The position numbers were made by a program, and so were the translations under genes. 64,000 nt of DNA from Planctomycetota bacterium. Its GTDB lineage: Bacteria; Planctomycetota; PLA2; JAEUHO01. The notes under the pieces are model-generated. The model was not told the DNA's origin and did no database searches. It saw only the letters and a list, made by a program, of their open reading frames with translations. Numbering within the stretch: the first letter of the stretch is position 1; every line of letters begins with the position of its first letter. Of the stretch, positions 1 through 64,000 are shown piece after piece. The stretch spans positions 1,792,001-1,856,000 of the forward strand of contig CBDCTJ010000007.1 in assembly GCA_965222115.1 (NCBI GenBank), read 5' to 3'.

Positions 1-958
1 CCCAGATGCTCAGCAGGGCATTGCGAAACGCCTCGTCGTTGGTTCGGGCAATTGCCATTGCGGCTGCCCACGCGCCAAGGGTGCGCTTCGCTGCAAGCAT
101 CGATGTGACCCAGCCCTTTGTTGCGCTTGGATTGTCATCTGGGTACGGCACAAACTCCGATGCGCTGTGCCAAAGGGCATCGGCATACGCCTCGGGCGTC
201 TTCGCAAGCGCCGAGACGAGCGCCGCGCGACGATCATCGTTGTCGGTGTCCTCGTACACCGTGATTACGCCCCCTGCCGCGAACGGATCGTCCGAGGTGA
301 GCCATTGCTCGGCAGCCGCAGTCAGTTCATCGAGCTCGGTACCGCTCAGCTTTTCTACGTTGTCGGAACGAGCGATTGCAGCCCGCGCAATAGCAATGCT
401 GGGAGCAAGGTTGGCGAGTTGCCGTTCAAACAACTTGGGTCCCACAACGCGTGTGTAGTACTCCTTGCGGTACGCCAATGTGCCATCCGGATTCAAGATG
501 ATGTGCTGCGGACTGATTTGATCGGGGCCGAAACGTCGCAGGATGTAATTGAGTGCGGCGACGCGACACGCTGTGGTCGTACCGGGATAGCGTTTGCAAC
601 GACCGTCGGGCCCATCGTGGTCATTGGGATTGCACACAAAGCACACAAAACCACGTGTGGCATCACCCCATGCTTTGGATCGGTAGTGTTGTGTGGCCAG
701 CATGATGTTGGCGCGCTCATCCTCAAGTGCATTGAGGGCGAAGAGAATGGGGCGACCGCTTCGCGCAGCCAGCGCCATGCCCGCTTCAAAGTCGGACTGC
801 CAGTGAATACCCGGATTGGGAGTGCGCTTGGGCTTCTGCTTCCCTTCCTCGGCCATCGACAGGGGGACACATACTAACAGTGCGGCGATTCCTACCAACG
901 GCATCCACCTGTATGGCGCGTATGTGGCTGGCTCGGATCGATTGGTGCGATTGATCAT
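1..958 (-). CDS. Secreted thioredoxin-fold-like protein, 3' end runs off window
   Basis: Not in ORF track. Manual translation from ATG 958 (GAGGA upstream): MINRTNRSEPATYAPYRWMPLVGIAALLVCVPLSMA-EEGKQ...IHWQSDFEAGMALAARSGRPILFALN...CFVC...SPQHIILNPDG, open to window edge. The IxW..xxA...RPI and PxxxxLxPDG segments are typical of secreted Trx-like folds. Confidence 0.7.
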   Translation of the reverse strand, partial: MINRTNRSEPATYAPYRWMPLVGIAALLVCVPLSMAEEGKQKPKRTPNPGIHWQSDFEAGMALAARSGRPILFALNALEDERANIMLATQHYRSKAWGDATRGFVCFVCNPNDHDGPDGRCKRYPGTTTACRVAALNYILRRFGPDQISPQHIILNPDGTLAYRKEYYTRVVGPKLFERQLANLAPSIAIARAAIARSDNVEKLSGTELDELTAAAEQWLTSDDPFAAGGVITVYEDTDNDDRRAALVSALAKTPEAYADALWHSASEFVPYPDDNPSATKGWVTSMLAAKRTLGAWAAAMAIARTNDEAFRNALLSIW

Positions 959-1197
959 GAGTGTCCTCACGGAGATGACCAACACGATACGAACGACGGC
1001 AGCGCGGTCGCGTTCTCAACCGGGCGCTGCCGTATGTTCATCGTTCGTTACCCGTCAGGTTGCCGCCTAGTTCGTATACGCATGCGTGGCCCGCGCTCCG
1101 ATTCTAGGGAGTGCATCATCGAACGACACGCCATCGAACGACACAAGTCAAGTGAACGACGGGTTGCGCGTGTGCGATGGTTCGGAGGCACCACCGC

Positions 1198-1839
1198 ATG
1201 AATACGCCCCTCGCCCGATTGGTCGGACTGGTATCGTTACCCATGGCGCTCGCGCTTGTATGCACAGCATGCAGTTCGACGACGTCACCCCTCAGCGCGG
1301 ATGCAGAACCCCCTGCGATCGACGCGCGAGCGATTCCTGCAAGTGAGCGTCGCGTCGTTAACGATGCCGTTGTCCGCTCGTCCGCTCCCATTGACATCGC
1401 AGCGCCGGATGCTGACGCTGCGGCGCCCATGACGTTCGCAGGCGATTCACCCGAAGTTCGTTCTGGCGGGGCAGCTCCTCCAGCTGTGCCCTATGCCATG
1501 CCGTTTGAGAACGACTATGCGGATGTCCAGGCCCATGGCGATCACCCAGCGCCGCTCCACGTAGCGCAGCCATCGTCGCCCGTGGTTTCGACCGGACCGA
1601 TTACGCGCGCGTTGCGTTCGCCGCGACGGGTGTCAGGAGCGCGTGCCAAGAAGACCTCCGAGTATCGTGGCGCGTATGTCGAGACCACGCCGCAATCTGC
1701 TCGACGCGTCCCGTCTGCCAAGGCGAATGCCGTCAAGTCTCACGCGAAGCCCGTCGCACCCTTGGGGTCGGCATTCGATTTTGGTTCGAGCGACTGCGCC
1801 GACGGTTCGTGCGCGATTCCTTCTCCCCTCGGTCGATAG
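1198..1839 (+). CDS. Hypothetical lipoprotein, low complexity, C-terminal CADGSC motif
   Basis: GGAGG RBS before ATG 1198; signal peptide ending CTAC-SS; Ala/Pro-rich body; ends SSDCADGSCAIPSPLGR. Confidence 0.6.
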   Translation: MNTPLARLVGLVSLPMALALVCTACSSTTSPLSADAEPPAIDARAIPASERRVVNDAVVRSSAPIDIAAPDADAAAPMTFAGDSPEVRSGGAAPPAVPYAMPFENDYADVQAHGDHPAPLHVAQPSSPVVSTGPITRALRSPRRVSGARAKKTSEYRGAYVETTPQSARRVPSAKANAVKSHAKPVAPLGSAFDFGSSDCADGSCAIPSPLGR

Positions 1840-1869
1840 CTATTCCTGTTTGCGCATAGGAGCGTCCGC

Positions 1870-2964
1870 GTGACGCTCGAAGACCAGCGCCGCATTCATA
1901 ACCTTCGTCGTCGCGTACTGCGGTACTACGACCGGCACGCTCGTACGCTGCCGTGGCGCGGAATCGATGACCCCTACGGCATCTGGGTTTCTGAGGTCAT
2001 GCTCCAGCAAACGCGTGTCGAAACCGCGCTTGTCCGCTGGCCCCAGTTCATGAAGCGCTTCCCCACGCTCCCGTCCTTGGCGCGCGCGCGCGAACAATCG
2101 GTTTTGAAGGCCTGGGAAGGGCTCGGCTACTACCGGCGTGCGCGCATGCTTTGGAAGGCTGCACGCGAAGTGCTTCGCCAAGGCGGGGTGCTTCCCACCG
2201 ATGTGTCTGCGTTGCGGTTGCTGCCCGGCTTTGGTGACTACACCGCGGCAGCGGTGGCGAGCATTGCATTTGACCAACCGATTGCAGCGGTCGATGGAAA
2301 CATCTTACGCGTGCTTTCACGCGTGTCTGCCGAGCTGGGCGCCATCGACAGATCCGCCGCGCGTTCGAGACTCAAACGGCTAGCCGCGTTGTTGTTGGCG
2401 CCCCGTCGGCCCGGAGATTGGAATCAGGCGTTGATGGACTTGGGTGCGACGGTGTGTACACCGCGTTCGCCAGCGTGTGGGGTGTGTCCGATGCGCATCG
2501 ATTGCAAGGCCTACGCCCAAGACGCGGTACTCGATTATCCCCGAAAGACGCGGAAGGGACCGATTCCGCACTACGACATCGCGGCGGGATTGGTGTGGCG
2601 AGGCGAACGCGTGTTGATTGCCAAGCGTCCAGACGAAGGTCTGTTGGGGGGGCTTTGGGAGTTTCCCGGCGGCAAGCGCGAGGCGGGTGAGTCGTTGGAA
2701 AACGCGTGCGTGCGCGAAGTCATGGAAGAAACGGGTCTTCGCGTGATCTGTCGCAAACGAGCGGCTCGCGTTGATCATGCGTATTCGCATTTCAAGATCA
2801 CACTCCACTTGTTTCATTGCTCCGGTGGCCGCGGTAACCCCAAGCCGATTCGGTGTGAGTCTCCGCGTTTTGTTCCCGTAAAGGACCTCGCGCGGTATCC
2901 ATTTCCTCAGGCCAATCGAAAGGCGTTTGCGCGCGTTGAGCGCCTCCGTGCCTATCTTACGTAG
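1870..2964 (+). CDS. mutY: A/G-specific adenine glycosylase MutY with C-terminal Nudix domain
   Basis: WVSEVMLQQT, WEGLGYYRRAR, HhH LPGFGDYTA, VDGN, Fe-S motif CTPRSPACGVCPMRIDC, Nudix box GGKREAGESLENACVREVMEETGL. Confidence 0.95.
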   Translation: MTLEDQRRIHNLRRRVLRYYDRHARTLPWRGIDDPYGIWVSEVMLQQTRVETALVRWPQFMKRFPTLPSLARAREQSVLKAWEGLGYYRRARMLWKAAREVLRQGGVLPTDVSALRLLPGFGDYTAAAVASIAFDQPIAAVDGNILRVLSRVSAELGAIDRSAARSRLKRLAALLLAPRRPGDWNQALMDLGATVCTPRSPACGVCPMRIDCKAYAQDAVLDYPRKTRKGPIPHYDIAAGLVWRGERVLIAKRPDEGLLGGLWEFPGGKREAGESLENACVREVMEETGLRVICRKRAARVDHAYSHFKITLHLFHCSGGRGNPKPIRCESPRFVPVKDLARYPFPQANRKAFARVERLRAYLT

Positions 2965-2986
2965 CCGGTCAAGGAGGCTCGGATCC

Positions 2987-3244
2987 ATGCGCAGCTTTCG
3001 GGTCGAATTGTCACGTGACGTGCCGATCACAACTCAACTGGAGCGTGCCCAAGAACGGGCTGGCGAAGCGGGCGTGGAATTCGAAGGCGATGCCGAACGC
3101 GGCACGTTTACGGGCATCGCAACCGGGACGTATCGCGTCGAATCGAACGCGCTTGTGATCGACGTCAGTAAGAAGCCGACATTGGTACCGTGGGCATTGC
3201 TTGAGCGTGAACTGCGTGCAGTATTCGCAAGCAACGGCGCGTAG
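2987..3244 (+). CDS. Small hypothetical protein
   Basis: AAGGAGG RBS before ATG 2987; protein-like composition, KKPTLVPW motif. Confidence 0.7.
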   Translation: MRSFRVELSRDVPITTQLERAQERAGEAGVEFEGDAERGTFTGIATGTYRVESNALVIDVSKKPTLVPWALLERELRAVFASNGA

Positions 3245-3277
3245 CCGCGGCGTTCTGCGCAGCCTCAATCGATGGGC

Positions 3278-3529
3278 TTACGTGGAACTAGAGCGCTGAG
3301 GTGTTGACTTCGTCCCGGTGCTTTCGGATTCTCGTTCGGCGCGCTCGCGTGCTTCCTTCTCTTCCGCCTCCGTCGCGACGTGATCGGCCAAGATCTCCAC
3401 GACGCGCGCCAACACGGTTGTGGATCGAAATAGATAGCGAAATGTGACGCCCATGCCGCCGCGCCGCAGGTCATCGCGGACCTTCTGCGTGAGGTTGGCG
3501 AGGCGACGAAGTGATTGAGGGCTTGGCAT
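3278..3529 (-). CDS. Small hypothetical protein
   Basis: ORF MPSPQSLRRLANLTQKVRDDLRRGG... with charged helical C-terminus; fills intergenic gap. Confidence 0.5.
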   Translation of the reverse strand: MPSPQSLRRLANLTQKVRDDLRRGGMGVTFRYLFRSTTVLARVVEILADHVATEAEEKEARERAERESESTGTKSTPQRSSST

Positions 3530-3879
3530 GGGGGAAGTGTACGGCCAGACCCCCCGATCGACGCGCTCCGAGGGCCAGCAATTCACCTTCGCACCCGTCT
3601 CGGCCGATTTGTCATCAGAGTGTCTCCGCCCAGGGGTCTATTGCTGGTTGAACGATCGTGTGGCGTGTTGGCCGTTCCCGTCCAGGGGGAAAGTGTCACT
3701 CGGAGGTGGAATCGTCGCAGACCGGTACTTGCCGGTTATCGTGGAGCCGACTCCCTGGCGTGATCGGTGCGCGATGTGGAGTGGTGCTCGGCACGGACGT
3801 GGCTCCGGTCGGTGCGTCGGCGCAATCCTTGGTGGGCTGCGCAAGCGGCCTTGGTGGGCTGCGCGAGCGGAGGTGGTCA

Positions 3880-5058
3880 GTGACGACACGTGCCAACAGC
3901 TTTTTGTCTGTGAAATTGACGAATGAACGCAGTTCCTCCACGAGCGATGTAGGACGCAGGTCCTTTGGCTGGAGGGGGGTATTCGCTGTAGCGCTCGCAT
4001 CTGCATTTGGCGTGTTGTGCACGGCTCCCGACGCCATGGCGAAGGACAAGGACAGCAAGAAGCGCGACGTGAGCGAGGTGCCAGCGGGCGGGGGTGCCGA
4101 CACGACCGGCAAAGAAGCAAGCAAAGACACGGGCAAAGAAGCTGATAGTGGCGCATCCAAGAAGGCGGCGCCCAAGCGCGCCGTGAGTAATTCGCCGCTA
4201 GATCCCTACCGCGACTTTGGGCTTACCGGTGAATACAAGCTCTACATGAACCGCACCTTGCAGGATCGGGCCAAGGTCTATCACTCGCCGATTGCGCGTG
4301 CTTGGCTTGTGCTGGGCACCAACTATCCCGGTGGCAAGGCCCTGTTGCTCGACACAAAGTCCCGCAAGATCTTCACATTGCCCGGCGACAACTTCCTCAA
4401 GGCCCGCAATGTGCTCGACACGCTGGCCGTTCGATCCGATTCGAAACTCGAGGAACTTGGTGCGATGCGATTCCAGGCCAAGAAGGGCACCATGGGTAAG
4501 AGCATGGGCTGGAGTTACGAAGACAAAGACAAGGGTATGTCGTTGCGTATGCGCCCTTCGGGTGACTTCAAAGGCATGGCAGGCGCCGACGGGTTGCTGC
4601 GAGTCGCTCCTCAGTATCGCCGCGACACAGCGTCGTACAAAAAGGTCGTGTACGCCAGCCAAGAAGAAGTGAAGTATTTGGCCGATCTTAAGGCGCTGAT
4701 TGCGAAGCTCAATCCCCGCTCGCTAACGGTTGAGGTCTATTTCGGCACGTGGTGTCCCACATGCAAGCAAGTGATGGGCAAGATCATGTTCCTGGACCGC
4801 GAGTTCCCCGATGTCCGGTTCTCTTACTACGGCTTCTCCAGCATCAAGGAGGAGTACGAGAAGAATCCTCGATGGGTCAAGAACAAGATCATCAAGATGC
4901 CCACCGTCATCGTTCGCAAGAGCGGAAAAGAGATCGGGCGGGCGCACTCCAACCATTGGAATCGTCCCGTCCTAACGATGCTCTCCGAACTTCAAAAGTA
5001 CGAGCGCACGCTCAAGTCAACGGCAAAGTCCACGAAGAAGCCCACGAGCAATCGATAG
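3880..5058 (+). CDS. Secreted thioredoxin-family protein (C-terminal WCPTC domain)
   Basis: GGAGG then GTG at 3880, in frame with ORF 3658; signal peptide with GRRSF twin-Arg-like motif; VEVYFGTWCPTC active site and cis-Pro MPTVIV. Confidence 0.85.
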   Translation: MTTRANSFLSVKLTNERSSSTSDVGRRSFGWRGVFAVALASAFGVLCTAPDAMAKDKDSKKRDVSEVPAGGGADTTGKEASKDTGKEADSGASKKAAPKRAVSNSPLDPYRDFGLTGEYKLYMNRTLQDRAKVYHSPIARAWLVLGTNYPGGKALLLDTKSRKIFTLPGDNFLKARNVLDTLAVRSDSKLEELGAMRFQAKKGTMGKSMGWSYEDKDKGMSLRMRPSGDFKGMAGADGLLRVAPQYRRDTASYKKVVYASQEEVKYLADLKALIAKLNPRSLTVEVYFGTWCPTCKQVMGKIMFLDREFPDVRFSYYGFSSIKEEYEKNPRWVKNKIIKMPTVIVRKSGKEIGRAHSNHWNRPVLTMLSELQKYERTLKSTAKSTKKPTSNR

Positions 5059-5091
5059 GCGACGATTGACGTATGTGGCTCGTGCATGGCG

Positions 5092-6411
5092 TTAGATGCC
5101 TAGGTAGTGCTTCCAGAGCGCGCATTGGTGTCGAAACGTTGTTCGTAGGGCGCCGTGTTCGATCCATTTTCGTGCAGACGTGATCACGGCAGCGTTTGCA
5201 ATGCGGATGCGACCAAAAGGGCGGAGCTGTCTGAGCAACTTGAAGTCTTCCATGGCGCCGGTGAGGGGGAAGCCACCCGCCGATTGAAACGTTTCTTTGT
5301 GCATGAATAGCGCTTGGTCGCCGTAGGGGCGCTTAAGGAGGCGGGAACGAATGTTGGCGCCACTTTCAATCACGCGCAGTCCGCGCCCCGGCGCGTCGAG
5401 TGCGAACCGAAATGCGCCCGTAGATGTGTTGGGGATCGCTAGCGTATTCATGACGTGTTGCACGTAGCCGTGGGGAAGTCGGGAATCGGCGTGGAGAAAT
5501 AAGAGCGTGTTGCTGCGTGCGGCTTCGGCACCCGTGTTCAGCTGAAGGCCGCGTGACGGCTCACACAAGAGTACGCGTGCACCCATAGAGGCAGCGATTT
5601 CGGGGGTGCGATCCGTACTCTTCGCGTCCACGACGATGCGCTCCACACGTTCGTTCGATGCGGTAGACGCGAGCGCGGCAGCAATATGGTCCTGTTCATT
5701 GAGCGTTGGAATGACAATAGACAACTCAGGCGTCGCGTCGTGTGGGGTGCCAAGTAGGTTTGGTAAATCCTCGCCCACATCGATGTCATCGCGTGTTGTG
5801 AGTGTGTGAAGAGATGTATTCAGTGATCGAAGCCGGTTCGATGTGTAGCGAAAGACGTTGCTAGTGCTCCAAGGCGTGCCTTCGAAGAACGGGACCACGC
5901 CGTTTCGCACACCGACCAAGTAGTAACCACCATCGCTTGCGGGACCCAACACTACGTCCGAATCATTGAGTGCATCCAACGTATCGTGGAGGTCACCTTC
6001 CGACAGTGTCGGGCAATCGCTGCCAACGATGACCGTCTTGGTAAAGCCTCGATCCCACGCACGCACCAATACGCGTTGCATTCGCGCACCCAGATCCCCA
6101 TCGCCTTGGTCCGTGCACGTGCGATGGCGCGCCATGTGGCGCAGCATGCCATTCTCCCATGCGCCGGTTACGCAAAGTTCGATGTCAAATGGGCGCTGAT
6201 GGCTTGATCGATCTATCGTTTCGATCGTGCGACGAAGCAATTGGGCGGCAAGTTGTGCGGCTCCGTGGGCACCGAGGCGTGGGTTGAGCCTGGTCTTCGT
6301 GGAGCCGGGCGAAGGTTCGCGGCACATGATCACGACCCGATCGGCGACGCGCGGCGCACGTTGGGACGCGAGACGCATCGTTCGTTGCCTCAAGCGAGCG
6401 TGCCGCCGCAT
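5092..6411 (-). CDS. Fused TIGR04282 (DUF2064) + TIGR04283 (GT2) arsenosugar-associated glycosyltransferases
   Basis: N-half PGSTKTRL, QGDGDLGARM, VGSDCP, LGPASDGGYYLVG; C-half SIVIPTLNE, LNTGA, LFLHADS, PYGDQALF, MED, TSARKW. Confidence 0.9.
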   Translation of the reverse strand: MRRHARLRQRTMRLASQRAPRVADRVVIMCREPSPGSTKTRLNPRLGAHGAAQLAAQLLRRTIETIDRSSHQRPFDIELCVTGAWENGMLRHMARHRTCTDQGDGDLGARMQRVLVRAWDRGFTKTVIVGSDCPTLSEGDLHDTLDALNDSDVVLGPASDGGYYLVGVRNGVVPFFEGTPWSTSNVFRYTSNRLRSLNTSLHTLTTRDDIDVGEDLPNLLGTPHDATPELSIVIPTLNEQDHIAAALASTASNERVERIVVDAKSTDRTPEIAASMGARVLLCEPSRGLQLNTGAEAARSNTLLFLHADSRLPHGYVQHVMNTLAIPNTSTGAFRFALDAPGRGLRVIESGANIRSRLLKRPYGDQALFMHKETFQSAGGFPLTGAMEDFKLLRQLRPFGRIRIANAAVITSARKWIEHGALRTTFRHQCALWKHYLGI

Positions 6412-7403
6412 GACGAGCCAGATCCGGCCGTACAGCCGAAGCAGTGAGGCGCCGTGGCGATGCTACGTTTCAAAAACTCGGCGGGTTCGAAGTCACGGAT
6501 GTGGGCCACGTCGCCACGCACTCTCATGCCCAGAGCAAAGTTGAAGTCGCAATCGTGTAACGTTCCGTCCCACCCAACATGGACTTGATGGCGACACATC
6601 AGTCCGTCAACGGTTGACGGATTGAACGACGTGCGCAACAAGGTGTCGTAGGCAGCGTACCGATCTGCTTTTTGAAGATCATTCTTGAAACGGCCAATAG
6701 GCATATTGGTAATGGCAAGGAGTTGATTGAACCGAATACCAAAGCGCTCGTCGAGTTCGCGGCGATAGTCGCGTTCGAGGGCCGCCTGGTCGGGCGGTAA
6801 CGATGGGCCACCTGGGTTGTAGATCAGGTCAAGTTGAAGGTCTTGCTCTTGCGTGTCTGCGCCATAGCCGAGTGCGTTGAGACGGCGAATGGCCTCAATG
6901 CTCTCGCCATAGACGTGGCGACCGCGTTGTTTGGTGACGTTCTCTTCGAGATAGCACGGAAGCGACGCCATGACATGCAGCCCAAGCTTTGCGAAAAGCT
7001 CAGGCATGGTGTCGTACCGTGGGTGAAGAAGAATGGTGAGGTTGGAACGCACAATAACGCGCAATCCCAATGTGCGCGCCTCGGTAACAAATGCGGCAAA
7101 GTGCGGATGCATCTCCGGGGCGCCGCCCGTTACGTCGAGCGTGGACGCACCGCAACGAACCGCGGCCTTCAACACGTGGTCCATGGTCTTCTTCGTCATC
7201 TCCTCGGTTCGTGACGGGGATGATTCCACGTGGCAGTGGTGGCATGCAAGATTGCAGACCAAACCAATGTTGACCTGAACTGTATCCACCGCATGCGCAG
7301 TCAGGGGCGCACCGGTCTCGACGGCGACGCGCGTTGCGAAAGACGTCGCGGCAGCAGGCGCTCCGGCATGATGGTGGTGAGACTGTTCTTGCGGCGTGTT
7401 CAT
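6390..7403 (-). CDS. arsS: Radical SAM/Cys-rich protein, arsenosugar biosynthesis ArsS family (TIGR04167, DUF3641)
   Basis: QVNIGLVCNLACHHCHVESSP, DVTGGAPEMHP, ASLPCY, LMCR, DCDFN, HCFGCTAGSGSSCGG; start chosen at ATG 7403. Confidence 0.9.
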   Translation of the reverse strand: MNTPQEQSHHHHAGAPAAATSFATRVAVETGAPLTAHAVDTVQVNIGLVCNLACHHCHVESSPSRTEEMTKKTMDHVLKAAVRCGASTLDVTGGAPEMHPHFAAFVTEARTLGLRVIVRSNLTILLHPRYDTMPELFAKLGLHVMASLPCYLEENVTKQRGRHVYGESIEAIRRLNALGYGADTQEQDLQLDLIYNPGGPSLPPDQAALERDYRRELDERFGIRFNQLLAITNMPIGRFKNDLQKADRYAAYDTLLRTSFNPSTVDGLMCRHQVHVGWDGTLHDCDFNFALGMRVRGDVAHIRDFEPAEFLKRSIATAPHCFGCTAGSGSSCGGTLA

Positions 7404-7530
7404 GCAGTGGCTCTCCCTGGCCGCGAGGTTGACCGCTAGGCTACGCGGCACGTTGAGGGTCGTGGACGAGTCGTTCGCCTGGATTTCACGAGTAGTCGAT
7501 TCCACAAGTTACCGAATAAAAATTCCGATA

Positions 7531-7607
7531 TGGCACCCCCGGCAGGACTCGAACCTGCGACCGCGGGATTAGAAATCCCGTGCTCTATCCAGCTGAGCTA
7601 CAGGGGC
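7531..7607 (-). tRNA. tRNA-Arg(TCT)
   Basis: GCCCCTGTAGCTCAGCTGGATAGAGCACGGGATTTCTAATCCCGCGGTCGCAGGTTCGAGTCCTGCCGGGGGTGCCA; cloverleaf, anticodon TCT, encoded CCA. Confidence 0.97.
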
Positions 7608-7627
7608 ATGTGTAGCAATCGGGGAGG

Positions 7628-8782
7628 TTATTCGATCCGCATGACGATATGCAAGCCTTGACGGCTACGCACGATCTTAGGGCAAATGGTCCCAGGTTTG
7701 GTAATGATCAATGCGTCCGCGATTTCGTCCATTCCCTGACCGTGAGATACGACGCCGATGGTTCCACGGTCGCCGGACGTCATGGCATCGTCGCTGTGAT
7801 CGATGACCGCTTTGTCCCAATAACTTGGGTCAGCCTGCAACTTGGCCAACAACTCGTTCGCCAGTTTTTCCGCATCTTGAGGTCTGCGCTGAATGCGAAT
7901 ATTGGCGCGCGCGTCTTGAACTAAAATATGACGCGTAAAGGCGCGTACCAATTCGCCGCGTACAAGCACCGCGATGCCGCGCGGCGAGTCATGGGGTTTA
8001 GCGAATTGCTTGGGGCGAAGGTTGTAGAGCGCTTGGAAGAATGGATCATTCTCTTCGGCGGGAGAGATGAGGCCCAAGTACTCATTGGGGTGAGCACGTG
8101 AACCGGGACTGAAACGTTCCCGTGCCTGTTTGAGCGTGAGCTTGCCTTCGCTCAGTAACTGGATCGCTTCGCGCGCCCGCTTAAAGGCCTCGTCGCGCGT
8201 CAATGTGGAATTGGTTGGTTCTACGCCCGGTGCGGGCTCGCGCTTGTAAGGAATGTGAAAGCCGTATACGGGAATGCGAAATCGCTTCTCAAGTTCGACT
8301 GCTTCTTTGAACGGATGCCGGTAGATGACGTGCCAACCGCTTCGTGTACGAATAGGCGGACTCAACATGCCCGGCATCAAACACTGCGTCGCCCCGTGCC
8401 ACGCTGTGTTGAGGTCGATTGGAGGAAACCCCTGAAACCCGTCACTAAATCGATTGCTGGATTCACTTCGCGTTCTGGCCATTGCGGCGAAATCGGCGCC
8501 CTTGCGGAGTTCATGGAAGGCCTTCCACGCGTTCTTTCGTGCCAAGCGGTCGGGTTGGTCACGTGGGACGGCGAATATGATCTCAGAGATGCCGAATACG
8601 TGATGATCGACCTCGCGCAGTTCTCCGGCAGGCGTCTGCACGATGAGTCGCGAGGACTCGCCGTCACCGGAACACGCGGAAAGACACCACGCGAACAGTA
8701 CCAGCCACGCGGCCATTCCCACGCGTCCTTGGATGCACAGACGCCGCAACGCGTTTGCCTCGGTCATCGGTTCCAACTCCAA
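7628..8782 (-). CDS. Parvulin/PpiC-type peptidylprolyl isomerase lipoprotein with several rotamase domains
   Basis: Lipobox LSAC; GADFAAMARTRSE, SPPIRTRSGWHVI, RHILV, HSDD..GDRGTIG, VRSRQGLHIV. Confidence 0.85.
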   Translation of the reverse strand: MELEPMTEANALRRLCIQGRVGMAAWLVLFAWCLSACSGDGESSRLIVQTPAGELREVDHHVFGISEIIFAVPRDQPDRLARKNAWKAFHELRKGADFAAMARTRSESSNRFSDGFQGFPPIDLNTAWHGATQCLMPGMLSPPIRTRSGWHVIYRHPFKEAVELEKRFRIPVYGFHIPYKREPAPGVEPTNSTLTRDEAFKRAREAIQLLSEGKLTLKQARERFSPGSRAHPNEYLGLISPAEENDPFFQALYNLRPKQFAKPHDSPRGIAVLVRGELVRAFTRHILVQDARANIRIQRRPQDAEKLANELLAKLQADPSYWDKAVIDHSDDAMTSGDRGTIGVVSHGQGMDEIADALIITKPGTICPKIVRSRQGLHIVMRIE

Positions 8783-8822
8783 TCAAACGCGGGCGAGGGC
8801 CCGCCCGTGGTTCGATGCATAC

Positions 8823-9944
8823 CTATCGCAGTTGAATCTGATTGGCTCGTTCGATCACAAGCTGCTGGCGTCCCTTAAACAACGAGATCACGCCCGTGGC
8901 GCGAATGGGCCATGATTCCAGCTCCACACGACGAATCTGCTCCAGAAGCTCGGGACGTTTGAGGACAAGCGGAAACGAGCGCCGTTTTTCGTGGCCCAAA
9001 AAGATCAGCGTGCGCCCATTGCGCTTGGACACATGAATATTCGCCAAGTAGCCGCGCACGGTGGCCCTCTTTCCTACGAGCCCCGCAAGTTTCTCATTGG
9101 CTGATGCCGTTCCCAACGTAACGCGGTCCGGCGCGCCTTGTTGCGCCTCCCAAAGTTGACCCAGCCGCGCTCGCTTTGACCACCACGCGAGCCGCTCTTC
9201 GTAGTCGGGATAGTGTTCGGGTCCCGAAACGGACCAGATGCCGCGCTTGGCGGTACGCGCTTCGCGCTCCGCCGCGGAAAAGCGAGCATCGAATCGTTTG
9301 GAGCGTCCGTACTTGATGAAGTAGGGCGAGTGTCCCGCACGAATCAGGGCCTCGGCTAGTAGGAGGTCACCGTCAGGCCGCAGTAGGAATACGTGTCCGA
9401 GCCTGCGACCATAGGTGTCAAAGTCGCGCGACTCCGGCGTGTCTCGCTCCAATCGAATGTGTGTAATGGATTTGAGTAGCTCACGAACGAACGTGGCAGC
9501 CGCTTCGCCGGCGGGTGTGCCGAACTTTACCGGGTAGGGGTGCCCCGCGCGCATTTCCTTGGCGTAGGCGACAAAGCTCCTTGCGGCGGCGGCCCGATGA
9601 AACGGCTCTTTGAACGTCTCTTCGGTGTCCACACCAAGCACGCGGACGGACGGCTCGCCCTTCAGCCGAATCGTGTCGCCGTCCACCCCTGCATCACGCC
9701 CCAACGCGAAGCGACCAATCGTGAGCTTGCTGCCGGCCGTTGCCTTAGGGGCGCCCGGCTCCTTCTTGACCGCCACATCCGGCGGCGAGGCTACGGCAGG
9801 TCCTTCCTCGGTCCACCCAATCGGGGCGAACGCCATGAGAAGCAGGATGGCAATGCCCCATACGGGTTTCGAGACCGCAGGCGGTCGTGAGGGCATCGAT
9901 GGCGTGAAATGAGTGAAGATGCGCGGTCGGTTCATTGCGCGCAT
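8823..9944 (-). CDS. Secreted thermonuclease (SNase-like) family protein with C-terminal OB-fold-like domain
   Basis: VDGDTIRL, VRVLGVDTEE, DTYGRRLGHV, AEREARTAKRGIWS; signal peptide; start uncertain. Confidence 0.85.
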   Translation of the reverse strand: MRAMNRPRIFTHFTPSMPSRPPAVSKPVWGIAILLLMAFAPIGWTEEGPAVASPPDVAVKKEPGAPKATAGSKLTIGRFALGRDAGVDGDTIRLKGEPSVRVLGVDTEETFKEPFHRAAAARSFVAYAKEMRAGHPYPVKFGTPAGEAAATFVRELLKSITHIRLERDTPESRDFDTYGRRLGHVFLLRPDGDLLLAEALIRAGHSPYFIKYGRSKRFDARFSAAEREARTAKRGIWSVSGPEHYPDYEERLAWWSKRARLGQLWEAQQGAPDRVTLGTASANEKLAGLVGKRATVRGYLANIHVSKRNGRTLIFLGHEKRRSFPLVLKRPELLEQIRRVELESWPIRATGVISLFKGRQQLVIERANQIQLR

Positions 9945-10041
9945 GGTACTCGAAGCGAACTAGCCCGCATCGGCCGTGTGTCTCGACCTCAATTCGGCGA
10001 CGACGGTGAATCCCCAGGGCCGTTCCGGGTACGATGATGCG

Positions 10042-11889
10042 ATGCGCCTCAGGCTCCTCCCTCGAACCGTGCGACGCCTATCGTGGTCTGGGACACGCTG
10101 GCAAGGCCTTGCGCTCTGCGTGGCGGCGGTAGGACTTACATCGGCGATCGCCTGGGCACGTGTTGACGTCGAGGCGCGATCGGCGTCCGAGATCTACGAA
10201 CGCAAGGGCACAATTGCTGCATGCGTCACCTACGTGGCCGAGGAACTCAAGGCCCGCGTACAAAACACGGGTGGGAAGGCGCAATCCGAGCTGCTTCTGA
10301 TCGTGGACCCGGCCGCCTCCCTCTCAGACGACATTGCGGCGATGGCCGCGTCGCTACAGGAGGTGTGGCGCGTGGGCCCGCCCTCGCTACGCATAGGGGT
10401 TTACGGCGTAGGCAACGATACGTGGTCGGCTCCCACGCGCGTGCCGCCAACCGTGAAGAGCGCTCTTGAGGAAGCGCGCTTCATGAATGTGGAGGGCATC
10501 AAGAATCTCCACGCGGCCATCCGCGATGCCGTGGAGCAACTCGGGGAGCCGCGTGACGACATCATTCGCAGCCTCCTGGTGATCTCGGATCGCAGCGCGG
10601 AGTGCGAGGACAATGTTGAGGAGACGCGCGAAGCCTTGTTGGACGCGGGCGTCAGCTTCTATTGCATCGCGCCCGAGTCTGGGTTCGAGCGTACGTGGGT
10701 GCAGGCGTTCAAAGCACGCGGCGACTCGAAACAGGGCGTTACGGAGCGATTCAATCCCATGCCCAAAAAGGCTGAGGACGGCGCGCTCTTCTACGGGAGC
10801 GAGGTCGCATTTGGTCTGGTGCCCTACCGCTGGGAATTCCGATTCGCGCAGACCGACTTTGTGTGGGTACGTCCACCTGCCTATCCCGTTCCCTCCGGCT
10901 TTGGGTATTGGAGTCTGGCCACGCTTTGTCATGCCACCGGCGGACGTTATTTCATCTATGACTTTGGCATCCCCGCCGCGAGCAAGGCGCGCACCGACAA
11001 GAAAAAGAAGCGCAAGGAACTCTACAACTATGCGCGGCTGTCCCTGTTGACGCCCGACCTTCGGGCTCGTCGTCAAGTGCTCAAGTCACTCAGCAAGGAC
11101 TGGCGGGCCACATCGATCGTTCGCATTTGGGAACGCCTTGCCAACGAGTCGGTGCCTATTCTTCAAGAGCGCGGCACGTTGGAAGCGCGTGGTTCCACGC
11201 TTGTACCTCGACCTGCCCGCGCCGTAAGGGCGTCCGCGACGCCGGTCACCTGGTACACCGACATGAAGGATGTGCGGGCCGCCATGAAGCTTGCTCGCGA
11301 ACGGATCACCGCCCTAGAGAACGTGTTGAAGTCGTGGCGCACTGCCAATGCCAAAGAGCGCCCTGCCGCAAACCGAAGAGATGGCTTCTCGGAGCGACTT
11401 GAAGCTGATTTCCAGTTGCTGGGCGTGCAGTTGCGCAAGCTCCGCTTTCACTGGGGCGAAGTCATGGCGGCGCTCAAGAGCATTCGCAGTTTGGATGTGA
11501 GCTATCGCCGCGTTCGTCTACTGCCCAAGGTGCTTCTCGTGGGTGTGGGACCTCCTGCATTGAAAATTGATCTGGAGGACAAGGAGCGCAATGCCCGCTT
11601 CGCTGAGCTCTGCCTGAGTATGCAGAAAATGAGCGACCAGTTCGAAGGCACGCCGTGGTCGCTTGTGCTTAACAAAGGAAGCACGCTGTCGTTTATCAAA
11701 GACGTTCATGTGATCGAAGACGAAGCGCGAAACAAGTCATCACGCACGCGGTCCGAAAAGGACGGTTCCGGCAACGGCAAGAAGAAGAAAGATAAGAACA
11801 AGAAGAAGAAAAAGAAGAGGCCATCAGCACCTCCGCCACCAGGACCTCGTCCCGGCAGTGGGTCCGGTGGCCCCACGAGCGGCGGCTAA
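10042..11889 (+). CDS. Secreted protein with degenerate vWA-like domain and Lys/Pro-rich tail
   Basis: Signal peptide; LLIVDPAASL (degenerate DxSxS), SLLVISD, LCHATGGRY; poly-Lys/poly-Pro C-terminus. Confidence 0.7.
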   Translation: MRLRLLPRTVRRLSWSGTRWQGLALCVAAVGLTSAIAWARVDVEARSASEIYERKGTIAACVTYVAEELKARVQNTGGKAQSELLLIVDPAASLSDDIAAMAASLQEVWRVGPPSLRIGVYGVGNDTWSAPTRVPPTVKSALEEARFMNVEGIKNLHAAIRDAVEQLGEPRDDIIRSLLVISDRSAECEDNVEETREALLDAGVSFYCIAPESGFERTWVQAFKARGDSKQGVTERFNPMPKKAEDGALFYGSEVAFGLVPYRWEFRFAQTDFVWVRPPAYPVPSGFGYWSLATLCHATGGRYFIYDFGIPAASKARTDKKKKRKELYNYARLSLLTPDLRARRQVLKSLSKDWRATSIVRIWERLANESVPILQERGTLEARGSTLVPRPARAVRASATPVTWYTDMKDVRAAMKLARERITALENVLKSWRTANAKERPAANRRDGFSERLEADFQLLGVQLRKLRFHWGEVMAALKSIRSLDVSYRRVRLLPKVLLVGVGPPALKIDLEDKERNARFAELCLSMQKMSDQFEGTPWSLVLNKGSTLSFIKDVHVIEDEARNKSSRTRSEKDGSGNGKKKKDKNKKKKKKRPSAPPPPGPRPGSGSGGPTSGG

Positions 11890-11911
11890 CCCGATCTAGG
11901 TGTTCGTGCTT

Positions 11912-11941
11912 GTTTACATTCGCTGGCGTTTACATTCGCTG
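11912..11941. repeat. Direct repeat GTTTACATTCGCTG x2, 16-nt period
   Basis: Copies at 11912-11925 and 11928-11941. Confidence 0.85.
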
Positions 11942-12008
11942 ACAATTGAGCGGGGGCGCGTGAATCGAATCGCCGTCCCCTCCCCCATCTGAGTACTCGC
12001 CGATCCGC

Positions 12009-12044
12009 AAATGAAAAGAGCGCACACCACCTGGCGCGCGCTCT
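12009..12044 (-). terminator. Intrinsic terminator of Cys-rich lipoprotein A
   Basis: Minus-strand AGAGCGCGCGCC-AGGT-GGTGTGCGCTCT followed by TTTCATTT. Confidence 0.75.
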
Positions 12045-12126
12045 CTTGCAGTCGTTGCATTACGTCCCGAGCGACCCCAGTCGCTCGACAGCAACGCGTG
12101 TGGCCGATTCGAATACCGGCTTGACG

Positions 12127-12576
12127 TTACTTGAGATCGCCTTCAACGCCGTTGGTGGCGGGCTGCGTCTCGGGCACGGCTTCCTCAGCGGGGGGCGCGC
12201 CTTCGGGCATAGGCATTTCCGTGACGGCGCCATCACCCGTGTAAGGAACGATCACGCCGGGATCGGCGTAGGGCATGGACATGCCGGGGTCCATGTAGCC
12301 GCCGCAAGGTGGGGGTGCGCAGGGCGACACCATCGGCATGGGAGCGGGTGCGCACGGTGAGACCATGGGCGCAGGTGCACATGGCGCTACGACGGGCGCA
12401 GGCTCACATGTGACGCACGGTGCAGGTGCTGGTGCCGGGGTGGGTGCAGGCGCAGGGCAGCACTTGGGTTGGCAAGGCTTGCAGGACGGACAACCAAATC
12501 CGCCTTTGCATCCGGCGAGCAGGGAAAGACCAATAACGGCAGCCCCGATCACCAGCATGGATCGAAATGTGTTCAT
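12127..12576 (-). CDS. Cys/Pro-rich lipoprotein A (149 aa)
   Basis: GAGGGAG RBS; lipobox LAGC; GCPSCKPCQPKCC then PAPA and (V/M)SPCAP repeats; acidic tail. Confidence 0.85.
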   Translation of the reverse strand: MNTFRSMLVIGAAVIGLSLLAGCKGGFGCPSCKPCQPKCCPAPAPTPAPAPAPCVTCEPAPVVAPCAPAPMVSPCAPAPMPMVSPCAPPPCGGYMDPGMSMPYADPGVIVPYTGDGAVTEMPMPEGAPPAEEAVPETQPATNGVEGDLK

Positions 12577-12700
12577 GATGATTCTCCCTCGTCAGTCGTC
12601 TGCTCGACTGGTGACTAGCGGGCGCAGGAGCCGCCACCATCTGTGGCCAACGCTCCTCTGAAATGAATGGCCCCTCGTAAAGAGGATCCCGCCCGCTGAA

Positions 12701-12728
12701 ATGCTAATGACACGCCCCCGGCGCGCAA
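12701..12728 (-). promoter_or_regulatory. Putative sigma70 promoter of lipoprotein A
   Basis: TTGCGC-N16-TAGCAT on minus strand, just downstream of the terminator of gene B. Confidence 0.45.
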
Positions 12729-12772
12729 GTCGGTACGCAGCAACTCATGAACTTCTCCGCTGCGGTAGGCAC

Positions 12773-12807
12773 AAAAAAACGGACGGGAGCAAGAATGCTC
12801 CCGTCCG
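12773..12807 (-). terminator. Intrinsic terminator of Cys-rich lipoprotein B
   Basis: Perfect stem CGGACGGGAGCA/TGCTCCCGTCCG followed by T7 on minus strand. Confidence 0.9.
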
Positions 12808-12912
12808 AGTTTGGTCAGCAGAAACGCAGAACGTAGTGGTCGCCCTCCCATGATTCGGGTAGGCGGGGTACGACGGTCTGCGGCTTTACTTTACGACTTC
12901 AAGCTGATTTGC

Positions 12913-13299
12913 TTAGCCGCAGGCCTTGCCACCAGCGCCGCACGCCATGGCGGGTGCGGGGGAGCTCATGGGGGCGCCCATTGCGGGGGCACCCATCATC
13001 GGTGCGGGTGAGGAGTAGACGGGGCCACTCGAGTACGTGGGTGCGGGCATAGCCGAACCAGCGTAGGGATCGCAGGGCGAAACAGGTGCACAGGGCGAAA
13101 CGACCGGTGCCGGTGCTGTCACGACCGGAGCGGGCGCGGGTGCGGGCGCCGGTGCGGCGGGCTTGCAGCAGGAGTCGCAAGAGTCGCAACAGCTATTGCA
13201 GCCGAAGCCGGGGAGTCCAGGAAGAAGACCACAGCCCGTCATGAAGCTGCAGCCTGCGACGATGACGGCAAAGGTCATCAATGTACGAAGCTTGGTCAT
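12913..13299 (-). CDS. Cys/Pro-rich lipoprotein B (128 aa)
   Basis: Start ATG 13299; lipobox MTGC; GLLPGLPGFGCNSCCDSCDSCCK, PAPA/VSPCAP repeats, ends MACGAGGKACG. Confidence 0.85.
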   Translation of the reverse strand: MTKLRTLMTFAVIVAGCSFMTGCGLLPGLPGFGCNSCCDSCDSCCKPAAPAPAPAPAPVVTAPAPVVSPCAPVSPCDPYAGSAMPAPTYSSGPVYSSPAPMMGAPAMGAPMSSPAPAMACGAGGKACG

Positions 13300-13837
13300 T
13301 TTCTTTGCTTTCCGGCCTTCTGGTGCAACGGGCAATCAACGTGACAAACCGTGCGCGTGGCCTATTTGAAACTATCTGACTCTTTGAATGTTTGGTTTTG
13401 AACGTTTCGCGTTCCTAAACGCGGAACTTGACGACCGGTGGAAGATCGCCCCAATGACAAAGGGGCGCCATCTCGCGTCCGACACGTACCGCCCTAGCAT
13501 GGGCGCCGCTATCGACTGCCAGACTTGTTCCAACGATCACCTGGCTAGAACATTCGGCGGCGCATGGGCGATTCTGTACCGCCCTCCGGAAGTACACCCC
13601 GCACATCGCGCATACGCGGCATGGGGGGAGCTCACGGCCTCCGAACTCCTAGTCGCCCCAGATCTTAGCCGGCCCGCCCGAGCCGCAACGGAATTCTTGC
13701 CCAATTTGTGCTGTAGATCTCGAATTTGCTATGTCGGATTCCAATGCCGATTCTCTCGGAGACGCCTCACACATACTCCACACAAATCCATGACGAAATG
13801 AATCCTGCGAGATTCACAGTAACGTCGAACAAGCCCC

Positions 13838-13879
13838 AAAAATGAAGAACGACGGCCGAGCGCAATGGCCCAACCGTCG
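13838..13879 (-). terminator. Intrinsic terminator of Cys-rich lipoprotein C
   Basis: Minus-strand CGACGGTTGGGC-CATTGC-GCTCGGCCGTCG (12 bp including G-U pairs) then TTCTTCATTTTT. Confidence 0.7.
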
Positions 13880-13947
13880 AACGAAAGAGAAACGCCGATT
13901 GTGGGGCGAAAGCCCCCGCACTGCGTCATCTTGTTGTTTGATTGCTT

Positions 13948-14112
13948 CTAGCAGCCGCAGGGGTTGCAGCAAGAAGTCGGAGCGGGGGCGCAGCAGGGAT
14001 CGCAGCTATTGCAGCAACCGCCACCAAGACCAGGCAACAAGCCACAGCCGCTCATCATGATTGCGCCCAACGAAAGAACGCTGAGCATTACGAAAGTACG
14101 TGCCTTACGCAT
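13948..14112 (-). CDS. Small Cys-rich lipoprotein C (54 aa, not in ORF track)
   Basis: Manual translation MRKARTFVMLSVLSLGAIMMSGCGLLPGLGGGCCNSCDPCCAPAPTSCCNPCGC*; GGGAG RBS; lipobox MSGC; shares GCGLLPGL with gene B. Confidence 0.85.
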   Translation of the reverse strand: MRKARTFVMLSVLSLGAIMMSGCGLLPGLGGGCCNSCDPCCAPAPTSCCNPCGC

Positions 14113-14239
14113 AGTGTTTCCAATCTCCCTTGAGGACTGCTTTCAGGTGCGCACGCGTCCGGGGCACCCTTCGCGAAAACCGCCCTTCCCAATTGGGTGT
14201 TGTTTTTGATCCCAGCGAGAACTTCCCGCCGGGACGCGG

Positions 14240-14268
14240 AATATAGACGGCGTGTCCAAAATCGGCAA
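14240..14268 (-). promoter_or_regulatory. Putative sigma70 promoter of lipoprotein C
   Basis: TTGCCG-N17-TATATT on minus strand. Confidence 0.65.
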
Positions 14269-14533
14269 CGACCGTCTGGCGTTTCCTATCGCCGAGGCTG
14301 ATGCCAGCCTTGACCGATATTCGCGCAAAGTGAGGCTCTTCCATGCCTCGCAATCCCTATGGAAGGGTTTGTTTGTACTGAATTCCGGCGACGTTAGGAG
14401 CGCGTATCGTACTCAGCCGGTTCTTGGCCCCGCAGAAAATCGGCCCGTTGTCTCTGAGGGTGCCAATGGAGAAGGCGGCGCAGAATGCCGCTAAGGCGAA
14501 TCGACTACTTACACCCGCTGCGCCCGTTTTGCT

Positions 14534-14662
14534 CTACTTGCATCCACATTTCGGTGCATCGCATGGGTCCTGGCAGAGGCAAGAACAGCCCGCTACGGTG
14601 CCGGCAAGGAATACGCAAGCGATCAGGGCAAGTGCAAACCGGCGAACGACGGTGAGTGACAT
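14534..14662 (-). CDS. Small Cys-rich lipoprotein D (42 aa, not in ORF track)
   Basis: Manual translation MSLTVVRRFALALIACVFLAGTVAGCSCLCQDPCDAPKCGCK*; AGGAGG RBS; lipobox VAGC; TATACT -10-like box at 14696-14701. Confidence 0.8.
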   Translation of the reverse strand: MSLTVVRRFALALIACVFLAGTVAGCSCLCQDPCDAPKCGCK

Positions 14663-14789
14663 GGGAACCCTCCTAGAGATTGGCGATGCAGGCCGAGTAT
14701 AGGGGGTTCGCCCTGAAGCCCGCGCTTGATTTGATTCAAATCACGTAAAGATCGTGCAGCGCTTGACGGTTTCTTGCTCGTCGAGGTGC

Positions 14790-14826
14790 AAAAAAGACGA
14801 GACACACCCCACAAGGGATGTGTCCC
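14790..14826 (-). terminator. Intrinsic terminator of Cys-rich lipoprotein E
   Basis: Minus-strand GGGACACATCCC-TTGT-GGGGTGTGTCTC then GTCTTTTTT. Confidence 0.8.
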
Positions 14827-14948
14827 AAAGTGGTTGCTGCCGCGCGACTCGCACCTCAAGGGCGCTGATATGCCAAGGGCATCCGGATACGCCAAAGGCA
14901 TTAACGTCGCGCTAGCAGCCGAATTTAGCAGTTTGAGGCTGGTTTGCG

Positions 14949-15170
14949 TTACCCGCCGCAGCTACTGCCACAGCTTCCGCCACCGCAGCTCTTGCCGCTG
15001 TCGCTTCCACCGTTCCATCCGAGACCACCGCTTGCGCCACCGCAGCAGGGGCTCTCGTAGACGGCTGTGCAGCTCTTGTCACAGCAAGAGTTGCAGTTGT
15101 TGAAGAGGGAACAACCCCCCACGAAGCTGGCTGCGCCGAGCAGGGCCAGCACGAAAAATACCTTGCGCAT
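14949..15170 (-). CDS. Small Cys/Gly-rich lipoprotein E (73 aa)
   Basis: GGGAGG RBS; MRKVFFVLALLGAASFVGGC lipobox; NNCNSCCDKSC, SPCC, KSCGGGSCGSSCGG. Confidence 0.85.
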   Translation of the reverse strand: MRKVFFVLALLGAASFVGGCSLFNNCNSCCDKSCTAVYESPCCGGASGGLGWNGGSDSGKSCGGGSCGSSCGG

Positions 15171-15374
15171 TGAAAGCTTCCTCCCTGTGGGCGGAGACAG
15201 CGCTAGCGTCACCCTGCCCGGAAACGTTGAACTATTATTGCGAAGGAAATGTGAAGGGGCAAGGCCCCAGACACCCGCTTCGCGCAATCTAGATCAATTT
15301 CTAGACCTCGATTGCATCACGCCCTATCGACGCCCGGCGAGGAATCTAGAAGCTGCATTCCATTCGCGCCGAGT

Positions 15375-15392
15375 TTGTCATCGCTTTGTCAC
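15375..15392. promoter_or_regulatory. OmpR/PhoB-type direct repeat (pho-box-like)
   Basis: TTGTCATCGCTTTGTCAC: TTGTCA repeated at 11-nt spacing between divergent gene E and purD. Confidence 0.35.
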
Positions 15393-15484
15393 GCGAGCGC
15401 GATGGTCTTGCACCCCGGTCAAACTGTATGCATCTCCTGCCGTCCCGCACTATGGCGGCGCTGCGCAGCGCTTGGAGGATCCAC

Positions 15485-16780
15485 ATGAAAGTGCTTGTCA
15501 TTGGTAGTGGGGGGCGCGAGCACGCGTTGGTCGTCGCGCTATCGCGTTCACCGTCTGTGAAACGCGTGTTTTGTGCGCCCGGAAATGGCGGCATGATCGG
15601 CGACGCAACACCGGTACCTGAGATTCCAGTTCACGACGGCGAGGGCATCGTGGCGTTCGCGAAACGGGAGACAATTGATCTTGCGGTGATCGGCCCCGAA
15701 GCGCCCCTTGTTGCGGGGCTTGCGGACTTGCTGCGTGACGAGGGCATCGCGGTGTTTGGGCCTGGGCGAAGTGGCGCTCGCCTCGAGGGCAGCAAGGTGT
15801 TCGCCAAGGAATTGATGGCCAAACACGACATTCCAACGGCCTCGTACCACGCCTTTACCCAAGTGGCCGAGGCGCTCGATTATGTGCGCGGCAACAACTA
15901 CTACCCGATTGTGATCAAGGTCGATGGACTCGCGGCCGGCAAAGGCGTGGTGATTTGCGAAGACGAGCCGGCGGCAACCAAAGCGCTGCACGAACTCATG
16001 ACCGAGAAACGATTTGGTGAAGCCGGCGATCGCATTGTGATCGAGGAGTTCTTGCGCGGCGAAGAGGTGTCTGTGCACGCCATCACCGATGGATCCACGC
16101 TCTTCCTCCTGCCTTCCGCTCAGGATCACAAGCAGATTGGTGAGGGTGATACTGGACCCAACACGGGCGGCATGGGCGCCTACAGTCCAACGCCTTTGGT
16201 TGCCGGACCTGTTATGGACAAGGTCGTTTCATCGGTCTTTGTGCCGATTCTTCATGCGTTACGAATGGAGCGCGTTGAATACCGCGGCGTAATTTTTGCT
16301 GGCCTCATGATGACGCCAGGCGGTCCACGCGTACTAGAGTTCAACTGCCGGTTCGGTGATCCGGAAGCGCAGGTCATGCTTCCACGGCTCAAGAATGATT
16401 TGGGTCTTGTACTTAAGGCTGCTGCCGACGGAAAACTTGATGACAATGACGCCTTGCGACCATCCATTGACAATCAATCATGCATGGGCGTGGTCATGGC
16501 ATCGGGCGGCTATCCCAGCAACTACCGCACGGGCAAGGTCATTTCCGGCGTAGAAACAGCCGACGCCATGGATGGCGTCACGGTCTATCACGCCGGAACG
16601 CGGCTACGCGGAGACGACTTGGTGACAGCGGGTGGACGCGTGCTCTGCGTGACGGCATCGGGCGAAGATCTTGCCGAGGCCCGCGACCGCGCGTATCGCG
16701 CCGTAGACGCCATTGAGTTCGACGGTGCCTACGCCCGCCGGGACATCGGCCATCGAGCGCTGGGAACTACGGCGAGCTAA
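15485..16780 (+). CDS. purD: Phosphoribosylamine--glycine ligase
   Basis: MKVLVIGSGGREHAL, APGNGG, GPEAPL, LEGSKVFAK, GLAAGKGV, QDHK, GPNTGGMGAYSP, EFNCRFGDPE. Confidence 0.98.
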   Translation: MKVLVIGSGGREHALVVALSRSPSVKRVFCAPGNGGMIGDATPVPEIPVHDGEGIVAFAKRETIDLAVIGPEAPLVAGLADLLRDEGIAVFGPGRSGARLEGSKVFAKELMAKHDIPTASYHAFTQVAEALDYVRGNNYYPIVIKVDGLAAGKGVVICEDEPAATKALHELMTEKRFGEAGDRIVIEEFLRGEEVSVHAITDGSTLFLLPSAQDHKQIGEGDTGPNTGGMGAYSPTPLVAGPVMDKVVSSVFVPILHALRMERVEYRGVIFAGLMMTPGGPRVLEFNCRFGDPEAQVMLPRLKNDLGLVLKAAADGKLDDNDALRPSIDNQSCMGVVMASGGYPSNYRTGKVISGVETADAMDGVTVYHAGTRLRGDDLVTAGGRVLCVTASGEDLAEARDRAYRAVDAIEFDGAYARRDIGHRALGTTAS

Positions 16781-16861
16781 CCGTGAGTCGAAACGTAACA
16801 CGCGCCGTGTGTCGGACGTTTGAATGTGCAGGTATGCTGTTTCAAGGACCACGGAGAACCC

Positions 16862-17641
16862 ATGCGCGCTGCACGTCATCAACCTAAAGAAATTTGCCCA
16901 GCGCGCGCTCCTCAGGCGATTGGGCGTCCACGTGCGAGCGTTTTTGTTTGTGCACTCCTGCTCGGTCCGTTGTTTGCCGTCGTTCCATCCGCAACTACCG
17001 ATGCCGAAGCCGCCCCAGTTACTCGTACTCGCGCTGCCTCCCTTGCGGCTTCTCTGCGTCGGCAAGTGCTACAAAAGGTCGAATTCAAGGATGCGCCGCT
17101 TCTCGACGTTGTGAAATGGCTCCGAATTGCTACCGGAAAGCACATCTTGGTTAAGCACGCCGCACTGGCGAAGGCGGGAATTGATCCGGGAGAAGTACGA
17201 TTTACCGCCACACTGGAGCGAGTCACGGTTGTCACGCTGTTGCGCGTTTGGCTTCGCCCGCACAATCTCTCCGCCATTGTAAAGGGCAATATTCTCTACA
17301 TCACGACCAAGAAGGACTCGGTCGGCAAACCCATTACGCGCATGTATGGCATTGCGCACCTGACCTACACCAAGACCGACTTTATTGCGCCTCGTCTCGA
17401 TTTGCCGTCCAACAATGACACCATTGAAGATCGGCCCACCGAAGTGCCCGTTGAGGATGATCCACTCACCGACGCCGACGCCGTGGCCGAACTCATCAAG
17501 AAGCTCGTCGATCCCAAGGGGTGGGAAGAAAATGACGACTGGACCATCTCCGGCACAAAGACCTACATTCTCGTTCGCGCGCCGCGCCACGTGCACCGCC
17601 AGATGCTTGGGGCGCTGGGTCGCATCGCATCGATGAAGTAA
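16862..17641 (+). CDS. Secreted protein with secretin/STN N-terminal-like domains
   Basis: Signal peptide; VEFKDAPLLDVVKWLR, ILYITT, TRMYGI, ILVRAPRHVHRQM; no secretin beta-barrel. Confidence 0.6.
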   Translation: MRAARHQPKEICPARAPQAIGRPRASVFVCALLLGPLFAVVPSATTDAEAAPVTRTRAASLAASLRRQVLQKVEFKDAPLLDVVKWLRIATGKHILVKHAALAKAGIDPGEVRFTATLERVTVVTLLRVWLRPHNLSAIVKGNILYITTKKDSVGKPITRMYGIAHLTYTKTDFIAPRLDLPSNNDTIEDRPTEVPVEDDPLTDADAVAELIKKLVDPKGWEENDDWTISGTKTYILVRAPRHVHRQMLGALGRIASMK

Positions 17642-17704
17642 ATCTCCTCGGCGGCGCGCGGGAACCCCATTCGGCATTCGCCCACCGACGGGTATCATCC
17701 TCGC

Positions 17705-18283
17705 GTGAACCCCGATGCCCCCTCGTCCGGTACACCCAGCAAGCGCAGTGGCGGTACCGACACACGCTCGTCCACCACGAATGACTCTGAATTGAGCGCG
17801 GACGGCCAGAAGGTGATTGAACAGGCGCTGGCCGAATTTGAGGTGTTTCTACGGGCCAAACGCCTCAAGATGACTGAGCAGCGGCGCAAGATGATCTCCA
17901 CGGCGCTCTCTCAGGGTGGGCACTTCACCGCCGAAGATCTCTACCACGAACTCGCGCGCATGGAGCAGTCGGTATCGATGGCCACCGTCTATCGAGGGTT
18001 GGCGTTGCTGGAAGAGGCCAACCTGCTCGAGGGCCACGATTTCGATGACGGATTGCGACGGTACGAGCGCCTGCTGGACCGCGAGCATCACGATCACATG
18101 ATTTGCATGGATTGCCGCGCGGTGCTTGAGTTCCAGGATGACGAGATTGAGGCACTGCAACACGCCGCCGCAGAGCGTCACGGCTTCACCTTGGAAGATC
18201 ATCGCCTCGTGCTCTATGTGCGGTGTCCGGATGCGGAGCAGCCCGACGACTGCACACGTCGTGATGCCATGCGAACCGAGTAG
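17705..18283 (+). CDS. fur: Fur family transcriptional regulator
   Basis: KMTEQR, HFTAEDLY, SMATVYRGL, HHDHMICMDC; subfamily (Fur/Zur/PerR) not resolved. Confidence 0.9.
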   Translation: MNPDAPSSGTPSKRSGGTDTRSSTTNDSELSADGQKVIEQALAEFEVFLRAKRLKMTEQRRKMISTALSQGGHFTAEDLYHELARMEQSVSMATVYRGLALLEEANLLEGHDFDDGLRRYERLLDREHHDHMICMDCRAVLEFQDDEIEALQHAAAERHGFTLEDHRLVLYVRCPDAEQPDDCTRRDAMRTE

Positions 18284-18292
18284 CACACAAGC

Positions 18293-18790
18293 GTGATGGC
18301 GGCACCGGACGATGCCATGCATGAGGGCGAAGCATCTGGGCGTCATGAGTCATTCATGCGCGAGGCGTTGGAAGAGGCTCATCAGGCTGCGGCGGTAGGG
18401 GAGATCCCGGTGGGCGCCGTTGTGGTGCATCGCGGGCAGGTAATTTCCCGCGCGCACAACGCACGCGAACTCGGCAATGATCCAACGGCCCATGCGGAAA
18501 TTTTGGTCATGCGCCACGCCGCGGAACTTCTACGGCAGTGGCGTTTGATTGAATGCACGCTCTACGTCACGCTCGAACCGTGTTTCATGTGTGCCGGCGC
18601 AATCGTGAACGCGCGCGTGGATACGGTGGTCTTCGGTGCGTTTGATCCCAAAGCCGGTGCCGTGGGTAGCCTTGCGAATGTTCTGGCGGATTCGCGACTC
18701 AATCATCGTCCTCATGTCGTGGGTGGCGTCTTGGCAGAGCCGTGCGGCGAGGTCTTGCGCGAGTTTTTCCGTAGTCGACGCAAGAAGTAG
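18293..18790 (+). CDS. tadA: tRNA adenosine(34) deaminase
   Basis: GEIPVGAVVV, DPTAHAEI, LYVTLEPCFMCAGA, DPKAGA. Confidence 0.95.
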   Translation: MMAAPDDAMHEGEASGRHESFMREALEEAHQAAAVGEIPVGAVVVHRGQVISRAHNARELGNDPTAHAEILVMRHAAELLRQWRLIECTLYVTLEPCFMCAGAIVNARVDTVVFGAFDPKAGAVGSLANVLADSRLNHRPHVVGGVLAEPCGEVLREFFRSRRKK

Positions 18791-18918
18791 TGCGCACTCA
18801 AGGGCGTCTACAAGCGTTGAACTCCCGAACGCATTCACCCCCCGAATCCGAAGCTGAATCATAATCCTTTTCTCAACCCTTTCCTTCTTCGCTTTCTTCT
18901 TCTCCGAACGTAACTCGT

Positions 18919-19752
18919 CTACTTTTCCATCCCCGGAAACATCATTGTCGTAAGTGCTTCGCGCACACTCTCCGTAGCAGTCGGCGCAACAACCATCGCA
19001 ATATGTGTTTCACTTGTTCTTACGGACCAGGATGCAAGATCTGCATTCAAACTACCGCGTTCCAGCAACCTTGGATCGGACTTGAACTCAAGCACACCAA
19101 ATGCGCCATGCGGCCCCTCATAGAGCAACCACGCTGCAGGCACTACCAGCTCACCGAGTTGCACTTGTCGTACTTGAGTGTTCGCCAACGCGTACTTGGG
19201 TGGAATGACCCTGGGCTTCGTTAGCGAAAATCCGAGTTTCTTTTCGATTGGGTCTTTCGAAGCGCCAAACGATGGCGCGCCCGGCTTGGATGTTCCACCT
19301 GTGCCACGTGCCTTCAATCGGCCGCGCGTAAGTGTTACGCCCGGTGCAGGATCAGGCATGCCTTCCCTGATTTCAGCTAGCGTACGAATCGGCATGGCGG
19401 CAGGCATACCTGGCGGAATTGGTGGAGTGCCGTCTGACGCATCGGTCGCCGGCGGAGGCATCAAACGTTGCTTACTCCGATTCATGATCGCCAATCCAGC
19501 CGCTATCCCAATCAGCGTGCATGCCGCCGCGGCGAACACCTTCTTTGACCACCATGGGCGCTTGACCGACGGAGGAGCGGGAACGTCAAAAATTGGTGTT
19601 GTTACGGCACGAAGTCGATCAACCCATTGCGCGAGTTCGTCGCGTTCCAGCACATCACGATCGGGATCGATGTGGGTCGTGCCGGGAAAGTGTTCGCCGA
19701 GGGCGATGGAGATGTCGCGTTCCCAGTCAGTGATTGGGGCCCTAGATGTCAC
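18919..19752 (-). CDS. Putative membrane-anchored anti-sigma factor
   Basis: Overlaps the stop of the upstream ECF sigma; single TM (VFAAAACTLIGIAAGLAIM) then extracytoplasmic domain. Confidence 0.6.
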   Translation of the reverse strand: MTSRAPITDWERDISIALGEHFPGTTHIDPDRDVLERDELAQWVDRLRAVTTPIFDVPAPPSVKRPWWSKKVFAAAACTLIGIAAGLAIMNRSKQRLMPPPATDASDGTPPIPPGMPAAMPIRTLAEIREGMPDPAPGVTLTRGRLKARGTGGTSKPGAPSFGASKDPIEKKLGFSLTKPRVIPPKYALANTQVRQVQLGELVVPAAWLLYEGPHGAFGVLEFKSDPRLLERGSLNADLASWSVRTSETHIAMVVAPTATESVREALTTMMFPGMEK

Positions 19753-20302
19753 GTTGGCCCTCCTTGGGTTCGGGCGCAAAATCCTTGAGTGCGCGCTTCA
19801 TTCGTTTGAGCCCTGCGGCACATCTACGTGCGGCCGTATCGGGCGAGGTGGCCAACCATTCGGCTATCTCAACCCACGACGATTCGGCCCATACCTTCAG
19901 GCACACGGCGAGACGCTCTTCGTAATCGAGACTGTCCAACGCACTTCGAATTGCATCGCTGAACTCGGCATCCAGCCGTTGCGTGTCGTCGTGAATAGTG
20001 GCGTCGCGAATGACGCGTGGGTCTCTTAGCGCCCTGCGCTCTACCGACAATCGCTTCCAGCGATTCACTACCGCGTTATGCGCCGTGCGGATCAACCATG
20101 ACCATGGCGCTTGCGCGTTGCGCACGTGTTTCCAGTTGCGATGCACGGCCATGCAAACTTCTTGAAACACATCTTCGGCGTCCAGCGTCGATGCGCACAC
20201 AAAGGTTAAGTAGCGACTCAAGCGTGGCGCAATGAACTCCAGGTAGGGTCCTGCCGTCGTTGCTTGTAAATGCGCAGTCATTGACGGTCGTAGTGCAGTC
20301 AA
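19742..20302 (-). CDS. ECF RNA polymerase sigma factor
   Basis: DAEDVFQEV, WLIRTAHN, LDSLDYEERLAV, SWVEIAEWL. Confidence 0.9.
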   Translation of the reverse strand: MTALRPSMTAHLQATTAGPYLEFIAPRLSRYLTFVCASTLDAEDVFQEVCMAVHRNWKHVRNAQAPWSWLIRTAHNAVVNRWKRLSVERRALRDPRVIRDATIHDDTQRLDAEFSDAIRSALDSLDYEERLAVCLKVWAESSWVEIAEWLATSPDTAARRCAAGLKRMKRALKDFAPEPKEGQRDI

Positions 20303-20316
20303 CGAGTTTCAGTGAT

Positions 20317-21660
20317 TTACGAGCCAGAGGCGACCGATTGGCCAAGAATCACCGCCGCCTGCTTATACGCGGCCTTGACTGGGATCATGCGTTTGCGAGT
20401 GTAGTCGCTATCTCGTAGCTCAATCTTCGTTGCATCGGCATACAGCGCACCGCGCTCTAGTGCATCGTAGATCTCAACGAGCGCCTTCAATGCGTTCTTG
20501 GCACCCTCGTGTTTCGGATGCCCCCTCACCAGAGCAACGGCCGGTTCAATGAACCGCAGGAGCGAGCGCGGGTTGCGAACGTAGCTACGTGTTGCAGGCC
20601 CCTGAGACTTGACACGTTCCAAGACAACCTGCCGTGCGTGTTCGGGCATACGATCGAGCCCCTTCGGTGGGATGCGAGGCTCCTTGGCAGGCAACACAAG
20701 CCGATCGTCTACGGTCTTCCGCTCGTCAACAAGGGCGAGCAGTGCATCGGCAAACTTGTCGGCTTCCGCTTCAGTCCACGTGCTCCGAAGATACTGAGAG
20801 GGCGTGCGCTCCCAATGTAGCGCCACGTAATAGCGCCCTTGCCAGCGTGTCTTGGCGTCGCTTTCCGCTTCCGCAAGATCGTCGATCCATGTCGTGTCGC
20901 CCCACGAAAGGCGGATGTCGTGCTCTTTGGTGGGTTCGAGATCGGTAAACGTCCACTCCAATCGATCGTCAAAGCGCTTGCCGGAAACCTTGAAGCGAAT
21001 GGAGCGCAGATGATCAAACGTGATGCCGTCTGCGCAGCGAAGCGTTAGTTTGCCTTTGCCGATGAGGCCCTTCCAAGGCGAACCGGAATGCAAGATATAG
21101 CCGGTGAAGCCCGTGCGCTGATGGCCCATGCGTGTAAGTGCAACGGTGTAACGAACAATATGTGTGCTCGTATTCTTGCCTGCGTAGGGAGCCGTCCACA
21201 CATACCAGAAGTCATTTCTATTCATGCCGGGCCGAGGCCGCCGTGGCTTGAGGCGATCCACGATCTTCTTAGCGACTGACTCGCCCTTATTTACGAGTTT
21301 TGCCGGAATGTTTTTGCCATCCACTTCGACGCTGAATGCAGTCACGTTCTCAAATGCACCGAAGGGAAAGCCTGTTTCAAGCCGTGTCGCTTCACCGGGG
21401 TTGTGCATAGAGAACGTCGCGACGACCTCAAGCGTGGCGCTCCACTTGTCCTTGCCGCGCAATGTGAGCGACACATCTTCGGCGGCCATGGAGATCTCGA
21501 TTCCTTCCATGTCCTTACCCATGGGGCGCGGACCACTGCCGTATTGGGTGGGCTTGGGTCCAATGTCGGCCAGGGCATCATGCGAACTCGACAATGCGAA
21601 TGTAATGGTGACTAGCAGTGTCAACACGAGCGAACGAAAGGGGCGTCGAACGAAGCGCAT
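20317..21660 (-). CDS. Secreted protein with DUF4424-like N-terminal domain
   Basis: AAGGAGG RBS; signal peptide ending ALA-D; ISMAAEDVSL, GFP, FSVEVDG, YILHSGSPWKGLIG. Confidence 0.65.
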   Translation of the reverse strand: MRFVRRPFRSLVLTLLVTITFALSSSHDALADIGPKPTQYGSGPRPMGKDMEGIEISMAAEDVSLTLRGKDKWSATLEVVATFSMHNPGEATRLETGFPFGAFENVTAFSVEVDGKNIPAKLVNKGESVAKKIVDRLKPRRPRPGMNRNDFWYVWTAPYAGKNTSTHIVRYTVALTRMGHQRTGFTGYILHSGSPWKGLIGKGKLTLRCADGITFDHLRSIRFKVSGKRFDDRLEWTFTDLEPTKEHDIRLSWGDTTWIDDLAEAESDAKTRWQGRYYVALHWERTPSQYLRSTWTEAEADKFADALLALVDERKTVDDRLVLPAKEPRIPPKGLDRMPEHARQVVLERVKSQGPATRSYVRNPRSLLRFIEPAVALVRGHPKHEGAKNALKALVEIYDALERGALYADATKIELRDSDYTRKRMIPVKAAYKQAAVILGQSVASGS

Positions 21661-21782
21661 GGTGGCCTCCTTGAGGTGAGTTTTCATTGGTAAAGACAAT
21701 CTGGCCTTCCCAATCGCGCACGAATTCTTGAAAATTGCCACCCAGCCTCCACCGAGCCCAGCTATTTGGGCCAGCATCGCGC

Positions 21783-21811
21783 TTGACGCCCATACCTCAC
21801 GCCCCTACCGT
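21783..21811 (+). promoter_or_regulatory. Putative sigma70 promoter of tRNA-Ser
   Basis: TTGACG-N17-TACCGT followed by GC-rich discriminator. Confidence 0.6.
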
Positions 21812-21826
21812 GCGCCGTTCCGCCGC

Positions 21827-21916
21827 GGAGAGATGCCGGAGCGGTCGAACGGGCCGGTTTCGAAAACCGGTGAACCCCTTGGGGTTCCCAGGGTTCAAAT
21901 CCCTGTCTCTCCGCCA
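21827..21916 (+). tRNA. tRNA-Ser(CGA)
   Basis: GGAGAGATGCCGGAGCGGTCGAACGGGCCGGTTTCGAAAACCGGTGAACCCCTTGGGGTTCCCAGGGTTCAAATCCCTGTCTCTCCGCCA; long variable arm. Confidence 0.97.
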
Positions 21917-21927
21917 TCCATAAATTC

Positions 21928-22074
21928 GGCGGGCAGAGCCCGCCTCTTATGGCCGGCGGAGAACTCCGCCGTGTCTATGTGGGGGAGACCCCACACCCCG
22001 TTCATGCCGGGTTGCGCCCGTCATGCGCGGGGTAGCCCCGCGAATCCTGTGGGGGGAAACCCCCCACACCCCCC
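21928..22074. repeat. Cluster of GC-rich hairpins including two related TGTGGGG-GNRA-CCCCACACCCC units (REP-like)
   Basis: Hairpins near 21928-21944, 21955-21970, 21978-21995, 22026-22042 and 22048-22068. Confidence 0.65.
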
Positions 22075-22346
22075 ATTCTGAAGGCCGTTGGGGGCGTACT
22101 GGGGTAGGCCGACTTCTAGATCGGATGAACGGCGGTGTTGGTGTGCGGTGAGCTCCTGTTTGGAAAGTCCGGGCCCACGGAATAGTCCGCCGTGCATACT
22201 GGCGGACGCTGAGGGCACCAGTGGTCGAGCAGCGAAGCGATGATCGGATGCGTTGCGTGGAATTCGTCGAGGCGTGATTGTGATGGGGGGTGCGTCGGAA
22301 ACGGCTTAGAAATCGAAAACGCGGAGACGTTTGACGGTGCCCAGGC

Positions 22347-22781
22347 TTAACTCAAGCATGCAAAGAACGTGAGGATGTAGAGCGGCCCTGCGATTGAAGC
22401 AATAAAATAGATCGTTGCGTGGCGGACGAGGGCACGCGCGAGCACCCCGGGAAGAATGCCGAAGAACATGCCCCAGAATCCATAAAGGACTAGTAGGCTT
22501 GAGTCAATTATCCATAGTCCCACTGCTCCGGTACATCCGGCCACCGCGTGTAGCAACGCGAGTATGCAAACGATCCGATAATCGGAATACTTGTACTTCT
22601 GCGGGCGAAGCTTGGCAGTGCCAAGTGAAAGGGCGCCCGCATAGATCGAGATGGGTGCAAACAGCAGAGCGACGCTCTCAAAGCGGCCGGGCAATGCGCA
22701 GAGTAGCGTTGCGAATGCGCATGCCGCGTAGAGCACCACGGCGGCGAGGCGAATCAGCGGCGAGTGCTCACTGCCAGGCAT
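22347..22781 (-). CDS. Hypothetical small integral membrane protein
   Basis: 144 aa with 4-5 hydrophobic segments. Confidence 0.55.
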   Translation of the reverse strand: MPGSEHSPLIRLAAVVLYAACAFATLLCALPGRFESVALLFAPISIYAGALSLGTAKLRPQKYKYSDYRIVCILALLHAVAGCTGAVGLWIIDSSLLVLYGFWGMFFGILPGVLARALVRHATIYFIASIAGPLYILTFFACLS

Positions 22782-23019
22782 ATTGAATCCAATCGTGGCC
22801 TCGAAGACGAACGGTGGGCAGGTTACTCGTCCTTCCCTCGATTTGGTACAAGCGAGCTACGTTGCGTTGTTTCGCAGGACATCTTGCGGTCGTTACGCAC
22901 GACGAGGGCCCAATGTACGATCGCTGCTCCGACTGCCAACGCGGGTTGTATGGGTGCTGGGGCAATCGCACAGTCGACAGCCGTTTCTTGATATATTTGG
23001 GCACGTCTGGAGTGTTGAC

Positions 23020-24705
23020 ATGTCGATTCGCGATCGGCGGCAAGCGATCATTGGTACATTGATTCTCGTTGTCATCGCGGTTCCCGCGTTCGTTCTCTCC
23101 GGGCCCAACGTTTCATCGAACCCTAATGCGCCATCAGCTTCAACGACGGATGGCGAGATGCAGGATGGCGCTCCCATCTTAAGAGGCCGCGCGGATCGAA
23201 CTGTCGATGCAAATGACCGACATTCTGAGGCTGTCTCAGGCAAATCGCAGAGTGGCAACGCAGGTACTGTTTCAGGACTTGTAACGCATGTCGACGTGAA
23301 GGGGCAGGTTGTTGTGCCCGGTGGTCGCCGCGTGAGTGATGTTCACGTGAGAATTATTCAACTTAAGCGAGGTAGTCTTGGATTTGAGAGGTGGGAAGAC
23401 AGCGATCAACAGATTTCGCTGGACGAAGAGGGGCACTTCGCGGCTCGGATGCCACTGTTTCCCATTTCCAGAATTGTCGTGTCGGTATCGGGTCGCGACG
23501 TAGTCGTTCGCAGCATTTGGGGGTCGTCAAATGATGGTGCGGCTCATGACTTGGGGGCGATTGAGATCCCGAGGGTAAGGCAGCTCAAGGTCCGGGTGCA
23601 TGGGCTCGGAACGTCAGCCGTTGCCCCGGTACTGCAAGATGACGAGGACTACCACGAGCGAATTTCGCTCAAAGGCCGGGTCGTGTTCGGAAGGCGCGGT
23701 GATACGTGGACGGTCGTTGAGACTCTCGGGACGCAAGAGCGTGAACATGACGACGGTGCGAAGGACTATGTGTTTCATGTAACCACTGATGGCCCATACG
23801 ATTTCCGGTTACGTAGAGAGTTCGGGCACGCACTAGCGACAACGTTTCGAATCGCAGCGTACGAGTCGCCAGACTTCATACACGAATGGCATGTGAATGC
23901 AGTGCGACTGCGCATTGATCGGGCCGCGCTGGGCGAAAGCGTGGAAACGATGGATGCCTCGGTTCAAATTGAAACTGAGGGAGAGCGCAGGCGCTCGGCC
24001 CACTTCCCCGGTTCGTCTATTTCCGAACTCTTGCTGCCTCCGAGGCGGGATGTGATGTTGACGTGGCAGTGCAAGTTTGGGACGTATCGAACGACGTTAA
24101 GAACACCTGAAGCGGGTCAGCTTGTGACGTGGCGATTGAAAACGGGCGAACCTACCGGTTCGCTCCGAACGTTCATTCGACGCTCAAGCGATGCGACGTT
24201 GAGGTGGTTTGAAGTCTACCTAGAGATGGTTGATGCCGAGCCTCTGCGGAGTTGGCGATATACGTTCAATCGCGGCGAACATGTTGTGACGATCAACGAC
24301 CTCCCCGTGGGTAAGTACGTTGGCGTCTTTACGGCCTACTACGAAGAAATTGCCGGTGCCAGCATTGCGTCTGATGTGTCTGTTGAAATTCGGCAAGGTG
24401 AACACGCGACGATCACGCCTCAGTTGGTTGCTGAGGCGACGGTCACAGGAGAAGTCAAGATTTCATTGAATAAGAACGATCGAGGAGCGCGGTCGCCCGT
24501 TCGCGTAACGCTTTGGAGTGTCAAAGCGCCGGATGCTATCCTCGATGATTCAATGTGCTCAAGCGCCGTCTACGAAAAGAGCCTTCGCCCCGGTCGCTAT
24601 GTGATTCGTCTTGAGGCAAAGGCGTATGAATCGACGGAGCGACGATTTGAAGTGCGACCCGGTGAAACATCGCGCGTGAGGTTCCAGTTGAAGTCAATAG
24701 ACTGA
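23020..24705 (+). CDS. N-terminally anchored protein with carboxypeptidase-regulatory-like/PEGA beta-sandwich domains (paralog 1)
   Basis: Start ATG 23020; TM, linker with APILRG, NDLPVGKY, LRPGRYVIRLEAKAY, EVRPGETSRV. Confidence 0.75.
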   Translation: MSIRDRRQAIIGTLILVVIAVPAFVLSGPNVSSNPNAPSASTTDGEMQDGAPILRGRADRTVDANDRHSEAVSGKSQSGNAGTVSGLVTHVDVKGQVVVPGGRRVSDVHVRIIQLKRGSLGFERWEDSDQQISLDEEGHFAARMPLFPISRIVVSVSGRDVVVRSIWGSSNDGAAHDLGAIEIPRVRQLKVRVHGLGTSAVAPVLQDDEDYHERISLKGRVVFGRRGDTWTVVETLGTQEREHDDGAKDYVFHVTTDGPYDFRLRREFGHALATTFRIAAYESPDFIHEWHVNAVRLRIDRAALGESVETMDASVQIETEGERRRSAHFPGSSISELLLPPRRDVMLTWQCKFGTYRTTLRTPEAGQLVTWRLKTGEPTGSLRTFIRRSSDATLRWFEVYLEMVDAEPLRSWRYTFNRGEHVVTINDLPVGKYVGVFTAYYEEIAGASIASDVSVEIRQGEHATITPQLVAEATVTGEVKISLNKNDRGARSPVRVTLWSVKAPDAILDDSMCSSAVYEKSLRPGRYVIRLEAKAYESTERRFEVRPGETSRVRFQLKSID

Positions 24706-24836
24706 GTAATACGCTGAGTTCGCGGTTGCAGTAATGCTGTGTCGTCCAAACGATTTCGAGAAACGAAGATCGCCGCACGCCCATTGAGATGGCGTGCGGC
24801 GATCAGGCACGAATGGCGCACACGAGAGCGCGATAC

Positions 24837-27800
24837 CTAGTTCGTCTTCCGTAGCGTAATGCGTACGCCGTCGGTGCCTGCCTCAATGCCCGTTCTCTCC
24901 CCGAGAGCCATCGGCTTCAAGTATCGACGTCCGATGACCTTGTAGCGGCCCGGTGGCAGACCTCGGATCGTGAACGTGCCATTCTGCTTATCAAGCTGTC
25001 CACCAGCGTGCCATGGGTCCTGCCCTTCGGCCTCGACGGAGATGGCGACGTTGTCCAGCCCATCGCCGTCGCCGTCCACGATGCCGGAGATGGCGTTGCC
25101 CTCAACGAGACGAAGTACAACGTCATGTTTCGCGCCACGCATGGGTTCGGAACGCGCATAGCGCGTATATAGGCTGCTTTGCGCCGCAAATACAATGGCG
25201 CTTCCGTCGGCGATCGTGTTCATCGTCCACGAGCCGTCGCTCTTCGGACGCGTACTACCGATGAGCTTTCCGGCGCGATACGCTGTGACGCGCCACGAGT
25301 TTGCCTCGTCCGCTGGCATACCGACGATCCTTCCGCCCATGCTGATCGTCTTCGGAAGTTGAATGCGGATCCCGGTCTTGGGCGCGACGACTTCGATGGG
25401 ATCTGGTGCCGCTTGTCCTTGCGAGCGCATGACGTTGACCAGATAGGTCTCGGCCTTCAGGCCCGCGATTTTCCATCGTCCTTTCGAGTCGGTTCGCACC
25501 CAACCGGCGTGTTCCTTGGACTTCTTCGTTTGTGCAGTCACGAACCTCTGTGTGACGGGCTCCCCGTCGGCGTCAATGACTACACCCTCAAGCGCGAGCC
25601 CCGAGCCGATTTTGATGACGAGATCATCCGTACCGGGCGCGACATCATGCACCGTTGTTGGCGCAAAGGTCTGACCACCCTGGTGGTTCCAGACTTGAAG
25701 GGTCAGATTGCAGCGCACATGTTCCGGAATACCTTCGATAACGAAACTACCGTCCGCTTGGACTTGACCGCTCGAGCTGCCCCGCATCGTCGCGCCGCTG
25801 GCTTTCCAGTTCGCGCTGACGTTGCCTTGCTTCAGCGGCTCGTCATCCGGACCGAGCGCTGTTCCCTTAATCGCGACGCCTCGCGAGAGTTCAATGCGCA
25901 CGTCGGTCGTACCGGCTTTCACCTGACGTCGGGGCGGTCGGACATAGCCGGGCGGCCTTGAAAGATGGACATTGCGCATACCCTTCCGAAGCCCGCCAAC
26001 GGAGAACCGACCGTCCGGACCTGTGACCGAGTCGGTTTCGCCGACGCGAAGTGGCAGCCCGGGTACGCCCTTGCCTTTCTCGTCGACCACGATGCCTGAT
26101 ATTTCCATGCCAGCGCGGAGCTTGATGACCACAGTCCCGCTCGGGTCATCGACCTTCTTCGACTCGGGCATGAGATTGAGCGGCTTTCCAGATGCATCGC
26201 GCGCCGACGCGACTCTCACCGTAAAGGGCGGTGCGCCGCTTACCCGATGGGTGAACTCCCCGTTCATGACATCGAATCCGCGGGAGCCGCTCACTTCGAT
26301 GAAGGCGTTTGCGCTGCGTGAGTCATTCACACCCGCGATCGAAACAGAGCAGACGGGGATCAGCTTGTCGTTTGGCCCAATGATCCGGCCTTGAATTGTC
26401 GCGGTCTCTGGCTCTTCGTAGACGATGCGAACGTCGGTTGCGGGCGCTTCGAAGGGTTCGCCGAGCTTTGTCGACTGGCCCGAGTTCAAAATGATCAGTT
26501 GCACACGACCCTTCTTGGCGCCCTTGAATGCGAACTTTCCTTCTTTGTCCGAACGCCCCTGCAGCCAAGCCCCGCCATTCAGCCCTTGCAACATGAGCTG
26601 TTGGTTTTTGACGGGCTTTCCTTCGGGATCCACGAGAACGCCCGTCACTTCGACGCCCTCGGCGATTGTGATTTCGATACCCTCTCGCACCTCGCCCGGC
26701 TTCACGTCGACGATCTGCTTGGGCGTACCCTGCCTTCCCTGCATCCAAACGTTGATGGTCCAGTCGCCGGCGGGGACGCCCGTGAGCTCGAACGTGCCGT
26801 CCGCACCGACTCTCTTAGAACCTTGCTCTCCGGCCAACTCGCTGCCATTGCCCCAGAAACTAATCTGTGCCCCTTGGAGTGGTTCACCGTTCGAGTCGAT
26901 CACCTTGCCACGTAGTGTTGCGCCATCGACGAGCTTCAGTATGACTTCCGGGGTCTTCTCGTCTTCGGCAAGCCTGAATGGACTGCTGTACACACCGGCA
27001 TACGGTTGTTTCTTTGCGAAAAGAACCCAGCCAGCCTTAGGCGGCAGGCTCGAGACCTCAAAGCTCCCGTCGGCTTCGGATTTGCCGAGGTTGGTGTTCG
27101 CCCCCGGTTGAATGCCCCACTGCCAGGCAACTTGCTGTAATCCGAAACCGCGTGCGTAAATTTGGGCACTCTCGACACCCGTTCCCTTTGAATCGAGGAC
27201 GCGACCTCGCACCACGTGTCCACGGGCGAGAACCAGATCGCGCTTAAACGCCGAGCCCTCACTGGTGGGGATTACGGTGAGCGTCGAGGGTCCGGTCTGG
27301 ACGCGATTGGGAACGTAGACCTGCTGGCTCGCACCCGGAACCATCTCGGGAAGGTAGTAGCCCTCCTTTTGTGGGACCGCGATGTAGCGGCCGATCGCGA
27401 CGCCCTCAATGCGGTAGATCCCTGCCGCGTCCGTGGTCGTCGATAGGCGGGCTCCCATCGTACCGCCGCGATTGGAGCGGGAGGGGAAGAGCGTGACCTC
27501 GGCGTCTTCAATCGGACGCCCGCTGTCTTTCTCCGTGACGCGTCCCACCACCGTGCCGCCACGGCTCATGGTGAAGTCGAGAGTTAACGTGGCATCATGC
27601 TCGACGGACTTCTCAGTGCACTGGGGCGAGTGCGGACCTAGCTGCAGTGCGAGGAACCCGTCGGCGATGCCGCGGACCCGCGACACCTCTCCGTGAGGTG
27701 CGTTTGCAATGTGGTACGTTCCGTCGGCCGCCGTCAGCGCACGAACCGTCGCAGACGAAGCGCTTTCTTCGTTGTCCATGTTCTTTCCCGACACATGAAT

Positions 27801-28700
27801 GAGAAGCGAGGCACCGCCGATCGGTTCGCCTTTGACGTCGGTGACCGTGCCCTCGATCGCGCTTCCGGTCGTTGGAATGCGAATCAAGAGTTCGCCCTCA
27901 TAGGGTGTGTCAATCGAAGGACCGTGCAACGAGCGCGTGGCGGAGAGGTAGAGGGTGAAATGGATTCTTCCCGGCGGTGCGGCGGGAATCACAAACGAAC
28001 CGTCATTGGTATTCGTTTTCATAGCGCCCAATGTCCAGTTGCGACGTTCGCCGAAGTCGCTCGACCACCAACGTGCATCAATGGCTGTGCTTACACCCCT
28101 GCCCTTCGCATCAACGACACGGCCTACCAATCGTGACCCTTTCATCACGTACAGGAAGGTCGTGTTGTTCGTTGGTTTCGATTCGTGGACGCTTACCGTT
28201 GCCTTCGTGCCAAACAGGGGGGCACTGGGGCGCGCCGCAAGTTCGAACTTGCCCGGCTTGTTGAAGGCGACGCGGAATGTGCCGTTTTCCTTGCTCGCGA
28301 TGGTCGCGATGACTGGATGCAGCGAGTCAGTCGGTTGATCCATGCGTCGAAGGGATTCGCGGATGGACTCGCTGGGCGATCGGTACCAGGATCTCGGATT
28401 TGAGGGATCCCACGCGCGTCCCGTACGGCGGACTACGATCTTAACGCCCGCCGCGGGTTTGCGGTATTCGTCAAGCACGGTTCCAGCGAGCACGTAGGTG
28501 CCGCTCTCCGATGCCTCGTCCATCACGGCACCCACAGTGCCGCCTCCTTGGAGTTCAGGGCCGCCATCCCCATCGTTCGTAACGGTGGGATCCTCGATAA
28601 AGCCGATGTCTTCGTTTGGTCCCCCGTCGTCCAGGATCAAGTAGTACGCGCCGGCGCCCATAAGCAAGGTCACCAACACCCAGATTGCCGTACGTCCCAT
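24837..28700 (-). CDS. Large membrane-anchored protein with many carboxypeptidase regulatory-like repeats
   Basis: GGGAGG RBS; TM; repeated (I/V)xGxVxDxxGxP...TDxxGxFxIxGLxxGxY units. Confidence 0.9.
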   Translation of the reverse strand: MGRTAIWVLVTLLMGAGAYYLILDDGGPNEDIGFIEDPTVTNDGDGGPELQGGGTVGAVMDEASESGTYVLAGTVLDEYRKPAAGVKIVVRRTGRAWDPSNPRSWYRSPSESIRESLRRMDQPTDSLHPVIATIASKENGTFRVAFNKPGKFELAARPSAPLFGTKATVSVHESKPTNNTTFLYVMKGSRLVGRVVDAKGRGVSTAIDARWWSSDFGERRNWTLGAMKTNTNDGSFVIPAAPPGRIHFTLYLSATRSLHGPSIDTPYEGELLIRIPTTGSAIEGTVTDVKGEPIGGASLLIHVSGKNMDNEESASSATVRALTAADGTYHIANAPHGEVSRVRGIADGFLALQLGPHSPQCTEKSVEHDATLTLDFTMSRGGTVVGRVTEKDSGRPIEDAEVTLFPSRSNRGGTMGARLSTTTDAAGIYRIEGVAIGRYIAVPQKEGYYLPEMVPGASQQVYVPNRVQTGPSTLTVIPTSEGSAFKRDLVLARGHVVRGRVLDSKGTGVESAQIYARGFGLQQVAWQWGIQPGANTNLGKSEADGSFEVSSLPPKAGWVLFAKKQPYAGVYSSPFRLAEDEKTPEVILKLVDGATLRGKVIDSNGEPLQGAQISFWGNGSELAGEQGSKRVGADGTFELTGVPAGDWTINVWMQGRQGTPKQIVDVKPGEVREGIEITIAEGVEVTGVLVDPEGKPVKNQQLMLQGLNGGAWLQGRSDKEGKFAFKGAKKGRVQLIILNSGQSTKLGEPFEAPATDVRIVYEEPETATIQGRIIGPNDKLIPVCSVSIAGVNDSRSANAFIEVSGSRGFDVMNGEFTHRVSGAPPFTVRVASARDASGKPLNLMPESKKVDDPSGTVVIKLRAGMEISGIVVDEKGKGVPGLPLRVGETDSVTGPDGRFSVGGLRKGMRNVHLSRPPGYVRPPRRQVKAGTTDVRIELSRGVAIKGTALGPDDEPLKQGNVSANWKASGATMRGSSSGQVQADGSFVIEGIPEHVRCNLTLQVWNHQGGQTFAPTTVHDVAPGTDDLVIKIGSGLALEGVVIDADGEPVTQRFVTAQTKKSKEHAGWVRTDSKGRWKIAGLKAETYLVNVMRSQGQAAPDPIEVVAPKTGIRIQLPKTISMGGRIVGMPADEANSWRVTAYRAGKLIGSTRPKSDGSWTMNTIADGSAIVFAAQSSLYTRYARSEPMRGAKHDVVLRLVEGNAISGIVDGDGDGLDNVAISVEAEGQDPWHAGGQLDKQNGTFTIRGLPPGRYKVIGRRYLKPMALGERTGIEAGTDGVRITLRKTN

Positions 28701-29009
28701 AGTGCCTCCCTTGACGAGGATAGCACTCAACCGAGGGTCGCCGGTCGTCGTTCAATGATGATTGCGCTCTAGGTTCCCGCGTGTCGTCCCATTGACTGTT
28801 TTCAGCACTCAACAAGAGAGGGTCCGATCCGTGACGGTCGGCGTGCTCAAAACGGAAGTCGCTCCGCGCCTGCATACGCGGCGCGGAGCGACGTGCATAC
28901 GGCGAAGCGCGTCTTAGATCGGATCGAACACCTGCAGGAAGAAGTATTCGGCCGTGTCTGCATTCAGCATACTGAACAGATTGCGTTGCGGCATAATCGG
29001 GGAGCAGCT

Positions 29010-30689
29010 ATGGCGAATCTTGCACGTCAACGAATCGGATTCTTGGTTCTGATCGCAGCGGCAATTCTTGGTGCCGCCTATCTATGGTTTGGCGCCGACG
29101 AGTCAGTGCTCGGGCCTGAGGTCGACGTTGCTACGCAGCCAAGTCCGTCGATTGAGAATGAGCCCGCGCTCAAGGGGCAGGCAAACTCACGTTCGAAGCA
29201 GAGCAGAACGAAGAAACCTGCAACGCACCGGAAGAATCGCGAAGCAAAGAAGACGCCAGTAACCGATGCGCACCCAGTTGGCCCTACTCGATTGAAGGGA
29301 CGAATCGTTGTCGAAGGCGATGAGCAGCCCAGCGGACTTCGCGCCATTCTTATCCTAAACGGAGGTCTTCCATTCCCTCATCCGACGAACGACAAGAAAA
29401 ACGTTCAGTTTGAGCTCCCGCTCGACGCCGATGGCTACTTCGACATCGACGTGCTGGGAGGAGAGCGCGCGGGGCTGTGGGTGATGAGTGTGCATGGCGC
29501 TCTTGCGCACAAGGAGATTCGACTGCGTGCAAATGAGGCGGGTATTGTAGACCTTGGAACGACCAAGATTCCTGCATTTCGGCTCGTTCATCTCCGCGTA
29601 CACGGCCTTGGCCAATCAAGCGGCTTTCCAATGTTTCGACGCACGGTCCGCGCGCGACGACTGTATCCAATGGAGAGCCGCGTGGTCTTCGGCCTTGTAG
29701 GACGATCTTGGCAGCGCGTGCTCGTTCCCGGCTTGATGATCCAAGATCACTCGGATGGCTCGAAGAAGTACGAATTCCTGCTGGAGAGCGAGGCTCCCTA
29801 TTCCTTCGTATTGTACGACTCCGATGGTGAGCGCGGCGACGCAGCGTTTCAGATCGACGAATACGTGGCGCCAAACCATGTACATCACTGGTACTTGAAT
29901 CTGGCGCGCTTGAGGTTGGATCGTTCGGCCCTTAGCGACACTGTGCAACGTGGCGGGTTGGTGTATATCAACGCTGGGGCGACCTGGGAGCACTTGCTTA
30001 CGAGTAAAGAGTATCTTGTTTCTCCTAAGCAATCGGTCGGCGTGAGGCTGGAGACGAAAGCGGGACTCTTTGAAACCACGATTGAAACGCCCGAGGCTGG
30101 TCGACTTGTTACGTGGCATCTCAAACCCAAAACGAAGACTGGCAGTGTCAAGATCGAAGTGCGAGCACCGGACGGATCCGTTCCCTCGGAATCCGAGTTT
30201 CACGTTTCGCTCGTTGGCACGGATCCCGTGCGAAGTTGGCGTGGCAGCACCGAGGATCGCGAGCCTATTGCCAGGATCGACAACCTGCCCATCGGTGAGT
30301 ACGAGCTAACGATTGGCGCCTGGCAAGACGGGAGCGATGGTGCACTAGTTGCGATGGACACGCGATTTGAAGTCCGTGAGGGCAAAGTCACGACTGTAAA
30401 GCCGACTCTTCGTCCGGAGCGCGAGGTTATGGGGAACGTCATCGTCGCGTTGAATAAGGCGGATACGGAATCACCCACCGGCTTTCATATCATGCTGCGG
30501 CGCCGCGATGAGTCAGAACGTCTTGTTGCCAACGAACGTATCGGCAGCAGGGCATACAGGGCATCCCTGCGCGCCGGGGAGTACTTGCTGCACGCGTCCG
30601 CCGTCGGGCATGAATCTCAAGAGCTACGCGTGCTCATCCAGTCGGGCGGTACTACACGTGTAAGTGTGTATCTGGAATCGATCGAGTAA
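29010..30689 (+). CDS. N-terminally anchored beta-sandwich protein (paralog 2)
   Basis: GGAG RBS, ATG 29010; TM; EPALKG; TTIETPEAGRLVTWHLK matches TTLRTPEAGQLVTWRLK of paralog 1. Confidence 0.8.
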   Translation: MANLARQRIGFLVLIAAAILGAAYLWFGADESVLGPEVDVATQPSPSIENEPALKGQANSRSKQSRTKKPATHRKNREAKKTPVTDAHPVGPTRLKGRIVVEGDEQPSGLRAILILNGGLPFPHPTNDKKNVQFELPLDADGYFDIDVLGGERAGLWVMSVHGALAHKEIRLRANEAGIVDLGTTKIPAFRLVHLRVHGLGQSSGFPMFRRTVRARRLYPMESRVVFGLVGRSWQRVLVPGLMIQDHSDGSKKYEFLLESEAPYSFVLYDSDGERGDAAFQIDEYVAPNHVHHWYLNLARLRLDRSALSDTVQRGGLVYINAGATWEHLLTSKEYLVSPKQSVGVRLETKAGLFETTIETPEAGRLVTWHLKPKTKTGSVKIEVRAPDGSVPSESEFHVSLVGTDPVRSWRGSTEDREPIARIDNLPIGEYELTIGAWQDGSDGALVAMDTRFEVREGKVTTVKPTLRPEREVMGNVIVALNKADTESPTGFHIMLRRRDESERLVANERIGSRAYRASLRAGEYLLHASAVGHESQELRVLIQSGGTTRVSVYLESIE

Positions 30690-30760
30690 CCCTTCGCTAA
30701 GGCGTGCTCGCCCCTCCTCATACGATCGAGTTCGAATGTCCATCTATGAAGCGACGATGC

Positions 30761-32203
30761 TCACTCCTCCAACGACGCATCTTCCCACGTCACTATAGTG
30801 CCGCTCAGTGTCCCGCTGACTTTGACGAGTGTGGTTGGTGTAGCAGCGGCGAAGAAGGCAGCGCGTCCGAGGACCGTTTCGTCAACATCTTCAAAATCGG
30901 CATCGCCGAGTCCCGACGTGTTGATTGACACGCCGAGGATCGAAAGCGTGGGATTGCTCGGTGGGGGCGACGAGTCAATCGGGCCTTGAAGTTCTACGTC
31001 TGTGTTGGGATCGTCTTCGTCGATGGACGTTGCGAGTACGGATGTTGCACCCGAAATGCGCCCTCGAACTTGTACGTGGTCTCCAATGCTGAGATCGGCG
31101 AACGAGCTAGCATCGCCGTCATAGCTTGTGGCGGCGTTGGTGTCGATAGAGATTCCCGGTAGTCCGACCAATGTGATGGTGCTGCCGGCAACGGTCGCAA
31201 TATCCGACTCGAGTTTAATCGGATCCGCAAACTCGATGCGGTTGGCCATGAGGATGCCGCCGACAATTGGTCCCTCCGCCTCGACTTTGGTGCCTAGCAG
31301 AATGTCATCGGCCGTGCCGCCTTCGAAAACGGTAGCGCCGGTGACCTCAACGGGCTGTGAATCCACATCAAACTCGGTCGGCGACGCGATGGATGTCACA
31401 AAACCTTCCACAGAAGCGTCGTCGACGTTGCTTGGCGTTCCATCATCGTTGAGTTTTATCCGAGTTGCGGTGAGTTCCCCTGAACCGCCGAGTGGCAAAT
31501 CGCCGCGTACCTCCACAATCAGCCCATTGCTTGGCGCCCCACCCGGCAAGTCCGATGTGTCCGCCGTCGCGTAGTCCACAAGTTGCGCGCCAACAAAGAA
31601 CGTCATGGCGATTGCATCGTGACTCTCTATTTGCCCTACAACTCGCAGTTCAGAAGGCGTGTCTTCGCGTTCAATGCGCGTGGCAGTAACTTCGCCCGGG
31701 GACTTGTAAAATCCGTACAACTCTACAAAGTCGTTTATTGCTAGACCATCGAGGGAAGCTGGCGTTATGCCGCCATCGAACACGGTGCTTGCCGTGATCG
31801 CCACCATTTGGCCGAGCACGACAAACGTGGATCCATCCACCTTTGCCGTAATGGGACCCTTTAGAACCTCTTCAATGGTGACGTTTGTCGCCGTCCCCGT
31901 GCCGGTAGCGCTATCAAATAGTCCGTCAACGGCAGCAACCATGCCCGCACGCACATCACCTTGGGAGACCGGCATGCCACTAATTGTGATTGCAGCGCTC
32001 GAAGCATCGAACGCAACGCCATCGATGACGACCGATCCATCTTGTTCAATGACGCCGGTGCGAAATGTGGGCTTTCCCGTACCGCTAATGCCGCCGCCGA
32101 ATGTAGCGCCGCCGCCGCCACCGCCACATCCGGACACCATTAAGAGACTTGTGGCCAACACGGCAACACGAAACAAAACGTTGTGAAAATGGATGCTACT
32201 CAT
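30761..32203 (-). CDS. DUF5666 repeat lipoprotein
   Basis: Lipobox VSGC, GGISGTG, repeated xxGxIxx...LxxGxxVEVxG...ATRIE units; acidic. Confidence 0.85.
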   Translation of the reverse strand: MSSIHFHNVLFRVAVLATSLLMVSGCGGGGGGATFGGGISGTGKPTFRTGVIEQDGSVVIDGVAFDASSAAITISGMPVSQGDVRAGMVAAVDGLFDSATGTGTATNVTIEEVLKGPITAKVDGSTFVVLGQMVAITASTVFDGGITPASLDGLAINDFVELYGFYKSPGEVTATRIEREDTPSELRVVGQIESHDAIAMTFFVGAQLVDYATADTSDLPGGAPSNGLIVEVRGDLPLGGSGELTATRIKLNDDGTPSNVDDASVEGFVTSIASPTEFDVDSQPVEVTGATVFEGGTADDILLGTKVEAEGPIVGGILMANRIEFADPIKLESDIATVAGSTITLVGLPGISIDTNAATSYDGDASSFADLSIGDHVQVRGRISGATSVLATSIDEDDPNTDVELQGPIDSSPPPSNPTLSILGVSINTSGLGDADFEDVDETVLGRAAFFAAATPTTLVKVSGTLSGTIVTWEDASLEE

Positions 32204-33057
32204 TGCGAATCCTCGGGATCTTCACTGGTATTGGATTGATTGTCTCGATGCGACACAGGGCGGTTGTCAAAGTAGAAGACACCCATGCCCGCCGTATGGC
32301 GGCCTGTTCCTTCTGCGCTGGGGTTGGCGTCGCGATCGTGCTTTGCCATCTCAGCATCTAGGCGCTCAAGCAACGTTTGTCCATGTTTAACAATGAACTG
32401 ATGAATGATCGGAAGCGACTCTTCCGGAAGGTTGTCATACAGCACGCGTCGCTGAAATTTGGGTGCGGTACCCTGTGTGAGATTGTGTTGAATGGTCTGA
32501 ATTAGACCGCCGACGTCGGTACCCAAGACTTCCAATGCCTGGGGTTCGCTCGTGCGGGGCACATACGCACGCGCCAAAAGTTTGACGCGCTTCTTGTCGA
32601 TGACTTGGGCGGTTTCGACGCGCTCCAATTCATCAAGTACAGCTCGCGTGGGCACATCGCCACCGAACTCTCGCACAAGTGAATCGAAACTTGGCTCGTC
32701 TCCATCGATTGGAAGTTCGAGGGGTAGACCGCAGTCATCGGTGTAGCGGTCCTCGCGAATCCAGCCCGTAACCACACGCGCCGCGCGGTGGTGGCGAGAT
32801 CGTTCTGCCTTCGCCGTCGGTCGTTGGGTGTCACGAATGCGAGCGATGTCTTTGCGTGTCAAACCCGTGAGTACCGACAGGCGAGACGTTGACATTTTGC
32901 GGCCTTCCACCGGTCCCTGCGCTTCACCCGCCTCGACGAATGCAAATTTCGCCCACTCCGAAAACGTTCGGAACGGGATGCCGTGCTCAACGAGAAGTCC
33001 AGCCAATGGCTTGAGCAGGCGAACTACGGCGTCGGCCAGGGGATCGCTCGAACTCAT
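32200..33057 (-). CDS. DUF6502 family protein (probable HTH regulator)
   Basis: LLKPLAGLL..GI, SRLSVLTGLTRKDI (HTH), RVVTGW..D..Y, SFDSLV, AVLDEL, FQRRVLYDNL; overlaps DUF5666 start. Confidence 0.85.
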   Translation of the reverse strand: MSSSDPLADAVVRLLKPLAGLLVEHGIPFRTFSEWAKFAFVEAGEAQGPVEGRKMSTSRLSVLTGLTRKDIARIRDTQRPTAKAERSRHHRAARVVTGWIREDRYTDDCGLPLELPIDGDEPSFDSLVREFGGDVPTRAVLDELERVETAQVIDKKRVKLLARAYVPRTSEPQALEVLGTDVGGLIQTIQHNLTQGTAPKFQRRVLYDNLPEESLPIIHQFIVKHGQTLLERLDAEMAKHDRDANPSAEGTGRHTAGMGVFYFDNRPVSHRDNQSNTSEDPEDSQ

Positions 33058-33058
33058 G

Positions 33059-33119
33059 TTGGGAAAATAATCCCAAAATTTATCTTGGCAAGTCCTATAT
33101 TTTGGGATATTTTTCCCAA
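33059..33119. promoter_or_regulatory. Pair of 18-bp palindromic operators TTGGGA-N6-TCCCAA plus leaderless promoter of DUF6502
   Basis: TTGGGAAAATAATCCCAA (33059-33076) and TTGGGATATTTTTCCCAA (33102-33119); minus-strand TTGCCA-N16-TATTTT-N6-ATG. Confidence 0.8.
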
Positions 33120-33161
33120 ATATGGTCGCGTCTCGGTGACTCGGCCCTGAAAGGAGCCCAA

Positions 33162-34328
33162 ATGAACTGTTCGAGCCTCTTGAATGTCACGGTTGGCTTA
33201 GCACTTCTCCTCGCGATCCCCGGATGTGGAGGATCGGGCGGAGGCGGTAATGGCGGACCATCTGGAACACTCTCCACACTGACGCGTGGCAACATCACGT
33301 CGGTCGATGGGGACTCGGGAAACGTCGCAGACGTACTTGTGCACGTGCCCATGCTGGGCCGTTCGGCGCGCAGCGCCATCGATGGGACTTTTGATCTGGG
33401 CGCGCTGCCCGCCGCGGTCGTGGAATTGACGTTTGCTGCTCCCAATGGAACGACGGATGCAGTTCCCGTTGATCTGTCACGCGGTGGGAGCGCAGTGATT
33501 CGCGTAGCGCTAGACCGACGGGACGGCACCCGAACCAGTGTCGAGTCGTGCGATGGCGAAGACGGTGAGAATGAAACGCGCGCCGCGTTGCAGTCGATCT
33601 CGCCTCCCGTGACCGGCCACGTAGACATTCGTGCACGTACAAGCGGCGACATGAAACTGGAGATGGAGGCAGAGCATCTCGTGCCCGGTCAACTAGTTGA
33701 GTTCTTTGTTGCCGATGCGAGCGGTGCTGAGGTCAGTCTTGGTGTTGTCGCGGCTAACGCATTGGGTGATTCGGAAGTCGAGATCGAAACCGAGCACGGA
33801 GGCGTTCTTCCATTTGGCGTGGACGACGTGCGCGACCTCGAAGGTTTCGATGTAACCGTACGCGATGTCTCGTCCGGGAGCGATCTGCTTACAGGCGAGA
33901 TTCCCGCTCTGGGGATCGTGCCTTCGAGTTGCGGCAATGGGGGTGGAGGCGGCGACGATGATACCGACAACAGAGGGCGTCGGCGTCTAACCAATGCACC
34001 GGGCGTGACGGGCGAAGCCGATGTTGAACTCGAAAGTCGACCTGATCGCGGTGAAGAGGAGTTCGAAGTGAAGGTGGAATTCACCAATGTGACCGGCGGC
34101 TTGGAAGTATTCCTAGAGGGTGATTCCAGAGCACTGGAAAGCATCGGCGTGCTCACGTTGGACGACGACGGTGATCTCAAACTTGAGTTCGAAACCGACG
34201 ACGGCGATACGCTGCCCTTTGGCGTTTCGAGTGTGTCTGAACTTGTCGGACGCGCGATCGAGATTCGTCGCGTGAGTGACGGTACAGTTGCTTACAGCGG
34301 AATTACGCCTCCCATGAATCCATCGTAG
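33162..34328 (+). CDS. Acidic lipoprotein with two internal repeats (LPFGVxxVxxLxG)
   Basis: AAGGAG RBS; lipobox IPGC; repeats ETEHGGVLPFGVDDVRDLEG and ETDDGDTLPFGVSSVSELVG. Confidence 0.8.
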   Translation: MNCSSLLNVTVGLALLLAIPGCGGSGGGGNGGPSGTLSTLTRGNITSVDGDSGNVADVLVHVPMLGRSARSAIDGTFDLGALPAAVVELTFAAPNGTTDAVPVDLSRGGSAVIRVALDRRDGTRTSVESCDGEDGENETRAALQSISPPVTGHVDIRARTSGDMKLEMEAEHLVPGQLVEFFVADASGAEVSLGVVAANALGDSEVEIETEHGGVLPFGVDDVRDLEGFDVTVRDVSSGSDLLTGEIPALGIVPSSCGNGGGGGDDDTDNRGRRRLTNAPGVTGEADVELESRPDRGEEEFEVKVEFTNVTGGLEVFLEGDSRALESIGVLTLDDDGDLKLEFETDDGDTLPFGVSSVSELVGRAIEIRRVSDGTVAYSGITPPMNPS

Positions 34329-34420
34329 CCATCGAATCCTTGGCCGTGCCCGACGCGAAGATCGTGTTGGGCACCGCTCTAATTTCGCGTGAGCGTCGCG
34401 GCGATCGTTAGAGTGATCTC

Positions 34421-36397
34421 ATGTCGAGCCGATCGTCGCCACGCCTAAGAAGAGCAGTACTCTTGGCGTTAGCGCTGTTGGGTGTGTTGCTGTTGGTTTG
34501 GTTGCTCGTTGTTCTGCCCGAGCTTGAGCAGTCTGAAGTCGAACTCCAAGACGACACTGCAAATGCAGCCACGAGTGACAACCAGAGCTTGAGCGCCGGT
34601 GACGGTGGCCCCCAACTCAAGGGCCAAGATGCTTCACTTACCTCGACGCGAAACGACGAATCGGAATCCAACTCGAAATCAACGTTAGCTCGTCGTGTAT
34701 ACGGCACGGTCAAAGACGATGAAGGTCGGCCCGTCGTTGGTGCGCGCATCGATGTTAGAGTACATTGGAGTGATTGGGCCGCGATGCCCCTGAGCATGTA
34801 CGAACTCGCGCCTCCAATTTTGACCAATCAAGACGGCGGTTATTCGGTTGATCTCAATCGAATCGCAGATATTTCACCTCGCGTAGAGTGGATTTCAGTA
34901 CAAGCGATTGCGTCGGGCCATATCTGCAAGTCACGAACGTTCGTGTTGAAAGTCTCGCCGCATCAAGTCCAGTGTGATTTCGTAGCAGATTGCCGCGGCA
35001 TTGGTTTACGTGGGAGGCTTCTTGACAATGACGGTCGTCCTTTACCGCACACCTCGTTTAGAGTCGTCAAGCTGCCACGCTTGCCTACTTCAGGAGGCGA
35101 ACACGTTGTATGGCGTATAGTCGGAAAATTGCGGCCCGATAGTGCAGGTCGATTCATGTTCACATTGGACGAGTCAGGTAGCTACGCGATTTTGTATGTC
35201 TTGGACAAACGCTGTGTGCACATTCACCCGTTCGAGGTTTCCAATATTCAAGCGGGCGTCGTTGATCTTGCAGAGATTCGGAGTCCCGATGCACACTCAC
35301 TCGATGTGAATTGCTACGCATCGGGTGTCCGATTTGACCCATTACTTCAAATTGAGCCATTGGGGGTGAAGGCGAGCGCGGGGCCAAGCGAATCTTCCAG
35401 AGTGGCCGTCTTAGTCAATGGTGTATGGCGAGTTAGTCCAGCTAAGGCGGTAAGTGAGTCGGCGGGCAAAGAGGACGGGCCATCGGCAAGCTTCTATCCT
35501 CTATACGACGCCTCCTATCAAATACGTGCTTCAGGGTCACACGTGCACGCAAGCTGCCAAATGCAACGCAGCATCAATCCGCCGTTTCCAGCTAACATCG
35601 ATCTTCAGCTGACTGGATCCGTAGTTGCATTTCGCTGGAGTCGTAAGCCTATGGCTTGGAAGCTTCCAGGGTTGATTGTTCACGAGAAAGGTCGGTGGCG
35701 TGACCTGGTCGGCTATGACAACTATTTAGCACCCGCGAACACTGAACTGACCGTTGGTGTCAAGTGCGAAGGAGGGAAGTACGTGCTACACGAGTTCGTT
35801 TCCCCGCCGGAGGGCAGCCGCATGACTTGGAGCGTACCCGATTTGAAATTCGGTGGGTCCGTTTCCATTCGCGTAATTGATGAGCACGGGAAGCCGATAC
35901 CCGCTGAACTCGAAGTGCACCGCGTCGGAGATCAGGCGCGCACGCAAAAATCGCTGAGTTATCACGGTAGTCCTGAAGATCTGGTCTTTGACCGAGTTCC
36001 TATCGGCCGTTATCTGCTTAGAAATCGTGTATACGATGAGGCGAACTACTCAATTGAATCGTACACAGAGTTTGAAATTGAAGCGAGCCAGCGCTCCGAC
36101 GTGGTGCTTGCCTTAACGCGCGGCGGCCGCGCGCGGTTTGAGATCACTCCTGCGGTTGCGGACTCAGTTCCTTATGTAGATCTGCGCATGGTTCCACGTT
36201 TGCCTGACGAGCACGAGCATTGGGTTCATACAGATTCGGGGAGATTCCTGACGAGGACGAGGGATCCTGTGCCCGCTGGAACTTACGTTGCAACTATTGG
36301 CCTCAATGGAACTCGAGAGATTCAGCGTGAGGTAGTAGTCAAGAAAGGAGAGATCACTGTCGTACGCGTGGACTTGCGCGAGAAGTCGGCCAAGTAG
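34421..36397 (+). CDS. N-terminally anchored beta-sandwich protein (paralog 3)
   Basis: TM; GPQLKG; VYGTVKDDEGRPVVGA; DRVPIGRY; VPAGTY; VKKGEITVVRVDL. Confidence 0.8.
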   Translation: MSSRSSPRLRRAVLLALALLGVLLLVWLLVVLPELEQSEVELQDDTANAATSDNQSLSAGDGGPQLKGQDASLTSTRNDESESNSKSTLARRVYGTVKDDEGRPVVGARIDVRVHWSDWAAMPLSMYELAPPILTNQDGGYSVDLNRIADISPRVEWISVQAIASGHICKSRTFVLKVSPHQVQCDFVADCRGIGLRGRLLDNDGRPLPHTSFRVVKLPRLPTSGGEHVVWRIVGKLRPDSAGRFMFTLDESGSYAILYVLDKRCVHIHPFEVSNIQAGVVDLAEIRSPDAHSLDVNCYASGVRFDPLLQIEPLGVKASAGPSESSRVAVLVNGVWRVSPAKAVSESAGKEDGPSASFYPLYDASYQIRASGSHVHASCQMQRSINPPFPANIDLQLTGSVVAFRWSRKPMAWKLPGLIVHEKGRWRDLVGYDNYLAPANTELTVGVKCEGGKYVLHEFVSPPEGSRMTWSVPDLKFGGSVSIRVIDEHGKPIPAELEVHRVGDQARTQKSLSYHGSPEDLVFDRVPIGRYLLRNRVYDEANYSIESYTEFEIEASQRSDVVLALTRGGRARFEITPAVADSVPYVDLRMVPRLPDEHEHWVHTDSGRFLTRTRDPVPAGTYVATIGLNGTREIQREVVVKKGEITVVRVDLREKSAK

Positions 36398-36518
36398 ATC
36401 GGGGGCCGGGCCTATCAAGACCCGCCGGCTTGGCAAGGGGCCTTGCCACTCATGGGAAACCCTGCGGTTCCGTGTTTGAATCCTCGCGCTCCGCAGTGGG
36501 GCCAGGATCCAGATCATT

Positions 36519-38690
36519 ATGTCCAACGCCGATGCACGACCCGAGAGCAGCCTCGATGAACAACGTCAAGTTCGTCTTAGCAAGCTTGAGCTGTTGCGCG
36601 AGGCGGGTATTCAGCCCTATGCCGATCGCTTTGCGCGCAATCACTGCATGGTGTCGGCGCGCATGCAGGCTGAGCAGCAGGAGAGTGAAGATCCCAGTGG
36701 GGACGAAGTGCGCGTCGCCGGGCGTGTGATGACCGTGCGCAAATTTGGCAAGCTCCTCTTTTGCCATATGCAGGATGCGTCGGGACGTTGTCAGATTGCA
36801 ATGGATGAACGCACGATTGGCAAAGAGAGCATGGCGCTCTTTGATCGAGTTGTAGATCTCGGCGATCATATTGGCGTAGTAGGGAAGACCGGTCGCACGA
36901 AAAAAGGGGAGCCCACCGTGTGGGCCGATTCGTGGACCTTCCTCAGCAAGACGCTGCGACCGCTGCCCGAGAAGTGGAAGGGCCTCTCCGATATTGAAGC
37001 GCGTCAACGCGAGCGCTACCTCGATCTCGTATCAAATCCCGAGACGCGCCAACGATTTCGATTTCGCACCAAGTTCATCAAGGCGCTGCGTGCCTACCTC
37101 GATGCGCATCGGTTCGAAGAAGTGGATACGCCGGTCCTGCAAACCAAGGCAAGCGGCGCGCTTGCAAAGCCGTTCATTTCCCATCACAACGCACTCGATA
37201 TGCAAGTTGTGTTGCGCATTGCACCCGAGACGTGGCTCAAGCAATGCGTGGCCGGTGGACTCGATCGTGTTTACGAGATTGCGCGTTGCTTTCGCAATGA
37301 GGGCATGGATCCAAGCCATCTCCAAGACTTCAGCATGTGTGAGTGGTACGCGGCCTATTGGAACTTTCACGACAATATGGATTTCACCGAGGGGTTGATT
37401 CTTCATCTCCTCGATGAGTTGCTTGGCACCCGCAAGATCACCGTGGGCGAGAACGAGATCGACTTTGCACCACCTTGGCCTCGCGTGTCTATGCGCGACT
37501 TGATCAAAGGCGACTCCGGCATTGACATCGCGATGTTCGAAACGGCCGAAGCACTGCGCATCGAAGTCGCGTCGCGCGGCATTCAGTTGGAACGGGACGA
37601 CCTGGAGAAGCTTGGCCGCGGCACGTTGATTGATTTGCTTTACAAGAAAGTGAGTCGTCCCAAGCTCGTTTCGCCTGTGTTTGTCATGGAGCACCCGGCC
37701 GATCTGTCGCCCCTCGCGCGCAAAAACGACGAGGATCCCACTAAGACCGACCGCTATCAGCTCGTCGTGAACACGTGGGAAGTGGTCAACGCCTATTCCG
37801 AGTTGATTGATCCGCTTGATCAGCGCCAACGTTTTGAGCAGCAGGCCGATGCACGCGCAGCGGGCGACGACGAAGCGCTGGAAGTTGATGAGGACTACTT
37901 GCTATGCATGGAGCATGGCATGCCGCCCATGTCCGGGTGGGGGATGGGCATCGAGCGCTTTGTCGCGTTGCTCACTGGGCAAGAGAACTTGCGCGAAGTT
38001 GTTCTCTTTCCGCTGATGAAGCCGATCGCCAAGACGCAAGTCGACGCGCGCGACACGAGTTCATCGAGTGGGGGAGATGGCCCGGAAACGATGTCGGCTG
38101 AGTGGCGCGAACTGCTGGGCACACCCGCCGACGATGTTGATGATGTTGGCCTCACCATGGAGCAGGCGCGCGCGCTATTTGACGAGTGGGTCGAGACACC
38201 AAGCCTCCGTCGCCAAATGGAGATGACGTCTACGTTGATGGGCGCACTTGCCGAACACCGCGGCGCGAACGTGGAAGCCTGGAAGATCATTGGTCTGCTT
38301 CACAATCTCGACTTCGATCGCGAGAAGTCACCTGAGAAACACTGCCTTGTAGCGGCCAAAGTACTCAAGGAAGCTGGGATGCACCCTTCGGCGATTCACG
38401 CCATTGCCGCTCACAACGACAAGAACTTGCATGCTGAAACCGGCATCAAGTGCATTTCAGCGCTCGACCACGCGGTTTCATGTTGCGAAGCCGTTGTCGG
38501 CCTTGCGCATGCAGCAGCGCAAGTGCTCCCCAGCAAGTCGATCAAGGACTTAAAGCTAAAGAGTCTCCGCAAACGCTTCCGCAACGCCAAGTTCGCCGCC
38601 AACGTTGAGCGCGATTTGATTGAGCGTTGTTCGGGGCTGGGGTTGGAGTTGGATGCGTTCTTCGACATCGTGCTCAAGGCGCTTGCATAG
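36519..38690 (+). CDS. lysS: Class II lysine--tRNA ligase with C-terminal HD-superfamily domain
   Basis: OB fold VAGRVM, RPLPEKW, RYLDL, GALAKPFISHHN, LRIAPE, FRNEG, GMPPMSGWGMGIER, VVLFP; about 180 extra aa (GLLHNLDF, KSLRKRF...FAANVER). Confidence 0.95.
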   Translation: MSNADARPESSLDEQRQVRLSKLELLREAGIQPYADRFARNHCMVSARMQAEQQESEDPSGDEVRVAGRVMTVRKFGKLLFCHMQDASGRCQIAMDERTIGKESMALFDRVVDLGDHIGVVGKTGRTKKGEPTVWADSWTFLSKTLRPLPEKWKGLSDIEARQRERYLDLVSNPETRQRFRFRTKFIKALRAYLDAHRFEEVDTPVLQTKASGALAKPFISHHNALDMQVVLRIAPETWLKQCVAGGLDRVYEIARCFRNEGMDPSHLQDFSMCEWYAAYWNFHDNMDFTEGLILHLLDELLGTRKITVGENEIDFAPPWPRVSMRDLIKGDSGIDIAMFETAEALRIEVASRGIQLERDDLEKLGRGTLIDLLYKKVSRPKLVSPVFVMEHPADLSPLARKNDEDPTKTDRYQLVVNTWEVVNAYSELIDPLDQRQRFEQQADARAAGDDEALEVDEDYLLCMEHGMPPMSGWGMGIERFVALLTGQENLREVVLFPLMKPIAKTQVDARDTSSSSGGDGPETMSAEWRELLGTPADDVDDVGLTMEQARALFDEWVETPSLRRQMEMTSTLMGALAEHRGANVEAWKIIGLLHNLDFDREKSPEKHCLVAAKVLKEAGMHPSAIHAIAAHNDKNLHAETGIKCISALDHAVSCCEAVVGLAHAAAQVLPSKSIKDLKLKSLRKRFRNAKFAANVERDLIERCSGLGLELDAFFDIVLKALA

Positions 38691-38873
38691 AGCGAACGTG
38701 GTGTTGGTTCGTTGTCCAGGCGACTCACACGCGTCCTCGCGCACCGGCGCTCAAACTATTATAGCATGTTGAGTGCGAGCCCTGGCGCGAGCGCATTCCG
38801 AATGAGTTGAGCCTCACTTCGTTTAGGTCTTTGTCTCTCGTTTGCAGGGTCGGATCTGACGTGGAACTTCATT

Positions 38874-41800
38874 GTGTGTAGCATGGTGAAGAGTTGGCCG
38901 CAAAGTCGCGTAGACCTTCGTGCTGGGAGCATGCGAATGAACAATCGTCTCGCGACTGCTGATCTCGGCTCCGTGATCTTTGAGAATCCTATTTTTCGAA
39001 TGTACAAACTTCGCGGCGAGCAGCAGACGCCGCTCGTTGCTTGTGTGCTTCGACCCTCGCTGTTTCGACGGGTTGAGGATGTGTGGGTGGCAATTGAGCA
39101 CATTGAGTCCATTCCACGTGTGTTTCATCCCGCCGTCTTGCAGGTGGTGCGTACCGGCCACATCGAGCTTCCGGAAGGGGATGTTCCCTACTTTTTGGCG
39201 CCGGATCTCTGTCAGTTTAAGTTGTCCTCTCGCCTGTCACGGATCGTGCAAGCACCTATGCACGCCAAGTTGGATGTTCTTATTCAGGTGACGGAGGGTT
39301 TGGCAGAACTCCATGACGCGGGCGTCCTGCATGGAAATCTCTCGCCCGACGAGATTTACGTCGATGATCAGACACGGCCCCTAATTGCTGGTTATGGCCT
39401 ATCGTTTCTACTCGAGCATCCACTTACCGCAGCGTCCGATGGCGTAACGCAAGGACTACGACCGATCCGATCGATTCGATATGCCGCGCCAGAGCAACTC
39501 TGCGTAGGGGCGCCGATAGACTCACGCGCTGACATGTTCGCGTTGGGACTGATACTGTGCGAAATTGTCTCGGGACGGCATCCGTTTGATTCAATCTCGC
39601 CTTCAATCCAGATACAAGCGAGGCTCCATGAGCCACAGGCGGGGATTCGGTTCGGCTCGTCCGAACTCGCCACTCGACTGAGTGCAATCGCCCGTGCGTT
39701 GGTCCACCCCGATCCATCTCGTCGCCCGTCAACGCTACTCAGTGTCCTCAAGCAATTGTATGAACTCAAGAAACACAATAAGGAGCTAGCGCGATCCATT
39801 CAGTCTGGCGACGAATGCGCTACCGATGAGCTACCCCTCGGACGCGAAGGAGCGTTTTCCACGATGCTTCGCGTTGCGCTCGCGCCGACGCCTGCGAACG
39901 CCCCTCTTGTAGAGGTACGCGGCGATTCGGGAATGGGCAAGACGTATCTGCTGGATGCTCTACAACGCTCGCTTCGGTCGCGTGGTCGTAAGGTTGTGTA
40001 CTGCGTGTTCGATGATCTTGGTAGACAGGACATGCTGCAGGCCCTACGTCGCGGAATGCACGGGTCGGGCATCGATGTTGAGGGCGCATCCGATTTCGTC
40101 GGCCATATGCACGCACTTCAGCGAGCGTCCGGGGTCACAATTGTCGTCGACGATGCGCAGTGGGCCCCTCCTCATTCGATTCGGACACTGCACAAGCTGC
40201 TCAGGCGACACGGGCCCCGGAATGCATGTCTCGTGGTTGCTCGACGTGGAGAGGGCGACGATGGCGCGCAGGGTGGCGATGCGATGAAAGATCTGACCTC
40301 CGCGGATGGTCCCATATCTATTCCATTGCTACCGTGGAGTTCGTCAACCTCGTTGCGTTTTCTCCAGCGCCACTGTCGTTCCAGGGAAACGGCGCGTATC
40401 TTGCTACGCGCGTTTCTTCGATCGACTCGCGGCATACCACTACTCGCCGTGCATTGGTTGCAGGATCTCATCAGCGAAGGCGTAGTTAGGTCCAACGAGG
40501 ATGGAAATTTCCGCGTGGACAGCCTGGTTGAGCTTGAGCGGCATGTAAGTTCCACGTCCGGAGATGATGATGGGTGGATCTTGCGCCGCATTGTCCCCAA
40601 GCATCGTGCAATGCTTGACGTTGCGGCGTGCGATGGAATGGACTGGGACGTGGACATTGTTGCGCAGGCGATAGGCGTACCGGTGGATGATGTTCACGAC
40701 GCATTGGCGGATCTTCGTCGCGAGGGGATCGTTACGTGTGTCGAAGATGAGGTCTATCGATTCGCACACTACAGATTGCGTGATGCCGTTGTCTCTGAGC
40801 TTCCGAGTCACGCGAAGACAAGCATCCATCTTGCTCTAGCCGGCCTATACTCGGATCGGCACAGCCGTCAAGGGGATACAGGCGCAATGGCCAAGACGCA
40901 GTCCTTGGAGCATTGTTTGACTGCGGGTTCGCGGGCAATCGATCAGAATGACGTGCTCCCAGCTGCTCACTATCTCATGGGTAGCCAGCAGGGTAGGCGC
41001 GCGCTGATGCTCCTCGACGCGTCTTTATCGATGTCTAATCTGCTTACTGGTCGTGTGCGGGTCGAGGCCATGTTGTTTCAAGCCGATGTATACCAATTCT
41101 TGGGACAACTGAATGATCTGCCGCAGCGTCAGCTACAAGCCGCCGAGGTCGCTCGCGGCATCCCGGCGCGCGATCTTGAAGCTGTGTCTATCCAGCGTGC
41201 ATTTTGCGGGCAGATGGTGAAACTGAAATACGAGGCGCTACACCCGTTTGCGAAACGCGTCATGAAGACGGCGCGTGATTCTCACGTTGATCGCATCGAA
41301 TGCGGCGCCCTCTTGGCACTTACGCGCTCGGATCAGCTCTTGGGGAATCCGAGAGGCGCTGTGAAGCGTGCGGCTCAAGTTTTGCGGCGAAGTGACCAGC
41401 GAATTGGAAACGACTTGCGATTGAGTGCTCGTGTCCAAATGATGGAATCGTTGAGCTATATGGGAGCCGCACATCAGGCTGCGTGCTTGGCCCCAGAGGC
41501 GATTGACGCTGCCTGCCAATGGCAGGAACCCACATGGGAGGTAATTCTTCGAAATCAGTTGGCAACAAACCTATCCACGCTTGGCCGAACTCGCGAGGCC
41601 ATCCACCAAATTGCACGTTCCGCGTTGGCGTGTGAGCGTTGTGGCTGGCATACCGCTCGCTCCGCGATTGCTACAGCGCGCGCGTCTGCGCTCGCCGTCA
41701 TGGGACTTCACGAACCATGTCTGAGATTGCTAAAACAGTCTCGCGCGCGCACGGAAGCTTCGGGCGACGAAATGGGTGTGCGAGACATCGATGGTTTGAT

Positions 41801-42515
41801 TGCAAGTGCGCACTTTAGAGTTGGCCGTTACGGAGACGCCCTTGAGTTAATGGGTCGTGTCATTAAGGGCGATGAGGAGCATGGACAGTCCCTTCTCGCG
41901 CTAGATTTGTGTGTCGAGTTTGGGCGTATGCTCGACGCGGTCGGCGAGACGGCAAAGGCATTGGAAAGGCTTGCACAGACCGTCAAGAAGGCGAAGCGCG
42001 CATCTCGTCATCGTGTGCGAGCGGCAGCGAATGCGGCGCGTGCAGAAATACTTTGGCGCGCAGGTGAACGCCAACCCGCGTTGGACTTCAATGCGTCGGC
42101 ATTGGCTTGCTATGAGCGCATTGGCGGAGACGTAAGTCGCCACGTTCGCGCCCTCTCTCTTCGTGCAAGCGATGCGTCGCGTCGTGGTAATCATGAGTCG
42201 GCTCACCGCGACTGGCAGTCGGCCATGGATCTCGCAGAAGTAGATGGGATTCGCCATATAGCTGTTGCCCCTCGCGTCCGCCTTGCGCTCTGTGGCGTCG
42301 GCAATCTTGAGGACGCGCTCAATTCGTATCGATGCAGCGCGGGACGAATGTCTATGCACGACCGAGTTGACCTGTTGAAGGAGGTCGTGAACTCGACACG
42401 TGACGAAGAGTTTAGAGACGAACTATCGAGTCTCCGTGCGTGCATTCAAGGTCGCCTGCCGGTCGAGTATCGCACGGTTCGGGTGCCCGTATTCGTTTCG
42501 CCTACATTTGCATAG
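38874..42515 (+). CDS. Degenerate Ser/Thr kinase + STAND-type NTPase + TPR-like protein
   Basis: LHGNLSPDEI (HRD loop lost), GYG in place of DFG, YAAPEQ, RADMFALG; Walker A GDSGMGKT; VVDDAQWA; YRFAHYRLRD; helical C-terminus; start uncertain. Confidence 0.8.
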   Translation: MCSMVKSWPQSRVDLRAGSMRMNNRLATADLGSVIFENPIFRMYKLRGEQQTPLVACVLRPSLFRRVEDVWVAIEHIESIPRVFHPAVLQVVRTGHIELPEGDVPYFLAPDLCQFKLSSRLSRIVQAPMHAKLDVLIQVTEGLAELHDAGVLHGNLSPDEIYVDDQTRPLIAGYGLSFLLEHPLTAASDGVTQGLRPIRSIRYAAPEQLCVGAPIDSRADMFALGLILCEIVSGRHPFDSISPSIQIQARLHEPQAGIRFGSSELATRLSAIARALVHPDPSRRPSTLLSVLKQLYELKKHNKELARSIQSGDECATDELPLGREGAFSTMLRVALAPTPANAPLVEVRGDSGMGKTYLLDALQRSLRSRGRKVVYCVFDDLGRQDMLQALRRGMHGSGIDVEGASDFVGHMHALQRASGVTIVVDDAQWAPPHSIRTLHKLLRRHGPRNACLVVARRGEGDDGAQGGDAMKDLTSADGPISIPLLPWSSSTSLRFLQRHCRSRETARILLRAFLRSTRGIPLLAVHWLQDLISEGVVRSNEDGNFRVDSLVELERHVSSTSGDDDGWILRRIVPKHRAMLDVAACDGMDWDVDIVAQAIGVPVDDVHDALADLRREGIVTCVEDEVYRFAHYRLRDAVVSELPSHAKTSIHLALAGLYSDRHSRQGDTGAMAKTQSLEHCLTAGSRAIDQNDVLPAAHYLMGSQQGRRALMLLDASLSMSNLLTGRVRVEAMLFQADVYQFLGQLNDLPQRQLQAAEVARGIPARDLEAVSIQRAFCGQMVKLKYEALHPFAKRVMKTARDSHVDRIECGALLALTRSDQLLGNPRGAVKRAAQVLRRSDQRIGNDLRLSARVQMMESLSYMGAAHQAACLAPEAIDAACQWQEPTWEVILRNQLATNLSTLGRTREAIHQIARSALACERCGWHTARSAIATARASALAVMGLHEPCLRLLKQSRARTEASGDEMGVRDIDGLIASAHFRVGRYGDALELMGRVIKGDEEHGQSLLALDLCVEFGRMLDAVGETAKALERLAQTVKKAKRASRHRVRAAANAARAEILWRAGERQPALDFNASALACYERIGGDVSRHVRALSLRASDASRRGNHESAHRDWQSAMDLAEVDGIRHIAVAPRVRLALCGVGNLEDALNSYRCSAGRMSMHDRVDLLKEVVNSTRDEEFRDELSSLRACIQGRLPVEYRTVRVPVFVSPTFA

Positions 42516-43746
42516 ACAGCTTATCAGTCGAAGGTGGTGTGTGCTTCAGCAGCGCTATGCGAACCTCGGGGCTTACAAAGGTGCAGCCACGTTCATGCCA
42601 TTTGACCGTGTCCGTTGTGCGCGCAATCTGAAGTAGTCGCGCTGTCACAACGCCAAGGGGCAGTCCCGCTTCCTTTGCCAACTCAAATGTGGAGAACTCA
42701 TTGCCGATTCCGGACGCGGTACAAAGAAGCTCTAGGTCTGACGCAGAGAGAGAGTCAAGTACGGCGTGGACGTGATCCGCACCTTCGCGATTCGTTGCAT
42801 TAACGCACGGTTGCATCTTGCCGTCCGCTCGGAAATGCATCGCATGCAGGGGAATCAGATTCGTAGATCCAAGTGCATTCCGCGCGTCGTCTGCCGTGGC
42901 GAACCTGCGATCGGCATCTGGCATGCAGCATCTCTCGATCCAGCGAATGAACGCGGTAGAGATTCCCGGCGGAAATTGGCGAAGCCGTGAGTTGCCGCGT
43001 CGCGTCATGCGATTGCTTGCAACTTGATTCGATGTGTCACGGGAATGTCCCGTGATCAGGTCAAATAGGGTGGCACCCAATGAAAACAAGTCCGCACGTC
43101 CGTCAACGCTTGCGTGCGAATGGAGCTGTTCCGGAGCGGCGTAAGGGAATGAGCCCCCCGCGCGGTAGGGTCTCAGTGCTCCCTTTCGAGCAGCGGTTCG
43201 CTGAGATAGCCCAAAGTCGACGAGTCGAATACGGTTGTCATGTCCCCACAAAATGTTGGATGGCTTAATGTCAAGATGAACGACCTGCATTAGGTGGAGC
43301 GCGCTTAGTCCTTTGAGTACTTCATCTGCGATCCACTTGAGCGCCGGCTCCGTCCACTCACATCCACACTTAATCATCTTTCGGAGACTCGCTCCGTGTA
43401 CATAGCGAGATATTGTGGCCAGTCCCGTTGCCCCCGACAGGCGCCCAACAAAAACTTTGTGTGGCGAAATGAGATTGATGTGAGTAATTCGATTGCCCAA
43501 TGTTGCTTCGCGCAGCGCGCGCGCCATGCCATGGCGTTGCCGTACAGCTCGCGCGGCGTGCCACTTGAGTGCCACGGCCACACTGCGTCGTGCGCTATGG
43601 TCTCGAGCAAGAAACACTGTTCCCCCGGTGCCCGCGCCCACGGTGCGAACGAGTCGATAGTGTCCGATCCACTGAGCGGGACGCAGCGCAGCCGACAGCC
43701 ACGCCTCAAGTGACTGCCGTGTAGCTTCGCTTTGGGATGTGTACAC
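42502..43746 (-). CDS. Ser/Thr protein kinase with C-terminal winged-helix-like segment
   Basis: GAGTGGTVF, VALK, REA, HLDIKPSNIL, DFGL, YAAPEQ, RADLFSLG. Confidence 0.85.
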   Translation of the reverse strand: MYTSQSEATRQSLEAWLSAALRPAQWIGHYRLVRTVGAGTGGTVFLARDHSARRSVAVALKWHAARAVRQRHGMARALREATLGNRITHINLISPHKVFVGRLSGATGLATISRYVHGASLRKMIKCGCEWTEPALKWIADEVLKGLSALHLMQVVHLDIKPSNILWGHDNRIRLVDFGLSQRTAARKGALRPYRAGGSFPYAAPEQLHSHASVDGRADLFSLGATLFDLITGHSRDTSNQVASNRMTRRGNSRLRQFPPGISTAFIRWIERCCMPDADRRFATADDARNALGSTNLIPLHAMHFRADGKMQPCVNATNREGADHVHAVLDSLSASDLELLCTASGIGNEFSTFELAKEAGLPLGVVTARLLQIARTTDTVKWHERGCTFVSPEVRIALLKHTPPSTDKLSMQM

Positions 43747-43903
43747 GCCGTAGATGCTGCCTCACATAGCTTGCTTGCCCAATGAAGTTGCTTTTTCAGC
43801 GTACCATATTTTCCGCGTCCGGTTTTGTGATCTCGCGCGATTTAGACAAACGCGAGTTACGGCGGATGGACCGCTAGGTTGGCTCGCACTGGGAGTCAAC
43901 TCT

Positions 43904-44746
43904 ATGAGAATCAAAACGACGACGCTGCTGGCGATTTGTGGCGTAGCGGTTGGGGTACTTCTCGCACCGCGTGTAATGGCCGGGAACGTCAATACCTCGA
44001 GTGCAAAGTACTTTGACGCCGAACTCCTTCCGGGGCAGTCGCTGTCCGTCACAAACTCGCGAATTATCCTCGTTGATGACATCACGTATGCGGCCGAATT
44101 TGAGCCTTGCATTTGGAGTGATGCTTGCAAAGTGTTCAGTGAGGATATGTTTCCCGATTGGGCATTTGACGTGCCGCCCGCGTCGCCGGGAATACAATTT
44201 TGGGCGCCGGCTGGCGCGGGACCCGGGTCTCCGTCTCCTCCTCCGCAGAACGGTCAAGGCCCCTTCTGGTCTGGAGGTGCGAGTGGATTTGTTACTGCGG
44301 CCACACTTCCCTCCTACATGCATGCGCGCTCCGCTCACATGCATTTGATCGTGAACGATACAGGGATCAATGGGACGAAGACCATCGATCGATACAGCGT
44401 ATCGTCTTACTTCCAGATGGGGTTCCACGGCGCGGGATCTTCCTGGGCGCAGTTCCGGAATACGTCGAGTCTTGACTCGTTGTTGGATCCACTCGATCCT
44501 GCGTATCCTGAGTTCCGCATCAGCGGTGCCGGCGCCGGTGGTTCAGCGGCAATGTCTGACATGCCAGCCTATGGTATCGCAACGCCGACATCGGCCTCGC
44601 GCCACTACCAGAGTCCCCACTTCGTGTACTACGGCTCAGTATCGTTTACCGCGACCGGGACATCCACTGCGTATGCGATCATAAAGGGGCGTACGCTTGA
44701 GGGCATCGATGTTCCTGCCCAAGAGACGGCGATCACGATTCAGTAG
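43904..44746 (+). CDS. Secreted hypothetical protein
   Basis: GGGAG RBS, ATG 43904; signal peptide ending VMA-G; Gly/Ser/aromatic-rich. Confidence 0.7.
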   Translation: MRIKTTTLLAICGVAVGVLLAPRVMAGNVNTSSAKYFDAELLPGQSLSVTNSRIILVDDITYAAEFEPCIWSDACKVFSEDMFPDWAFDVPPASPGIQFWAPAGAGPGSPSPPPQNGQGPFWSGGASGFVTAATLPSYMHARSAHMHLIVNDTGINGTKTIDRYSVSSYFQMGFHGAGSSWAQFRNTSSLDSLLDPLDPAYPEFRISGAGAGGSAAMSDMPAYGIATPTSASRHYQSPHFVYYGSVSFTATGTSTAYAIIKGRTLEGIDVPAQETAITIQ

Positions 44747-44862
44747 CTGAAATCGATGGGCCTCGAACCATAGAGTGCGGAGGGCGTCCATCGCGCCCTC
44801 CGTTTTTCAAATTGCTTCCTGCCAGTTCGAACCAAGATTCAACGGAGACGAGGAGGATGCAT

Positions 44863-45966
44863 ATGAGCGCAATGGCTCGCAATGGACTCGTGGTTGCCTT
44901 CTTTGCTGTACTGACGGTACTCGTGTACAGGAAGGCACAGACGAATGGGCACACGAGTAGTGATGCGGGAACGCTCGGAATCGTTGATGTGTTGAGCGAT
45001 TACGTCCTTAACGATTCCGTCGTGTTCGATGGTCCTGAGCCCGGCGAGATCCACTTCAACCTTCCTCCGGCGTACAAGCTCTCGGGCATCGTGTGTGCTT
45101 GGTATGCCCCGTTGGATGAGCAACACGGACGCCCCCGACTCGATCATGCGAAGGAACTCGCGCTGCTGCAACTGGATGACGGTCATTTGAGCCTGTCGTC
45201 CTGGTTGTCGGCGAACGAGAAGCTTCCCAATGGTGTACTCTTCTATTCGCTTCGCGTAGGTGCTGAACAGGATGCTACATTTGTCGTAGGGACCGCCGTG
45301 ATCGACCGTTGGCGATTGGATGCACGCGGCACTACGATCCATCCCACCATGCATGCGGCACATTCAGTTCACGTGAATACGTCGAACGGGTCGCCCCTGC
45401 CCGGGGCCCATGTGGCATTTCAACGTCGCGGCCTCCCTGTGGGTCCGGGCGCTGTCTCAACGATGACGGGGCCGCGCGGCGTCGTGAGGGTGTTCGGACT
45501 CCACCCCAAAGTGTCGTGGGACGTTGCCGTGCTCGGGAGTGGTGGGCCGATTCAATCTGCTGAATCGCGAGTGGACGATACAAGAAACGTCACGACCATA
45601 ACGCTGCCTCTCCGAGGTGCGTGGAGCTTTACGCCGATTTCGATTCGACGAGTAGGTCGTGGTCAGTCTATCTCCATCATTCAAATAGAGCAGCAGGGTG
45701 GCAAGAAGCTCCATGCCTGGCCTGTGAGTACTTTGGTGTTTCCTGGGCTACAAGAGTTCTCGACGAGCTATGTCGCCACACCCACGTCCACACCGCCGCA
45801 AGATGCTGATACTTGGACATTGCATACACACGGCCTGCAACCTACTGACGTCGTGAGAGACGACGGAGGCCGGTACGTCGTTCGCTACGATTTTGGCAGC
45901 TTCGTATCCGCGAATACGGAGTCGGCGATTGATGCACCGCGAACGACTCGAGTCTCGGGAAACTAG
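44863..45966 (+). CDS. Membrane-anchored hypothetical protein with a carboxypeptidase-regulatory-like segment
   Basis: AGGAGG RBS; N-terminal TM; NGSPLPGAHV...TGPRGVVRVFGL. Confidence 0.6.
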   Translation: MSAMARNGLVVAFFAVLTVLVYRKAQTNGHTSSDAGTLGIVDVLSDYVLNDSVVFDGPEPGEIHFNLPPAYKLSGIVCAWYAPLDEQHGRPRLDHAKELALLQLDDGHLSLSSWLSANEKLPNGVLFYSLRVGAEQDATFVVGTAVIDRWRLDARGTTIHPTMHAAHSVHVNTSNGSPLPGAHVAFQRRGLPVGPGAVSTMTGPRGVVRVFGLHPKVSWDVAVLGSGGPIQSAESRVDDTRNVTTITLPLRGAWSFTPISIRRVGRGQSISIIQIEQQGGKKLHAWPVSTLVFPGLQEFSTSYVATPTSTPPQDADTWTLHTHGLQPTDVVRDDGGRYVVRYDFGSFVSANTESAIDAPRTTRVSGN

Positions 45967-46092
45967 TCGAAGGGCGCGAGCGCCCTTTCCTCCGTTTGCT
46001 GCACGATTCGACAAACGATTCCCATGCTACAATCCAACCATGACTACGCTTGATGAACATTGCGACGGCTGATTGAGCCGTGTGGAGGAACC

Positions 46093-46662
46093 GTGGATCG
46101 CGAAGATATGTCGGAGCTTGAATCGTTAGTCGCGTCAGCTCAGGCAGGTGAGCAGGCGGCACTGGAACTTTTGATCCAGCGACATGTTCCTTCGATCGCA
46201 TCCCACGTTCGTTCTCGTTTAGGAAGAAGCCTGCGTCGCCAGTTTGATACCGACGACATCGCTCAGTCAATTGTTCGAGAAGTATGTCGTGATCTTGGCG
46301 CATTGGAGTATCGCGGTCGCCATGCGTTTCATGCGTGGCTCCGAGTCAAGGCGAAGAACAAAATTAATTCTATCTATCGCAAGCACTATCGACGGGCAGA
46401 GCTACGTCGCCAACACGTGCAGCGATACGCCTGTGGGTACGAATCACGCGCCGATCAGGCAGATGCCGCTGAACACTGTGCTTTGGCTCATTCGCTGCTC
46501 GATTCGCTACCACCCACGGGGAGACTTATTGTGTGGATGCGTATCTATGAGGACCGCCCGTTCGCTGAAATTGCGAGTGAGCTAGCACTTCCCGGGGCCG
46601 ATGCAGCTCGTAAGCGATATCGACGTGCATTGGATCGTCTAAAGGAATCGCTCCGACTCTGA
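46093..46662 (+). CDS. ECF sigma factor (planctomycete-type)
   Basis: GGAGG then GTG 46093; AQAGEQAALELL, LRRQFDTDDIAQS, FHAWL, PFAEIA, AARKRYRRAL. Confidence 0.9.
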   Translation: MDREDMSELESLVASAQAGEQAALELLIQRHVPSIASHVRSRLGRSLRRQFDTDDIAQSIVREVCRDLGALEYRGRHAFHAWLRVKAKNKINSIYRKHYRRAELRRQHVQRYACGYESRADQADAAEHCALAHSLLDSLPPTGRLIVWMRIYEDRPFAEIASELALPGADAARKRYRRALDRLKESLRL

Positions 46663-46756
46663 TTGCCGAAGCATTCTGATCGAAAGCGCGGGAAATCTCC
46701 CTCGTATTCGAGAACCAGCCGTCGCCGTGCCTGGTTAAGCAAGCATGTCGCCGCCT

Positions 46757-47218
46757 TCACTCCTTGATCGGCCACACAATCCTCGTCAGTAGCTCTTCTG
46801 CGGGCGTGACGGAACAGTCGGAGTGGTACTCCTCCCAGGGAGCCACGCCTTGCTCACCTTCTGCGGAGGCGTGGCCATTGGCTTCAAGCCACTGCTTGAA
46901 CTCGGTCCACGCGCCGGGAAGGCCTTCGTAGGAACCGATGTAGTCGGCAACGACTGCGCGACCGCCGGGGAGGGAGCCTGCTGTGCACTCGCCTTCTGGA
47001 TTCAGTGGTTGCTTGACGGGCACACACACTTCCATGTCGCCCGCGTCGTTTTCCCATGCGTGCCAGCGCGAAATGACGGGGCCGTCCATATGCTCACCGG
47101 CGGCGGCCATGATGGTGGGCATGACTTGGCCGATAACTTCGCCGATTTCGGCTTGCTTGACGGTTCTGCGAATGCCGACTGTGTGACGTGCTTGGATCTC
47201 TTGTATGGATGGCTTCAT
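46757..47218 (-). CDS. GyrI-like effector-binding domain protein
   Basis: VGIRRTV, MEVCVPV, LPGGRAV..YIGSYEGL..AW, PWEEY, TRIVWPI. Confidence 0.88.
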   Translation of the reverse strand: MKPSIQEIQARHTVGIRRTVKQAEIGEVIGQVMPTIMAAAGEHMDGPVISRWHAWENDAGDMEVCVPVKQPLNPEGECTAGSLPGGRAVVADYIGSYEGLPGAWTEFKQWLEANGHASAEGEQGVAPWEEYHSDCSVTPAEELLTRIVWPIKE

Positions 47219-47419
47219 GGGGGCGAGCCTACTCGTTTGGGATACACAACACAATTCTCGTACGCATTGGTGCCGCTCGATTCGATTTTCTTTTCGGAGG
47301 TTTGGGCGTCAGAACGGCGATTCGATGACCGTATTGATTTTCGTCAAATACAATGAACTGGCTGTAACGGCCCATGGAGAGTACGAGGCGCGGCTTTGAC
47401 GCATGAAACACCAGTAGGA

Positions 47420-48340
47420 ATGAGGGTGGGGCTCGCACTACTCGTTGTGCTCGCCGGAGCTTTGTGTGTCTTTCTGTATGTGAGTCTGGTGGATTCTGGG
47501 GAGCAGTCTGGTACGAGCGCAGAAGTTCCCGAGGACGTGTCCTTACGTACGTGGCGAAACGTGTCTCCAAGCCAAGCAGAGGCAGCGTCGCGACTCGGCA
47601 TTCCCGCGGCATTTGAGAATTCATTAGGGATGCGATTCGTCTTGATTCCGCCCGGAACGTTTGACATGGGTTCGCCCGAGAACGAAGTGGGGCGCGACGA
47701 TGACGAATCGCTGATTAGCGATGTGGTCATAAAGCACCCTTTCTATCTTCAGATTACAGAAGTAACGAACGCTCAGTGGCGCGCTTTCGACGCCCATCAC
47801 GTTGGCACGTTTTCCGGTCCGAACCAGCCCGTGGACTCCGTGTCCTATCGAAATGTTGTGGGAACTGGTAGTGATCGTAAGCGCGGATTTCTACGGTGGC
47901 TGAATGACCGGCTCATGTCTCCCGAAGAGCCCGTAGGTATCGTGTACACGCTACCAACCGAAGTGCGTTGGGAGTACGCGTGCCGGGCGGGAACGACAAC
48001 GCCGTTTCATTTCGGCGAAACCATCTCTACCGAACAAGTGAACTTCGCCGGGGACGCGATCTTTGGCACTGTCGCAGCGCATGGATACCGTGAACGTACA
48101 TTAGACGTGGGAAGCTTCTTGCCCAACGCGTGGGGTCTCTATGACATGCACGGCAATGTTTATGAATGGTGTCAACTGTCATTGAGCTACGACTCGCAAT
48201 CCGTCCCAGGGTATGCCGTTATGCGCGGTGGATCATGGTGTAGCTACCTCCAGCACGTGCGAACGGCCAATCGTCGCAAGTTCCTCTCGCACGTTCGCAC
48301 GGACTGTTGCGGCTTTCGTGTGTGTGCTGAGATTCGATAG
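47420..48340 (+). CDS. SUMF1/formylglycine-generating enzyme-like domain protein, membrane anchored
   Basis: IPPGTFDMGS, TEVTNAQW, LPTEVRWEYACRAG, PNAWGLYDMHGNVYEWC, RGGSW, GFRV. Confidence 0.92.
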   Translation: MRVGLALLVVLAGALCVFLYVSLVDSGEQSGTSAEVPEDVSLRTWRNVSPSQAEAASRLGIPAAFENSLGMRFVLIPPGTFDMGSPENEVGRDDDESLISDVVIKHPFYLQITEVTNAQWRAFDAHHVGTFSGPNQPVDSVSYRNVVGTGSDRKRGFLRWLNDRLMSPEEPVGIVYTLPTEVRWEYACRAGTTTPFHFGETISTEQVNFAGDAIFGTVAAHGYRERTLDVGSFLPNAWGLYDMHGNVYEWCQLSLSYDSQSVPGYAVMRGGSWCSYLQHVRTANRRKFLSHVRTDCCGFRVCAEIR

Positions 48341-48367
48341 GCACGATGCACGTCGCGTCCGCGTTGT

Positions 48368-49414
48368 CTACCCCTCGAGTTTCTCCACGCGCGCTTTCAA
48401 GCGCCGTATGTCCTTTAGTAAGGCCGGCAGCTTTCGAACGGCTGCGAATTGACGTCCCATTTCCCGCAACTCGGCCGCAGGAGCACCGGCATACTGTTTG
48501 CCACCCGGCAGATCGTCGATGATGCCCGCTTGGGCGGCGACTTGGGCGCGGTCACCAACCGAAATGTGACCCGCCATGCCGACTTGACCACCCATGATGA
48601 CATTGTTGCCAACTTCGGCGCTTCCTGCGAGGCCAACCTGGCCGCAAAGCAACGTATTGTTGCCGACACGTGAGCCGTGACCGATTTGTACAAGGTTGTC
48701 GATGCGTGAACCGTTGCCAACGACCGTTGTGCCGACAGCCGCGCGATCAATACAGGCGCCAGCCTGAACGTCGGTGTCGTCGCCGATGGTGACAGTGCCC
48801 ACCTGAGGAATGCGCTTCCACGTTCCGTCTCCAACCGGAGCGAAACCAAACCCGTCACCGCCAATGACGACGCCACTTTGAATGATGGCGCGCGCGCCGA
48901 CGGTGCACGCTTCGCGAATCGTCGCGTGGCTATGAACGATCGTGTCGTCACCAATTGCCACGCGCTCGTAGATCACAGCATGGGGGTGGAGCTGAACGCG
49001 TTCGCCCAACGTGACATGCTCGCCAAGTACCACATAGGCGCCGATGGTGACGCTGTCGGGGACTTCGCAGCTCTTAGGAACGATGGCCGTGGCGTGAATG
49101 CCAGGTGTTGCCGGTGATGTTGGATGAAAGAGTTCCAGTGCGTGTGCGAACGCAAGGTATGGATTCTCGATCGTGAGCGCGACCATACCGTCCGGAAGCT
49201 CGGCTTCGGCGTCGGGTGCGATCAATACCGCGCCTGCCTGAGAATCTTTGAGTTTGTTTGCATACACCGGATTGTTGAGAAACGTGACCTCGGTCTTCGT
49301 GGCTCGCTCAATGCTGCTGACATCCGTAATGTGTAGATCGCTCGACGTGGCGAGTTTGGCGCCGAGTTGCTCGGCAAGCTCAGCGATGGGGATCGTGCGG
49401 GGTATGGCCGACAT
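48368..49414 (-). CDS. lpxD: UDP-3-O-(3-hydroxyacyl)glucosamine N-acyltransferase
   Basis: NPYLAFA, hexapeptide repeats, GGDGFGF, IPQVG, IDRA, IDNLVQIGH. Confidence 0.96.
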   Translation of the reverse strand: MSAIPRTIPIAELAEQLGAKLATSSDLHITDVSSIERATKTEVTFLNNPVYANKLKDSQAGAVLIAPDAEAELPDGMVALTIENPYLAFAHALELFHPTSPATPGIHATAIVPKSCEVPDSVTIGAYVVLGEHVTLGERVQLHPHAVIYERVAIGDDTIVHSHATIREACTVGARAIIQSGVVIGGDGFGFAPVGDGTWKRIPQVGTVTIGDDTDVQAGACIDRAAVGTTVVGNGSRIDNLVQIGHGSRVGNNTLLCGQVGLAGSAEVGNNVIMGGQVGMAGHISVGDRAQVAAQAGIIDDLPGGKQYAGAPAAELREMGRQFAAVRKLPALLKDIRRLKARVEKLEG

Positions 49415-49776
49415 GATGGCTCCGTATCTGCTAGCCCGGATGTTGCACGAAGCGCGCGTCTGGGGCAATGCAAGGAGTTGTGGTTTGGCGACTTGTGATC
49501 GAACTCCATGCGAACGAAGAATGACAAGGTGTTCTCGGTGAGGATTCGGGTTCAAGCTCGAAGCGGTGGTTCCGAGGCGATGCCAAAAGCATCGCTGAGC
49601 GGTTCTCCGCAATGAGATTGGGGACGAAGACCAGCGAGAACCGCGCGATTTACCTTGGTTCGTGCAACATCCGGGCTAAGCTCAGACACGCGGGTGTCGC
49701 GGGAAACCATACGCGGGAAATGCGTCACTGAGGTGTGTTCCTCTCCCACACCGTCCGGGGTGATAGGCTGCGCACA

Positions 49777-50436
49777 ATGGTCGATCCAGCCGCCCCACAG
49801 AGCCCGCCCGCTGAGCCGCGCGACAGGCACGATTTGATTCGCCTGGCGGTGGGTTTTTACGGACTCGTGCTGCTCTTTGCCGTGGGATACGCGCTCTTCA
49901 GCAAGCACCCCATGAGCGTACTGCTGGGCGAGAACGCTCCCACGGTGCTCCACATCCTTGCCGCCGTTGGCCTCGGACTCGTGATTGTTGGGCTCACGCG
50001 CGTGGCCATGCGCATGTGGTCGAGTGTGGACGAGGCGTCGCGCATCTTGGCGAGCATCATCGGCCCGCTCACTTGGAAGCAGGCCATTATCCTCGCGGCG
50101 GTTTCTGCGATCGGCGAGGAAGTGCTGTTTCGCGGTGCCCTTTTCGCTACCCTCGGTTTCATCGGGAGCAGTCTGCTTTTCGGTCTGGTTCATGTCGTGC
50201 CGCGGCGAGCCCTATGGATGTATCCCGTCTTTGCGGCTGGCGCAGGCTTTGTGTTGGGTTTGTTGCGCGACGGTACCGGCAGCATCATTCCGCCCATCAT
50301 CACGCACTTTGTGGTTAATGCGATCAACCTTCATTTCTTGGGGTCCTTGGTCGCAAAGGACGGCACAGCAAACGAACCGGAAACACCCGAGCCCGCGAAC
50401 GATTCAAGCGACGGTGATTCGAAGGATCCTGCGTGA
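49777..50436 (+). CDS. CPBP family intramembrane glutamic endopeptidase
   Basis: EEVLFRG, FGLVH, PIITHFVVN; several TMs. Confidence 0.9.
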   Translation: MVDPAAPQSPPAEPRDRHDLIRLAVGFYGLVLLFAVGYALFSKHPMSVLLGENAPTVLHILAAVGLGLVIVGLTRVAMRMWSSVDEASRILASIIGPLTWKQAIILAAVSAIGEEVLFRGALFATLGFIGSSLLFGLVHVVPRRALWMYPVFAAGAGFVLGLLRDGTGSIIPPIITHFVVNAINLHFLGSLVAKDGTANEPETPEPANDSSDGDSKDPA

Positions 50437-51839
50437 ACGAGCCCACGAGCGAACGTCGCTCACCCGCGTTGCCCAAGCCCTCACTTTGGGATCACGTGCG
50501 CGTGTTTGGCCTGTTGATTCGATCCCTCGTTGAGGGTGTGCCGTATTTGCTCGTGTTACCGATCTGTGTACCGCTGCGGCTATGGTTGCGCAGCCGCACG
50601 CGAAAGAAACTGCGTAGCCGCGACCGCACCACATCGCTCGACGAACCGCCAACGATCGACGAGCTAGCGACGAGCCCAACCGTGTTTGTCGTTGTCGGTG
50701 AGGCGTCAGGTGACACACTGGCTGCACCACTCGTTGCAGACATCTTGCGTCGGGTGCCCCTTGCACGCATCCGTGGCTATGGCGGGCCCAAGTGTGAAGC
50801 CGCCGGGATGTGCGTGGACCGCGACATTACGAGTCATGCGGTGATGGGCACCTGGTCGGTGATTGCAACGCTCGGGGTGTGGTGGCGCATCTGTGTGGAA
50901 TTCTTGGCGATCCTTCGAACGGACACGCCCGATCTCCTGCTCACTGTTGATTTTCCCGGGCTCAATGGACGCTTTGCGCAGTGGGGTAAGAAGGCGGGCG
51001 TTCGAACCGTTCACATGGTGGCCCCGCAAGTGTGGGCCCACGCCCCATGGCGTGCGGGTCGTTGGCGGAGAGCCGTCGATCTCATGTTGAGCGTGTTTCC
51101 ATTCGAGCCCACACTTCATCGCGCGGGTGGTATGCGCAGTGTGTATGTGGGACATCCATTGTTCGAGGCGCCGCTCAGCTCGCCACGTACCGGCGAAACA
51201 CGCCCCACGCCAGGCGCCGCCGAGATCGAGTTGTGGCCTGGGAGTCGAAATCGCGAATTGCAACACCACGCGCGTATGACCTTTGATGCAGCCAAGGCAC
51301 TTCGCGAGCAATACGATGGGCTGCAGTTTTCGATTCGGCTTGCAAAGTCCGATCACAAGCGCTACTACGAATCGCTTGATGGCTTTGCCGCGGCGGCAGA
51401 CGGCGACGCATGGATTCGATTTGCCAAGGGCGACGAACCGCACACGCGACCACTGCTCGGTGCACTCGCGTGTAGTGGAACTGCGACAGCAGAACTCGCT
51501 GTAGCACTTGTGCCCACGGTCGTGTTCTATCGAATCAGTTGGTTGCAGCAGCTCGCGGCGTGGGGCTATTTGAATGCGCCGTGGTTCAGCCTGCCGAACG
51601 TCATCGCGGGCCGTGAACTTCTTCCCGAGCATCTCGTGGTGCGCTCATCGGGCGGAGCCGAGCTCGCCGCTTCGTTCATCGACAAGATTGCACCCGAAGA
51701 TCGTTGGCGCGAGGTCCGCCGCGAACTCACATCCATCCGCAACGAACTCGAAACCCATAACGTCACCCCCCGCGCTGCCGGATGGGTCTGCGCGGAACTA
51801 AACTCCACAATTGGTGCCGGGAGCGAATTGGTAAGTTAA
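50433..51839 (+). CDS. lpxB: Lipid-A-disaccharide synthase with N-terminal hydrophobic extension
   Basis: GEASGD, AVMG, VDFPGLN, PQVWA, FPFE, VGHPL, PGSR, SGTATAE, LPN. Confidence 0.9.
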   Translation: MNEPTSERRSPALPKPSLWDHVRVFGLLIRSLVEGVPYLLVLPICVPLRLWLRSRTRKKLRSRDRTTSLDEPPTIDELATSPTVFVVVGEASGDTLAAPLVADILRRVPLARIRGYGGPKCEAAGMCVDRDITSHAVMGTWSVIATLGVWWRICVEFLAILRTDTPDLLLTVDFPGLNGRFAQWGKKAGVRTVHMVAPQVWAHAPWRAGRWRRAVDLMLSVFPFEPTLHRAGGMRSVYVGHPLFEAPLSSPRTGETRPTPGAAEIELWPGSRNRELQHHARMTFDAAKALREQYDGLQFSIRLAKSDHKRYYESLDGFAAAADGDAWIRFAKGDEPHTRPLLGALACSGTATAELAVALVPTVVFYRISWLQQLAAWGYLNAPWFSLPNVIAGRELLPEHLVVRSSGGAELAASFIDKIAPEDRWREVRRELTSIRNELETHNVTPRAAGWVCAELNSTIGAGSELVS

Positions 51840-51888
51840 CAATTGGTGCCGGGAGCAAACGAGTGACCCACGACTTGGTGCCGGGAGC
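51811..51888. repeat. Three copies of TTGGTGCCGGGAGC at exact 32-nt period
   Basis: Copies start at 51811, 51843 and 51875, separated by two different 18-nt spacers. Confidence 0.9.
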
Positions 51889-51899
51889 GCATTGGGGAG

Positions 51900-52424
51900 T
51901 TAGAGGGCGTGGGCCGCGGTGCGGAGGAGGGAGATGGCTTCATCGCGGGTGGCGAGGGCGACGCGACCGAGGGCGCCGGCCATGACGCGGCAGAGTTCGA
52001 CGTCGAAGATGAGCGAATCGGCCTGCTCCTCTTGCATCATGGTAGTGAGTACGGGGAAACGTTGTTCGAGCCAGCGCAGGTAGGGAACAAACATGCCGTC
52101 GCCGCGTTCGAGATCGTCGGCGAGTTGTATGGCCCATGCCACGAGAAATGCGCGCAGTGGGCCGTCTTCAGAGGGCTCGCCCAGGGCTTGCAGCGTTGTG
52201 GCGAGATTGTCAAAGACCGATGCGCCCGCGCCGCTCCAGAGTTTTGTGGTGTGAAAGAATCCGCTGCCTCGTTCGCGCCAAAAGACAAGGGTGCGATAGA
52301 AGTGATACAGCGTTTGACCCACGAGACGTCGTTGTTCGTTTGTCCCGACAAGCAGACGCTTGAGTTCGTCGTCAAGCGCTTCGTTTGACGCGGCGGGATC
52401 CGAAGATGCATCGAAGGATGACAT
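51900..52424 (-). CDS. Hypothetical protein
   Basis: 174-aa helical ORF directly downstream of the uvrA-like gene. Confidence 0.65.
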   Translation of the reverse strand: MSSFDASSDPAASNEALDDELKRLLVGTNEQRRLVGQTLYHFYRTLVFWRERGSGFFHTTKLWSGAGASVFDNLATTLQALGEPSEDGPLRAFLVAWAIQLADDLERGDGMFVPYLRWLEQRFPVLTTMMQEEQADSLIFDVELCRVMAGALGRVALATRDEAISLLRTAAHAL

Positions 52425-52439
52425 ATAGCGTTTCTGTCC

Positions 52440-54854
52440 TCACTTTCGAGACGTGGCGCGCTTGCGGGGTGGTCCTTCGTAGATCACCGTTCCGCCTTCG
52501 TCCGCCGCGCCGGGTCCGAGCTCAATCTGCCAATCGGCAGCCGCGAGTAGCAGAGGATGATGATCGGCGGCGATCACCGTGCTGGTGGTGTCGGCCAGGT
52601 CGCGTAAGACCGTCACCAAATGCGCAACGTCTTTGGGGTGGAGTCCTGTACACGGTTCTTCCAGGAGGTAGAGGGTGTCACCGGGCGAGCCCTTCGCAAG
52701 GGAGGCCGCGAGCTTTAGGCGCAGCATCTCGCCGCCGGACAAGTGTGACGTGGGTTCCCCAAGCGCTGTGTACCCCAAGCCCACATTGTTGGCCGCATGC
52801 AGCGGGCGATGCACATTGGGAACATGCTTAAAGGTCTCCATGGCTTCTGCGATCGACATGTTCAACACATCAACTATTGTGTAGCCCTTGACTCGCACAC
52901 GCGACACTTCATCACGGAAGCGCGTGCCCTCGCACTCTTCGCAGGCGACGCGGAAGGATGGCAGCTGGCGCAACGAGACTTGCTGAACGCCGGATCCATT
53001 GCAAGCCGAGCATCGACCCTGTTTGGTATGGGGCGAAAAATAACTGGCCGTCCAACCCCGCGCGCGCGCTTCGAGCGTAGAGGCAAAAAACGTTCGCAGA
53101 TGGCCAAATACACCCAAGACACTTGCGGGTGTGGAGCGCGCGTGGCGCGTTGCCAATCCTTCGGCGACCGCAAGTCGCGTGGGAACTCGATCTAATTTGA
53201 GTGTGGGCGTACTCGTCGCGTCGCGCGTATCGAGAATGGTCCGTGTATGCCGACCAATCACGTGCCGAAGCAATGCCGACTTGCCTGCTCCACTGGGTCC
53301 TGTGATGACCGTCATGGCTCCCAAGGGGATCTTGCAATCGACGCGCTTGAGATTCTTCGCCGCTGCCCCGCGAACATGGATCCATTCCGCATGATCGGTA
53401 GCGCTTCGCGTCGATGTGACGAGTCCCATTTCCCGTCGTTGTTCCAAGTAGGCCTTGGATGTCCCATGAAACACAAGCTCGCCGCCAAGACGTCCTGCGC
53501 CCGGCCCCAACTCCACGACCGTGTCTGCGTGCGCCAGCATGCCAGGATCATGGTCGACGCAGATCACGGTGTTGCCTTCCTGAACCAACTCACGAAGTTT
53601 CTTCCAGAGCGGAAGTCGGTCGCGTTCGCTGAGCCCGGCCGCCGGCTCGTCGAGGAGAAAGAGCAGTCCGCTCATGCGCGACGAGCAGAGATTGATAAGT
53701 TCCGCGCGCCGACGTTCTCCACGCGAAAGCATGCTTGCGGCGCGTCCCATCGAGAGGCCGCCCATGCCGAGATCGCACAGAAAGCTGAGTCGCTCCGTGA
53801 GGTCGTGGCGGATGGGTGCAACCAGTGGTGCAGCGGCATCTTCAAGTTCACGAATCCACGTACGGAGTTGCGCTGCGGGCAGCGCGTCCAACTCCGGTAA
53901 GGTCCGACCGTTGAGTCGCGCAGCGGCGCCCACTGCGGATCGACGATGGCCATCACACGCCGGGCACGTCAACGCATCGTTGTCGTTCTCACCCTCAACA
54001 ACACCCAGACCTTCACAGGTTTCACATGCGCCTTGGGGACGATTGAAGTGAAACGTAGCCGGCGAAAGGGACGGGCGAAAGGCGTCACACGACGGGCAAA
54101 ACGGGCGCGTACTGTAGCGCGCTTCCGTTTCTTCACCCTCTGGCGACCTCGTACGACATACCACACGCTCGTTACCCAGCGAGAGTGCCTGATCGATCGA
54201 GGCGCGAAAACGATCTTCGGCACCCTCCGACACAATGAGTCGATCCACGATGGCTTCGACGGACTCGCTTGGTTGAATGGGTGCATCGATGTCGTCTACG
54301 CGAACTTCATGCTTGCCACCCAGTCGCACGCGCACAAGTCCCTGCTCGCGAACCTGCTCAAGCGCATCCGGTCCCTTGCCCATGGCGATCATGAGCCAAA
54401 TCTTGGTCCGTTCCGGGAGCGCCAGCAGGGCTTCGCCTATTTGACGGCGACCGGTTGCGGGTGTGGCCGTGCCACATACATGGCAATACGACTTTGCAGC
54501 TCGCGCGAACAAGTACTGAAGCCCACGGGCGATATCGGTGAGTGTTCCGAGCGTGTCGCGTGAACGACCGTGAGCATGTTTGGGCGCATAGAGAACGGCA
54601 GGGGGAAGTCCGTCGATGGCATCCACATCCGGCCTCGGCAACAAATCCACACCGCGCGTTGCATGACGTTGGGTGCCCGCAAAGCGTCGTTGCGACTCCA
54701 CCGCCAAGGTGTCGATCACAAGCGACGATTTTCCCGAACCCGACACGCCGCAGACAGCAATCCATGTGCCGAGAGGCAACTCGAGATCGAGGTCGCGAAG
54801 ATTGTGTGTCCGTGCGCCACGGATTCGAATCTGGGGGGATGGCGAAGAGGTCAA
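52440..54854 (-). CDS. uvrA: UvrA-like excinuclease ABC ATPase (short, divergent paralog)
   Basis: IRGARTHNL, GVSGSGKSSL, zinc fingers, GPGAG, GPSGAGKS, LSGGE; first signature LSRGE and second Walker B LEEP are deviant. Confidence 0.8.
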   Translation of the reverse strand: MTSSPSPQIRIRGARTHNLRDLDLELPLGTWIAVCGVSGSGKSSLVIDTLAVESQRRFAGTQRHATRGVDLLPRPDVDAIDGLPPAVLYAPKHAHGRSRDTLGTLTDIARGLQYLFARAAKSYCHVCGTATPATGRRQIGEALLALPERTKIWLMIAMGKGPDALEQVREQGLVRVRLGGKHEVRVDDIDAPIQPSESVEAIVDRLIVSEGAEDRFRASIDQALSLGNERVVCRTRSPEGEETEARYSTRPFCPSCDAFRPSLSPATFHFNRPQGACETCEGLGVVEGENDNDALTCPACDGHRRSAVGAAARLNGRTLPELDALPAAQLRTWIRELEDAAAPLVAPIRHDLTERLSFLCDLGMGGLSMGRAASMLSRGERRRAELINLCSSRMSGLLFLLDEPAAGLSERDRLPLWKKLRELVQEGNTVICVDHDPGMLAHADTVVELGPGAGRLGGELVFHGTSKAYLEQRREMGLVTSTRSATDHAEWIHVRGAAAKNLKRVDCKIPLGAMTVITGPSGAGKSALLRHVIGRHTRTILDTRDATSTPTLKLDRVPTRLAVAEGLATRHARSTPASVLGVFGHLRTFFASTLEARARGWTASYFSPHTKQGRCSACNGSGVQQVSLRQLPSFRVACEECEGTRFRDEVSRVRVKGYTIVDVLNMSIAEAMETFKHVPNVHRPLHAANNVGLGYTALGEPTSHLSGGEMLRLKLAASLAKGSPGDTLYLLEEPCTGLHPKDVAHLVTVLRDLADTTSTVIAADHHPLLLAAADWQIELGPGAADEGGTVIYEGPPRKRATSRK

Positions 54855-54879
54855 GGGCGCAGTCTAGCCGTCAACGGAA

Positions 54880-57726
54880 GTGAATGCCGCCGCTCCCCCG
54901 CCCAATATGGAAATCGCCTGGCGGCGCGAGTGGACTATCGCCGTGACTGACGCGGCAGATCCCATATACCAGTTTCGCCGCGGACACATGGGGCTGGTGT
55001 GCCTGCTTAGTTTCGTATTCCTGATGGGCGTCGGCAATCTCGCGATACTTGCGTGGCTCCATCGACCAACGCCTAGGTCGCTACCGGAGATCGGCGCTCG
55101 TACCGAAGAGGCGTCGCCCTTCTTCTTGGCCGTCATTGATGGATTGCGCGAAGGTTCAGCGTGGGCAATCGACGACTCACCCATGCCGTGGCTTCGGGAG
55201 TTCGCCAAGCAGGGTGTTTGGGGGGTGTCGATTACCGGTGAACCTACGCTCACGGCGCCGTGCGTGCGCTGCATCATTTCCGGTCGCCGTCCCGACTTGA
55301 TTACTGGCTTTCAGAACTTCGATGCACCCAAGGCGCCCGGTTCGATCATTGAGTATCTCGTGAAGCGTGGCGCACGCGCGGCCCATGGCGGCGATGCGGC
55401 CGTGTACCAGATGTGTCGCGACTATTACCAACCCGAGTCCGCTTATCAAGTACCCGATCGCGGGCCCGTGGATCAAGGGGAGACCGATCGCATTGCGGTC
55501 CCGTTCGTGTTGGCGCGTATTGAAGACGGACACGATCTCATCACGCTGCATCTCACGTCGCCCGACCACGCGGGTCACAAATATGGCGCAACGGGTCGGC
55601 ACTACTGGGAAGCCTGTCGATTTGTTGATGACAAGCTCAAGGCTTCCGTCAGTGCATTTCGCGTCAAGTATCCCAACGGGACGGTGTGTATCGCTTCTGA
55701 TCACGGCATGTCCGACATGGGAACGCACGGCGGTGGAGAAGAAGTCGCACGGCGTGCGCCGTTCTGCTTGGTTGGTCCTGGGTTCCTGCCACGCGGTCCC
55801 GTGGAAACCAATCAGAGTTCGATTGCGCCCACGATTTGTGCCGCACTGGGCTTGCCACAACCTCCCCTCGCCGATGCTCCACCGGAAGTGGATTGGCTAC
55901 AGGAAAGCCCCACGGAACAGCGTGCGATCTTGCGCGACTACTTGGAAGCGCGTGCGCAGGTGGCGCGTGATGTGAGCGGGCTGAACGTGGACTTTGTAGA
56001 ACGGCGGCGCGCGCTTCGAACGGTCCAAGATAGCGACATGACCGATCGTCTGCGTATCGAGTCGCTCATCGCCGAAGTCGAGAACATGGTGAATCCGAGG
56101 CATACGTTGCCTTCGGTGATGGCGCTACTTGTTTCGCTGCTCGGTCTCATATGGCTTGTATATGTTCATCACGCGAGTCGCCTGACGCGAGGAACGTTGT
56201 GGATGTGTGCCATCGCAGCGCTGGCCGCGGCGCATTTGCTGGGTGCGATTCCCGGAGTCTCCCCCGCGTCGGTGTGGCTGGCGAGTGGGGTAAGCCTATT
56301 GGTAATTGGGGGTGCGGCGTGCCTGGCACCGAGGCGTATGCAATTTTCGGTGATCGCCGTGGCGTGTGCCGCTGTGCTGTTCGCGATTCCGGTGCTTGCA
56401 GGCACCGGACACACGTTTCAATCCACATGGGAGCGATTCACGGTTCGAACGCCGGCCACGGAACACGTCTTGTTCGCCACGCTGGTGGGTTCGGCGCTGG
56501 TCTTCTTCTTGGCTCACGGCATATGGAGAAGTCACAGACGGAACGGCGCAACTGCGCGAGGCCGTGCCAAACCGGTTCTGTTGGCTATGCTCGGTGGTGC
56601 GTCTGTGGGTGGGCTCCTCTCGCTGCGGCCATTCGTTCAGCCGATTCTGACTACGAAGGAGTTCATCGCCATTGCCGCGAGCATCATGCTTTGGCTGTGG
56701 TTGCGACGCAGTGGCGCAGGCAAATGGCGTCAAGCGTTCGTACTCGGCGGATCATTGCTTGTGATTTGGGTGCCGCGTATTGCTGAGCGCAGCCTAGATG
56801 ATCACTGGATTGGCGCTGTACCTGCGAAAGACACCCTGTGGTTGCTTGCGGGATTGATTGTTACATGCGTCGTTGTGGCCCTCGCCTGGACTCGTAAGAC
56901 AGGTTGGCGTCTTACAGGATTTGCGGTGAGTTGTCTCACGCTGGTCTTCCTGTTTCGGTTCACCAACGATGTGTGTCGTCAGGCGTGGTTTGGCGAAACC
57001 GGTGCTATTACCGCTGCGCTCTTGACCACCGCTTTGCCCTTGATACTTTTGCTCATTTCTTTGCGCGTAGCGTCGCCAAAGGTCCAGTGGTGGTTGCGTC
57101 TAGTTGCTGCCCTGGCGCTCGCCCGCCGACTGTCGGTCAAGGACGCGGAGTTCCTAGTGTATGCGTGTGCGGGCTGCATTGCGCATGGCGCCTCCGCGCT
57201 ACGTTTGCCGCACGCTCGTTGGCGCATCGCGTGGCTGGCGATCGTCGTGATTGTGATTCGCACGGCGCTCTTTCATGCGATGGGATTCATTGAGAGCTTC
57301 AGCACCCTGGACGTGGGGCAAGCATTCGAGGGACTGGGCACCGCGCGCAATACCGTGCCCAATCGTGTGGGGGGTATGACGTGGCAGATTGTTGTTGCCA
57401 CTGCACAAATGGTGATTCGCATGGCGTTGCCGTGGGTGTTGTTGTTGGGTGTGCTCGTACGCATGGCATCGAACTCAGGTAAGTACGGACTCAACACGGT
57501 GCGTACATCGGTTGCGGATATTGCAGTGGGACTTGCCGGTCGCGGCGCATTCATTGTGTGGGCGATTTGGGTGTGGTGGCGCAATGCGTGGTGGACCGGG
57601 TATGCGCAAACCGTCTACGCCTATGCCGCCGCCGACATCCTACTCATCGTAGGTGTCGCGTTCCTCATGGGCGTGTTTGCGCGCGATGACTATTCGTCAA
57701 GCAAGGCTGGGCTTTCGCCTGCCTGA
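54880..57726 (+). CDS. Alkaline-phosphatase-superfamily multi-TM protein, GPI ethanolamine-phosphate transferase (PIG-G/PIG-O)-like
   Basis: AVIDGLR, PTLTAP, DHAGHKYG, SDHGMSDMGTHGG, then more than 10 TM segments with FHAMGFIESFSTLDVGQAFEGL; start may be 54943 or 54988. Confidence 0.8.
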   Translation: MNAAAPPPNMEIAWRREWTIAVTDAADPIYQFRRGHMGLVCLLSFVFLMGVGNLAILAWLHRPTPRSLPEIGARTEEASPFFLAVIDGLREGSAWAIDDSPMPWLREFAKQGVWGVSITGEPTLTAPCVRCIISGRRPDLITGFQNFDAPKAPGSIIEYLVKRGARAAHGGDAAVYQMCRDYYQPESAYQVPDRGPVDQGETDRIAVPFVLARIEDGHDLITLHLTSPDHAGHKYGATGRHYWEACRFVDDKLKASVSAFRVKYPNGTVCIASDHGMSDMGTHGGGEEVARRAPFCLVGPGFLPRGPVETNQSSIAPTICAALGLPQPPLADAPPEVDWLQESPTEQRAILRDYLEARAQVARDVSGLNVDFVERRRALRTVQDSDMTDRLRIESLIAEVENMVNPRHTLPSVMALLVSLLGLIWLVYVHHASRLTRGTLWMCAIAALAAAHLLGAIPGVSPASVWLASGVSLLVIGGAACLAPRRMQFSVIAVACAAVLFAIPVLAGTGHTFQSTWERFTVRTPATEHVLFATLVGSALVFFLAHGIWRSHRRNGATARGRAKPVLLAMLGGASVGGLLSLRPFVQPILTTKEFIAIAASIMLWLWLRRSGAGKWRQAFVLGGSLLVIWVPRIAERSLDDHWIGAVPAKDTLWLLAGLIVTCVVVALAWTRKTGWRLTGFAVSCLTLVFLFRFTNDVCRQAWFGETGAITAALLTTALPLILLLISLRVASPKVQWWLRLVAALALARRLSVKDAEFLVYACAGCIAHGASALRLPHARWRIAWLAIVVIVIRTALFHAMGFIESFSTLDVGQAFEGLGTARNTVPNRVGGMTWQIVVATAQMVIRMALPWVLLLGVLVRMASNSGKYGLNTVRTSVADIAVGLAGRGAFIVWAIWVWWRNAWWTGYAQTVYAYAAADILLIVGVAFLMGVFARDDYSSSKAGLSPA

Positions 57727-60428
57727 CTCGACGTGGCTTTCCGCCACGCCTCATCCACTTTGCCGGTTTCGATGTCGAAGTCGTCGCCAAAGAGATCGGG
57801 AATGTCGGCCATGCGGGATGTGGCTTCGTCTTCGTTGGGTGCGCCGGATACATAACGAAGTGTGTGGCGCCCGGTGCGTATGGCCAATCCATCCACGAGC
57901 AATCGACGATCGCGGCTGCCCGACTCGCTGCGCGACACAATCATGGGGCCCACGCGTGTGGGTTGAATCGTTGCAACCGTTTCACCGGCTCCGCCAATCG
58001 ATAACTTGCCGCGTTTCGTCGCGTGCAACGTTGCCTTTCTGCGGCCAATCGAATCGAGGGGGAGTCGTCCCACCGCACGATCCACACCGTCCACGGTGTA
58101 AAGCAACGTGCCCTTGACGGGTGGGGGACGAAACTGCATCACCGTGACCAGTCCAAGCAGCGCTGCCAAGGCACCCAGCCCCAAGAACAGCCAACCGGTG
58201 GACTTCACCTTGGCCGGCGTCGAAACCGTGGCGGTGGCGCTTTCGTCCACGTCCTGGCCCCGCCATGCAAACGAAAAGGACGCAGTTTCGTTGCGTGCCG
58301 AAAACGAATCCGGCTTTGCGCCCTTCCATGCACCGCTGGGTTCTAGCTGCCACTTGCCCGGCGAAAGCAGGCGCAACGTCCAGTCCTGTAGGGTTCGGGG
58401 CGTGGCGGTCACCGTGGGCGAAATCTCCATCAGGCGCAGTAGCGCATCGCCGGTGATGCCGTCGGGGTCCAGCGACAGCCGGATCGCATGAATGCCGGTG
58501 AGTTTGCCCTCGGCCACATCGTACGCCGCATGATTTGGCTCCACGACGATGCGCGGAGAACGCAACCCAATTGAAAACGTCACGGTTCCGTCAATCGAAA
58601 TGCCCGACGGATACATGGCTGTAACCGTTACCTCCGCGGATCCGCTCAAATCGGGCAGCGCCTTCGCATTTTTGAGCCTTGCAGACAATGCATAGCGGAT
58701 GTCGCGCGAGAGCTTAGTTCCTCGGTCCCAGGCAATCGGTCTAGCGCGCTTCGCTTCGCTCATTGCTGTAAACGCGACGTGCGGCTTCCATGCTTCCGGT
58801 GACACGGTTGCTCTCAACTGGATGAAATCGGGTGTCATGCTATTCAGATCGCGCACCACGAGGTTGATCTCCTCGGGCGCATCGCCCTGGGGCAACAATT
58901 GAGGCGTGGCTCCACCGATCAAGACAAGTCGAGCGCGTGGATCGGCGGGTGCGCACGCATACGAGATTGATAGTGTGCCTTTGTATTCGCTCTTCGTGAC
59001 AAGCGAAATCACGCCTCTGCTCGCTCCCATGTAGCCGCGTTTCGGGTGATACGAAACGGTTAGAGGTAGGCCGCGTACGCCAGGGCGGAGCAGCTTCGGT
59101 GACCCTAACTTTACTTTCATACCGGCCTTTAGTTGATTGCCCACGTGCCACGTTGGGGCTCGTTCACCCGTGTCCGACGGAATGTCGGTGTATGCAATGA
59201 CATAGTCGGCCGTCGCAGGTGACGCGGACGTAACCCCCGTAGCTTGGAACGCCGTTGGGGCCGAACCATCCGCACGTTGGAGTACTGCCTCGCGCTTGGG
59301 CTCCGGCCATGACGCTTCAACCGAATCTGGCAACTGCCCGAAAAACAACACGCGTTCCGTTGTTTGCTCTTCGTCGCGAGTGACGCTCACCGAAAGTTCC
59401 GTGGCCGCCATGTCGTCGCGTGTGATCTGTGCATTGATCATTCCCGTGTCGGGGTCAATCGTTGTTCTGAGCTTGTCGCCGTCGCGATTCGTGGCTATCG
59501 AAATCGGAATGGGCGGTGGGCGGTCACCCCATGTAACGGACGAGGTTGCCACCGAGACGTTGGCAAGCAGTCCGCGGATGTCGCTTCTGCTGGTCCCCAT
59601 TAACGACGCAGGCGGATCACACGTTACCTGCGGCGAACCAACTTCGGTCACGATCCGTCCGGCAGGTTGCCAGCCGCGTGCTGGTGCATCCTCGTTCTCA
59701 AGCACGGCCCGCGCGTCGTCGCTCAATCCGAACGCGATGATCTTGGTCCCTTTGGGCGCATCCTCGTTCCATTTCTCGACACCCGCTTCGAGTTCCTTGC
59801 GATCGTTCTTGCTCTGCCCAGCCGTCGTAAACGGACCGACCAAGACAAGCCATTGCGCAAGTGATTTGCCGCGCCTTCGTCGGGCGACACCAAGTGCGAT
59901 ACCCACGCCGGTGGGTCGCTTGAAATCGAAGTACTGGCTTTCCTCAATGGACGCGAGCCCTTTGTCGTCGAATGCGATCTCGCGCAGTTGCGCCAAGTTG
60001 TCGGACGTGGAGGTGACGGCTACGGCCTTGGCCCGCATGCCCAGTGCGATGAGTGGGTCAACGAATGCGCGCGCACGGGCGAGGTGTTCTTTCGCATCGT
60101 CTTTGGCGGCGATACCACGATCGATCACAACAAGGATCTGCGCCTTAGGGACATGGACCTTGTTCTCGTCCTCTTTCTTCTTGTCTTCGTCGGCCCAAAT
60201 CGTGCCCAGTAGATTCGCTGCGAAAATGAGGCAGAGCATCCATCGGATCGTTACTTGGCCTGCCATGCAGGCATGGGACGGGGATGCGCGCGAGGTCATG
60301 ATGATGCCGATCTTCCCCCGAGACGATGGGAAGTCACATAACTTTGACCTGGAACCGACCCACTTACGCAGACGATTGGCGACCGCAGAGCTCGCGAAAC
60401 GTGCAGACGGCACACTTGCTAAGGTCAT
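57690..60428 (-). CDS. Large secreted protein with C-terminal TM and short cytoplasmic domain
   Basis: Signal peptide (WMLCLIFAANLLGTIWA), vWA-like QILVVIDRG start, beta-rich middle, TM WLFLGLGALAALLGLV; true start probably 60238-60298. Confidence 0.7.
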   Translation of the reverse strand: MTLASVPSARFASSAVANRLRKWVGSRSKLCDFPSSRGKIGIIMTSRASPSHACMAGQVTIRWMLCLIFAANLLGTIWADEDKKKEDENKVHVPKAQILVVIDRGIAAKDDAKEHLARARAFVDPLIALGMRAKAVAVTSTSDNLAQLREIAFDDKGLASIEESQYFDFKRPTGVGIALGVARRRRGKSLAQWLVLVGPFTTAGQSKNDRKELEAGVEKWNEDAPKGTKIIAFGLSDDARAVLENEDAPARGWQPAGRIVTEVGSPQVTCDPPASLMGTSRSDIRGLLANVSVATSSVTWGDRPPPIPISIATNRDGDKLRTTIDPDTGMINAQITRDDMAATELSVSVTRDEEQTTERVLFFGQLPDSVEASWPEPKREAVLQRADGSAPTAFQATGVTSASPATADYVIAYTDIPSDTGERAPTWHVGNQLKAGMKVKLGSPKLLRPGVRGLPLTVSYHPKRGYMGASRGVISLVTKSEYKGTLSISYACAPADPRARLVLIGGATPQLLPQGDAPEEINLVVRDLNSMTPDFIQLRATVSPEAWKPHVAFTAMSEAKRARPIAWDRGTKLSRDIRYALSARLKNAKALPDLSGSAEVTVTAMYPSGISIDGTVTFSIGLRSPRIVVEPNHAAYDVAEGKLTGIHAIRLSLDPDGITGDALLRLMEISPTVTATPRTLQDWTLRLLSPGKWQLEPSGAWKGAKPDSFSARNETASFSFAWRGQDVDESATATVSTPAKVKSTGWLFLGLGALAALLGLVTVMQFRPPPVKGTLLYTVDGVDRAVGRLPLDSIGRRKATLHATKRGKLSIGGAGETVATIQPTRVGPMIVSRSESGSRDRRLLVDGLAIRTGRHTLRYVSGAPNEDEATSRMADIPDLFGDDFDIETGKVDEAWRKATSSQAGESPALLDE

Positions 60429-61317
60429 CGGTCATCGGGAAGTCATCCGAACGCGCGACGTTGACATCGGGGTTTGCGAGCTTGGCTTTCATGGCGCGAA
60501 TGCTCGTTCGCATGAGGTCGCGCGTTTCCGCGATATCGTCCTGCGTCACCTGAAAGGGAAACACCTGACAGTCGTCGCCCAAGTAGACCAAGTGATTGGT
60601 GACGTGATTTGGGTTCGCACCGTATGCGGCTTCGACATAGAGCGTGTAGCAAACAAGTTGCGCTCGATTGCCGTCGGGTGTCACAGCGCCCGTCTTCCAA
60701 TCGTAGATGTTGACGCCATCCCCGTCGGTGCGACTCGCGAAGTCAAGCACGGCCCACACGTCTACGCCATCGAAGCGGAAATTGTCGAGCTTCTCAATGG
60801 GGAGCCACATCCGGGTGTCACTGGTGCGAATTTCATTGAATAGCGGACTGCGTAGAAACGCTTGAAGCGCGCGAATCGCCTTCGCATTGACTGCGGCCCA
60901 ATCATCTCGCGTTAGCGGTTCATCGTAGTGATGCTCGGCCAGCCCCACTTTGTGCTTGGGCCTTCGGCGGTAGTCGCCGTCGCGACTCTCGAGCCACTGA
61001 CGTCGCATCGTTTCCGTTAGGCGCTCGACTTCTTTGTTGGGATCGATATCGGCAGACTCAAAGAGCAGGCCGTCGCCGCTCCCGCCCTTCTGTACTTGCC
61101 GCAATATGCCTTCAATAGCTTCGTGAACCACGGTGCCGACCCACGTCCATCGCGTGTGAAGGTTCTTGAGCATGTATGCGCGGCGTGCTTCGGGATCGGC
61201 ATCATGACTCCAGCCGCCCCACGATCCGTAGTACGTCCACCAGTACTGCCGCGCGCAGTAGTCAAAGGTGCGTCCGCGTGAGACGGACCACGTGAAATTG
61301 TTCTTGAGCTCGGCCAC
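60364..61317 (-). CDS. PD-(D/E)XK nuclease (AddB/Cas4-like, Fe-S Cys motif)
   Basis: WSVSR..FDYCARQY, GTVVHE, LDF, IYDWKTG, QLVCY, CAVCTFRELC. Confidence 0.88.
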   Translation of the reverse strand: MAELKNNFTWSVSRGRTFDYCARQYWWTYYGSWGGWSHDADPEARRAYMLKNLHTRWTWVGTVVHEAIEGILRQVQKGGSGDGLLFESADIDPNKEVERLTETMRRQWLESRDGDYRRRPKHKVGLAEHHYDEPLTRDDWAAVNAKAIRALQAFLRSPLFNEIRTSDTRMWLPIEKLDNFRFDGVDVWAVLDFASRTDGDGVNIYDWKTGAVTPDGNRAQLVCYTLYVEAAYGANPNHVTNHLVYLGDDCQVFPFQVTQDDIAETRDLMRTSIRAMKAKLANPDVNVARSDDFPMTDDLSKCAVCTFRELCGRQSSA

Positions 61318-61627
61318 CGTGGAAAGATAGTCCGAAAGCGTGGGGACCAAGCGCATTGCCTTGACCATCCGCCGCGCCGTGTGACGGCTTGCGCCCAATC
61401 TGCCTACACCTCATGCCCACCGTAGGGGCGTTGGCGCCTGCCGCAAAGGTGGATGTCGCGTTTCACGCGTCGTCCCAATGACTCATGGTGTCCGCATCAA
61501 TTCCATCCAAGGATCCGCAAATGGTGGCGGAACCATGAACGCGGGCTAGATTGGTGCGCGACGGTCAGAGGCGCCGCAGGGTTGTGTTGAGGCTGGCGGC
61601 GTTTCACTAGATGGGAGATTATGCCGG

Positions 61628-62638
61628 ATGACACATCGCATAAAGACAATGCGCCGGATGACAAGGCAGGGTGTAAGTCGATCGTTGATGACCGTTGGAA
61701 TGGGACTCGTTGTTGCATGCTCCTTGACCGCGCTGGCGGGTTCAGCGCATGGCGAGGATTATGGCGGTGGGGGGTATGGACCGCCGGTCATGAAGAAGCG
61801 CAAGGTCAATAAGGCGTTCTACTTGATCAACAAGACCAAATACGATATGTGTTACTGGCTCGCGTGGGACAGCATTCACACGCGTGACACCGTTGACTAC
61901 TACGGTGAGAAGAAGCGTTCTGAACATCCCGTCTACAAGGTCGAGGGTCGCCACCGCATCAAGCCGTGGGGCAAGGTACTCATTCGCCACGTACCCAAGC
62001 GCACCGCCTACCTATTTGTCATGCTTCAAAAGGACGGGGCGTGGACGCCGTACCCCATTGGCGTGGGCGGCCCCACGCTGCCCGTGATTCAATCCGATCA
62101 AAACACCTACAAGGTGATGAAGAAAACGGGCAAGCTCCTAAAGGCAGCGCCTCGGCACGTGGCGATGTCCAACGGTGCGTTCAGTGCACACCGAATTGCA
62201 AAGTGGGAACCGCCAAACGAGATCGAGGTCGTCTGGAAGAGCGACGAGGCCGACGAAGTCGTTCACGAGCATAAGGGTCCCCCCGCCCATATGCCCACCC
62301 CGTGGACGCAAACCGCCAAACTGCATGAGTACCGCGGGTTGTCACACAAGGAAGTTGAGATCGCTTTCAAGCATCTCAAGGCAAAGGGTTGGCGACCGAC
62401 CGACTTCAAACCCAAGCAGGGCACCACGTCGGTCACGTACGACATGACGCTCGTTAAGAAGAAGGGCCCCGATTGGGCGTGGTCGATTCACGTGGAGCCT
62501 GCGCGCTGGTCTGGCATTGACCGTGCATGGAAAGACAAGCACTACAAGGACGACATGGCGGGTGCCTACAAGGTGGCTGGCAAGGCCTACCGCTGGGCGA
62601 TCTGGATACAGGACGTACCCAAGGTCGTACGGCGATAA
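61628..62638 (+). CDS. Secreted hypothetical protein with C-terminal BTRD1-like tandem repeats
   Basis: Signal peptide ending AHG-E; YRGLSHKEV..F..LKAKGWRP...KKKGPDW and YRWAIW pattern; start uncertain. Confidence 0.55.
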   Translation: MTHRIKTMRRMTRQGVSRSLMTVGMGLVVACSLTALAGSAHGEDYGGGGYGPPVMKKRKVNKAFYLINKTKYDMCYWLAWDSIHTRDTVDYYGEKKRSEHPVYKVEGRHRIKPWGKVLIRHVPKRTAYLFVMLQKDGAWTPYPIGVGGPTLPVIQSDQNTYKVMKKTGKLLKAAPRHVAMSNGAFSAHRIAKWEPPNEIEVVWKSDEADEVVHEHKGPPAHMPTPWTQTAKLHEYRGLSHKEVEIAFKHLKAKGWRPTDFKPKQGTTSVTYDMTLVKKKGPDWAWSIHVEPARWSGIDRAWKDKHYKDDMAGAYKVAGKAYRWAIWIQDVPKVVRR

Positions 62639-62659
62639 TCGCGTCGAACCGCGACGGTA

Positions 62660-63652
62660 CTAGCCGAGCGCGAGCATGCGATCCACGGGAATACGTGCGC
62701 GTTCGGCGATGTCCTTGGGGACGGTGACCTCGGGTTTGAGATCGCGCAAGCAGAGGTAGAGCTTTTCCATGGTGTTGAGCCGCATGTAGGGGCATGTGGC
62801 GCATAAGCAGCCCGACGCGGGGGGCGCACAGACGATTTCCAAATCGGGTCGTTTGGTTTCCATCTGATGCTGTACGCCCATCTCGGTGGCAACGATAAAC
62901 TTGCCGCCCTTCGGGCTGGTCACCACGTGGTTGATGAGCTTGGAGGTGGAGCCGATGAAGTCGGCAATGTCGAGCACGGCCTGTTCACACTCGGGATGAG
63001 CGACCAACTTGGCGTCCGGATGTGCGTCCTTGAGCGCCAAGATGCGGCGAGCCGTGTACTGCTCGTGCACTACGCAAAAGCCCGGCCACTTCACCATCTC
63101 GCGACCGGTTTGCTTCTCCACCCAACGCCCAAGGTGTCGGTCCGGACAAAACACGATTCCCTTGTCCTTGGGGAGGCTCTCAACAACACGCACGGCGTTG
63201 CTGGACGTGCAAATGATGTCGCTCATGGCTTTGATAGCGGCCGACGTGTTGATGTAGCTCACCACCAAGTGATCGGGGTACTTCGCAAGCCACTCACCGA
63301 ATAGATCGGGCGGGCAACGATCGGCGAGACTGCAACCCGCGTCGGTGTCGGGCATAACGACTTTCTTGTCGTAGTTGAGAATCTTGGCGGTCTCCGCCAT
63401 GAAGTGCACGCCACAAAAGACAATCACATCCGCGTCGGTCGCTTCGGCTTGCTGGGAAAGGCCCAGGCTGTCTCCCACGTAATCGGCCAAGTCCTGAATC
63501 TCGCCGTCCTGGTAGTAGTGCGCGAGAATGATCGCATTTTGCTCTTTTCGAAGACGTGCAATCTCGGCGTCGATGTCGATGGACGGGTCGATGGATTCCC
63601 GCGTGGGAATCTCAGTAGGGAGCGGCATGGAAGGAATGTCGAGTTCGGGCAT
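62660..63652 (-). CDS. nadA: Quinolinate synthase
   Basis: ILAHYYQ, GDSL, FCGVHFMAETAKILN, AGCSLA, YINTSA, CTSSNA, HPEC, GST, CPYM. Confidence 0.97.
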   Translation of the reverse strand: MPELDIPSMPLPTEIPTRESIDPSIDIDAEIARLRKEQNAIILAHYYQDGEIQDLADYVGDSLGLSQQAEATDADVIVFCGVHFMAETAKILNYDKKVVMPDTDAGCSLADRCPPDLFGEWLAKYPDHLVVSYINTSAAIKAMSDIICTSSNAVRVVESLPKDKGIVFCPDRHLGRWVEKQTGREMVKWPGFCVVHEQYTARRILALKDAHPDAKLVAHPECEQAVLDIADFIGSTSKLINHVVTSPKGGKFIVATEMGVQHQMETKRPDLEIVCAPPASGCLCATCPYMRLNTMEKLYLCLRDLKPEVTVPKDIAERARIPVDRMLALG

Positions 63653-63773
63653 GACAGGGCGTCTCCGGGCGTGAGCACGAACGTTTACACCGCGTCGAGC
63701 TCAGCACAGGGAAGCATAGCGCAGCGTCGACGATCGGCGAGGGGGTAGCTGTTTCGCAACCTCGAAAATGACG

Positions 63774-64000
63774 CTAATCGGACGCCTCGCGGCGTTCTGG
63801 AAGCGAGCCAGCAACAAAGGGTCCCTCGGGGAGGATCGCGGAGGCGTGACGAACAAGATGAGGCACTACCTCAGAAATGTTCACGGGGCGATTTAGGCAC
63901 TCAACCATCGAGGTCATCACGCCGCCATCGAGGCCGCACGGGCGAAACTGACGAAAGACGGCCAAGTCGGTTGACACGTTGAGCGCCAGGCCGTGCCACG
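63774..64000 (-). CDS. lipB: Lipoyl(octanoyl) transferase, C-terminal part (5' end outside window)
   Basis: Extending the ORF upstream gives WHGLALNVSTDLAVFRQFRPCGL...MTS, the LipB HGxALN/PCG motif. Confidence 0.85.
   Translation of the reverse strand, partial: WHGLALNVSTDLAVFRQFRPCGLDGGVMTSMVECLNRPVNISEVVPHLVRHASAILPEGPFVAGSLPERREASD

Follow-up and report, generated by a model that had tools for sequence, protein, structure and literature searches.

OmcA belongs to the disulfide-linked outer membrane complex of chlamydiae; it is a Cys-rich lipoprotein of 9 kDa and is thought to stiffen the envelope through its disulfides (PMC2811131). The envelopes of planctomycetes have been described as unusually rich in protein, cystine and proline; Cys-rich YTV proteins have been reported as wall proteins of Planctomycetia and proposed to control wall rigidity, and they are so far the only Cys-rich component to have been named (PMC8567305, PMC12673574, PMC10632474).

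A purD-linked array of five lipoprotein-type genes

The locus described here belongs to an uncultured planctomycete and adjoins purD within an analysed stretch of 64,000 nucleotides (the window). It comprises five co-oriented minus-strand ORFs of 149, 128, 54, 42 and 73 aa (genes A to E), each of which combines a lipoprotein signal peptide with a Cys-rich, Pro/Gly/Ala-rich mature part; Cys accounts for 8–19% of the precursors.

12127..12576, minus strand: gene A, 149 aa, lipobox LAGC (Cys23); Cys cluster C-x2-C-x2-C-x3-CC near the membrane, Pro/Ala rod with three VSPCAP-type units, acidic Cys-free tail with terminal Lys
12913..13299, minus strand: gene B, 128 aa if started at ATG, 140 aa if started at an upstream TTG at 13335, lipobox MTGC (Cys23); GLLPGL, CNSCC/DSC cluster, PAPA rod, C-terminal module ACGAGGKACG
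13948..14112, minus strand: gene C, 54 aa, lipobox MSGC; mature peptide of 32 aa with the lipid Cys and nine further Cys
14534..14662, minus strand: gene D, 42 aa, lipobox VAGC; mature peptide of 17 aa with five Cys besides the lipid Cys, and a terminal Lys
14949..15170, minus strand: gene E, 73 aa, lipobox VGGC; conserved V-Y-E-S-P-C-C core and Gly/Ser/Cys tail

An earlier note on this DNA had listed the five minus-strand ORFs with their lipoboxes, the motifs CNSC (B, C, E) and GCGLLPGL (B, C), the PAPA rods of A and B and the Gly/Ser/Cys tail of E, all of which were recovered. It had also treated the five as one paralogous set. Similarity beyond composition, as compared to shuffled sequences, was found for A–B (z 8.4), B–C (z 5.6) and A–C (z 3.4); the kinship of A and B is also visible as DNA repeats D1–D3, and gene B matches gene C at E 1.2e-5. 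Since D, and E towards the others, did not score above shuffles (B–E being marginal, z 2.3), paralogy of all five is only partly shown. Among the genes of relatives, those with 'S-[SW]-LCCDPC' are similar to gene D. When the 4.55 Mb genome was scanned in six frames for ORFs combining a lipobox with a Cys-rich mature part, 12 were retrieved, and because five of these sit within this 3 kb array, the clustering exceeds chance.

All five genes pass a rule-based test of the PROSITE type (Lys/Arg in the n-region, hydrophobic core, lipobox Cys at position 15–35), which bears out their previous designation as lipoprotein-type genes. Pfam LPAM_1 was touched weakly by four of 34 E-type relatives. The genome encodes the lipoprotein processing enzymes LspA (one copy, 119 bits) and Lgt (two copies, 206 and 191 bits). 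Reading the signals as Tat-dependent was dropped, as they are of the Sec/lipoprotein type. Shine-Dalgarno-like GGAG/GGGAG sequences are clear upstream of four genes and weaker for B, and the following elements were located between the genes.

12020..12039, minus strand: terminator-like hairpin after A
12780..12807, minus strand: strong terminator-like hairpin after B, 12 pairs followed by T7
13850..13879, minus strand: terminator-like hairpin after C
14798..14827, minus strand: terminator-like hairpin after E
15171..15487, no strand assigned: divergent E/purD intergenic region, in which gene E has a promoter-like site and a GC-rich 5'-UTR hairpin immediately precedes the Shine-Dalgarno sequence

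The 5'-UTR hairpin of E-type genes was rejected as a conserved element and is mentioned in passing only, because RNAalifold on a MAFFT alignment yielded four pairs and no compensatory change, single-sequence folds did not outperform shuffles (z +0.7 to –1.4), and the loose sequence pattern is common genome-wide (544 matches). A promoter or operator motif common to the five genes was likewise discarded, the repeats found falling within coding regions. Rfam gave no match at E ≤1 in 11800–15600.

Conservation and family membership

The array is a lineage-specific core feature, linked to purD, of a single uncultured family of Planctomycetia. Upstream of purD, one to six such genes occupy the slot in 16 of 17 genomes retrieved for the same family, the single empty locus spanning only 716 bases; together with the window these loci contain 48 such genes, although the relatives are not independent, so that these and the following counts overstate the support. 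Gene E, the purD-proximal member, is the core gene of the family: its profile matches 27 of 29 family genomes and all 11 of high quality, and the orthologues, with their invariant residues, always occur in the same frame and position beside purD. Even between genera with a PurD identity of only 56–61%, neither the lipid Cys nor V-Y-x-x-P-C-C varies. Absence from relatives, which the earlier note had named as an outcome that would speak against its proposal, is thus not what was observed, since purD synteny is kept throughout the taxonomic family. In a phylum-wide sample, scanned with a closer alignment subset of E-type sequences, 10/10 family genomes matched as against one weak match in 290 other planctomycete genomes, and among 1.84 billion representative proteins the E-type profile found only 22 matches at E ≤1e-3, all of 53–112 aa. 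A 95%-identical protein is present in a public collection (P0004).

Single-sequence searches were less productive. For gene A, none of 8000 candidates reached E ≤0.01; gene C gave no candidate with common words, gene B, compared with 41 genomes, only its own paralogues as convincing matches, and a metagenome scan with gene E 593 pattern matches, none of them confirmed. In the ESM Atlas, unnamed Planctomycetota 'lipoprotein/hypothetical' clusters appeared at 0.80–0.89; these are leads only.

As judged by sequence comparison, the array proteins fit no described family. None of the five matched a Pfam family at E ≤10 (metallothionein families included) or a PDB sequence below E 0.06, and no relative was found in NCBIfam, where NF011925 (Lpp) gave a weak match to the signal peptide only (13.3 bits versus a cut-off of 108 bits). 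A full-text literature search found no description of such proteins. The resemblance to OmcA that had been remarked on does not extend to kinship: PF03503 (Chlam_OMP3/OmcA) matched none of the five genes at E ≤10 and none of 34 E-type relatives at E ≤1, while its three sub-threshold matches genome-wide, none of them in the array, reached at most 14.4 bits against a cut-off of 25 bits, and 6 of 14 control genomes score equally. The search suggested for an OmcB-like DUF11 partner was similarly unproductive, there being none among the window's neighbours; two DUF11 ORFs lie on other contigs (C1:282312-282872 and C3:268724-269047), in frames with about 2.4% Cys. The YTV domain (PF07639) is absent from the five proteins and from the genome. 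It gave one weak match in 29 genomes of the array's family and was found in 8 of 151 genomes of other planctomycete families sampled, with 6/6 genomes of family f5 matching as a control. Since most other sampled families also lack YTV, its absence here is no specific complement to the array.

Like OmcA/EnvA, the array has a host of the PVC superphylum, and its products are of that size class, with a lipobox and a similar density of Cys; it differs in the lack of detectable homology, in comprising five genes instead of one with no adjacent omcB-like DUF11 gene, and in its Asx-Pro-Cys grammar, Pro/Ala rods and C-terminal Cys-pair module, which are not known for OmcA. YTV proteins are likewise Cys-rich envelope proteins of the same phylum, but they are large (frames of about 450–550 aa) and built of repeated 43-residue domains, and the array has no YTV match. 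Braun's lipoprotein Lpp, a small lipoprotein of an abundant type, resembles the array proteins in its N-terminal lipid anchor and in having a functional C-terminus, Lys being the last residue of A and D; however, Lpp is a Cys-free coiled coil, and NF011925, the sole match, covers the signal peptide. By analogy only, and not homology, the array recalls the ultra-high-sulphur keratin-associated hair proteins, which consist of short Cys/Pro-rich repeats of fast-evolving number, are encoded in tandem multigene arrays and form a disulfide matrix; these proteins, in contrast, are eukaryotic, cytoplasmic and devoid of a lipid anchor.

Repeat grammar, disorder and the C-terminal Cys-pair module

The pooled mature parts consist of 20% Pro, 16.4% Cys, 15% Ala and 13% Gly, with 0.1% His and 2.8% Phe, Trp and Tyr together. 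Cys is preceded by Pro 186 times (DP-C 71, NP-C 51, SP-C 27), and CxxC occurs 90 times versus 47.9 ± 6.2 in shuffles, none of 500 shuffles reaching 90; CC pairs are no commoner than in shuffles. This Asx-Pro-Cys repeat grammar with its CxxC enrichment is new here. Cys residues are flanked by acidic residues, and relatives show repeat expansion, for example (NQPNPC)n. AF2 run with 34 E-family sequences gave a pLDDT of 48.8, with the signal helix as the only predicted structure; the mature parts are predicted to be intrinsically disordered, Pro/Cys/Ala/Gly-rich chains of Asx/Ser-Pro-Cys units. Because the number and spacing of Cys are not conserved and the count after the lipid Cys is odd in 30 of 48 proteins, a fixed intramolecular disulfide fold is disfavoured, and intermolecular bonds or metal clusters are favoured. 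An Fe-S reading of CxxCxxCxxxC-CP in gene A was dropped, as the motif follows from the three-residue periodicity.

A second new and family-restricted feature is a C-terminal Cys-pair module, CG-x(3-5)-CG, often CG[AG]GGK[AS]CG. The exact form had 15 DNA matches in 8 of 29 family genomes, and none in reversed-pattern controls or in 290 non-family planctomycetes. The module also terminates lipoproteins in which the lipid Cys is the sole other Cys (L048, L050, L055) and repeat lipoproteins of about 310 aa (L049, L051), and may serve as a portable C-terminal marker for further members. Lys occurs within the module in 11 of 48 proteins and is the last residue of nine of the 48, A and D included; many versions, among them that of gene E, lack Lys and keep the Cys pair.

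Neighbourhood and possible functions

The array is surrounded by the following genes.

6390-7505: radical-SAM/DUF3641 gene, 4.6 kb from the array
7628..8782, minus strand: conserved neighbour, a parvulin-type PPIase that itself carries a lipobox (LSAC)
9976..11889, plus strand: conserved flanking gene of 637 aa, no Pfam family, convergent with the array
15488..16780, plus strand: purD (GARS_N/A/C), syntenic anchor and no functional part of the array
17705-18283: Fur-family gene beyond purD

In 8 of 20 loci a homologue of the 637-aa gene lies no more than 6 kb away, and the PPIase, which might be a foldase for exported Pro-rich proteins, lies at most 6 kb from purD in 9 of 20. With regard to thiol oxidation, VKOR was matched in 23 of 28 relatives and, where DsbA was matched too, the two shared one open frame. 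The window's own 90%-complete assembly contained no detectable VKOR, DsbB, DsbA or Thioredoxin_4, nor did tblastn with the VKOR-DsbA fusion of a relative find a match there.

The array proteins probably build or decorate the cell envelope. The reading we prefer, while according it a little less than an even chance, is that they are disordered envelope subunits, rich in thiols and anchored by lipid, with disulfides as cross-links; they would then be analogues and not homologues of OmcA. The five small lipoproteins would be exported via Sec, lipidated by Lgt and cleaved by LspA, and every chain would be anchored by its N-terminal lipid to a membrane face of the envelope. Through intermolecular disulfides, their dense, irregularly numbered thiols would link the chains to one another and to further Cys-bearing proteins of the envelope, the Pro/Ala rods of graded length acting as spacers and the C-terminal Cys-pair module as a distal hook, which could also tie lipoproteins that are otherwise Cys-free into this network. 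The outcome would be an OmcA-like solution reached independently. The VKOR matches of most relatives speak for such cross-linking; the oxidases not detected in the window's own assembly, the lack of an OmcB-like partner nearby and the CC pairs that are no commoner than in shuffles speak against it. A bolder version, which we think rather doubtful, envisages an independently evolved 'thiol chain-mail' of lipid-anchored Asx-Pro-Cys peptides, in which the CG[AG]GGK[AS]CG hook would covalently add unrelated lipoproteins and which would replace the missing YTV wall proteins, as a second, non-homologous invention of the OmcA principle in the PVC superphylum.

The main rival to disulfide cross-linking, a live one if on balance unlikely, is binding of metal: as a lipid-anchored, metallothionein-like buffer, the proteins would bind Cu(I), Zn, Cd or Hg through Asx-Pro-Cys/CxxC thiolates at the membrane face or cell surface, and tandem copies would scale the capacity. 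Metallothioneins (bacterial SmtA/BmtA and MymT, fungal Cu-thioneins) share the size, Cys fraction and CxC/CxxC/CC spacing of the array proteins, the scarcity of His and aromatics, the disorder in the metal-free state and the variable copy number, features that are equally hallmarks of metallothioneins; the pooled mature parts have the composition of this type (Cys at least about 15%, CxC/CxxC/CC, near-absent His and aromatics), and mature C and D contain 10 Cys in 32 and 6 in 17 residues, respectively, lipid Cys included. The enriched CxxC, the acidic residues beside Cys, the variable Cys count and spacing with expansions such as (NQPNPC)n, the predicted disorder of the apo-state and the lack of a detected Dsb or VKOR oxidase in the window's own assembly also agree with metal binding. 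However, no metallothionein profile of Pfam matched even at E ≤10, a Pro content of 20% is unusual for metallothioneins, and SmtA and MymT are cytoplasmic, whereas the array proteins carry export signals and lipoboxes and would reach a compartment which, in most relatives, is oxidising (VKOR in 23/28). The conserved neighbourhood holds no metal sensor, efflux pump or chaperone, the Fur-family gene not being seen in the upstream loci of relatives, and a hook with two Cys on tether lipoproteins that are long and Cys-free suits cross-linking better than storage.

Less likely still, the proteins may be envelope spacers or tethers whose key function is independent of disulfide polymerisation, be it surface adhesion, the buffering of thiol redox in the periplasm or a Braun-like, Lys-linked tether from membrane to wall. 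The N-terminal lipid anchor, the Pro/Ala linker of variable length, the short conserved C-terminal module, the Lys residues within it or at the end of the protein and the single L,D-transpeptidase (YkuD) gene of the genome are consistent with a tether, but the frequent absence of Lys where the Cys pair is kept speaks against it, and 16% Cys would be left unexplained. That the products are Cys-modified RiPP precursors matured by an enzyme encoded elsewhere, an alternative raised in the earlier note, we consider very improbable: their shortness, Cys content and multi-copy tandem arrangement would fit, as would the nearby radical-SAM/DUF3641 gene, yet the N-termini are lipoprotein signal peptides instead of leader peptides, the radical-SAM gene is paired with a DUF2064/GT2 gene and is near the array in 0/20 loci of relatives, the syntenic loci examined have no adjacent maturase, protease or exporter, and MNIO/DUF692 (PF05114) was matched neither in the 90%-complete genome nor among the neighbours. 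Chance ORFs in GC-rich, low-complexity DNA might have been suspected from the very short, low-complexity frames and the empty single-sequence searches; conservation effectively refutes this, given orthologues with invariant residues in 27/29 family genomes, in the same frame and place beside purD, and the public 95%-identical protein, the Shine-Dalgarno sites and the terminator-like hairpins leave it a negligible prospect.

With this locus, a lineage without YTV has a concrete set of candidate thiol proteins of the envelope, defined by sequence and present family-wide. Cross-linking, if true, would represent convergent evolution of the OmcA solution; metal binding, if true, would make this the first known lipid-anchored, exported metallothionein-like system. 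Mature C, D and E, with 17–54 residues, are small enough to be synthesised or expressed for direct redox and metal tests.

Organization of the array and its neighbourhood

Five co-oriented minus-strand ORFs coding for predicted Cys-rich lipoproteins adjoin purD, as the earlier note had described; the ORF listing, direct reading and the lipobox rule agree on them.

12127-12576, minus strand: gene A, 149 aa (ORF listing and direct reading)
12913-13299, minus strand: gene B, 128 aa with ATG as the start, or 12 residues more if translation began at the TTG at 13335
13948-14112, minus strand: gene C, 54 aa (ORF listing and direct reading)
14534-14662, minus strand: gene D, 42 aa (ORF listing and direct reading)
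14949-15170, minus strand: gene E, 73 aa (ORF listing and direct reading)

The proteins start with a short basic n-region, followed by a hydrophobic core and a lipobox (LAGC, MTGC, MSGC, VAGC and VGGC, from A to E), and 5/5 satisfy a lipoprotein rule of the PROSITE type. Cys makes up 8, 9, 19, 17 and 14% of the precursors, in the same order; the mature parts of C and D are 32 and 17 aa long, respectively. All motifs listed previously were found again. B, C and E contain CNSC, which B and C combine with GCGLLPGL; A and B carry the PCAP units and PAPA rods, and E the Gly/Ser/Cys tail. The view of the genes as one paralogous set held for three of them. Local alignments of the mature parts, compared with 300 composition-preserving shuffles, were above chance for A-B (z 8.4), B-C (z 5.6) and A-C (z 3.4) and marginal for B-E (z 2.3); no similarity above chance was observed for D with any other protein, or for E with A, C and D. 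A and B moreover have DNA-level repeat units in common, and gene B as query retrieved C (E 1.2e-5) and A (E 0.022). By these alignments a relationship is demonstrated among A, B and C, whereas D and E are alike in architecture and composition only.

Clear ribosome-binding sequences of the GGAG/GGGAG type are present at four genes, and a weaker one at B. Terminator-like hairpins occur 3' of A, B, C and E (eight terminator-like sites in the array region, as compared to 4.2 +/- 2.6 in shuffles), which, together with spacers of 286-612 bp between the genes, suggests that A-E are separate transcription units. When the entire assembly (4.55 Mb, 7 contigs, 90% complete) was scanned in six frames for a lipobox followed by a Cys-rich mature part, 12 ORFs were obtained, five of which constitute the array; of the other seven, two resemble genuine small lipoproteins by eye. 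Two plausible small Cys-containing lipoproteins of 88 and 72 aa are encoded outside the window, at C3:442369-442635 and C7:2508450-2508668 (contigs of the same assembly), respectively. Contig C6 (48116 bases) has a GC content of 39.7%, as compared to 55-59% in the other six contigs, and may be a foreign element or mis-binned.

The block flanking the array is also syntenic in relatives (within 6 kb, 20 loci).

7628-8782, minus strand: PrsA-like parvulin-type PPIase with its own lipobox (…LSAC|S), within 6 kb in 9/20 loci
9976-11889, plus strand: 637-aa protein, homologues of which (41-50% identity) flank the array in 8/20 loci

The PPIase gene stays adjoining or near the Cys/Pro-rich array in those nine loci despite local rearrangements, and its product is a candidate foldase for the Pro-rich array proteins. 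The 637-aa protein, which matches no Pfam family, has an N-terminal hydrophobic segment and a tail that is Lys-rich, then Pro/Gly-rich. An SNase-like flanking gene lies within 6 kb in 7/20 loci.

Distribution among planctomycetes

A purD gene was found in 41/41 related genomes (47-61% identity), and up to 6 kb of its upstream sequence was taken from 20 of them, 17 belonging to the family of the window's genome. One to six small Cys-rich lipoprotein genes, oriented divergently from purD as in the window, are located upstream of purD in 16 of these 17 loci; the single empty locus is just 716 bases long. None of these genes was seen in this slot in eight loci of other families (two of them <1.3 kb) or in two further families, and a third further family has an unrelated 164-aa lipoprotein there.

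The purD-proximal class, referred to as the E type, has an invariant lipid Cys, one more invariant Cys and the core V-Y-x-x-P-C-C in an alignment of 17 sequences. Its profile matched 27/29 genomes of the family, including 11/11 of the high-quality ones. In a phylum-wide sample, matches were obtained for 10/10 family genomes and the window's own, for 0/5 genomes of the sister family, and for one of the remaining 285 genomes, weakly (E 4.3e-4). This sole match outside the family, L074:1984-2148 in a genome of a distant family, is a lipoprotein of 54 aa in which the motifs CNSC and CNTCNTC occur; small Cys-rich lipoproteins may occur sporadically elsewhere in the phylum. Among 1.84 billion representative proteins, the profile retrieved just 22 at E<=1e-3, all of 53-112 aa, one of them (P0004) with 95% identity to gene E. 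Public records with E-type genes are all MAGs labelled uncultured Planctomycetia, Planctomycetota or Planctomycetales. The earlier note had named a lack of conservation in relatives as grounds for refutation, which is clearly not what was found. Judged by this conservation, the array ORFs are real genes under selection; the reading as non-genes, to which we assign next to no probability, is effectively refuted by it.

A GC-rich hairpin is located 5-12 nt upstream of the E-type Shine-Dalgarno sequence (15171-15240, minus strand, in the window; 5' UTRs of loci L012-L028 in relatives). Its outer arms are often GACCC...GGGTC and its inner stem is variable; the window's hairpin occupies the same place with another sequence. 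Fold energies were no better than those of shuffles, and RNAalifold gave no compensatory pairs. The hairpin may stabilise the mRNA or act in translation.

Sequence grammar and C-terminal module

The genes of the window and of the family's purD-upstream loci, one Arg-rich off-frame ORF being left out, form a set of 48. Their pooled mature sequence (2406 residues) consists of 20.3% P, 16.4% C, 15.0% A and 12.7% G, with D at 5.4%, N at 4.7% and His at 0.1%. Cys directly follows Pro 186 times, mostly as D-P-C (71), N-P-C (51) and S-P-C (27). CxxC occurs 90 times, as compared to 47.9 +/- 6.2 in shuffles (0/500 reach 90), and C-x5-C 39 times, as compared to 26.2 (3/500 reach 39); CC pairs are not enriched over shuffles. 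The number of Cys residues varies among orthologues, with an odd count after the lipid Cys in 30/48 proteins, and in relatives (NQPNPC)n and (DPC)n are repeated in tandem over variable lengths. AlphaFold2, given a 34-sequence alignment, predicted the signal helix alone (mean pLDDT 48.8). The array proteins show the pattern of disordered, repeat-evolving thiol-rich chains, unlike that of a fixed disulfide-knotted fold.

A Gly-rich Cys pair forms the C-terminal end of 18/48 proteins, 11 of which include a Lys; gene B ends in ...ACGAGGKACG. A degenerate-DNA search for the exact nine-residue module, CG[AG]GGK[AS]CG, gave 15 matches in 8/29 family genomes and none in 290 planctomycete genomes outside the family, and the reversed-pattern control gave no match. 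At L048, L050 and L055, loci of relatives outside the purD locus, the module ends lipoproteins that consist of a Pro/Ala linker plus this hook and, besides the Cys pair of the hook, contain the lipid Cys alone. At L049 and L051 it ends lipoproteins of about 310 aa with N-terminal NPC repeats and 'RPAS...IPAEY' repeats; the match at L052, located within an 886-aa frame instead of at its end, could be due to chance. Attachment of the distal end to something is hinted at most strongly by the layout of lipid anchor, spacer and terminal Cys pair.

Relation to known families and possible function

Planctomycete envelopes are said to have been described by Liesack, in 1986, as rich in cystine and proline. 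None of the five array proteins matched a Pfam family at E<=10; NCBIfam gave just two far-sub-threshold signal-peptide matches, both for A, and no PDB sequence scored below E 0.06. The OmcA profile PF03503 matched neither the five genes nor any of 34 E-type proteins, and genome-wide nothing exceeded 14.4 bits, with like matches in control genomes. On these profile searches homology to OmcA is rejected; of the resemblance drawn in the earlier note, a plausible analogy persists, so that its interpretation is supported in part. Proteins of the YTV type are absent from the window's genome and gave one weak match in 29 family genomes, in a search that does find them in other planctomycete families. 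The search for OmcB-like DUF11 proteins, likewise proposed before, yielded two ORFs, but both are on other contigs and contain about 2.4% Cys. Searches of full texts yielded literature on OmcA (PMC2811131) and YTV (PMC8567305, PMC12673574, PMC10632474) alone, and none on the array proteins; PMC8567305 cites Liesack 1986 only for a proteinaceous wall. The array represents a lipoprotein family that had not been described before; it is confined to one lineage, follows a defined motif grammar and has a C-terminal module that is portable.

VKOR matches are present in 23/28 relatives, so that exported thiols are expected to be oxidised in most family members; a DsbA match, where present too, shares VKOR's open frame, and DsbB occurs in 6/28. 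In the window's 90%-complete assembly, VKOR, DsbB, DSBA and Thioredoxin_4 were not detected, nor did tblastn with a relative's VKOR-DsbA fusion give a match; two haem-copper oxidase genes and the lipoprotein processing machinery are present. We tentatively favour, at a little short of an even chance, that the array proteins are lipid-anchored, disordered thiol-rich envelope subunits joined by intermolecular disulfides. The lipid anchor would hold them in the envelope, Pro/Ala rods would serve as spacers and the C-terminal Cys pair as a hook, resulting in an OmcA-like working outside the OmcA family; the array would add to a known kind, the small Cys-rich envelope lipoproteins. The main rival, an exported, lipid-anchored binder of metal as thiolates, accounts equally well for the composition, but appears less likely: export into an oxidising compartment and a two-Cys hook on Cys-free tethers fit it less well, and metal-homeostasis genes are absent among the neighbours. 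Rather improbable is a tether or redox buffer independent of cross-linking, Lys-mediated wall attachment included, for which one YkuD gene in the genome might speak; many versions of the module do without Lys.

That the genes encode RiPP precursors, as also considered in the earlier note, is very improbable. MNIO/DUF692 proteins were not found in the 90%-complete genome, and the nearby radical-SAM gene has another partner.

5092-6411, minus strand: DUF2064 and glycosyltransferase-2 fusion
6390-7505, minus strand: radical-SAM/DUF3641 gene, overlapping the fusion

These two genes appear to form a unit of their own without relation to the array, near which they are not found in relatives.

Lipoproteins composed of ~24-residue 'V-C/L-V-R-P-A-S...I-P-A-E-Y' repeats, without Pfam match, are also encoded in the window's genome, outside the window (C3:178115-179707, C7:1083358-1084005 and C7:2615770-2616303); in the relatives' versions (L049, L051) the N-terminal NPC repeats are accompanied by a C-terminal CGxGGKACGK hook. 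A stop-to-stop frame with four tandem 'EPSPCD' units is located outside the window at C7:9106-9195.

Follow-up and report, generated by a model that had tools for sequence, protein, structure and literature searches.

Current opinion confines the GPI ethanolamine-phosphate transferases to eukaryotes, where PIG-N, PIG-O and PIG-G count among the human disease genes as well as the targets for antifungals. PIG-N/Mcd4 and, by extension, PIG-O/Gpi13 and PIG-G/Gpi7 are ER-luminal enzymes of 900-1000 aa, in which an N-terminal transmembrane (TM) helix, a PF01663-type domain and a polytopic domain follow one another, and PIG-N uses phosphatidylethanolamine (PE) as donor. The bacterial enzymes EptA, LptA, MCR-1 and EptC have the opposite domain order, with five TM helices first, and a catalytic domain of the sulfatase type (PF00884); in LtaS and OpgB, too, the domain order is reversed relative to the GPI enzymes. 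The nucleotide pyrophosphatases (NPPs, such as Xac NPP and the ENPP family) are without a polytopic membrane domain. Throughout the alkaline-phosphatase superfamily, the same catalytic machinery is found in hydrolases and in transferases. GPI-anchor synthesis has been assigned to an Asgard origin (PMC12338589).

In the open-access literature that was searched we found no description of bacterial homologues of PIG-N/O/G, nor of the family described here, which is already present in databases under a generic name. Here we report the computational analysis of a gene of this family from a planctomycete, located in a stretch of DNA of 64,000 nucleotides (the window). An earlier note had described its product as a PIG-G/PIG-O-like, and hence eukaryote-like, phosphoethanolamine transferase that decorates an envelope glycolipid or a glycoprotein anchor.

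Results

Gene and layout of the product

The longest ORF spans positions 54880-57726 of the + strand and opens with a GTG at 54880; the likely start is an internal ATG, from which the product is identical to the database protein P0002, whose residue numbering is used throughout. Residue conservation was counted over two alignments, A1 (49 rows) and A2 (61 rows, diverse family members). The features of the gene are the following.

54907..57726, + strand: coding sequence of a putative PIG-like membrane phosphotransferase, 939 aa from the likely ATG at 54907, stop codon at 57724-57726
54979..55059, + strand: N-terminal TM helix (P0002 25-51), predicted to run from cytoplasm to periplasm, the orientation being deduced from loop charges
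55099..55908, + strand: alkaline-phosphatase-superfamily catalytic domain (P0002 ~65-334), predicted periplasmic
55138..55140, + strand: codon of Asp78 (IDGLR), metal ligand, D in 49/49 A1 rows and 61/61 A2 rows
55246..55254, + strand: Thr114-Leu-Thr116 (PTLTAP), Thr116 being aligned with the SLTFPNH Thr of Xac NPP in an alignment to 2gsn and 7mw8
55564..55578, + strand: DHAGH (Asp220, His224), metal ligands, both in 61/61 rows
55699..55737, + strand: DHGMSDMGTHGGG (Asp265, His266, His274), D265 in 60/61 rows, H266 and H274 in 61/61
55909..56091, + strand: pair of long helices linking the catalytic domain to the membrane domain (P0002 335-395), from the structure model
56104..57666, + strand: C-terminal polytopic membrane domain of 17 long helices (P0002 400-920), without a match among solved folds
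57271..57333, + strand: conserved motif FHAMGFIESFSTLDVGQAFEG, outer end of helix 15 and the following 34-residue loop, the side being deduced

The predicted-structure model of the protein is confident and shows the N-terminal TM helix, the catalytic domain and the 17-helix membrane domain. ORF, model and conserved residues thus confirm the layout claimed from the letters alone, namely one N-terminal TM, an AlkP-superfamily domain and a large C-terminal multi-TM region. The loop charges fit an N-in topology (13 K+R in 69 residues of the inner loops vs 7 in 82 of the outer ones), in which the catalytic domain and the motif loop are predicted to lie outside, on the periplasmic side. Taken as a whole, the gene product is probably an uncharacterised, single-copy enzyme of the inner membrane.

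Pfam search, alignment and fold search revealed in the protein the PF01663-type catalytic fold, with its two-metal site and Thr nucleophile, and the AlkP motifs reported by the earlier note are upheld by the conservation of the metal ligands across the family. The position of Thr116 is occupied by T or S in 61/61 A2 rows, and Thr116, aligned with the Thr that we take to be the nucleophile of Xac NPP, is the presumed nucleophile of the enzyme.

Catalytic half

The catalytic half was compared with PIG-N, represented by fungal rows only. With the A2 profile, built on the prokaryotic family, sequences of fungal PIG-N scored 173 and 168 bits (E 2.7e-45), and an hhalign alignment of A2 with PIG-N, which covered the N-terminal TM and the catalytic domain, had a probability of 99.6 (E 1e-24). 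Even by BLASTP a match to fungal PIG-N was found, with 48.5 bits, E 2e-9 and 22% identity in the catalytic half, and in the alignments the spacing within DHGMSDMGTHGGG is the same as in DHGMSDWGSHGDG of fungal PIG-N (DHGMSD-G-HG-G). Conversely, when the 7,568 genomic ORFs of 150 aa or longer were searched with the catalytic HMM of PIG-N, the gene described here was the only one matched (E 1.3e-8); the NPP-like gene that the genome also encodes (C7:996453-997553) was not matched. The solved NPPs scored just 22-44 bits, where the best value of 44 bits was obtained with the A1 profile and the 173 bits of PIG-N with A2. Judged by these profiles, the catalytic half is a remote homologue of PIG-N, much nearer to it than to the generic nucleotide pyrophosphatases, and therefore it does not group with the latter, the outcome that the earlier note had set against its own reading.

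A tree of the catalytic domains, built from 77 rows by a quick search with SH-aLRT as the sole support measure, placed the protein in a distinct subfamily with 100% support. The base of the tree was not resolved, and PIG-N fell with shorter prokaryotic forms of 500-620 aa and long-branch outgroups, not beside the clade of the window's protein; the phylogeny proposed in the earlier note yielded a well-defined subfamily, but no placement of PIG-N that could be used. In the Atlas, which compares protein-language features, the GPI transferases 3, 1 and 2 were among the named clusters nearest to the whole protein (0.92-0.93). No PIG-N-family chain was found by sequence in the copy of the PDB that was searched, and the search for a solved structure of any GPI ethanolamine-phosphate transferase found none.

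Membrane half

The membrane half behaved differently. The Pfam families PigN (PF04987) and PIGO_PIGG (PF19316) had no match at E<=1 in the protein or at E<=10 in the whole genome, and were absent from 58/58 of the wider family members searched. When the membrane halves of families A1 and A2 were aligned by hhalign to 119 fungal PIG-N sequences (Neff 2.7), the best E was 0.068, not significant if compared to 0.079-0.15 for reversed controls; of the profile-profile comparison of both halves suggested in the earlier note, the catalytic half gave a clear answer and the membrane half resembled its controls. Similarly, the PIG-N membrane HMM run on 199 prokaryotic proteins reached at best 9.5 bits (2.8 for reversed sequences), which is not significant, and fold searches with the membrane domain gave no match to a solved structure. 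When the Atlas was queried with the membrane half alone, fragments of PIG-G (rank 2), PIG-O (rank 3) and PIG-N (rank 8) came up near the top (0.76-0.79), which we take as a lead only.

A segment matrix, in which 16 cells were tested, singled out the co-linear last membrane segments of the family and PIG-N as the only pair to beat both controls (+1.78 bits). The p-values of this signal (9.6e-7 vs shuffles, 4.2e-5 vs reversed) are overstated, because the 61 sequences are kin and the PIG-N rows are all fungal, and the maximum per sequence is 8.2 bits. This last segment carries GFIESFSTLDV, the TM motif picked out in the earlier note; no other part of the membrane domain showed a co-linear likeness to PIG-N that could be measured, and here too it was weak.

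The most conserved positions of FHAMGFIESFSTLDVGQAFEG are H790, A791, G793 and G809, present in 49/49 rows, and E796, S799, T800 and D802, in at least 47/49. From the predicted topology, this motif would lie on the same side of the membrane as the catalytic domain.

Family and distribution

The gene belongs to a large, uncharacterised family of Bacteria and Archaea with the same layout. The N-terminal TM, the catalytic and the polytopic membrane domains recur in no fewer than 67 further clusters of the database, so that this layout, presented in the earlier note as a eukaryotic hallmark, is not specific to eukaryotes. In Planctomycetota, Myxococcota, Verrucomicrobiota, Thermoplasmatota and others, the proteins grouped under the name 'alkaline phosphatase family protein', with lengths of 750-960 aa, have the architecture, the catalytic residues and the C-terminal F-x-x-x-G-x-x-S-F-S-x-x-D-V motif of the window's protein. 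Within this group the latter is set apart as a distinct subfamily, which, among 201 Planctomycetota genomes, is confined to one taxonomic family (5/5 genomes of its own family, 0/196 of the others sampled).

In some relatives a small ORF lies downstream; it is LOG-like by eye and was rejected as a membrane partner, and in the genome under study it had no tblastn match at E<=1e-3.

Discussion

Analogy with PIG-N/O/G, EptA/MCR-1 and LtaS leads us to propose, with a probability of roughly 0.6, that the enzyme is a periplasm-facing transferase of phospholipid headgroups, probably of phosphoethanolamine, onto an acceptor of the envelope. The zinc-type alkaline-phosphatase-superfamily domain would face the periplasm, seated on the 17-helix membrane domain, which would present a glycerophospholipid of the outer leaflet, most likely PE. 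The two-metal site (D78, D220, H224, D265, H266, H274) would activate Thr116 for the attack on the phosphodiester, with release of diacylglycerol and formation of a covalent phospho-headgroup enzyme. An acceptor kept close to the conserved loop motif in the periplasm, be it a glycan, a glycolipid or a glycoprotein of the envelope, would then receive the headgroup on one of its hydroxyls. Fold, conserved catalytic residues, architecture and a catalytic half homologous to PIG-N are observed features of the protein; its topology, the donor, the acceptor and the preference for transfer over hydrolysis are what we infer. The genome encodes a phosphatidylserine decarboxylase (Psd), and PE should therefore be available.

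A first alternative is that the acceptor is lipid A or the LPS core, and that the enzyme does the work of EptA in a clade devoid of EptA-type enzymes. In fact, lpxB, lpxD and an Rce1-like gene are located 3-6 kb upstream, an upstream lpxB recurs in 8/21 related loci, and EptA_B_N (PF08019) had no match in either the protein or the Psd-encoding genome. However, the gene is flanked by genes on the opposite strand and is without same-strand neighbours that would point to an acceptor; one of the opposite-strand genes, UvrA-like, intervenes between it and the lpx genes, which argues against co-transcription. Moreover, the conserved block also keeps the UvrA-like gene (14/21 loci), an unknown protein of 912 aa (11/21) and a PD-(D/E)XK nuclease (11/21), and such synteny is expected from shared ancestry, because the close family is restricted to one taxonomic family. 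The proximity of lpxB and lpxD, from which the earlier note had drawn a link to an envelope glycolipid, is real, but it is clade-wide synteny that includes DNA-repair genes, and not an operon. Finally, the wider family takes in archaea and Chloroflexota, which make no lipid A, and we consider a lipid A-specific role unlikely.

The enzyme could also be a membrane-anchored hydrolase, i.e., a phosphodiesterase, a pyrophosphatase or a phospholipase-C-like enzyme. In the fold search, the whole model matched domains of the alkaline-phosphatase superfamily only, and NPP-type phosphodiesterases were the best solved matches by structure as well as by sequence. For a soluble substrate, however, neither a conserved 17-helix membrane domain, which sets the protein apart from the NPPs, nor an invariant motif predicted in the periplasm would be needed, and the nearest sequence relatives of known function, PIG-N, are transferases; hydrolysis appears improbable to us.

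Returning to the proposed headgroup transferase, its donor might be different from PE, e.g., phosphatidylglycerol, with transfer of glycerol phosphate as by LtaS and OpgB, or the group transferred might be phosphocholine. The conserved residues do not reveal the specificity for the donor, and the periplasmic domains of LtaS and YejM/PbgA were among the structural matches of the model. We nevertheless hold another donor to be doubtful, given that the nearest relatives of known function use PE and that in LtaS and OpgB the domains are arranged the other way round. The domain order also separates the protein from EptA, LptA, MCR-1 and EptC, and their PF00884 domain scored E 0.26 on it, against the PF01663-type found here.

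The likeness to the GPI enzymes has its own limits. Architecture, size and the homology of the catalytic half agree with the eukaryote-like GPI transferase of the earlier note, whereas the membrane half has no Pfam match and showed a weak likeness in its last segment only, and the enzyme differs from the ER-luminal PIG-N/O/G in being bacterial and, by prediction, periplasmic. The other PIG homologues, for which the earlier note had suggested a search, were not recovered: PIG-F, PIG-M and PIG-V (PF06699, PF05007, PF04188) had no match at E<=1 in this genome, which is 90% complete, a result that does not prove absence, as in the search controls PF04188 matched no genome and PF06699 and PF05007 matched below the cut-off only. 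One marginal GT22 match (23.4 bits) was found on another contig. Neither a PIG-F partner nor a GPI mannosyltransferase family was found in the planctomycete genome, and the gene is most probably not part of a GPI pathway. A genuine PIG-O/PIG-G orthologue in a bacterial GPI-like anchor pathway, despite the full-length architecture and size, the Atlas clusters listed for the whole protein and for the membrane half, and the source label 'ethanolaminephosphotransferase' of the family member P0037, is therefore highly implausible in view of these searches, of the missing PIGO_PIGG and PigN matches and of a clade that is not sister to PIG-N in the tree.

A broader evolutionary reading deserves mention, albeit a speculative one with a small chance of being right: the whole protein, membrane domain included, might share a common ancestor with PIG-N/O/G, the family might be the prokaryotic stock of the eukaryotic GPI ethanolamine-phosphate transferases, and the planctomycete enzyme might add phosphoethanolamine to a glycolipid or a glycoprotein anchor of the envelope that has so far escaped description.

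The Asgard-origin picture (PMC12338589) is made more complicated, or more precise, by a bacterial family of such breadth whose catalytic half is related to PIG-N, and the family would offer a concrete test of the origin of the ethanolamine-phosphate transferase part of the GPI machinery. With the same layout and a confident in silico fold, the bacterial relative would, moreover, make it easier to study by experiment how the catalytic and the membrane parts of PIG-N/O/G work. For the biology of planctomycetes, the enzyme points to a decoration of the envelope with phospho-headgroups.

Gene and predicted architecture

The gene at 54880-57726 (+) is a genuine open reading frame of 948 aa, if the window translation is counted from the GTG; the identical database protein, P0002, begins at the ATG at 54907 and has 939 aa, and its numbering is used for the residues of the gene product. 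All the motifs quoted in the earlier note are present in the translation, and only the spacing in SDHGM..G had to be amended, with three residues rather than two before the glycine (SDHGMSDMGTHGG). The single N-terminal TM and the large C-terminal multi-TM region reported there were borne out by hydropathy, which revealed one N-terminal hydrophobic segment and many more between about residue 400 and the C-terminus, and by a confident AlphaFold2 model built on 49 homologues (pLDDT 87.6, pTM 0.89).

Segments of the AlphaFold2 model (P0002 numbering)
25-51, helix
72-334, alpha/beta domain
335-395, two long linker helices
400-920, 17 long helices

Pfam assigned the gene product to PF01663 (Phosphodiest, E 5e-14), with weaker matches to Metalloenzyme and Sulfatase and to no other family. 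The gene is single copy in the 4.55-Mb, 90%-complete genome. The 18 helices are predicted to alternate from a cytoplasmic N-terminus, with the catalytic domain in the periplasm; under this topology the inner loops carry 13 K+R in 69 residues, versus 7 in 82 for the outer loops. A 34-residue loop with a conserved motif (792-825) is predicted on the same periplasmic side, a placing that agrees with a role of this motif near the active site.

A prokaryotic family of the same layout

The gene is a member of a large prokaryotic family sharing its layout. A word-indexed search brought up some 50 proteins (900-970 aa, 30-77% identical to the gene product); those named were all from Planctomycetota MAGs, under the title 'alkaline phosphatase family protein', and one source titles P0037 'ethanolaminephosphotransferase'. 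HMMER, run exhaustively over 1.84 billion cluster representatives, gave 1,249 matches at E<=0.001, of which 381 reached E<=1e-10 and 35 E<=1e-30. Among the matches listed, 67 of the 68 of at least 700 aa have several hydrophobic peaks in succession behind the catalytic domain, and the N-terminal peak is likewise present in most of these 68. In the Atlas, a cluster database compared through protein-language features, the closest clusters (about 800-840 aa, score 0.97) are bacterial (Myxococcota, Verrucomicrobiota) and archaeal (Thermoplasmatota). Since these relatives have the same layout, a catalytic domain followed by a membrane bundle is not peculiar to eukaryotes, and the topology loses the value of a eukaryotic hallmark that it had been given. 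Of 201 Planctomycetota genomes sampled, all 5 from the taxonomic family to which the window belongs carried the close subfamily (E<=1e-20), against 0/196 of the others.

The catalytic half is related to PIG-N

The catalytic half belongs to the alkaline-phosphatase superfamily, and its active site is intact: D78, D220, H224, H266 and H274 are kept in 61/61 diverse family members and D265 in 60/61. Position 116, read from the start as the Thr nucleophile, is T or S in all 61, and in the alignment Thr116 falls on the Thr within SLTFPNH of Xac NPP (a nucleotide pyrophosphatase/phosphodiesterase), the presumed nucleophile of that enzyme.

Homology of this half to PIG-N, the eukaryotic GPI ethanolamine-phosphate transferase 1, is solid. 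When a profile of the 61 diverse members (A2) was searched, two fungal PIG-N proteins, both carrying Pfam PigN, came up at 173 and 168 bits (E 2.7e-45), and hhalign of A2 against one fungal PIG-N, P0201, gave a probability of 99.6 (E 1e-24) over profile 22-323 and PIG-N 19-381, i.e., the N-terminal TM helix and the entire catalytic domain. Pairwise BLASTP gave 48.5 bits (E 2e-9, 22% identity); the metal-binding block reads DHGMSDMGTHGGG in the gene product and DHGMSDWGSHGDG in PIG-N. By contrast, the top-scoring solved NPP reached 22.6 bits against the gene product and 44 bits against a profile of 49 homologues, and PIG-N itself only 18.7 bits against ENPP1. Reciprocally, a PIG-N catalytic HMM built from 119 fungal sequences matched exactly 1 of the 7,568 ORFs of the genome (at least 150 aa, six frames), namely this gene (E 1.3e-8); the other PF01663 genes and the sulfatases were absent from its match list. 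Therefore, the catalytic half does not group with generic nucleotide pyrophosphatases, the alternative raised in the earlier note.

In a quick maximum-likelihood tree of the catalytic domain (77 rows), whose base is without resolution, the PIG-N group (99% support) joined shorter prokaryotic forms of 500-620 aa and long-branch outgroups, and the window's clade (100%) lay within the long-form family. Single-sequence phmmer with PIG-N also scored highest on short forms, e.g., P0190 at 66.8 bits. The gene thus counts as a cousin of PIG-N, at most a candidate sister or orthologue.

Elsewhere in the genome, a 716-aa ORF (C3:163445-165592 (-), loci L003/L005) has PF01663 matches, no hydrophobic segment and 38 bits to A2; it is a soluble protein of the alkaline-phosphatase superfamily in its own right, and only a distant relation of the family.

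The membrane half and the rest of the GPI pathway

Pfam PigN and PIGO_PIGG did not match the gene product or any of 58 wider family members, and gave nothing across the genome at E<=10. The profile comparison, so clear for the catalytic half, failed for the membrane half, where the top hhalign E of 0.068 was no better than reversed controls (0.079-0.15); a PIG-N membrane HMM reached at most 9.5 bits in 199 prokaryotic proteins. The fold search found no solved structure similar to this half, and the PDB copy searched held no PIG-family structure.

HMMER and hhalign agreed on the top membrane pairing, at equal distance from the C-terminus: F-H-A-M-G-F-x-E-S-F-S-T-L-D-V then an A-L-P-W helix in the family, F-F-S-T-G-N-V-A-S-V-S-A-F-S-L then M-I-P-F in PIG-N. 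The HMM of the family C-terminal segment hit two PIG-N proteins co-linearly with 2.4 and 7.0 bits, scores reached by 19/300 and 1/300 block-shuffled copies, respectively. When four PIG-N segment HMMs were each run against four family segments (61 sequences each), the co-linear last-versus-last pair alone exceeded both controls (+1.78 bits; p 9.6e-7 vs shuffles, 4.2e-5 vs reversed sequences), p-values that are overstated because the 61 sequences are kin and the PIG-N rows all fungal. The last family segments gave nothing with the other three PIG-N segments, nor did the last PIG-N segment HMM with the other three family segments. In the Atlas, the membrane half alone ranked second a membrane-only fragment cluster of GPI transferase 2 (0.79; PIGO_PIGG on 76% of members), third transferase 3-like fragments (0.78) and eighth transferase 1 fragments (0.76), which are a lead only, being below 0.9. 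The last-segment likeness is suggestive, and for the membrane half we lean towards partial homology to the GPI transferases.

A search for other PIG homologs, as the earlier note proposed, found no PIG-F, PIG-M or PIG-V in the 90%-complete genome, and a true GPI pathway is unlikely. The one marginal match is to Glyco_transf_22, to which the mannosyltransferases PIG-B, PIG-Z, ALG9 and ALG12 belong, in a 732-aa ORF on another contig (C1:159501-160388 (+), locus L027; 23.4 bits, E 3.5e-5, at the curated cut-off; 0/14 control genomes matched).

Genomic neighbourhood

Both flanking genes lie on the opposite strand, and no functional partner was recognised around the gene in the window.

Neighbours of the gene
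47396-48340 (+), FGE-sulfatase-domain gene
48368-49612 (-), lpxD, further upstream
49735-50436 (+), Rce1-like CAAX protease gene, further upstream
50433-51839 (+), lpxB, further upstream
52440-54854 (-), UvrA-like ABC protein, 804 aa (ABC_tran, UvrA_inter, zinc-finger-like matches)
57690-60428 (-), 912-aa protein, no Pfam match at E<=0.001
60364-61398 (-), PD-(D/E)XK nuclease gene, after the 912-aa ORF

The UvrA-like gene is divergent, its longest ORF at most about 50 bp from that of our gene; as canonical UvrA is longer, its product may be a UvrA paralogue. The 912-aa ORF is convergent, its stop end overlapping the gene's 3' end by 37 bp; together with the nuclease it may constitute a repair pair, AddAB-like or of another kind. 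Co-transcription is suggested for the Rce1-like gene and lpxB, two same-strand neighbours whose ORFs share 4 bp. Some relatives have, 3' of the gene and on its strand, an ORF of 190 aa that by eye resembles a LOG/TIGR00725-type Rossmann protein (L006:8768-9334 (+), L008:6485-7081 (+)); tblastn of the window's genome found no match to it at E<=1e-3.

In 21 related MAG loci, many too short to cover every neighbour, the UvrA-like gene recurred in 14, the 912-aa gene and the nuclease in 11 each, lpxB in 8, the Rce1-like gene in 6 and lpxD in 5.

Proposed function

The gene product is best read, with a probability that we put at roughly 60%, as a two-metal phospho-headgroup transferase embedded in the membrane and facing the periplasm. 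As donor it would use a phospholipid, most likely PE; a covalent intermediate would arise on Thr116, from which the headgroup would be handed to an envelope glycan, glycolipid or glycoprotein. The genome encodes a phosphatidylserine decarboxylase and has no EptA/EptB-type N-terminal domain. The enzyme may instead hydrolyse its substrate, or use a donor other than PE. Lipid A may be the acceptor, and the proximity of lpxB and lpxD noted earlier is real; however, the entire block is conserved, DNA-repair genes included, in a subfamily confined to one taxonomic family, and therefore the synteny is not specific to lipid A.

The open-access literature searched yielded no description of bacterial PIG-N/O/G relatives; according to one study, GPI-anchor synthesis appears Asgard-derived (PMC12338589). 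The short prokaryotic forms P0190, P0129, P0142 and P0132 (550-610 aa) scored 51-67 bits against fungal PIG-N in phmmer, more than the long planctomycete forms, and group loosely with PIG-N in the tree; the prokaryotic proteins nearest to the eukaryotic enzymes may be better sought among them.
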